From an uncultured archaeon (GTDB lineage: Archaea > Asgardarchaeota > Thorarchaeia > Thorarchaeales > CAZPUN01), in NCBI GenBank assembly GCA_964589775.1, contig CAZPUN010000026.1:1-32000 (forward strand): 32,000 nt of DNA, written 5' to 3'. Below, in pieces: positions 1-32,000 of the stretch. The position numbers were made by a program, and so were the translations under genes. Position 1 is the stretch's first letter. The number at the start of each line of letters is the position of its first letter. The notes beneath the pieces were generated by a model, which was not told the DNA's origin, searched no databases, and worked only from the letters and a program-made list of their open reading frames with translations.

Positions 1-77
1 AACAAATAGAAATTATTTGACCTCAATATAATAATCTATTAATTGATGTTCAAATATCGCTTTTCTCAATAATGAAT

Positions 78-728
78 CTATTCGGTTTTCCGTAATTTAA
101 AGAATATATGAATAAGATATTTTGGTATCTCAGAAAAATAACATTGACTTATAGAAGTTATTAGTTCAATATAGGGAGTAAACTCTCCTTCAGATTCAAA
201 TTTTACGTCGTTTAAAGAATGTGAAAATTTTAAAAACATATAAAATGGGCAGAATAGATTTGAGCAATTGTTTTGGATATTATTTCGACTTACAATATAT
301 ACTACAAAATCCGAAACTTCTTTCTTTTTTATCTGTATGTTTTGAATTTCTGATTTGAGTTTAGCTAACCATTTTATAAAATTAATATTCGATCCGTTTA
401 ATATAAAAATCATTGAATCAAAAGCTAAGTCATCTCTTGAATTTTTATCAAATAACTTCAGTAAGGTCCGCTTTATTTTTTCTATTAAGTTATTATTATC
501 TATCGGGCTGTCTATTGAAACTACCCTTAATAATTTTTTACTTACATGTTCATTACTTTGGGCATCCGAAAAACATGGTATGTATGAGATCTCTGTGACA
601 TCCCTAAAATTATCAGGTAGATTAATCGATTTATTAAAAAATTTTTTGAAAAATTTTAAAATATTCCCGGGCATGTCACTACCACAAACTAACGCATAAA
701 TAATATCATCGTCTATATTATTATTCAT
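78..728 (-). CDS. Hypothetical protein with possible N-terminal ACT-like domain
   Basis: ATG at 728 overlaps the upstream stop (ATGAATAA) and follows a purine-rich SD (AAGGGGA). IYALVCGSDMPGNILKFF resembles the ACT beta1-G-x-D-x-P-G-alpha1 motif. Confidence 0.5.
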   Translation of the reverse strand: MNNNIDDDIIYALVCGSDMPGNILKFFKKFFNKSINLPDNFRDVTEISYIPCFSDAQSNEHVSKKLLRVVSIDSPIDNNNLIEKIKRTLLKLFDKNSRDDLAFDSMIFILNGSNINFIKWLAKLKSEIQNIQIKKKEVSDFVVYIVSRNNIQNNCSNLFCPFYMFLKFSHSLNDVKFESEGEFTPYIELITSISQCYFSEIPKYLIHIFFKLRKTE

Positions 729-3700
729 TTGATGCGTCCCCCTTTTGATTACTCGCAGCTTTATAATAAGCATCAAAGAAATTGTTATCATCACAATTAA
801 AGTAAATATTCGAATTGAATAGCGTCAAGAATTCAATGTATGATGGTTGTATTGGTTCCATCTGTTGTATGAAATTGTTATCATGGTTTAATGAAAAATA
901 TAATGAGAGAGGACAATGCCTTCTACAATATGCATTTTGTTGAATTTGAAAGTCAGTCTGCCGTTGTTCTTCTTGTTGAATTTGAATATGGACGTTTATG
1001 CTTCTATTGTATGTACGTCCATGGTGCAAAATTGATGATATTTTTCGACCAGTTATGTTTGATGGAAATATTACAAAACCCGTAGAAATATACTTTTTCT
1101 TGAGTGCTTCATTCATGAATTTATATGCAAATTCACCTTCATCCTTACTCCTAGCAGATATTAAAACTGAAGGTTTTAGCATAGGTCTATTTGATAGTAT
1201 ATGAAATACTTTTACCATATATGTCATGTTTATATTAGGATCTAGATCATTTATCCAAATTAGTCTAGTACTGTTTTCAATCTCATGATATAACCATGGA
1301 TAGTCAACTTCCTTATCAACTACAGGAAATATAAATCCAATAATGCGATTATTTACTTTTATAAAATCATTTTTGAAATTAATTAACCTAATTACATAAA
1401 AATTGTCAAAATTCTTGATGATATTTACATTTTCTTGAAAAGATTCGCCTAATAACTGTTTTAAATCGTTCTTTGAATATAATCGTTCTGAAGAATCTTT
1501 AGTAACTACAATTATCCTAGGTACAACAAAATACGATTCTTGATCTTTTTGTCCATTTTGATTATTTATAAATATTATTTCATTTTCTTCAGGATCAATA
1601 TTACCAAAAGTTAACAAAGTTTCTATCATATATGTAATTTCTTTCATGTATCCTCCAAGTATAATTATCTTATCATTTAATCTATAATTTTTCAATAGTA
1701 ATTTTATATAATATGCATCTAGTACAGCAATTTCCTTCGTAGCGTAAAGTGGGAGATATGTTATTGGAATAGGACTTGAATTTTGATCGTTTCTAAATCT
1801 ATTATTGCTAAATACATACAAAAAGGTTGGTCCAGAAGTTACATTTAACACTTCAAAAATTTTCTTATCCTTGGTATCTTGAAGAATTTCTTCGGTATAA
1901 CTAACGACTCGTTGGCTCACTTTAGACATTCGGCTTGTTTGTGCTACAAGTTTTGCTGTTTTTATAAGCTCTAAATTAACTTCTTTGTTCTTAATTCCCT
2001 CTATAATCGCAGGAATAAGAAATTTGACTCGCTCCTGTTCATTTTTTCTTCTTATTTCGATATCAATGTGCATAATGCCATAATTTCCAAAAAATGGGTC
2101 GGTACCTATCCATGATACAAGAGACATATCAGGTTCAGCAACAACAATGCCGCTAACAAAATATATTCGCGGTTCGATTACATCAAATTTTCGTCTAACT
2201 CGGGTAAATAATATACCACTTGACTGGTCTTTTATGTCTGATGCTCCAATAATAAAAGCTTCCATTTGATTTTGTACATAAATAATACGTTCAATAAAAG
2301 ATTGTGCAACACTCCTACCCACGCTTCCAGCTCCCAATATAAGTAAAACCTTTTTGCGATACATTTCAAATATAATTTTATTGCGGATGTATTTGTCTAT
2401 TTCATCAGGATTATTAAATACTTGAAATACAAATTCGTAAATTGGTGTGCCTATGGCGATGTCAAGTACCATGTTAATAATAAGATACAAAATGATCGGG
2501 AATAAATGCATATAGATCAAATAATTCATAGTAATTAGCTTTACAATTCCGATGAAGAATATGAGTTTTATTCGGCCTATTCGATTTATCGTAGCGTATT
2601 TGTAAATGTAGTCGACTGTTTTTCCATTTGTAATGGTGTATGATAATATTATGAAAACCCAAATAAATATGGTAATAATACTTACAGAAACCATAATACT
2701 AATATAAAAAGCATTTGACACATTCGTGTATCGACCATTTAAATAAACCAAATAAAGTATTGCATAAATGACAGATACGGAAGATATCGAAGTTAATATA
2801 GGAAATCTCATTCTAGTAATAAATTTTGAAAGATTTATCTCGTTTTGTTCTTCTGCTGGACCAAATAATCCATTATGGGAATATGAAATAATTGCTAATA
2901 CATATGAAAAGATTACTATAAAGTATAATATCATAAATTTATCATATTCAAAAGCTTGTACCATTGCCTCATATGAAAATGGAAAGTTAAAAAGCTGTAA
3001 TAATCTACTAGGAACTACATAGATAATAAATAATGAAAAAATAATTGTTTTTACCATTACAAATGTTTTTGTTTTATAATAATGATAGGCAGTACCTATA
3101 AATAGAATGATAAATAAAAATAAGTAAATGATAAATATACTATTTCTAATAAAAGTTGGAAGGAAATAATAATTTATAATATAATTCTCATAATCTAATA
3201 TAACGATTCGTATTGGGTTCATCCATAAATTCGAGTTTGGTCCTGGAATAATTAATATTAGCGTAGTAAATAAAAATAACCGCTTTAATAAACCATATAA
3301 AAATCCGATCTGTTCGCCTTTTTCTTCCATATGTTTTGATATTTTGTAAATAGAATACAATATTAAAGAAGATACATTGAAATAAAATAAGAATAGTGCA
3401 AACCCATCAAAAACGCCATTTGAAAGATATGAACTGAATAAATACATAAATAATAAATATACAAATGTATTTCTAATAATGAAAGATCTTTTCGTATTTT
3501 TCAAAATATAATCAATAATTGAGAAAAAAATTAATACCCCAATTAGAACATTTAGATTATAGAATAAAAAATCAATCTTAAAATTTTTTAAAAGCCATAT
3601 TAGAACATTATCTTGATATATCTTAAATGCATATGAAAATTCTATGATGATTAAAAAGGCGAAAATTGTCCAATATAGCATTAGATATTTTTTCCAATTT

Positions 3701-3801
3701 TTCAGAAAAGAAACTATTTGACTAATTTTCTTAGCCACGTATGTGTAGTAAAGTATTTTTCCTTTTTCAAATTTTGAGAACATAAAATTCAAATAAATCA
3801 A
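721..3801 (-). CDS. Large polytopic membrane protein (~12 TM) with C-terminal Rossmann/RCK (TrkA_N)-like domains
   Basis: 1026-aa ORF with hydrophobic helices over aa ~40-460, then KVLLILGAGSVGRSVA (GxGxxG) and a second Rossmann-like strand DKIIILGGY. Start codon uncertain (ATG at 3783 or later). Confidence 0.6.
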   Translation of the reverse strand: MIYLNFMFSKFEKGKILYYTYVAKKISQIVSFLKNWKKYLMLYWTIFAFLIIIEFSYAFKIYQDNVLIWLLKNFKIDFLFYNLNVLIGVLIFFSIIDYILKNTKRSFIIRNTFVYLLFMYLFSSYLSNGVFDGFALFLFYFNVSSLILYSIYKISKHMEEKGEQIGFLYGLLKRLFLFTTLILIIPGPNSNLWMNPIRIVILDYENYIINYYFLPTFIRNSIFIIYLFLFIILFIGTAYHYYKTKTFVMVKTIIFSLFIIYVVPSRLLQLFNFPFSYEAMVQAFEYDKFMILYFIVIFSYVLAIISYSHNGLFGPAEEQNEINLSKFITRMRFPILTSISSVSVIYAILYLVYLNGRYTNVSNAFYISIMVSVSIITIFIWVFIILSYTITNGKTVDYIYKYATINRIGRIKLIFFIGIVKLITMNYLIYMHLFPIILYLIINMVLDIAIGTPIYEFVFQVFNNPDEIDKYIRNKIIFEMYRKKVLLILGAGSVGRSVAQSFIERIIYVQNQMEAFIIGASDIKDQSSGILFTRVRRKFDVIEPRIYFVSGIVVAEPDMSLVSWIGTDPFFGNYGIMHIDIEIRRKNEQERVKFLIPAIIEGIKNKEVNLELIKTAKLVAQTSRMSKVSQRVVSYTEEILQDTKDKKIFEVLNVTSGPTFLYVFSNNRFRNDQNSSPIPITYLPLYATKEIAVLDAYYIKLLLKNYRLNDKIIILGGYMKEITYMIETLLTFGNIDPEENEIIFINNQNGQKDQESYFVVPRIIVVTKDSSERLYSKNDLKQLLGESFQENVNIIKNFDNFYVIRLINFKNDFIKVNNRIIGFIFPVVDKEVDYPWLYHEIENSTRLIWINDLDPNINMTYMVKVFHILSNRPMLKPSVLISARSKDEGEFAYKFMNEALKKKYISTGFVIFPSNITGRKISSILHHGRTYNRSINVHIQIQQEEQRQTDFQIQQNAYCRRHCPLSLYFSLNHDNNFIQQMEPIQPSYIEFLTLFNSNIYFNCDDNNFFDAYYKAASNQKGDASNE

Positions 3802-3927
3802 ACAAATATAAAAATTTTACTAGAAACGGTCCAAAATTCATTTATAAAAATATCAAATTAAGAATGTTTATAAGGGTCTTTATTAACGATACTTTAGTAT
3901 ATGAATAGTTTTTGTGGGGAATAATCA

Positions 3928-4530
3928 TTGGTTGAAAAGCTAAGGCCCAAAACTAAAATAGAAAATGTTGTTGCTTCGGTCACTCTTGGACAGCGTCTGA
4001 ATCTTGATGAAATCGCCAGTATAATGAATAATGTAGAATTTGATCCAGAGCAATTTCCGGGATTGGTGTATCGACTTGCAAGTCCCAAAACTGCAACATT
4101 GATTTTCAACTCGGGCAAGATGGTTTGTACGGGCGCGAAGAGTGAAAGCGAAGCAAAGGAAGCTGTTCATCAGATCATAAGGAATCTCAAATCTGCAGGA
4201 ATTGAAATAACAAACGAACCTTTAATCGAAGTTCAGAATATCGTAGCGAGTGCCAGTCTTGGAGCAGAGCTTAATTTAGAACTTGCGGCAATGAAGTTAG
4301 AATCATCCCTTTATGAGCCCGAGCAATTTCCCGGACTTATATATCGAATGCGAGATCCCAAAGTTGTTATTCTTTTGTTTGGCAGTGGAAAATTAGTCAT
4401 AACTGGAGCAAAATTCGAAAGACAAATTGAAGAGGCTGCAGTAAAAATTATGAAGCGTCTTCTGGAGTTAAAAGTCATGAGAATCCCTGAAGGCGTAGAA
4501 GTTGATGAAGACCTTTTAAATAAATATTGA
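3928..4530 (+). CDS. tbp: TATA-box-binding protein
   Basis: Two direct repeats (IENVVAS...FDPEQFPGLVYR...LIFNSGKMVCTGAK and VQNIVAS...YEPEQFPGLIYR...LLFGSGKLVITGAK), acidic C-terminal tail, TTG start. Confidence 0.98.
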   Translation: MVEKLRPKTKIENVVASVTLGQRLNLDEIASIMNNVEFDPEQFPGLVYRLASPKTATLIFNSGKMVCTGAKSESEAKEAVHQIIRNLKSAGIEITNEPLIEVQNIVASASLGAELNLELAAMKLESSLYEPEQFPGLIYRMRDPKVVILLFGSGKLVITGAKFERQIEEAAVKIMKRLLELKVMRIPEGVEVDEDLLNKY

Positions 4531-4560
4531 TTTTCTTCTTTTTTTGCTTTATTTTCCATT
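4531..4560 (+). terminator. Oligo-T archaeal terminator of tbp
   Basis: TTTTCTTCTTTTTTTGCTTTATTTT directly after the stop codon. Confidence 0.6.
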
Positions 4561-4578
4561 TCTTTAAAACACCCAAAA

Positions 4579-4733
4579 TGCAACAATAAGATGAGTGTAA
4601 AACCTGTATATGCAATTAGGATAGCAGCTACAATTACCGCTACAGAGAACAAATTGTTGAAAACTAGCCCGCAAGGATCGCGGATTGAAATAAAGAAAGA
4701 AATATCGCCCAACACCTCTTAAAATCTCCTTTC
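4579..4733 (-). repeat. Diverged partial duplicate of the CDF gene (copy of ~5093-5203) with a 48-bp insertion
   Basis: 4591-4653 matches 5109-5171 at 59/63 nt. Weaker similarity continues on both sides, with 4654-4701 inserted. Confidence 0.85.
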
Positions 4734-4759
4734 ATAACCCCTATTATTTATGTTGTAAA

Positions 4760-5713
4760 CTATGAATGCTCATGGGATGCGAAGCAGGCACGTTCTTCAG
4801 TTTCTGCCTGAATTGTAATATGGTCAAATCCTAAGTGGTTTAACCGTTTATCTATTTCTGGAGCGATACATTCGAAACGTTCAAGATTTTTCACGCGTAC
4901 ATGAGCGGTAAGTACATTCAGATGAGAGCACAATCTCCATGCATGCACATCATGTACATCAATAATCTCGTCATAACTTTCCAGGATCTTCCGGATTTGT
5001 TCAATGTCATAGGAACTCTTATTCATAATCATATCGACACTTCGCATAATGACGCGATATGTACTACGAATGAGTATGATTCCAATTAAGATTGCAACGA
5101 TAGGGTCTATAAGTGTAAAACCTGTATATGCAATTATGATAGCAGCTATAATTACCGCTACAGAGGACAAAGTATCCCCCAATACATGTAAATATGCACT
5201 TTCTACATTTAGACTCATACGTCCTTTCGCGTTTTCTTGAGATGATTCATGATGATTAAACTCATTGGAATCAATATGTGAAATATTATGGTCATGATGC
5301 CCATGAGCATGTTCGTGTGATGTGCTGTGTAAAAACTTAGCTGAGACAAGATTCGCAACTAATCCGATTACTGCCACCACAAATACGCCTTCAAATTGGA
5401 TCAGTTGTGGATGCAGAATCCGCTCGAAGGCGTCAATAAAGATCAGAAGGGTCGTGCCACCGAGTAAAATTCCATTCACGAATCCAGTAATAGATTCCAT
5501 GCTATGATATCCATATGTGTACTTATCGTTTGCAGGCTTGGATGCCAGATATACAGTTATGTATGATAGTAGTAAGGATACAACATCAACAAGAACATGA
5601 AAAGAGTCGGCAAGCAGACTAATACTATTATAAATTATACCACCAACTAATTCCATGAAAAATACTGAAAATGTAGCTATGATTGAATAAAGTAGGGCTT
5701 TGCGCTCTTTCAA
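4760..5713 (-). CDS. Cation diffusion facilitator (CzcD/ZitB-like Zn/Co/Cd exporter)
   Basis: SLLADSFHVLVD and AYLHVLGD (HxxxD/HxxxD metal site), YTYGY motif, His-rich loop, C-terminal DVHDVHAW...HITIQ. TTG start. Confidence 0.95.
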   Translation of the reverse strand: MKERKALLYSIIATFSVFFMELVGGIIYNSISLLADSFHVLVDVVSLLLSYITVYLASKPANDKYTYGYHSMESITGFVNGILLGGTTLLIFIDAFERILHPQLIQFEGVFVVAVIGLVANLVSAKFLHSTSHEHAHGHHDHNISHIDSNEFNHHESSQENAKGRMSLNVESAYLHVLGDTLSSVAVIIAAIIIAYTGFTLIDPIVAILIGIILIRSTYRVIMRSVDMIMNKSSYDIEQIRKILESYDEIIDVHDVHAWRLCSHLNVLTAHVRVKNLERFECIAPEIDKRLNHLGFDHITIQAETEERACFASHEHS

Positions 5714-5826
5714 TGTTATTCACGAGAATGATATATACATAAAACATATAATTGTATTATCTAAATGGCAATTCAAACAAAAAAGAGAAAAAGAAAAGGG
5801 GGCAGACATCCCAATTCAAAGGGGAC

Positions 5827-7071
5827 TTATGGCCATAGACCACGCTTAATCAATGCCTGAACAACTCTATCGACGCTAATGACATAGGCAGCTTCTCTAG
5901 GTGTTAAGTCTTTTTGTTGTGCTAAATTCCAAACTGCGTGGAAGGCATCGCGCATTCTCTTGTCGAGTTTGGTTCTAACTTCATGGAGTTCCCAAATCTC
6001 ACGGTGCAAGTTTTGGTTCCATTCTAGATAACTTGCAGTAACTCCACCAGCGTTAGCTAGGATGTCTGGAATAACAATAGTTCCCTTTTCTGTAAGGATT
6101 TCTTCTGCTTTAGGAGTCGTTGGACCATTTGCACCTTCAACAATATATTTTGCCTTAATATCATTGGCGTTCTTCTCAGTAATGGTACCTTCGATTGCCG
6201 CAGGAACTAATAGATCCACATCAAGAGTTAGAAGTTCTTCATTTGTGATTTCTTTTGCTCCGGGGAATTTAATAACAGAACCGGTCTTCTTTACGTGCTC
6301 AATTAAAGCTTCAGGATTGAATCCCTCAGGGTTGTAAATACCACCAAATACATCAGATACAGCTACTACCTTATATCCAAGTTCATGAGCAGTGATTGCA
6401 GCGTATGAGCCTACATTACCAAATCCTTGAATTGCTACAGTGGGAGCTTTCTCACCTTTAAGCTTCATGAGCTCGTGAGCAACAATCATGACCTCACGGC
6501 CAGTCGCTTCAGTTCGACCTTCAAGTCCTCCAACTTCGAGGGGCTTTCCTGTGACAACTTCAGGAATCGCATAACCACGATACATAGAATAGGTGTCCAT
6601 GATCCATGCCATGGTCTGTGGATTTGTATATACATCAGGAGCAGGTACATCCTTGTAAGGTCCAATCTGGTCTAGAATCGCAACTGTGAAACGACGAGTA
6701 AGCCGCTCAAGTTCTCGCTGGGACATCTTTGGTGGATCTACGATTACACCACCTTTCGCTCCACCATATGGAATATTGACAGCTGCGCACTTCCATGTCA
6801 TCCACATGGCAAGTGCTTTTACTTCATTTAATGTGACATTGGGATGGTATCGAATACCGCCTTTTGTAGGTCCTCTTGCATCATTGTGATGAACACGATA
6901 CCCTGTGAAAACTTCAATATCACCATTATCCATTCGTACAGGGATAGAAACTTCAATTGCCTTTTTTGGCTTCTTCAAAATCTTTAGGAGTCCTGAGTCA
7001 AGATCCATAATCTTCGCAACATGTTCAAGCTGCTGAACAGCCATTTCATATGGGTCGAGAGAGTTAGACAT
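5827..7071 (-). CDS. gdhA: Glutamate dehydrogenase (Glu/Leu/Phe/Val dehydrogenase family)
   Basis: RGPTKGGIRYHP, MTWKCA, GGAKGG, DVPAPDV, VTGKP, QGFGNVG, EGANGP, PDILANAGGV. Confidence 0.97.
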   Translation of the reverse strand: MSNSLDPYEMAVQQLEHVAKIMDLDSGLLKILKKPKKAIEVSIPVRMDNGDIEVFTGYRVHHNDARGPTKGGIRYHPNVTLNEVKALAMWMTWKCAAVNIPYGGAKGGVIVDPPKMSQRELERLTRRFTVAILDQIGPYKDVPAPDVYTNPQTMAWIMDTYSMYRGYAIPEVVTGKPLEVGGLEGRTEATGREVMIVAHELMKLKGEKAPTVAIQGFGNVGSYAAITAHELGYKVVAVSDVFGGIYNPEGFNPEALIEHVKKTGSVIKFPGAKEITNEELLTLDVDLLVPAAIEGTITEKNANDIKAKYIVEGANGPTTPKAEEILTEKGTIVIPDILANAGGVTASYLEWNQNLHREIWELHEVRTKLDKRMRDAFHAVWNLAQQKDLTPREAAYVISVDRVVQALIKRGLWP

Positions 7072-7086
7072 TAGATTTCACCCATA

Positions 7087-7282
7087 TACAATTTGGTACG
7101 TTTTACTAATAAGAATTTCCGAAACGGTACAATTTGGTCTATGTAAAATATGCAGTTATGATAATTTACATTTACGAAAATATACTTTAAATCTATCTAC
7201 AAATTCTTTACATTTGTAAAAAATAAAACACCTCAAAAATTTACAAATCCGAAATGGACAAAACACGCATAAAAGATGTAAA
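7087..7282 (-). promoter_or_regulatory. gdhA upstream region with repeated candidate operator motifs
   Basis: TACAATTTGGT at 7087-7097 and 7128-7138. Six TTTACA/TGTAAA hexamers between 7142 and 7282. Confidence 0.5.
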
Positions 7283-7352
7283 TATATAATAAAAGCAAAA
7301 AGCTAAGTTGGTAATTTTGTTTAAACATTAAAAAAAGTATGGGATATAATTA

Positions 7353-8663
7353 CTATATTATCTCAACAAGATCATATCTTGATTTCTTATTCCTACGTGC
7401 TTTAAAGACAAAGAATGGATTTATGTGGTATGGCTTTTCAATATATGCGATAAGAGAACCTAAAATTACGGAGAGTCGTATGGATAAATCGGAAATTGTC
7501 ATAATATATTGATTTATTTTAGATTCTTGAAATGAGAATAGAAGTAATGTGATATTTGATTTTGTGAACATCTTATTCATTAAGTTTAATATTTCATCAA
7601 TAGACATAAATGTTAAGAATGTATCGATGAAAATAGCAATTAATACTTCTTTTTGATGTATTATTATGTCATCAATTTTTGTTCTTATATCATAAGAAGC
7701 ACCTTGTTTCTCTACAAAATTATAGGGATTTATTATAATAACCGTATCGTTTATTTTATCATCAGTATATTTTTTACGAAGTATTGCTTTTATATGCTCA
7801 GTTCGTTCATTACACGGAAGAAGAACTATTAATTTTTTATTATTATCGATCCATGACAGCAGGAGTGTACCAAATAGGTCACTTGCATACTCAGTATTTA
7901 AATTGTAAGGTAAAATGACATGAAGTGAACTTCCTAATTTTAAGCCGCCACCTAAAATTGAATCTACCTTTTTAATTCCGGTTGGAATTATAGTGACTGG
8001 CTCTTCATATTTTATTAATTCAATTTGCCGAATATCTTGAGGTTCGGGTATTGGAATCGTTCGAAATATGCCATCGACAAGTGTATACACACCGAAAGGT
8101 CGCTCGATTGGGACTCCACGAGATTTTGTGATTTCGTATACTCTGAATCGTCGTTGGTTTATTATTTTGAATCCAAGTTTAATAACTCCAGATACATCCC
8201 GTTCAATATTGAACTCATCTTCTTTTTCACTTATGTATATCCAATTTCCTTTTATTAATTGATGAATTTCTGAAACATGCATATTAGATTTTGTTAAAAC
8301 TCGTTCAAATGCTTGTATACTATCAATTATGAAAATCGCATCGGGGTTTTGCTTACGTAATGTGCGAAGCTGTTCTATCAACGAGATACCATCAGGTGAC
8401 CTTATTGTTTTAAGATCGCTGTCGTTATATAGGCTGCCGCGTGCATCTACGAGATCCTCTTTAGACAGTACTTTCTTGGCTATCGGTATTTGTTCTAGGA
8501 CATCCATAGGATTTCCACGTGTTGAAATATATATTGCCTTTCGTCTAAGTATCTTTGATATAGTCAAACTTAGAATTGTTTTTCCTGAGCCTGGGCGTCC
8601 TTCTATTAAAAGGACTGCATTAGGATTTTTGAAAAATTTCTTAAAGAACTCCAAAATGCCCAC
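7353..8663 (-). CDS. GvpD/KaiC/RAD55-like double-domain RecA-family ATPase, second domain degenerate
   Basis: Walker A GRPGSGKT, Walker B IFIIDS, ITKSRG..I.RP..YTL..G motif. The second domain begins IPTGIKKVDSILGGG but has no Walker A. ATG at 8657 (MGILEFF read from GTG 8663 in the ORF track) is not present, so the start is uncertain. Confidence 0.8.
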   Translation of the reverse strand: MGILEFFKKFFKNPNAVLLIEGRPGSGKTILSLTISKILRRKAIYISTRGNPMDVLEQIPIAKKVLSKEDLVDARGSLYNDSDLKTIRSPDGISLIEQLRTLRKQNPDAIFIIDSIQAFERVLTKSNMHVSEIHQLIKGNWIYISEKEDEFNIERDVSGVIKLGFKIINQRRFRVYEITKSRGVPIERPFGVYTLVDGIFRTIPIPEPQDIRQIELIKYEEPVTIIPTGIKKVDSILGGGLKLGSSLHVILPYNLNTEYASDLFGTLLLSWIDNNKKLIVLLPCNERTEHIKAILRKKYTDDKINDTVIIINPYNFVEKQGASYDIRTKIDDIIIHQKEVLIAIFIDTFLTFMSIDEILNLMNKMFTKSNITLLLFSFQESKINQYIMTISDLSIRLSVILGSLIAYIEKPYHINPFFVFKARRNKKSRYDLVEII

Positions 8664-8744
8664 CTGATTGTATCCGATAATTATGAAAAATAGTAAAAAA
8701 GACGGCTAAAAATTTTTCTCTTTGAAATATACATATTATTATTT

Positions 8745-9425
8745 TTAAATTATTTCGGCTCCGACAATTGCTGCTGGCGGAATGTGAGTTGCGATGAATA
8801 CCAATTTTGCAGGCCTATAGAGCTCAACACCAAGTTCTTTCAGTTTAGATGTAGATATTTCAAACAGCACGACTCGTTTATCAAGTGTATCTTCACTAAT
8901 GTGTCGTCGTGCAACTTCAATGGCGTCATTCTTATTTAGCGACAAATGCACAAATTTACGTTTTTGGGGTAAAATTCCGAGTTCCATGATTATCTTTCGA
9001 TTTCCGATAGGCGAGGCGTGGTAAATTATTTCTGGTGGATGTTTTACAGGTTCAAATCCTAGATCAACATTAATCGAATGACCATAAACGGCACGTATTC
9101 TGTTATTTCGAATTTCAAACCTTCCTTTAGGATCGAACATAGCAATTGCTCGGATGTGATCTGCTTCGAAAGGAATTCCTTTTTTCTTACCAATCCTATG
9201 TGCTACTACATCAATTGTTTCAACAGTAAAGCCATTATGTGAAAGATGGATATTAAATGCACTTGGTTTATGTCTTAAAATTAGTGCGAGAACCTTACTT
9301 AGTGACATTCGGACATCTGGCTTTAGTAAAATTCGAGCTTTTTGTCTACAATGATAAGGTTCTAGTGTAAATTTTCCACAGACTCGACATTGATAAATTG
9401 TAACATTGTTGTCATATTGCGTCAT
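8745..9425 (-). CDS. kptA: RNA 2'-phosphotransferase (Tpt1/KptA)
   Basis: LSKVLALILRH, DPKGRFE, IRAVYGHS, YHAS, RKFVHLS, plus an N-terminal CxxCG...HC knuckle. ATG at 9425 preferred over GTG at 9473. Confidence 0.92.
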   Translation of the reverse strand: MTQYDNNVTIYQCRVCGKFTLEPYHCRQKARILLKPDVRMSLSKVLALILRHKPSAFNIHLSHNGFTVETIDVVAHRIGKKKGIPFEADHIRAIAMFDPKGRFEIRNNRIRAVYGHSINVDLGFEPVKHPPEIIYHASPIGNRKIIMELGILPQKRKFVHLSLNKNDAIEVARRHISEDTLDKRVVLFEISTSKLKELGVELYRPAKLVFIATHIPPAAIVGAEII

Positions 9426-9657
9426 TAAAGAACACCCCAATGCCTCAAAGGAATTTTCGTTTTTAGTAAGCACGCCATGGTTTATATATCTATTTTTTAC
9501 GGTGTTTTCAAAAAATATATTAAAATCGAAAATCTATAAATTCAGTTAGAATTAAGATTCACATTGGGAGAAAGCAACAGCCTTAAATCTTAGTTTTGCG
9601 CTATTAATAAGTGATTATGGGATGGATCATTTTTTCCTTAAGGACAGGTGACTACTG

Positions 9658-10170
9658 TTGAGTGATGGCACAGAGACAAAAACAGACAAGAAAAGAGGTA
9701 TGTTTTCAGGTATTATTGAGAAACTGAAAGGCGTATTCAAAAGGGAATCTAAACCTGTTAAATTCATAGATGAGAAAACAGTTGAGAAGATCGTGAGCAC
9801 ACCGACAAGAGTACCAGACAAGTCAAGAGCTGGGTATTCCGAAACGTCTGCACCGACTCCTGAATCACCTATTAGAAAGCGAATACCTTTACCACCACCA
9901 TCTCCAAAATTAGTACCAAAACATGAAACTACGACAGTACCTGAAAAAACAGATGTGATAAGTCCTGGTTTGGAAGACGTTTCTGAGGAAGACATACAAC
10001 TCATTAAATTGGAAAAGGAAAAGCAGATAATTCTTGATGAGCTTGATTTAATTGAATTAAAATATAAAGAAGGCGAAATAACAGCTCAAGAGCGAGACCG
10101 TAGATATGTGGAATTGATTAATAAACTATTCAAAATAAAAAGAGAAATTAGAAGACTAAAGCAGGGCTAA
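9658..10170 (+). CDS. Hypothetical protein: N-terminal amphipathic helix, Pro-rich linker, C-terminal SHOCT-like helical hairpin
   Basis: SD AGGTGA before TTG start. GMFSGIIEKLKGVF; PLPPPSP; LKYKEGEITAQE. Confidence 0.7.
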   Translation: MSDGTETKTDKKRGMFSGIIEKLKGVFKRESKPVKFIDEKTVEKIVSTPTRVPDKSRAGYSETSAPTPESPIRKRIPLPPPSPKLVPKHETTTVPEKTDVISPGLEDVSEEDIQLIKLEKEKQIILDELDLIELKYKEGEITAQERDRRYVELINKLFKIKREIRRLKQG

Positions 10171-10173
10171 TTT

Positions 10174-10911
10174 TTATTTTTCATCACTTAAAAATGCGTG
10201 TCCTGCTTCAAGTGCGATCCTTATCATTGGTTCGAGAGAAATTTTTTCTGAAGAGACAGGTTCTCCAGTATGTGTACTTCCAATAATTGTAAGTACGGTT
10301 CCTACATGAACTTTACGGATAGAACCGACAACCATCAATGCTGCGGATTCCATTTCAGTTGCAAGAACATTAGCTTTTTCCCATGTTTTCCAGCGTGCAG
10401 TAATATCTGCTTTTGGTACTTCTTCTTCATATTCTGAATAAAAGGCATCTTTTGAATGGACAATTCCTATATGATATCGGGCGTTACTCTCTTCCGCAGC
10501 TTTACTTAAATATGTAAGTAGTTTAAAAGAAGCAACTGCAGGATACTCCGGTGGTACATATTGATGTGTAGTTCCCTCATCGCGTACTGCACCGGTAGCA
10601 ATGACAATATCTCCAAGATTTATAAAGGGTTGTAATGATCCTGAAGTACCAACCCGTATGAAACATTTCGCTCCGACTCTAATTAATTCTTCAATCGCAA
10701 TTGCAGCGGATGGACTACCGATTCCCGTTGATGTTACTGAGATCTCCATATCTTTGTACTTGCCAGTAAAGGTCCAGAATTCTCTGTTTTTTGCAACTGT
10801 TCGATATTCGTCGAAAAAGTTTTCTGCTATCCATTCAGCACGCCCTGGGTCTCCAGGCAATAATACGCATTTTGCGACATCTCCCTTTCTACACCGTATA
10901 TGATATTCCAT
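10174..10911 (-). CDS. udp: Uridine phosphorylase / nucleoside phosphorylase
   Basis: YHI, LLPGDPGR, NREF, STGIGSPSAAI, IRVGTSG, RDEGT, DAFY, EMESAA. Confidence 0.92.
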   Translation of the reverse strand: MEYHIRCRKGDVAKCVLLPGDPGRAEWIAENFFDEYRTVAKNREFWTFTGKYKDMEISVTSTGIGSPSAAIAIEELIRVGAKCFIRVGTSGSLQPFINLGDIVIATGAVRDEGTTHQYVPPEYPAVASFKLLTYLSKAAEESNARYHIGIVHSKDAFYSEYEEEVPKADITARWKTWEKANVLATEMESAALMVVGSIRKVHVGTVLTIIGSTHTGEPVSSEKISLEPMIRIALEAGHAFLSDEK

Positions 10912-11037
10912 TTTTTACACTCCGGAATTATACTAAATCCTGTATCTAAAAATATGCTCAAAACAATATAAGATAAACTGTATGGAATGAAATGAAAATT
11001 TGATTATATAAAAAATAAATAAAAGGAGAAAGTCAAA

Positions 11038-14000
11038 CTAAGACTTTCTAATTAACGCTAATATTTTCTCTCTCTTGAGATAGATAACTACTACCGCAAC
11101 GACAGTTACTCCGACAACTACTATGACAAGAGCATATTGCGTCAGAAGATCATTTTGAGCTGTATTATTTTGTGCTGAAAGTACGTGAATAGTGATAGCA
11201 AAGGGCGTTTCTAAGTTAAATGCATCTCTGAATTTTATTAATACAGTATATGTACCCGGCTCACCGGAAAATACGTATGAAATCGTTTGATTTGCTTCCC
11301 AAGTGCCTGTTTCTACAGATACATTGTTCACAAGAATTTCATAGGTTGTTGGACTGAAATCTTCCGCCTTCCATGATAGCGTCACAGTGTCTGTACTATT
11401 AATTGTAATTTCATAACTAGATCCAAGAAATGTTACTACCGGCGCAGCTATAGGATGTATATATACAATTACAGTGCTCACATTCACAACGTACCATGAA
11501 TAGATGACTATGGTATAATTATACATTCCGACATCAAGTGTTCCGAGATCGATAGAGACCGTTACATTCGGAGGCGTATTTACTACATCTATTTCGGTTC
11601 CATTCATATAGAGGATGTAGCCTTCTAATGAAAATCCTTCGAGATGCCATTGTAGTAATTTATGATATGAGTATTCATTATGAATTACACTGGGCCCGGC
11701 TTCAATAGTTGGTACGAATATTTGATATATACCATAGGCAAAAAGTCCATAGATTAAGTTATTACCACCAGATATACTACCATCATTGAATAATACACAA
11801 TTGTCATTATAAAATGCAGATATGTTTGTGTTAATGAATTCTGAGTAATAATAATCGCTCGGATTTGGATACACTCCAGTGGAATTTACTTTTGTAGACA
11901 TCGTTGAAACGCCTAAATATCCATAAACATTTTCGATTGTACAATTATAGTATTTGTTGTGATTTTCAACAAATTCGGTGAAATTATTTGTAAAGTATGT
12001 TGAGTAGATTGAAAGCTTGGTTATATTGCAACCTACGAGCGTTAAGTTTACTACATCATATGTATAGACCGTACTTAATTTAACGTTCTTTACATACGAA
12101 TTCATTGCTCGGCTGGATGAAATTCTTACGGATACTGCAGGATAACTATCATTGTATTCATCGTTGATATACGTTAATTTCGCATTGTTGTATACTGATA
12201 TTTTATAATATGATTCTAGAAAATGAGAGTTTCGAATATTTAATGTTGAATATTGTTTAATATAGATATAACTATGGAATGTCGAGTTTTCTATAGTAAA
12301 TTGTGAGTATTCATTTAGATATATTGTCTTATCAAATAAAGTTGTATTTGCATATAGGGTTGTATGGCCATAACTATAAATGTATCCAACCGTTGAATTT
12401 GTAAGCACAAAAGATGCATAATCATACGATCTAATATCTTCATCTACAGTTGAATTTTTCATAATTATTCGCGAGTTTCCTCGCATTACTATAAATTGAA
12501 ACTTTGAATTAAGGATCGTTGAATTTATAATTTGCATTGTACTATTTTCGTAGAGCAATATACAATACGTTTTAGTTGAATAAACAAGGTTTTCTACATG
12601 CATTGTTGAATTGATGAAATTACCGCTTACAACATTATCGACCATTGTTATACTATTTGTTCCGGTACCCAGAATGAGCTCTTGATAATTATTGACTGTA
12701 ACATTTACGAAATAATTATTTATATTATCAAAATTATAGGTATTAGTGTATATGTATGAATAACCAGAATATGGATTTACGCCAGTGTATATACTGCCTG
12801 AAATTTGTACGTTTATTAAACTGAGCTTAGTATTATAGCTAAGAATGGCATAACTCATTGTTGTGAATAATGCATTTGATATGTTTACATTACTATCAAT
12901 CATATAAATTGTTAAAGATACTGAAACATTAGTAATAGCAATAGTTGAGTTATTGATATACATTGTACTCAGTGTGGAATTCGAGATCGTTATATTTGAG
13001 TTTGAGAATCGGTAGTTGTAATAATTAAAACCGTTAAATGTTGAATTATAAATATCGACAGTTCCACTTGTAGTAATTATTCCTCCATTTGGATAAATTG
13101 AGGTATTTACAAGAATTAATGTTCCGCCATATAACATGAACATAGTCGCAGTCGAGATATTTGAAACGCGTACGGTTCCATTATATATGCTAATTGAATT
13201 AAAGTAGATTTTTGAATATGTTAGATTCTCAGGAATTAACGTCTCGCCAGATTCCGTCAAAATACCGCTTGGAGTTATATTTGCATCACAATATATATAT
13301 GCGGTATCATGATAATATTTGGCGTATACATTGATAATTGTCTGATTTTCTCTTTGACTATTGTAGTTGTAAAATTCATAAGTTATATTCACGTTCTTGA
13401 AATAGTTAATACTATCATATACTCGAAAGCTATAGATACTTGTATTAACTATTGATAATGTTACATTTTTTAAATATGGCGAAAAACTAAAGGATGTAAT
13501 ATTTGAGCCGATAATATTAGCACTTGTATTATAATACGTATACAATGAGTTAATTGTTGCATTATATAGATACAAGTTTGAATTATCATTCTGATAAACT
13601 GTATTCTTAAATTCAGAATTTATTAATTCAAATGATGAATGATATCCGTAAAGTTCACTGGAAAGTACAGAAGTATATACATATACCGATGAATAATATG
13701 CATATATCCTATGTGGATTAGTTGTACTACCGAGACTATATGATCCATTGATCAAATATATTCTATTCCAATTCGTTAAATAGGATAACTGTGTCAAGTC
13801 CCAATCGCCTATAAAGATGTAACTATTTGGAGCCATATTTACAATCGAATCTTTTGTATATTCGTCAAGATCTACTCCAAATGTATGTGTTCCAGTAGGT
13901 CCACTGTATTGTATTGAACCGGGACCCCAGCAATATAAAAGACCTAAATAGTTCGTAATGTTTGAATGTTGTATATGTACAAATGTCTCAGGGTAATGAT

Positions 14001-14625
14001 TATGATATTCATCCATATATAGGGTCGTAATGTTTGAGTTTTCAATTACCGTATTGAGTGGAGAATAATCTGCAGAAACCTCATAGTATGTTATGTTTGA
14101 GTCCTGTATGGATACTCGAAAAGTACTTCCCTCATTTAATTGGTTTATAGTACTATTACGGATGGTAACTATGCTGTAGTCACCCATTTCAAAATAGCCG
14201 GTAATATTACAATTGACAAGTTCTATTGTAGCGTATTGATATGATTCAATAGTATCAACTGTGACGTTATACAAATATACATGAACTCCGCCATAAAGAT
14301 TCAATGTGTTATCCACAACGGAATTACTGAGCCAGAGTGTGCTGTTATCATTAACATAGATCCTGTCAATTATAGAGTTGTTTAATTTAGCAACTTCCGA
14401 ATTGTATAATCTGAGGGTATGTATTGTAATATTATCAAGATCGATAGCGGTTGTACTTGCACCAATCTCTTTCTTACTAAATTCATTAATTTTAGGTGCC
14501 ATAGAAATTGTATTTTGTATGTTTTGAGATTCGTTTTGAGGTATTGTCATCATATTTTGTGAAAAACCAAAACTAATCACAAATAACATAAATACAAATA
14601 CGGCATACGGTTTATTATTGTTCAT
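11038..14625 (-). CDS. Large secreted, membrane-anchored surface glycoprotein with beta-helix-like repeats and C-terminal Ig-like domains
   Basis: Signal peptide after ATG 14625 (SD GGGAGAG). Many I/L-x-N-S-T-I repeats and N-x-S/T sequons, GxYNYT/GTYTV Ig-type strands, C-terminal TM with a basic tail. Confidence 0.85.
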   Translation of the reverse strand: MNNNKPYAVFVFMLFVISFGFSQNMMTIPQNESQNIQNTISMAPKINEFSKKEIGASTTAIDLDNITIHTLRLYNSEVAKLNNSIIDRIYVNDNSTLWLSNSVVDNTLNLYGGVHVYLYNVTVDTIESYQYATIELVNCNITGYFEMGDYSIVTIRNSTINQLNEGSTFRVSIQDSNITYYEVSADYSPLNTVIENSNITTLYMDEYHNHYPETFVHIQHSNITNYLGLLYCWGPGSIQYSGPTGTHTFGVDLDEYTKDSIVNMAPNSYIFIGDWDLTQLSYLTNWNRIYLINGSYSLGSTTNPHRIYAYYSSVYVYTSVLSSELYGYHSSFELINSEFKNTVYQNDNSNLYLYNATINSLYTYYNTSANIIGSNITSFSFSPYLKNVTLSIVNTSIYSFRVYDSINYFKNVNITYEFYNYNSQRENQTIINVYAKYYHDTAYIYCDANITPSGILTESGETLIPENLTYSKIYFNSISIYNGTVRVSNISTATMFMLYGGTLILVNTSIYPNGGIITTSGTVDIYNSTFNGFNYYNYRFSNSNITISNSTLSTMYINNSTIAITNVSVSLTIYMIDSNVNISNALFTTMSYAILSYNTKLSLINVQISGSIYTGVNPYSGYSYIYTNTYNFDNINNYFVNVTVNNYQELILGTGTNSITMVDNVVSGNFINSTMHVENLVYSTKTYCILLYENSTMQIINSTILNSKFQFIVMRGNSRIIMKNSTVDEDIRSYDYASFVLTNSTVGYIYSYGHTTLYANTTLFDKTIYLNEYSQFTIENSTFHSYIYIKQYSTLNIRNSHFLESYYKISVYNNAKLTYINDEYNDSYPAVSVRISSSRAMNSYVKNVKLSTVYTYDVVNLTLVGCNITKLSIYSTYFTNNFTEFVENHNKYYNCTIENVYGYLGVSTMSTKVNSTGVYPNPSDYYYSEFINTNISAFYNDNCVLFNDGSISGGNNLIYGLFAYGIYQIFVPTIEAGPSVIHNEYSYHKLLQWHLEGFSLEGYILYMNGTEIDVVNTPPNVTVSIDLGTLDVGMYNYTIVIYSWYVVNVSTVIVYIHPIAAPVVTFLGSSYEITINSTDTVTLSWKAEDFSPTTYEILVNNVSVETGTWEANQTISYVFSGEPGTYTVLIKFRDAFNLETPFAITIHVLSAQNNTAQNDLLTQYALVIVVVGVTVVAVVVIYLKREKILALIRKS

Positions 14626-14856
14626 TGGAATTCTACTCTCCCAATAAATCGAAAAAATCGATTTGTGAAATTTCATAAAAAATATTATCATTTTTATTAA
14701 AAAGATTTTGGGTGAAACGACTAATATAAAAAATTAGATGATATGAAAAATAAAGCATCATTTATTATTTCCAAAATGTTTCCTTTTCAAATATTGTTGG
14801 GTTTAATAGTAAAAATTCTGTAAACTCTAACGAATATAATACAGGGATGAACTACG

Positions 14857-15228
14857 ATGATAAATTATGATATTTATGACCGCATGCTTGAAATATTCCC
14901 ACAAATTGTTGATCTTGGAAATCCACAAAAACCCAGTTCATATACAATAGATAATATTCATATCGAATTAACATCTCGAGAGGGCCCGATATTACATATT
15001 TCAATTAAACAATTTGATCCGAATCATAAAATCAAATTCAAATACCGCGTAAAAATAGATCACAGGAAGAAAACAGCTGAAGTTATTTCTTACAGCGATG
15101 AAAATAGGATGTATAACATATATCTCTCAAAATACATTATTGATGTTGAAATTCAAGAAAAACTAAACCAAATATTTTATGATTGGCTTTCGAAACGTGC
15201 AATTGATCTTTATCGTGTAGCGTATTAA
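14857..15228 (+). CDS. Hypothetical protein, DUF1249 (YqiB)/DUF6908-like
   Basis: V.ID..K.AEVISY and QEKLN..F.DWL resemble the recalled DUF1249 C-terminal pattern. Confidence 0.55.
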   Translation: MINYDIYDRMLEIFPQIVDLGNPQKPSSYTIDNIHIELTSREGPILHISIKQFDPNHKIKFKYRVKIDHRKKTAEVISYSDENRMYNIYLSKYIIDVEIQEKLNQIFYDWLSKRAIDLYRVAY

Positions 15229-15319
15229 TTTTCTTTCTTTTCATTTTATGAGAATTTTGTCATTTTATAAATAACTTTTTATACTTTAGAACGGATAATT
15301 AAAAAAGAGGTAGGTACAA

Positions 15320-16126
15320 ATGGGAGATAAAAAATATAAGAGCCTACAAGATATGCTGTCTTTTAAGGGTAAGCGCGCATTGATCACGGGTTCAGCCGGC
15401 GGAATCGGAGAAGCAGCTGCAATTCGTTTTGCGGAAGCTGGTGCGGATTTACAGCTCGTAGATATTAATCTTGAAGGTTTAGAGAAGGTAAAAAATAAAA
15501 TACATGAAAAATACAAAGTTGAAATTGAAATTTTCAGGGTAGACTTATCAAATAAGGCGGAAATTGACAATCTTTGGGAAACTATTAAGGGCAGAGAACC
15601 AGACATTCTAGTTAATAATGCGGGAATCTATCCATTCAAGGATTACGAGAAAATCGATGAATCGTTCTATAAGAAGGTTATGGACATTAATTTTTCGTCT
15701 ATATTCTGGATGTGCCAGCACATGATAACCGCCCGAAAGAAAAAGGGGGGACATATTGTTAACATTGGGACGATAGAAGCAATATTACCATTTGAGGCAG
15801 ATCTTGTACATTATAGCCTAAGCAAAGCTGCTGTAATTGCATTGTCTCGATCTCTAGCACGAAAATATGGCAACAAAGGATTTCATGTGAATGTAATACT
15901 TCCGGGTGGTATTTCAACACCTGGAACACGTGATAAGTTAAAGGATGCTCTGACCGGTGAATTTGGGCTCATAAAATCAGGTATTGAATTCAAATGGCGA
16001 TTGCCTGCAGGTCGAATGGGCGACCCCGATGAAGTAGCTAGAATGATCCTTGTGCTATCAAGTGATTTCGCAAGTTATATGTATGGTGCGATAGTTCCTG
16101 TAGATGGCGGGTTCCTTTCAACATAA
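15320..16126 (+). CDS. Classical short-chain dehydrogenase/reductase
   Basis: TGSAGGIG, LVNNAG, YSLSK (YxxxK), VN.I.PG, VDGG. SD GAGGT. Confidence 0.95.
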   Translation: MGDKKYKSLQDMLSFKGKRALITGSAGGIGEAAAIRFAEAGADLQLVDINLEGLEKVKNKIHEKYKVEIEIFRVDLSNKAEIDNLWETIKGREPDILVNNAGIYPFKDYEKIDESFYKKVMDINFSSIFWMCQHMITARKKKGGHIVNIGTIEAILPFEADLVHYSLSKAAVIALSRSLARKYGNKGFHVNVILPGGISTPGTRDKLKDALTGEFGLIKSGIEFKWRLPAGRMGDPDEVARMILVLSSDFASYMYGAIVPVDGGFLST

Positions 16127-16250
16127 GTGCCCATTTTTTATTTTTTTAAAACTTGGTTTTAATTTACACAGATTCAAAATTTGTATTTATATATAATTTC
16201 GGGAATTTACTAAATAACAAAAAATAATTTCTTGGAATTTATGATTGTTT

Positions 16251-16568
16251 TTATGGTTTATTTACAATCATTATAGCAACAACGGTAATCATAGTGTTAA
16301 TCAATGTAACTACAAATGTTAATAATCCAAAATATATTCGCATGTGTGAATTCATGTCTTCGAAACGCTTATTCATGTCCTCTCTAAGTAATTTGATTTC
16401 ATGCATGGTATTTTCGAAATAGAATTTCAAGTCGTCTTTTGTCGCAAGATCTTTATTCCATTTTAGTATGAGTGCTTCTTCAGATTTTATTTTTTCTTCT
16501 AACAATGCTAATCGGCGTTCATAATCTTCAAACTTATCATAAAGTTCATCCAATTTTGATCTGGACAA
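16251..16568 (-). CDS. Small coiled-coil membrane-anchored protein (CCDC90/DUF1640-like)
   Basis: Heptad coiled coil, LATKDDL neck motif, MNKRFEDMN stalk, C-terminal TM. SD AGGTGA before TTG start. Confidence 0.7.
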   Translation of the reverse strand: MSRSKLDELYDKFEDYERRLALLEEKIKSEEALILKWNKDLATKDDLKFYFENTMHEIKLLREDMNKRFEDMNSHMRIYFGLLTFVVTLINTMITVVAIMIVNKP

Positions 16569-16914
16569 ATAATCTCACCTATATAATACTTCAAATTAAA
16601 AATATAAAAACATAACTAAAAACTCAAAGTTTTATTAGAAAAAATTTCAAATTTAAAATATAAAAATATAAAAATATGAATAGCAGTCTATGTGATTTTT
16701 AAATATTCTATTCATGATTGATTCAAAATTATATACTATAAAAATTGGAGAATCAAAAGATTTTATATATGAAAATTACATAGTAATTATGATTTACTCT
16801 TTGACTTGGGCTACGGTGGAGAGCCAGTAAGCGAATATCACTAATTATGTCTACAAAGTTGATTACTGGCTATATCAAATTAGTATATTTAAATTTATTT
16901 AGGAGGTGTCTAAG

Positions 16915-18609
16915 ATGGCAACGGATCAGAAAACATTAATTGAACAAAAGGACAGTGCAGCGAGGATAACATGTCTTGCTGCTTATGATGATTACATCTG
17001 CCTCGGTCAGTCAGACGGTATAGTCGCCATCTACAGAGACTCATACGAACCGATCAAGACATTTGCGGACACCAATGAGCCAATAGTAAGAATCTATATG
17101 GATTCCGAATATATTTATGCAAGTACCGATGCGGGGAAGGTTTTCGTATGGTCTCTATTGGATGAAAAGCTAGAAACAATCATTGAAGAACATAATGAAG
17201 GTGAAGTCATCGTATTCAGTGATGAACATTATTTTTATACTGGAGGGGCAGATGGAAAACTGATAATTTGGAATAAAAAGATATGGGAACCGAAAAAGAA
17301 AATAAAGGCGCATAAGTCAGCAATTCTTTCAATTAGTTCAGACCATAAACATATCTATTCGAGTGCAAAGGACGGGAAAATAAAAGTATGGTTAAAAGAA
17401 AGTTGGAAATCTGATGTAATTAATGAAAATCTTAAGGATCCAATTGTAGAAAATGACGATTCACGACTTTATATAGTATCTCAGAATGAAATACATATTT
17501 TCGAAAAAGGAAAATATGATAAGGCTGTGAAAGTTCTCAAAGAAGATGAGCCTATTGACGAAATCAGAATTGATGAAAAACTAATTTACATTCTGTACAA
17601 GAACGGTCATTTCAAAGCAATACTGAAAGAAACTATGACAAAAATCTTCTTCGATTCGCGAGCCATTGGAAATCCATTGTCACTTGTGCCAACAAAAGAA
17701 TTTCTCTATGCAGCACATTCAAATGGGTCTATCAGTAGGTGGGAGAAAAAGTATCTCTTACCCGTTCTTGAAAAGAAAGAGGACAGTCCAATATTATTCA
17801 ATCGAGTTGACGAGAACTACCTATATATGGTTTTGAAGAATGGAAAGATTATTGTCAAAGACAAATATACTTTAGAAAAAATCGTTGAATTGTATGAGGG
17901 AAATAAGCCTGCTAAGATGATCTGTGTAGATAAGAATTTCGTTTATGCATCGCTTGAGAAAAACAGAATTGGCATCTGGGAAAAGAATTCATGGAAGTTC
18001 GTTATGGAGCTTTCGGACTTCTCATGGTCCGCGTTTATAATTGCAATTGAGAACGGATATTTCTACGCTGGTTCGGGATATGACCTATATATCTATGAAA
18101 AAGGTTCTTGGAAGCAAATTGCAAATTACTTTGAAGATTCTGGAATTATTACAGCGTTAATAGTTGATAACAACAATATTTACATCGGAACACACAAAGG
18201 AACAATCTCAGTCATTGATAAGCATGAACTGAAACAGATTAAATTAATAAAAGCACATAAATCCGGTGTTAGACGTTTTGTGATTCGAAATAACATATTG
18301 TATTCTGCAGGAGCTGATGGCGCGATAAAATCATGGAATATTAAAACATTCGAAAAGATCAATGAATCACATATTAGTAAAGTACCGATTAGAAGTATGA
18401 CTGCAGATGATGAGATCTTATATACTGCTGTAGCAGGGGATATTCGAGCATATGATCTAGACCTAAACTTAAAATTCATGTATATTAATCAATGGTCCAG
18501 CTCAATTGCAACGGATGAGAATTACCTATATTCTGGAAATATGGGCGGTATCATTAGGATCTGGGAAAAACCAAAACTTTACAGGAATGTCCAGAAAAGG
18601 ATCAATTAA
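16915..18609 (+). CDS. WD40-repeat protein, probably two beta-propellers
   Basis: About 14 repeats of ~40 aa (e.g. AHKSAI...YSSAKDGKIKVW; AHKSGV...YSAGADGAIKSW). SD AGGAGGTG 6 nt before ATG 16915. Confidence 0.9.
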   Translation: MATDQKTLIEQKDSAARITCLAAYDDYICLGQSDGIVAIYRDSYEPIKTFADTNEPIVRIYMDSEYIYASTDAGKVFVWSLLDEKLETIIEEHNEGEVIVFSDEHYFYTGGADGKLIIWNKKIWEPKKKIKAHKSAILSISSDHKHIYSSAKDGKIKVWLKESWKSDVINENLKDPIVENDDSRLYIVSQNEIHIFEKGKYDKAVKVLKEDEPIDEIRIDEKLIYILYKNGHFKAILKETMTKIFFDSRAIGNPLSLVPTKEFLYAAHSNGSISRWEKKYLLPVLEKKEDSPILFNRVDENYLYMVLKNGKIIVKDKYTLEKIVELYEGNKPAKMICVDKNFVYASLEKNRIGIWEKNSWKFVMELSDFSWSAFIIAIENGYFYAGSGYDLYIYEKGSWKQIANYFEDSGIITALIVDNNNIYIGTHKGTISVIDKHELKQIKLIKAHKSGVRRFVIRNNILYSAGADGAIKSWNIKTFEKINESHISKVPIRSMTADDEILYTAVAGDIRAYDLDLNLKFMYINQWSSSIATDENYLYSGNMGGIIRIWEKPKLYRNVQKRIN

Positions 18610-18885
18610 ATTTTATTTTCCTCTTTTTTGACCACTAAATATTAGAATAAAGATTCAACACTTGATTTTTCATTCCAGTACATGTAGGTTGCTGAATTTC
18701 AAATAGAATCGCTAAGCCTTGTGAAATCATGAGAATTATGAACCAAAATAGTAAACGCTAGATCGTTATCAGTGTAATGGAGTAAACGTTTATTTTAGTT
18801 AATAATTCCTACTCAAAATTAGTTCTATTAACATTTTTATCTTCGTATTCCTTAATTATTTGTAAAAAAAGTTGAGTTGATTTTG

Positions 18886-20202
18886 ATGAGACAAATCAAG
18901 AAAGTATTTTATGGTATGGGTCGCCTTGGGTCAACATCTTTGTTGAGTATCATATCGCTTGCTACATTTTATATATACTTGTCTCATTATAATCTGAACC
19001 CTGTTCTAGACGGCTGGGCGAATGGAATAAGTAAATTAGTCATTGCATTTGGTGCATATTTTATTGGGTATTTGAGCGATAAAATTTCGAATAGCAAGTC
19101 CGGAAGACGCCGCCCATTTATAATAATTGGATCAATTGGACTTGCAATCTCATTCATGCTTTTATATTTACCAGAATTCTTTATTCCACTAACAGACCAA
19201 TTTATTATTTTTCTCTACGAAGCTTTCTGGTTAAGTTTGTTTAATTTCTTCTATGGTTTTCTTCTTACACCGTATCAAGCATGGATGCAGGAAATCACTA
19301 CACCAGAGGAGCGAATTGAAGTTTCCGGATACGAAAATACGTTTAATCTGATTGGAAATATAATTGGTATTGTAGGAACATTTACGCTACCTATGATAAT
19401 CAATCAAGGCGGTACGCTTCTTATCGAACTAGTAGTTATTCTTGCAATAGTTGAGATTATAATGTACATGCCAGCATATCTAACTATTCGAGAACCAGAA
19501 CGCCCAATTCCGAGTAAGAACATAATTCAGGAAACCTTGCAGGCCGTTAAGAATAAAAATTATGACCTTTGGTTGATTTCTCAAGGAATGATGTCCGTTG
19601 GTTTCTCAATAATAATAACAATAATTTTGACTTATGTTTCTGATTTTCTTAAGCTCCAAGGATTGAAATTATTTGTATTCGCTCTGATCCTATTATTGGT
19701 TGTTCTCGTCTTTTTTGTTATCTGGACAAGAATGGGCAGCCGAATGGGGATAAAATCTACAATGACCATTGCATTATCCCTTCTAAGCATAGTTCTATTC
19801 ATGACATTGTTCATCGGAACACCTACGATACCTTTACCCATAGATTATCAAGGATACATCTTCATTGCCTTAGCATCTATAGGAATTTCGGGATACTGGC
19901 TGTTTCCATATGCAATCATGGCTCACATTATTGAAGTTGATGAGATTATGTCCGGCGAAAATCGAGCTGGAATGTATACAGGATTCAATTCGATTCCTCT
20001 CAATATATTCCAAGCAATAGCAATGGTTCTTACGGGATACATCGTAGACTTACCCAATCAACTTGGTATGTATATTTGGGGCCCTGTATCTTCAATATTC
20101 ATAATCATCGGATTAATCATATTCAGATATGTAGAAACAGATCCTGACTTTGAAAAGCTACGCAAAGAGTTTGAAAGACCTGCAATAGAAATCCCAGAGT
20201 AA
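18886..20202 (+). CDS. MFS transporter, GPH (MelB-like, MFS_2) family
   Basis: About 12 TM helices. GYLSD...SGRRRPFI, PYQAW..EIT...ER, IIEVDE..SGENRAGMYTG. Confidence 0.9.
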   Translation: MRQIKKVFYGMGRLGSTSLLSIISLATFYIYLSHYNLNPVLDGWANGISKLVIAFGAYFIGYLSDKISNSKSGRRRPFIIIGSIGLAISFMLLYLPEFFIPLTDQFIIFLYEAFWLSLFNFFYGFLLTPYQAWMQEITTPEERIEVSGYENTFNLIGNIIGIVGTFTLPMIINQGGTLLIELVVILAIVEIIMYMPAYLTIREPERPIPSKNIIQETLQAVKNKNYDLWLISQGMMSVGFSIIITIILTYVSDFLKLQGLKLFVFALILLLVVLVFFVIWTRMGSRMGIKSTMTIALSLLSIVLFMTLFIGTPTIPLPIDYQGYIFIALASIGISGYWLFPYAIMAHIIEVDEIMSGENRAGMYTGFNSIPLNIFQAIAMVLTGYIVDLPNQLGMYIWGPVSSIFIIIGLIIFRYVETDPDFEKLRKEFERPAIEIPE

Positions 20203-20289
20203 TCTTTTTCTCTTTTCTTTCTTTTTCAATAATCTTAAAAAAAAATCTATCTATATAAGTATCATAATTTATGTAAATTGGGTGACATT

Positions 20290-21168
20290 ATGCTTAAGAA
20301 GTACTTTTCACAGATATTTGAAGATTTCTTACTTCAGCTACATCTGACACCTGAAGAACAGGCATATTATAAACGCATGAAATATCTAATCTCCGTAGGG
20401 ATTATACGTATTGTTGTAGATAATCCAAATGACCCTAAAGTCTTCCTTGGGTACTATAAAAAGAATAGAGAGATCTTTTTGAATTTTATATATATTCGCG
20501 ATGATGAAAATTGGAAATTTCAAGCAGAAGTTGCGTTATTAAAATTAATGACCGTAATCCCAAAATCGATCAGAAAGATAAATGTTGAATCAGCCATTAT
20601 AAATGATGAGAATCGCTTGCTGAGTGTATTTCAAGAACAAGGATTCAATATTGATGTCCGTCATATGCTAGAACGCAAGATCGATGACATTCAACACGTA
20701 CAACTTCCTAAAGGCTTCTCATTTATAAATTATGAATCAAAATTACATTACCAATTTATCAAGGCATTTTTCGACGCATTTAGAAATTCTCCTGAAGTAC
20801 ATATCTATCCCGAATTAAATAATCTCACACGCACCTCTCAACTAATCGAAGATAAAATGCTAAGTGATCGTTTAATAGCAAAGGGATTGATTTTTGGAAT
20901 TGAAAAGGATAACCGTATAGTTGGAATTGCCATGTTGAAATCTGAATTTAATAAAGGATTTGTAAACGCAATTGGGGTGATACCACAATATCGTAGTATG
21001 GGACTTGGAAAAGCTTTAATGTATGAATCCTTGCGAAGACTAAAGGCCAATGGTTTTTCGGAAGTCCGTCTAGCAGTAACATGTAGTAATAAACGAGCCT
21101 ACTCACTCTATCAATCCATGGGCTTTTCGAAGGTCTTAGCTTTCTTAAAGGGATACAGATATATCTAA
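20290..21168 (+). CDS. GNAT-family N-acetyltransferase (C-terminal domain intact)
   Basis: Motif A IGVIPQYRSMGLGKAL and motif B N..AYSLYQSMGF. SD GGTGA before ATG 20290. Confidence 0.88.
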   Translation: MLKKYFSQIFEDFLLQLHLTPEEQAYYKRMKYLISVGIIRIVVDNPNDPKVFLGYYKKNREIFLNFIYIRDDENWKFQAEVALLKLMTVIPKSIRKINVESAIINDENRLLSVFQEQGFNIDVRHMLERKIDDIQHVQLPKGFSFINYESKLHYQFIKAFFDAFRNSPEVHIYPELNNLTRTSQLIEDKMLSDRLIAKGLIFGIEKDNRIVGIAMLKSEFNKGFVNAIGVIPQYRSMGLGKALMYESLRRLKANGFSEVRLAVTCSNKRAYSLYQSMGFSKVLAFLKGYRYI

Positions 21169-21202
21169 TTTTTAGGATAACCTTTGTGAATTATATCGCA
21201 AG

Positions 21203-21667
21203 TCACGCAATCTTTGTGAGTCTAAATTTACATAATCCATTTTTTGGATCAAGATCTATTGGTATGATTTCAAACGCTGCAGAAAGCGTTTCGAGAAGAG
21301 CGGAAAGCTCAATCTCGCAAATTTTGTTGCACTCTAAATCTAGTTTGGAAAAAATTTCTTTATACCGAATATCTCCATGAATGCTTATAATTATTTCATC
21401 ATTGCCTTTTTCTATAGTGATCTTCTCAGGAGACATAACTTCATTCGCATAGGCTTCCACAAGCTTTGTGGCATCCTCAAGTGTGTGTTGTAAGGACTTT
21501 TCTTTTATTTCATGTTCCGCAAAAGAAATTGCTGCTCCACTGTATAATGCGGGGTAAATTATCATTGCATCATCAATACTAAATTGTTGTGCTAACGCCA
21601 ATAAAATGCCTCGGCTTGCACCTAAGAATGTATGCTTCAATCGCGCTAGGTTTTTCTCGTCGCTCAA
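21203..21667 (-). CDS. V4R/HNOB-like small ligand-binding protein
   Basis: Helical N-terminus followed by IIISIH, C..IC.I..SALL and a terminal CKFRL strand. SD GAGGGA before TTG start. Confidence 0.55.
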   Translation of the reverse strand: MSDEKNLARLKHTFLGASRGILLALAQQFSIDDAMIIYPALYSGAAISFAEHEIKEKSLQHTLEDATKLVEAYANEVMSPEKITIEKGNDEIIISIHGDIRYKEIFSKLDLECNKICEIELSALLETLSAAFEIIPIDLDPKNGLCKFRLTKIA

Positions 21668-21956
21668 GACTTTTCCCTCAGAAGGTATGTGACGATTTCT
21701 TAGTATTTATATGTTCCTCGTATGACTGAAAATACAATTTTTAAAAAATTAAATTCTTCTCTTTTTCATTTTAAAAATTTTTTCCTTAATTATTAGAAAA
21801 GTTCCAAAAAATATAATAAAATTATAGAAAAGGCATATTTTGCCTTCTTAATATGTAATATTGCTACATATTTTTAAAAAAGAGAAAAATTTTTATATGC
21901 GAATAGAATGAGCTATCCTTATATGGGATTAATGACAAAATAAATATCAAGAAAAC

Positions 21957-22053
21957 AAAAATGGAGCCCGGGTATATCTTGTTTTGAAGGCCCTCAAACG
22001 AAGTAATCCCAAAAGTCTCCCCTCCTGACCGTTTTTACCCGGGCTCCACCTCT
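21957..22053 (-). ncRNA. Candidate ~90-100 nt structured non-coding RNA of unknown family
   Basis: Perfect 13-bp GC-rich terminal inverted repeat (21962-21974 / 22036-22048). It extends with G-U pairs only on the minus strand. TATA-like TTTAAA at 22073-22078 and a U-tract right after the stem. Confidence 0.6.
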
Positions 22054-22180
22054 TATATTTATAAATCAAAAATTTAAACTTATTATTTTTATAAACGTAA
22101 GACAAACAGAATTAAATAAAAATATATAATCTCCATAAATCAAAAAATGATTGAAAAAAATTCTTTTCAGAATTTAGATT

Positions 22181-23107
22181 TTATAATCCGAGATATTTAA
22201 AAAAGTCGCTTTTGTGTGTTCTAATTGATTTTATGACTTTGTTTATTGTTTCTTTATCGATTTTATTTATATGTAAGCTTTGGTTTATAAACTCCAAAAA
22301 GTCTGTGATCGTAGATACCGCAAGATCTGCAAGTTTCTCATTATTAAGCTCTTCTATTAGCCCATTAAGAACTTCTGACGGGACTAATTTCGTTTCCATT
22401 GATGATAACTTGGATAATAGATTGCTTTTTTTCTCCAATAATTTATTAAAACTTAGTTCTGGTGATTCATTAATAAGATAGACCTTTTCAATTCCGCCAA
22501 TCTTAGAATATCCCTTAATAATTTTAAAGTTAGCACGACGTTCAAAAAGTTGATCATTTATTTCATTAAGCCTTCGGAACATTGTATTTAGGAAGTCTTT
22601 ATCGATCAAATTTTCTTTTAAGAGGTACAAGTCCGCCTTATTTATGACAGCTAAGAGTGGAATTTTATTAATTTGAAAATCGTAATGTTTTCCAAATTTA
22701 ATTAATAATTCAGAAATTACACGTAAAGCGTTTTTGACTTCAGTCGATGGTTTTGTTACGATGCTATCTCCAAGAATGAAAACTGGCATGATATATTGCT
22801 CATTTGTACCTAAACGAAACGTTTTTTGTATGGATTCATTACGATTTCGAACTATTTCGGATAGATAGCCTCCGCCAGTTGCTAAGAAATTAATATTTGT
22901 TTCTGAAAGTTTCCAAACTAATAAATCGTTATCAACAGTTGTTGTTTCTGTTGGGCTTAACCTAAGTTTTCCTTGTACAGATATTTCAAGCTTTTTGAGT
23001 GCATAACTGACGATGTTAGCAAATTGGACCAGGAAGCTTGTTTTTCCAGTATCTTTTGGGCCCAATATTAAAATCCAAATTTTTGTTCTGGATTTTCTTC
23101 TTATCAC
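22181..23107 (-). CDS. Divergent small GTPase, MglA/CvnD-like
   Basis: G1 GPKDTGKT, G2 TTTVDND, atypical G3 LATGG, G4 NKAD. SD AGGTGA before GTG start. Confidence 0.75.
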   Translation of the reverse strand: MIRRKSRTKIWILILGPKDTGKTSFLVQFANIVSYALKKLEISVQGKLRLSPTETTTVDNDLLVWKLSETNINFLATGGGYLSEIVRNRNESIQKTFRLGTNEQYIMPVFILGDSIVTKPSTEVKNALRVISELLIKFGKHYDFQINKIPLLAVINKADLYLLKENLIDKDFLNTMFRRLNEINDQLFERRANFKIIKGYSKIGGIEKVYLINESPELSFNKLLEKKSNLLSKLSSMETKLVPSEVLNGLIEELNNEKLADLAVSTITDFLEFINQSLHINKIDKETINKVIKSIRTHKSDFFKYLGL

Positions 23108-23117
23108 TTGGTTTCAC

Positions 23118-25028
23118 CTATGTTTTTACATATGGCCTTCTCCCTATTATTAAGACAGAAAATCTACCAATTTTGTAAATAGGATGCTCTTTGTTCCAGA
23201 TATTTCGCAAGAGCCATAATAGTGTTGATGGATATTTAGAAGATTCTAGCTTCCTATGTTCATATTCTGCATAGCTTTTCTGTAAGCTTTCTGATGTATT
23301 ATTCATAAGGTCTGCAATACTTTTTAGAATTGTTTCATTACGGTTTAAATATGATATAAAGTTATTCGCTCTTTCTATTGGGTTCCTTATACCTTTTCTA
23401 AAAGACATAGTCGCAAAAACATCAACTATTTCCTTGAAACCCATTTCTTTACTGAATTTTTCATTTTCATCCTCGTCGAAGAAATCATCATTATTGCGTT
23501 CGCGACCAATCTGGACTATTAGATTTGATATTGGAGGTCTCGATAGCATATTCCAATACGTATAGAAGCTTTTGAGTGAGTATGCCCATGTTGTTAGGGA
23601 TGTTCTTTCATTTATTGCAAGATCTGGTGAAAGAACAAGATCAATATCGCCAAAAATCATGGCTACGAATCTAGTAGAAATTGTAAATGTGAATTCATTT
23701 CGTCTTCTTGCATGGTTAAGTAATCTTCTGAGGAATCTAGAAGCAATCATGATCTTTTCGTTTATATAGAATAAATTACTAAGATGCACTGTATATTCGC
23801 GATTAATTTCATATTCTTTACTATTTTCAATTATCCAGTACAATAGGTTTACACGGGGATGTAATATCTCATCGTTTGGATACGCTAAATTCACATGTTC
23901 ATTAATTGCTTTAATAGGTTTCTCAATTTTATGAAGGCTATATGCGACAGATATTCCACTTAATAATGAATGTTGTTCGACCAACTCCTCAGACTTTCGC
24001 GATATTAGTTCGATCAATAAAGTAAGCATTGCATCCATTCTATTGCTCTCTAGCATAGCTAAGTGAAATGTAAATGGATCCAGCATAATTGGTTTCTTTA
24101 TGCTATTTTGATAATTTGCTTTTGTAATTATTGCATCATCATTGATGGTGAATTCATTCACATTCGGTCCAATATTTGAATGATACATCTCTTTAAATGG
24201 TGTTAGTAATATTTCATACTCGCTTCTGCAACATTCATTATCAACCAAAGCTATAGATTGCGTTGATTTCATAACCATTAATGATTCCGCAGTAAACATT
24301 CTTGGGTGTATATTATTATTAAAAATAGGAATGAATCCCACCCAACCTTGTGATATGAATGATGCAGGATAGCCAATAACCTGTTGAATGATATTTGAGG
24401 GTTGCTTAATATCCTTAGGAATGTATAAGACAAGCCCGAAATAAATTTTCTCGTTTTTAAGATTATTAATTAATTCATCACAATTTGAAGCGTTCAATAA
24501 TTCGATAGGGGTTTCATAGAAAAAGAAATCAATATTATATTTCTCAGGATCAAACTTCCCTATTTGTCCTTCAAGTTCATTAGATTTATCTTGTTCAGTT
24601 TTTACTATTTTTAATATATTCAAGAACAGTCTGCTCAAAAAATTAGTATCGATCTCTTCAGAAGCACTCTTTTGAATTCTAATTGCTAAGCCGTTTGGAA
24701 ATGCATTTTTCTTTATTGGAGATACTTGTTGTATTCGTCCTTTTTTCGTATGCACTTTCCAAAAAGAATCGACGATTTTCTTAACGAGGCCCACTTTTTT
24801 ATGCGTCGAGTAAACTGATTCTGGATCTCTATATGTTAATGCAGAATAGTCCAAGATATTGTACTCTCGACCCATTATCCAGATTTTAGGTCCTTTTGCC
24901 TTCTCAGGAAATAAGTCCTTAAATTCATTATCAATGATTGTCAGATTTAATTCTTCATCATACGCATCATAAGCAATATCTGTACTTGCCTGAACTAATA
25001 CGAGAGGCAATGCAAAAGTATATGTCAT
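23118..25028 (-). CDS. Hypothetical 636-aa soluble protein, possibly with a degenerate FtsZ/tubulin-like domain
   Basis: Long ORF inside the cluster. GFIP..AESL..LVDNE..FTINDD..IMLD are spaced like FtsZ/CetZ elements, but GGGTGSG is absent. The CDS is certain; the fold is speculative. Confidence 0.45.
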   Translation of the reverse strand: MTYTFALPLVLVQASTDIAYDAYDEELNLTIIDNEFKDLFPEKAKGPKIWIMGREYNILDYSALTYRDPESVYSTHKKVGLVKKIVDSFWKVHTKKGRIQQVSPIKKNAFPNGLAIRIQKSASEEIDTNFLSRLFLNILKIVKTEQDKSNELEGQIGKFDPEKYNIDFFFYETPIELLNASNCDELINNLKNEKIYFGLVLYIPKDIKQPSNIIQQVIGYPASFISQGWVGFIPIFNNNIHPRMFTAESLMVMKSTQSIALVDNECCRSEYEILLTPFKEMYHSNIGPNVNEFTINDDAIITKANYQNSIKKPIMLDPFTFHLAMLESNRMDAMLTLLIELISRKSEELVEQHSLLSGISVAYSLHKIEKPIKAINEHVNLAYPNDEILHPRVNLLYWIIENSKEYEINREYTVHLSNLFYINEKIMIASRFLRRLLNHARRRNEFTFTISTRFVAMIFGDIDLVLSPDLAINERTSLTTWAYSLKSFYTYWNMLSRPPISNLIVQIGRERNNDDFFDEDENEKFSKEMGFKEIVDVFATMSFRKGIRNPIERANNFISYLNRNETILKSIADLMNNTSESLQKSYAEYEHRKLESSKYPSTLLWLLRNIWNKEHPIYKIGRFSVLIIGRRPYVKT

Positions 25029-25090
25029 TTTGCAACCCCAAATTTATTCTCCATTTTTCATCTATATATAATTATTTATAAGTTGACGTA

Positions 25091-26530
25091 CTATTTAGAT
25101 TTATTTTCATCCGCACTAATTGTTCTAAGGAGAGTCCTTATTTTTTCGCGATAGCCACTAAAGAAGCCCATAATGTCTTTTACAGCGATATCTGTACTTT
25201 GGTCTTTAAAATCTTCGAAGATTGTTTCTAAGTTATACTTGTTTCGTTTATCAATAATATCTTCATATCCCATCAATTTGAAAATGGATAGCATGGGACC
25301 ATCGAAATCGATCTGAGCTGCTATCTCTTGAGGTGTAATACGTCCTGCCTTAATTAAGGCCTCCACAAAAGACACCTGGTCTTTAGATATGGTATTGATT
25401 TGCTTTAAGTCATAAATCAGAGTTGATAGGTCGTAATCATAATAAGGAATAATAGACAAGTTCAAGATTTTCTGCTTTGTTTCATTTTCATATTTTAGCA
25501 ATTCAAGAAACATCTTTGCTAGAACTTTAGTAAGATTCTTCAAGACACGTTTCGTTATATAGTTTCGAGAGTGGTTCTTTTCGTATGCATCTGTTTCGAT
25601 CTTTCTGATTTTAGTCTCGTGTTCCTCTACATATTTTCCGATTATATTTGATAAGGATTTACTTGATAAAATGATACCATTTCCAATTTGAATATCCGTG
25701 TCCTTTGATTTACAGGATTCAAATCTTTCCATGGTTGCTTTGGAATCCTTAGTTTTGAATATTTTCGATACGAAGGATATGAAGCCTTTCTTTTGAGTAA
25801 ATTCACCACTCAAAGCGACATAATTATTTATTACGACTTGTACAAATGCATTTTTACCCTTCTTCTGCATTAGTTTTCGGAACTTCTCAAGCAGTTCAAA
25901 TTCATTGAGGAGTGATCTCTTATCTGATAGTACCCCTAATCGCAGAATGTGCGTCAATGCGAAGTTCTTAGATGGAATTTCCTCAATTAGATTTTCAACA
26001 ACTTCATTCGCTTCTTCATACTTTCCAAGCTTTTCACTAAGCCAATTCAGGAAGATGAAGTTTCGTACCTCTAGAGTTTCAATGTCCGGCGTGATACTAT
26101 CGAAAGCAGTATTCGTATCGATTACAATATATTGGTATCCTTCGTGTTCAATTATGTTCTTAGATCTCGAAATAATTTTCCAGAAATCGTGTGATGAACC
26201 TCTATTTGCACCTTTGCTCCAAATGACGCCAACATTCTTTTGTTTTCCAGTTCCTTTTATATTTATGATGTACTTCTTATATGCAATTCGTCCAGCAATG
26301 ATACGCTCCTCAACTTTGATCTGTTTCGGACCAAAAATCTTGGCATACATATCAAAAGTGCCGATAGTAATATCTGCAGCATCCGGATTCATGTCATTAG
26401 TATCAATGAGTAAGACATTTAATCCTTCATTGAAGGCCTCGTTAATTTTTACAAGAGCAGTAATGGTTTTTCCACTACCGCCTTTTCTTGCAGTAATTAT
26501 ATCAAGTATTGGAAAAGACAACGTATTCAT
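25091..26530 (-). CDS. MinD/ParA-family (SIMIBI) ATPase with long C-terminal extension
   Basis: Deviant Walker A KGGSGKT, Walker A' VLLIDTNDMNP, Walker B YIVIDT, VVINN. ATGA overlap with the upstream gene. Confidence 0.85.
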   Translation of the reverse strand: MNTLSFPILDIITARKGGSGKTITALVKINEAFNEGLNVLLIDTNDMNPDAADITIGTFDMYAKIFGPKQIKVEERIIAGRIAYKKYIINIKGTGKQKNVGVIWSKGANRGSSHDFWKIISRSKNIIEHEGYQYIVIDTNTAFDSITPDIETLEVRNFIFLNWLSEKLGKYEEANEVVENLIEEIPSKNFALTHILRLGVLSDKRSLLNEFELLEKFRKLMQKKGKNAFVQVVINNYVALSGEFTQKKGFISFVSKIFKTKDSKATMERFESCKSKDTDIQIGNGIILSSKSLSNIIGKYVEEHETKIRKIETDAYEKNHSRNYITKRVLKNLTKVLAKMFLELLKYENETKQKILNLSIIPYYDYDLSTLIYDLKQINTISKDQVSFVEALIKAGRITPQEIAAQIDFDGPMLSIFKLMGYEDIIDKRNKYNLETIFEDFKDQSTDIAVKDIMGFFSGYREKIRTLLRTISADENKSK

Positions 26531-28416
26531 TCTTTATCCTCCTCTTCTGAAGCTGGGTTCTTATATATAAGCATCAGATTTGCTATACATACAATGATAT
26601 AGCTCATGATTGTACCGAACAAGAATTGATAGTAGAAGTTTGTAGTAATCATAAAACCGATTGCAGAAATTATAAACATCAAAATCATAACTGATAATTT
26701 CAACTTAGAAACTCTAAGATATGTTCCGCTTTTAAGATTTGAAGATTCCAGCAAGTCTTTTTCTGGAACAATATATCCGACCATTGGCATTATGAGTACA
26801 GAAAATAGACTAGCAATAATGAATAAAATAGATTCAACTGTCAAATACATTTGATGCCCGAAGATAGAAATGTTAAGTGAAATTGTGTTTGTATACATCC
26901 TATAGAAAATTAAATTAAAATCAAATTTTTCAGAAATACCAATTATTGTTAGAGCAGGTACAAATAACGTAATCGTAGCCTGTAAAACATGAAGTAATGT
27001 CCTTCGGGAATGATATTCAACCTCTTTTGCTCTAGGGCTTAACTGTTTCAAATTACTCATTACTCGGTCTTGTTCCCACAAAGCTCTATAGAAGCTTAAA
27101 ACCGTAATTCCTACTGAAATAAAAATACCAACCCAATAGCTTGTTGTCGGAAGGCTCAGCTTTAGCATTGCTATGAATAAAGCGATCAATAGTAAGCTTC
27201 CTATGGCAAATAGTATTAGTTCATAGAGTTTTATACGCCGATAGTAGGATTTTCTAATTTTTAGTGTAGGCCACATGTAGACCGCAGCAGGTCCCGTGAA
27301 ATATAGTAGTGGAATTCCATATTCTAATGGTGGTTTCACTTCGCCTTCCCAGAACCCTCTGACAAATGCCTGACTAAGATAATAGAGACCTTTCGGCAAA
27401 TCTGAGGAGTTAATCAAATTGATTTCTGTGGGTGTAATATTAAAAATCACAATTAATCCTAATCCAATGAATGCAGATAAGAGAAATGTGAATAGGAATG
27501 AAAATATGAACTGCTCGGGCTTATCTCTTAACAACTTGAGAGAAGTTATAATACCATTCTTATACCGGTATAAAATATTGATCGAGAATAATAGAATAAT
27601 TGGTGCTACTGAAAATGTTATACCCAGCATTCCAAAGCTTATATAGGGTAGAAACCAACTTGATACTTCATGACCGGATAATATCAAATAAATTTCATAA
27701 ACTATGCTTCCTTCTACCATAGAAATGACCATAAGGAGAATAAGCAATCGCTCTTCGGGCGTCAAATTATGTAATGTTCTAAATGGAAGAAATACAAAAA
27801 TAACTAAACTAAACAAAATGACAAGAATCGGTATTATGAACGCATGATTAAATCCAAGTGTGATTGAATAATTCGGGAGAATCCACCATACGTCTCCAGT
27901 CTCCGGAAAGAATGCCATACTGAAGATATTGATCATTGGAAATATATCGATTATAAAAATTACAATCGAGATAATAATACTCTTCAAGATACTTTTACGT
28001 TCAATTCGCGTGTATCCATCTGCGTAACAGTCTTTATACTTTGCAAACGGTATCTGTGAAACTAGCAAGATCAATAAAAATGAAAAAGTCAAAGCATGCA
28101 TGAACGACAAAATCATGAATGAATTCGAATTTATGCGTGAATAGTTTCCTAATGCAAGAGATATCAATAATATCGAGAGAAGATTAAAATTTAGGGAGAA
28201 TTGACCTCCGAAATATAGTGACAAAATGGCAAAAATAAGCATTACAGAAAATCCTAAGAAGAATATGTTTAGATTTGTATATTCAGACTGTTTGTAATGA
28301 ATGGCCACATATCCAATCAGCATTAGGACTACTAAAACCATCGCAATATCCAGTCGCTTTGTTGCTTCATTTCGAAGTCTTTGAAGTTCATTGATGTCCC
28401 CACTACCAGTAGGCAT
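26527..28416 (-). CDS. Polytopic membrane protein (~15-17 TM) of unknown function
   Basis: Hydrophobic helices throughout. SD AGGGAG before ATG 28416. Stop overlaps the start of the MinD-like gene. Confidence 0.8.
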   Translation of the reverse strand: MPTGSGDINELQRLRNEATKRLDIAMVLVVLMLIGYVAIHYKQSEYTNLNIFFLGFSVMLIFAILSLYFGGQFSLNFNLLSILLISLALGNYSRINSNSFMILSFMHALTFSFLLILLVSQIPFAKYKDCYADGYTRIERKSILKSIIISIVIFIIDIFPMINIFSMAFFPETGDVWWILPNYSITLGFNHAFIIPILVILFSLVIFVFLPFRTLHNLTPEERLLILLMVISMVEGSIVYEIYLILSGHEVSSWFLPYISFGMLGITFSVAPIILLFSINILYRYKNGIITSLKLLRDKPEQFIFSFLFTFLLSAFIGLGLIVIFNITPTEINLINSSDLPKGLYYLSQAFVRGFWEGEVKPPLEYGIPLLYFTGPAAVYMWPTLKIRKSYYRRIKLYELILFAIGSLLLIALFIAMLKLSLPTTSYWVGIFISVGITVLSFYRALWEQDRVMSNLKQLSPRAKEVEYHSRRTLLHVLQATITLFVPALTIIGISEKFDFNLIFYRMYTNTISLNISIFGHQMYLTVESILFIIASLFSVLIMPMVGYIVPEKDLLESSNLKSGTYLRVSKLKLSVMILMFIISAIGFMITTNFYYQFLFGTIMSYIIVCIANLMLIYKNPASEEEDKE

Positions 28417-28700
28417 TAAATAATCTCCCTTTGCTTTTGTAATATCATATATGATAAAACTTGTTTTTAAATATTTTTTAAGGCATATTTCGATTTTTTG
28501 CATAAATTTTAAGACAATTTATAAAGATTTATTGAGTTTATTATTGCGGAATATTTGATATGTTTAGTTTCAGAATCCATAAATATTCTTTTATATTACC
28601 GATTTTTTAAAAGAATTTGCTTTTTGAAAAAAAAGTTTTCTCATTTGGTTAGTAAATTTTAAATATTTTCTGGGCTCTACAATTAATATGGTGATCTCTT

Positions 28701-29219
28701 ATGAGTACATCTAAATCCATGGAGAGAAAGTTTGCAGGCATTACGATGGCTGCAGTTATGGCAAGCATTCCACATTTGGGAATTGATATGTCAATAGCGG
28801 CTAGAATTACTGGAATACAAATAAAAGAATTGATGGAAAAAAGCAACGAGGAAATTCCTTACAAGAAAATTTTCGAATATATTAAAGAAAATTTTAAACC
28901 CAATAGTTCAAGTGATGAATACGATAAATTAAGAGAAATTCTAAAACTATTCAGAGAGGCTGTAGCAAAATATTCAATAGGCACTTCCATTGAATATTCA
29001 GAAATTAAGGATAATAAATTCGAACTAAATATAAAGAATTGCTTCCATAGTTATGCGAGGAATGCACTAAACATTTTGGGTATTAATCCACCAATTTGTA
29101 TTGCATTAGGAGTTACTTCAGCATTAATAGAAGAGATATCTGGAAAAGTCCTAAGTATTAAGGACTCCACATATGATCCAGAAACTGAAACATGTCGCCA
29201 TATAATGGAAATAGAATAA
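28701..29219 (+). CDS. V4R-like domain protein with three conserved-looking Cys
   Basis: FELNIKNCF, PPICIALGVTSALIE and a terminal CRHIMEI strand, as in V4R-type folds. Confidence 0.65.
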   Translation: MSTSKSMERKFAGITMAAVMASIPHLGIDMSIAARITGIQIKELMEKSNEEIPYKKIFEYIKENFKPNSSSDEYDKLREILKLFREAVAKYSIGTSIEYSEIKDNKFELNIKNCFHSYARNALNILGINPPICIALGVTSALIEEISGKVLSIKDSTYDPETETCRHIMEIE

Positions 29220-29248
29220 TTTTTTCCTGCTCATTTTTTTAGTATAGT

Positions 29249-29938
29249 TCATTTCACTATGGAATATTCATTTGCTCTTAACCAGAGTAATCTCAGTGCA
29301 TCTGCAACATCTTCTGAATAATCTGCAATATCTTCGATGAATTCAATAACATTGAGGGCAATTACAGCATCTATTGGATCTAATTCGCCTTTCTTTGCGG
29401 CGTTCCGAATTACACTAATTGTTTTCATATGTGCAATATCAACGACATGCTCTAGTCTATCGATCTCATCGCAGCGTTCAAGAATGTTTTCACTTTTACC
29501 TTTTACCATATCAAATAGGAGTTCATAAGTTCTCTGGGTGCAATCTCTGCTTCCAGAATACATTTCGGTTAAGAAACTAGCAATCTTTTTCGCAATTGGG
29601 AATTCAAACATATTTAGACGAATTCCAGCAAGATGTGCTGCATCGGCCATGTTATCTGCAGCACGAGTTAATGTCATTAAATCATCACGTTCTGCGCTCG
29701 GGAGATCTCCCACTGTAAGCTCATCCAGAATCTTTCGTCTTAGTGCATCTGCTTCATGTTCCATTTGCGATATTCGCTTTATTATGACTTCAATATCGCC
29801 TTCTTTACCTTTTCTGTATGCCTTTAGTAGATTATCAAAATCAAGAACTGTATCTCGAACAAGTTTGGCATGGTCAAGAAGCACCTTATATGCTGCTTTT
29901 TCCTTTCGTGTTTTTAGCCATTTTCGTATTTCAGCCAT
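29249..29938 (-). CDS. DUF47 / PhoU-like phosphate transport regulator (TIGR00153-like)
   Basis: EHEADALRR, ERDDL..L....DNMAD, EHVVD, IEDIADYSEDVAD. SD GAGGGAG before ATG 29938. Confidence 0.9.
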   Translation of the reverse strand: MAEIRKWLKTRKEKAAYKVLLDHAKLVRDTVLDFDNLLKAYRKGKEGDIEVIIKRISQMEHEADALRRKILDELTVGDLPSAERDDLMTLTRAADNMADAAHLAGIRLNMFEFPIAKKIASFLTEMYSGSRDCTQRTYELLFDMVKGKSENILERCDEIDRLEHVVDIAHMKTISVIRNAAKKGELDPIDAVIALNVIEFIEDIADYSEDVADALRLLWLRANEYSIVK

Positions 29939-30098
29939 TTTTACTCCCTCTTGCGCAAATATCAACTCTATTTTATTCTGTTTTTAGACTAAAAACATTG
30001 TCGGTTTTACCAATTTAGTTTTGGTTTGTTTACATCTCTCATTTTAAAAAAGTCTATATTAATAATTTCAATTTTTTAAGAAAAGGAATAAAAGAGAT

Positions 30099-31256
30099 TT
30101 AATCGACATCACAATGCTTCCAGCGATCTCTGGAGCCCTCAATTTTGTCGATTGGCAAGTCATCTTTAATTAATGTATCGATGAATTTTTGTGTATCATG
30201 AATTGCTAGTTCTGGGGGTTTTGCTCCGGCTTCGATTTCACCATTTGCCTGCATGTATGATAATAGGGCGATTGGGAATCCTGTAGAACGCATCATTGCA
30301 GTAAGATTTGTTTCCTCATCATAATAATCAATCATTTCAAATATGCACTTATGGCTTCCTTTGCCTTCTATGATTACCTTTAATAGGACAAGATCTTTGC
30401 CTTCTTTGGGTAGGTTTTTATCCAATATAGCCTCGAATACATCTCGAGGGCGAACTTTTTTAGAGCCAACCTTGATCTCGTCTTCACTGGCTAATCCGAT
30501 GTCCAACATCGCTTTCATAATATTGCAATGACCGGGATAACGAACGGTCTTATAATCCAGATTCTGGATTTTACCTTTTAGCGTGTATGGTAGTGTTGAT
30601 ACGCCACCTGACGTATGGAAACATTCCAGAGTTCCAAAAGGTTCTCGAAACTTTACATCTTCAACTTCAGTCATGGATTCAACAGTTTTGAGTTCGCCGT
30701 CTCTTATGATAATAGATGGCTCTATGTACTCATTTACGAGACCATGAACTGAAAAAACGATCATATAATTCAATGGCGGCTTAGGGTCTTGTGGCAGACC
30801 CCCAACACGAATTTTAATCGTATGAGCACCTTTGACGCGGTTGTATCCGTCCATTGCAAGGATCGAAACTAAACCCGGTGCGAGACCCATGTCTGGGACA
30901 ATTGAAACATCCGATTCTTTTGCCTTATTATCAAGGGATAATTCTTCTTGGACAACATCATTATTTCCGCCTAAATCCGTAAAATGAACATGTTTTTCAA
31001 TTGCAACACGTGCTAAGGAAAGATTATAATCATATGGAACTGCAGCAATAACACTATCAAGTCCATCAAAAAATTTTAACACATCTTCCTTTTTACTTGC
31101 ATCTACTTTCATAAAATCATCTATGCCATATGTATGGGCTAATTGTTTTGCATTCTCGAGGTTAATATCGCCAATTTTTAATTCTACGCCTTTCTTAGAC
31201 AGGTAATATGCGATTGCTTTACCCATTCTACCTGCGCCTAATACACCTATTTTCAT
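30099..31256 (-). CDS. Saccharopine dehydrogenase / lysine 6-dehydrogenase family oxidoreductase
   Basis: GAGRMG, HFTDLGG, DMGLAPG, RVGGLPQ.P.PPLNY, GLVNEY, YKTVRYPGH, TAMMRSTGFP. Confidence 0.92.
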   Translation of the reverse strand: MKIGVLGAGRMGKAIAYYLSKKGVELKIGDINLENAKQLAHTYGIDDFMKVDASKKEDVLKFFDGLDSVIAAVPYDYNLSLARVAIEKHVHFTDLGGNNDVVQEELSLDNKAKESDVSIVPDMGLAPGLVSILAMDGYNRVKGAHTIKIRVGGLPQDPKPPLNYMIVFSVHGLVNEYIEPSIIIRDGELKTVESMTEVEDVKFREPFGTLECFHTSGGVSTLPYTLKGKIQNLDYKTVRYPGHCNIMKAMLDIGLASEDEIKVGSKKVRPRDVFEAILDKNLPKEGKDLVLLKVIIEGKGSHKCIFEMIDYYDEETNLTAMMRSTGFPIALLSYMQANGEIEAGAKPPELAIHDTQKFIDTLIKDDLPIDKIEGSRDRWKHCDVD

Positions 31257-31368
31257 TTTTGAACACCAATTATACATAATTAGAACTTACTGATTCATAT
31301 AGTGATAAACATCTAATAATATTTTTGGGATTTTAACATATGAAAATAAAAAAAGAAGAAAAAAGACT

Positions 31369-32000
31369 TTATCGCTTCTTAATCTTTATGGCTATTCCGA
31401 CAAGTACTACGATCGCGATAAATATAGCCATAAATCCGGCATATTTTGATAGATCTGTAGGTACCTCTGTTGAGGCTTCAGAAACGATAAATGTGTATGT
31501 ATTTGACTTGGCCATATTATTGTTTCCATCATACGCCGTAATATAGAATGTAACATTGGTTCCCTCTGGCAAAATGCCTAATGAGTAATGAAATATAGAT
31601 TCAGTTGTTTCAGCTTCCATTTCGCCAGTATGCATTTCACCGTTAATGTAGTATGTAATGTTCACACTGTGTATAACCTGATCAGATACCTTCGCTTTAA
31701 TTATAATTTCACTACCTGCGTCCGGTGCATTCGGTTCTGTCCAGACCGAAATGAACTTGGGCGGTACATCATCATACATTGGATTCTTACCTTGTTGATA
31801 TTCCTGTAAGTTTGTAAGACCGTCTCCATCAGAATCTTGACTCGCATCAGAAGAATTAGTTGGATTCAATCCATACTGTACTTCCCAACCATCTGGCATA
31901 CCATCGCTATCAGTATCATTGTTTCTTGGATTTGTGTTATGCTGAAATTCTTGTATGTTTGTGAGATTATCATTATCCAAGTCAAATGCGGCATCAGAAG
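31369..32000 (-). CDS. C-terminal part of a surface protein with thrombospondin-type-3-like Ca-binding repeats, Ig-like domain and TM anchor (truncated by window edge)
   Basis: DxDNDNLTN.QE, DTDSDGMPDGWE, DSDGDGLTNLQE repeats; VTFYITAYD strand; C-terminal TM followed by KIKKR. Confidence 0.88.
   Translation of the reverse strand, partial: SDAAFDLDNDNLTNIQEFQHNTNPRNNDTDSDGMPDGWEVQYGLNPTNSSDASQDSDGDGLTNLQEYQQGKNPMYDDVPPKFISVWTEPNAPDAGSEIIIKAKVSDQVIHSVNITYYINGEMHTGEMEAETTESIFHYSLGILPEGTNVTFYITAYDGNNNMAKSNTYTFIVSEASTEVPTDLSKYAGFMAIFIAIVVLVGIAIKIKKR

Follow-up and report, generated by a model that had tools for sequence, protein, structure and literature searches.

The locus studied here raises a simple question: what is a GC-rich island, closed by a long inverted repeat, doing in the very AT-rich intergenic DNA of an uncultured Asgard archaeon, and, if it is an RNA gene, on which strand is it read and to what end? 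Asgard archaea are the closest prokaryotic relatives of eukaryotes, and to our knowledge almost nothing is known about their regulatory RNAs. An earlier note on this DNA, made from the sequence alone, had proposed an orphan structured small RNA, transcribed from the minus strand and forming part of the neighbouring NTPase module. We found that the element is indeed predicted to be a structured small RNA gene, but that it very probably belongs, on the plus strand, to a class-wide family of C-rich RNAs. Positions given below refer to the window, that is, to the whole stretch of 32,000 nucleotides that was analysed. The genome (35% GC) was assembled from a hydrothermal-vent metagenome and carries archaeal SRP RNA and RNase P RNA, and the window itself encodes TBP; contigs from two DNA runs represent the same strain, without variation.

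The inverted repeat and the exclusion of known RNA classes

The island lies in a spacer of 513 bp and reaches 48% GC, as against 15-21% in its flanks. It is closed by a perfect 13-bp inverted repeat, the arms of which, TGGAGCCCGGGTA (21962-21974) and TACCCGGGCTCCA (22036-22048), are complementary throughout and enclose 61 nt. On both of these points the earlier note described the sequence correctly. Perfect inverted repeats with arms of 12 bp or more and a spacer of 30-120 nt number 42 in the 2.16 Mb of the genome, and among these the repeat of the window ranks first by GC content times length, most of the others being composed of A and T only. By our own estimate, a GC-rich pair of 13-mers of such composition is expected by chance about 0.003 times per genome. 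The rank and this expectation together indicate that the repeat is real and not a chance match.

Both strands of the island fold more stably than dinucleotide shuffles, with -42.2 kcal/mol (z -4.6) for the minus strand and -31.6 kcal/mol (z -4.0) for the plus strand. The extension of the stem through G-U pairs that had been reported for the minus strand is present in the sequence (GAGGU/AUUUU). The interior pairings that had been proposed along with it (AAACGG/UCGUUU, UCAGGAG/CUUUUGG and UUUGAG/UUCAAA) found no confirmation, as the sole inner helix shared with the homologs described below is UUUUG/CAAAA.

The view that the element is neither a tRNA, nor a C/D-box RNA, nor an SRP RNA was borne out by ARAGORN, Rfam and inspection. 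ARAGORN found no tRNA in the window, and the Rfam tRNA model likewise gave no match there. A search of the window against Rfam 15 returned nothing at the gathering score, and what appeared at E<=10 was noise (e.g. snoZ178, MIR408); four loci of the sister family gave no match at E<=1. The RNA thus matches no known family of Rfam 15, and as we found none in the literature searched either, the family is uncatalogued.

Several other candidates were tried and rejected. The likeness to a tRNA-like element or acceptor minihelix with an encoded CCA comes down to just 7 bp of the acceptor stem of two tRNAs, plus the CCA. Inspection of both strands revealed no rightly placed boxes of a C/D or H/ACA guide RNA, and no Rfam guide family matched; a K-turn and a SECIS element were also rejected by inspection. 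A replication origin with ORB repeats does not fit, there being no repeated boxes and the interior not being AT-rich. Finally, open reading frames of 21 and 52 codons run across the hairpin, but the covariation of the helix and the indels between copies argue against coding.

A paralog and a class-wide family

Conventional searches pointed to an orphan. BLAST with a 141-nt query recovered only matches of the AT-rich flanks in the genome itself and in 40 relatives. A single-sequence covariance model (R1) found no match either in the order (86 genomes) or in the phylum (150 genomes), and the exact stem pattern had 0 matches in the contigs of the genome collection. The matches of this pattern in metagenome and viral contigs were unrelated hairpins, in contigs of 55-67% GC, that share arms containing CCCGGG by chance. 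The negative result of R1 proved to be a false one, explained by the weight that the model gave to the copy-specific stem. All intergenic windows of at least 40% GC in this genome were folded, and its intergenic DNA was scanned for clusters of GGAGG-type words, which revealed a second element on contig C21 (approximately 157001-157087). The search for other genomic copies thus had a mixed outcome: none by BLAST, but a paralog by way of the interior motifs.

The closing stem of the paralog is also 13 bp long but wholly different in sequence (GGUGAGGGUUGGG with CCCAACCCUUCACC), and its interior measures 60 nt, as against 61 nt in the window copy. In minus-strand notation the two copies have the words CGGUYAGGAGGGG, UUGAGGGC and AAAACA in common. 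RNAalifold applied to the pair revealed compensatory changes in the outer helix (P1), and an inner helix (P2) that is UUUUG/CAAAA in the window copy and UUUCG/CGAAA in the paralog, enclosing 23 nt in each and differing by a U-A to C-G exchange. A model built from these two sequences of the same genome (R2) gave full-length matches in 32 of 39 sister-family genomes, with E down to 1e-7, which means that the element is not an orphan. BLAST, Rfam and the single-sequence model had all said that it was one, and the paralog within the genome alone exposed the family.

With a further model (R3), trained on 41 rows that include the window copy, the RNA was detected in all 27 sister-family genomes sampled, with 1-9 copies each, whereas the 123 genomes from other Asgard families yielded one marginal match (27 bits). 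The orphan status is thereby refuted in favour of a multi-copy family found throughout the class. The paralog itself scores 68.9 bits with R3 (G000:C21:156990-157095). A collection of 185,579 species contains 86 stretches with the exact 35-nt core, and most titles among those listed are Candidatus Thorarchaeota. The family seems to be restricted to the Thorarchaeota-type Asgard class.

The structural conservation was assessed on an alignment of 41 copies (A5), the window copy included, in which pairs were counted on a structure that we specified. Both sides have changed in 11 of the 14 pairs of P1, and 92.7% of its cells are paired across the 41 copies. For P1 and P2 taken together, neither the observed covariation score nor the percentage paired was attained in any of 500 shuffles, and shifting the partner columns by 1-3 positions lowers the score from 0.377 to 0.146 or less. 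There is hardly any variation in P2 (UUUCGU/ACGAAA) beyond a few consistent variants, so that its support is mostly conservation rather than covariation. The compensatory changes in P1 thus indicate selection for RNA pairing, and structural conservation in relatives, one of the checks suggested by the earlier note, is present.

Unlike the helix, whose sequence is free to vary, the interior includes about 50 nt that hardly change across 17 genera. The near-invariant parts that are predicted to be unpaired are GCCCUCAA and CUCCCC(CC)UCCU; the C-rich columns, which read CUCCCCCCUCCUACCACGAUU in relatives, show little or no variation across the 41 copies, and CGCC-ACCU, on the 3' side of the RNA, is at least 90% conserved in A5.

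A copy number of 1-9, with several copies at contig ends as is common for repeats, might suggest a selfish or decaying element (MITE- or REP-like, or the remnant of a mobile element) devoid of cellular function. The arms, however, differ between copies and occur once in this genome, no transposase or integrase lies nearby, and the flanks, CAAAAA and CCTCTT, show no target-site duplication. Moreover, one locus is syntenic across genera, and the compensatory changes reflect selection on the pairing of an RNA. We consider such an origin very improbable.

The window copy is the most divergent member found and represents a deep-branching sister lineage. It nevertheless scores 50.4 bits with R3 and shares with the family the terminal helix of 13-14 bp, the GCCCUCAA motif in the inner loop, the strand between P2 and P1 that is predicted to be unpaired (CUCCCC(CC)UCCU(A)CC in the family) and a promoter some 70 nt before the helix, and there is little doubt that it is a plus-strand member of this Thorarchaeal family of C-rich small RNAs. 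It differs from its relatives in four respects. P2 is UUUUG/CAAAA with a 23-nt loop, as against UUUCGU/ACGAAA with a 14-nt loop in relatives. The C-run is two Cs shorter: CUCCCCUCCUGACC (22017-22030) is the counterpart of the family sequence CUCCCCCCUCCUACC, with two Cs fewer and a G in place of an A. The ACCACGAU of relatives is replaced by GACCGUUU, and the leader pairs with an interior word other than in relatives. The parts of the RNA are listed in Table 1.

Table 1. Parts of the predicted RNA in the window, with their promoter and the covariance model match.
Feature	Position	Strand	Remarks
BRE/TATA-like promoter box AAATTTTTAT	21887-21896	+	75 nt before P1; 8.9 bits
Putative transcription start	near 21919	+	
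Putative 5' leader, sequence not conserved	21919-21961	+	3' part is the A-rich linker AAAACAAAAA
P1 5' strand UGGAGCCCGGGUA	21962-21974	+	perfect 13-bp complement of 22036-22048
P2 hairpin UUUUG/CAAAA	21982-21986 with 22010-22014	+	aligns with UUUCGU/ACGAAA of relatives
P2 loop motif GCCCUCAA, near-invariant in alignment A5	21990-21997	+	loop of 23 nt
C-rich strand GUCUCCCCUCCUGACCGUUUU, predicted unpaired	22015-22035	+	conserved columns across 41 copies
CUCCCCUCCU	22017-22026	+	includes CCUCCU at 22021-22026
P1 3' strand UACCCGGGCUCCA	22036-22048	+	pairs with 21962-21974
3' tail CACCUCUUAUAU (CACCUCUU)	22047-22058	+	ACC(U) past the helix kept in most relatives
Covariance model R3 match	21949-22058	+	50.4 bits, E 1.2e-10 (whole genome)

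Sense strand, promoter and gene context

Taken alone, the window copy favours the minus strand: this strand has the lower of the two folding energies and gains five pairs (G-U or A-U), a TTTAAA box stands at the right distance upstream (AAGTTTAAA), and a T5GT4 run follows the stem. These features suit the earlier model, in which a small RNA of the minus strand has a TATA box of its own 25 nt upstream, ends at a U-run terminator and acts as a component of the NTPase/GTPase module. The homologs reverse this orientation. In the P1 cells of the 41 copies, the pyrimidine-rich strand, which corresponds to the plus strand of the window, has 67 G-U pairs against 9 A-C mismatches, and P1 is 92.7% paired on this strand against 82.4% on its complement. 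Of 39 sister-family copies, 21 have a TATA-like box on the pyrimidine-rich strand, typically inside AAACTTTAATAAGAA and 60-89 nt upstream of P1; on the other strand the count is 0 of 38. The excess of G-U pairs and this one-sided conserved promoter indicate that the RNA is read from the pyrimidine-rich strand. On the minus strand, the 67 G-U pairs turn into A-C mismatches in the 39 homologs, which have no promoter box there, and in a spacer of 15-20% GC the TATA-like words and T-runs occur at background frequency.

The window copy has a promoter candidate of its own on the plus strand. With a promoter matrix trained on the tRNA, SRP and RNase P genes of this genome, AAATTTTTAT scores 8.9 bits, and about 1% of intergenic 16-nt windows attain 8 bits. 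Together with the covariation of P1, the R3 match and the promoter box in relatives, this leaves the prediction of a structured small RNA gene standing, on the opposite strand. Three elements that had been read as parts of a minus-strand gene are in the sequence but take on another meaning. The TTTAAA box has no counterpart in homologs as a minus-strand promoter. An A-rich linker precedes P1 in most copies, and with a plus sense strand the T5GT4 run is its complement rather than a terminator. Likewise, the SD-like AGGAGG, for which a titrating role had been suggested, becomes the complement of the conserved, anti-SD-like CCUCCU on the sense strand. On the plus strand, no clean oligo-T terminator was found 3' of the RNA, the first T5 lying about 40 nt downstream. 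There is a lesson of method here, in that homologs overturned a strand call drawn from a single sequence.

The link with the NTPase module did not hold either. The module consists of four genes upstream, on the minus strand, with almost no family matches: Pfam gave a weak, below-cutoff CbiA/ParA match for one of the four proteins, and no match was found in NCBIfam or PADLOC. Its GTPase has a single known homolog, 55% identical, which was found neither in the contigs of the genome collection nor in JGI metagenomes. A search of 86 sister-family genomes did not detect the GTPase, whereas the RNA is present in 27 of 27 sampled. The paralog adjoins an unrelated gene, as it sits 13 nt past the stop codon of a metallo-beta-lactamase-fold gene on the opposite strand. 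In the sister family, one syntenic copy lies between a radical-SAM and a PhzF-like gene (at one of these syntenic loci a gene for an FAD-binding oxidoreductase takes the place of the radical-SAM gene), and the other copies are elsewhere. These differing contexts of the paralog and of the homologs mean that the RNA is not a component of the NTPase module, of which it is independent; the minus-strand model as a whole retains very little probability.

The syntenic locus brings in another explanation, namely control in cis, with the RNA as the leader or riboswitch of a gene that follows it on the same strand; in the sister family this is often a PhzF-like gene, 80-200 nt downstream. The architecture, with a variable P1 around an invariant core, is aptamer-like, an SD could be sequestered by the anti-SD-like sequence, and in about half of the inspected sister-family loci a PhzF-like gene does follow on the same strand. 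However, this genome has two copies and no PhzF gene, neither copy has a downstream same-strand gene, both converging on the 3' end of a gene on the opposite strand, and other copies stand in unrelated contexts. The absence of PhzF and of any same-strand gene downstream thus speaks against a PhzF leader and, equally, against a module-specific RNA, both of which we regard as excluded here, and favours a free-standing RNA acting in trans. A cis-regulatory leader or riboswitch in general is, in our judgement, improbable for this family.

Anti-Shine-Dalgarno character and possible modes of action

The 3' end of the 16S rRNA of this genome reads GGAUCACCUCCU, and the conserved CCUCCU of the RNA, predicted to be unpaired, is identical to its last six bases; in addition, CACCUC occurs within the 3' tail of the RNA. 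SD-like words are found upstream of 28.5% of the long ORFs of this genome, as against 5% in a control region, which indicates that SD-dependent initiation is in use. We favour, with moderate confidence, the reading of the locus as a small non-coding RNA gene on the plus strand at about 21919-22055, with a primary transcript of about 135 nt, predicted to act in trans through its anti-SD character and independently of the module.

How such an RNA might act can be sketched as follows. P1 would clamp the molecule, shielding its ends and presenting the two C-rich, almost invariant segments in single-stranded form. These echo the anti-SD of the 16S rRNA and would pair in trans with G-rich, SD-like sequences of mRNAs, and this pairing would change the translation or the stability of the latter. 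The variable, G-containing 5' leader would mask the C-rich segments until it is removed or displaced. That the RNA pairs with SD-like mRNA regions and thereby modulates their translation or stability is a tentative proposal, and a target search in this genome found no site with extended complementarity before a start codon.

The leader mask can be gauged to some extent from the alignment. In the window copy, the leader word UGGGAUUA (21924-21931) is complementary over 8 bp to the interior UAAUCCCA (22004-22011), and the duplex has an energy of -13.5 kcal/mol, as against -8.3 kcal/mol in shuffles (z -1.9). Over the 41 copies the mean z, with mononucleotide shuffles, is -1.0, and it falls below -2 in 9 of 41. 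The leaders of the sister family often contain the words GGUAGG, GAGGG or GGGCAU, which are complementary to the conserved C-rich parts. The pairing test is thus weakly positive, and masking of the C-rich parts by the leader may be regarded as a hypothesis that these words make suggestive only.

The main rival to an RNA that pairs with mRNAs is a scaffold or decoy within a ribonucleoprotein, in which the C-rich segments and the U-rich stretch would bind a protein (e.g. a KH or Sm-like one) or the ribosome. The near-invariance of some 50 nt across 17 genera next to a helix that is free to vary suits such a scaffold, and indeed a stretch of this length kept almost unchanged class-wide is explained no less readily by a surface that binds a protein or the ribosome than by a seed for base pairing. 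The lack of an extended antisense target in our search points the same way, as does the occurrence of multiple copies in a genome, all with strong promoters, which is reminiscent of stable RNAs. On the other hand, the RNA has no protein gene as a constant neighbour, inspection revealed no known protein-binding module (e.g. a K-turn, C/D or H/ACA boxes), and Rfam gave no match. We consider a scaffold of this kind rather unlikely. One might further speculate that the RNA imitates the 16S 3' end throughout the class, with clamped CCUCCU segments that would compete with ribosomes for the SD or dock on a ribosomal or initiation factor once the leader mask has been processed off, although this combination seems unlikely.

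Coming back to the anti-SD RNA acting in trans, which we prefer, several known systems invite comparison. RsaE/RoxS of Firmicutes, the CcsR or 'cuckoo' RNAs of Alphaproteobacteria and the LhrC siblings of Listeria are bacterial sRNAs that have C-rich or CCUCC-like loop motifs and exist as sibling copies; pairing with SD-like regions of mRNAs has been proposed for C-rich bacterial sRNAs such as RsaE/RoxS. They resemble the present RNA in their unpaired C-rich motifs and in forming sibling families within a genome. Their motifs, however, are carried by short hairpin loops, whereas here the whole domain is closed by a helix of 13-14 bp; most of these bacterial RNAs rely on intrinsic terminators or Hfq. 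Y RNA and bacterial YrlA are also similar in outline: they measure about 100 nt, have several paralogs, and pair their two ends in a long stem around an internal loop rich in pyrimidines. As the present RNA has neither the bulged helix motif that binds Ro nor an Rfam match, this is a resemblance only.

Among archaea, the intergenic sRNA41 of Methanosarcina mazei masks ribosome binding sites, according to the account in PMC5867862 (citing Buddeweg et al. 2017). Like the present RNA it is archaeal, encoded in trans and directed at SD regions, a pairing that is only proposed for the RNA described here, and its targets and their repression were shown by experiment, whereas the present RNA is known from sequence alone. 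We found no homology between the two in sequence or structure, and the present family further differs in being multi-copy and clamped by a long terminal helix.

The divergence of the window copy is in itself informative. As members of a deep sister lineage, this copy and its paralog delimit what is indispensable to the RNA, that is, the helix as such, GCCCUCAA and CUCCCCUCCU, and show that the rest can change. The window has thus contributed two divergent members to the family, a corrected sense strand and the refutation of the link with the NTPase module. A conserved, promoter-bearing and multi-copy RNA, present in every sampled genome of one class of Asgard archaea, is a concrete target for experiment. 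If the reading as a mimic of the 16S 3' end were true, this RNA would be a self-gated global regulator of translation, peculiar to one Asgard lineage.

Variation in and around the C-rich small RNA family

Homologs of the Thorarchaeal C-rich small RNA in the sister lineage include variant forms (Table). One copy carries a 55-nt insertion in the loop of the inner hairpin P2, folding into extra hairpins, and in a second subtype the closing helix P1 is longer and interrupted (GUGGUC...GGCCAC) and the core is CUAGUUUUCGUAACAUGCCCUCAU...AACUCCCCCCUCCUACC. Two pairs of short direct repeats lie in the AT-rich spacer directly past the window's copy of this RNA; they may be what is left of a small duplication or chance matches of low complexity. 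A conserved hairpin found in five metagenome contigs, whose accession prefixes are closely related, is unrelated and shares the GAGCCCGGGTA arms only by coincidence; its interior is ACCUGCCGGAAAAAGAUGGUUGGGGCUAAUCGCACGAGGACUGGCAGG, followed in most copies by a pyrimidine-rich tract or a T-run.

Features recorded in the window, its genome (G000, contigs C) and other loci (L)
Feature	Location	Details
Repeated folding element	C21:78017-78126, C37:13201-13310, C21:139637-139746, C27:30331-30440, C23:117129-117238	
Long-stem element	G000:C47:1895-1979 (L070:196-280)	14-bp perfect arms TTGAATGCTCGGGG around 57 nt
Hairpin pair	G000:C48:45671-45780	minus strand; promoter upstream; -47.5 kcal/mol over 110 nt
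Direct repeats	window 22048-22065 / 22078-22095	ACCTCTTATATTTATAAA / ACTTATTATTTTTATAAA
Direct repeats	window 22061-22072 / 22135-22146	ATAAATCAAAAA twice
Variant family loci	L078:1397-1542 (G013:C166); L118, L120, L122, L124, L125, L099	sister lineage
Conserved hairpin	L041, L042, L045, L046, L047	about 72 nt; JABAOD/JABAOF/JABAOH, about 65% GC
Intron-bearing tRNA genes (examples)	C17:13862-13971, C21:51731-51840, C23:116328-116437, C12:23212-23317	
Tpt1/KptA RNA 2'-phosphotransferase domain ORF	window 8745-9473	minus strand; Pfam E 4e-22

tRNA genes with non-canonical introns

Across the window's genome, many tRNA genes encode their CCA end and are interrupted by non-canonical introns, which sit in the T-loop or the D-loop. 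ARAGORN reported only 25 tRNAs there, several lacking a resolved anticodon, and the tRNA set is therefore under-called. The Tpt1/KptA ORF is encoded in this genome with intron-rich tRNA genes.

Further structured elements in the same genome

The hairpin pair on C48, two long hairpins close to the contig end, has no match in Rfam and is a further structured-RNA candidate. The element on C47, the second with a long stem and set in an AT-rich spacer, matches neither Rfam nor R3, the covariance model built from 41 copies of the C-rich family. The plus strand of its interior is dense in GGAGG-type words and the minus strand reads CUCCUCC and CCUCUCCUACCUCCUCC; it may be a further small RNA of the anti-Shine-Dalgarno type. 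Finally, a strongly folding element is repeated in at least five copies, which have in common CUCUCCGCGAUGnACUGCGGAGG ... GGCUAUC...GAUAGCC ... GGGAGC. The first four copies tabulated gave no Rfam match. This repeated element could be a transposon-associated, guide-like RNA.
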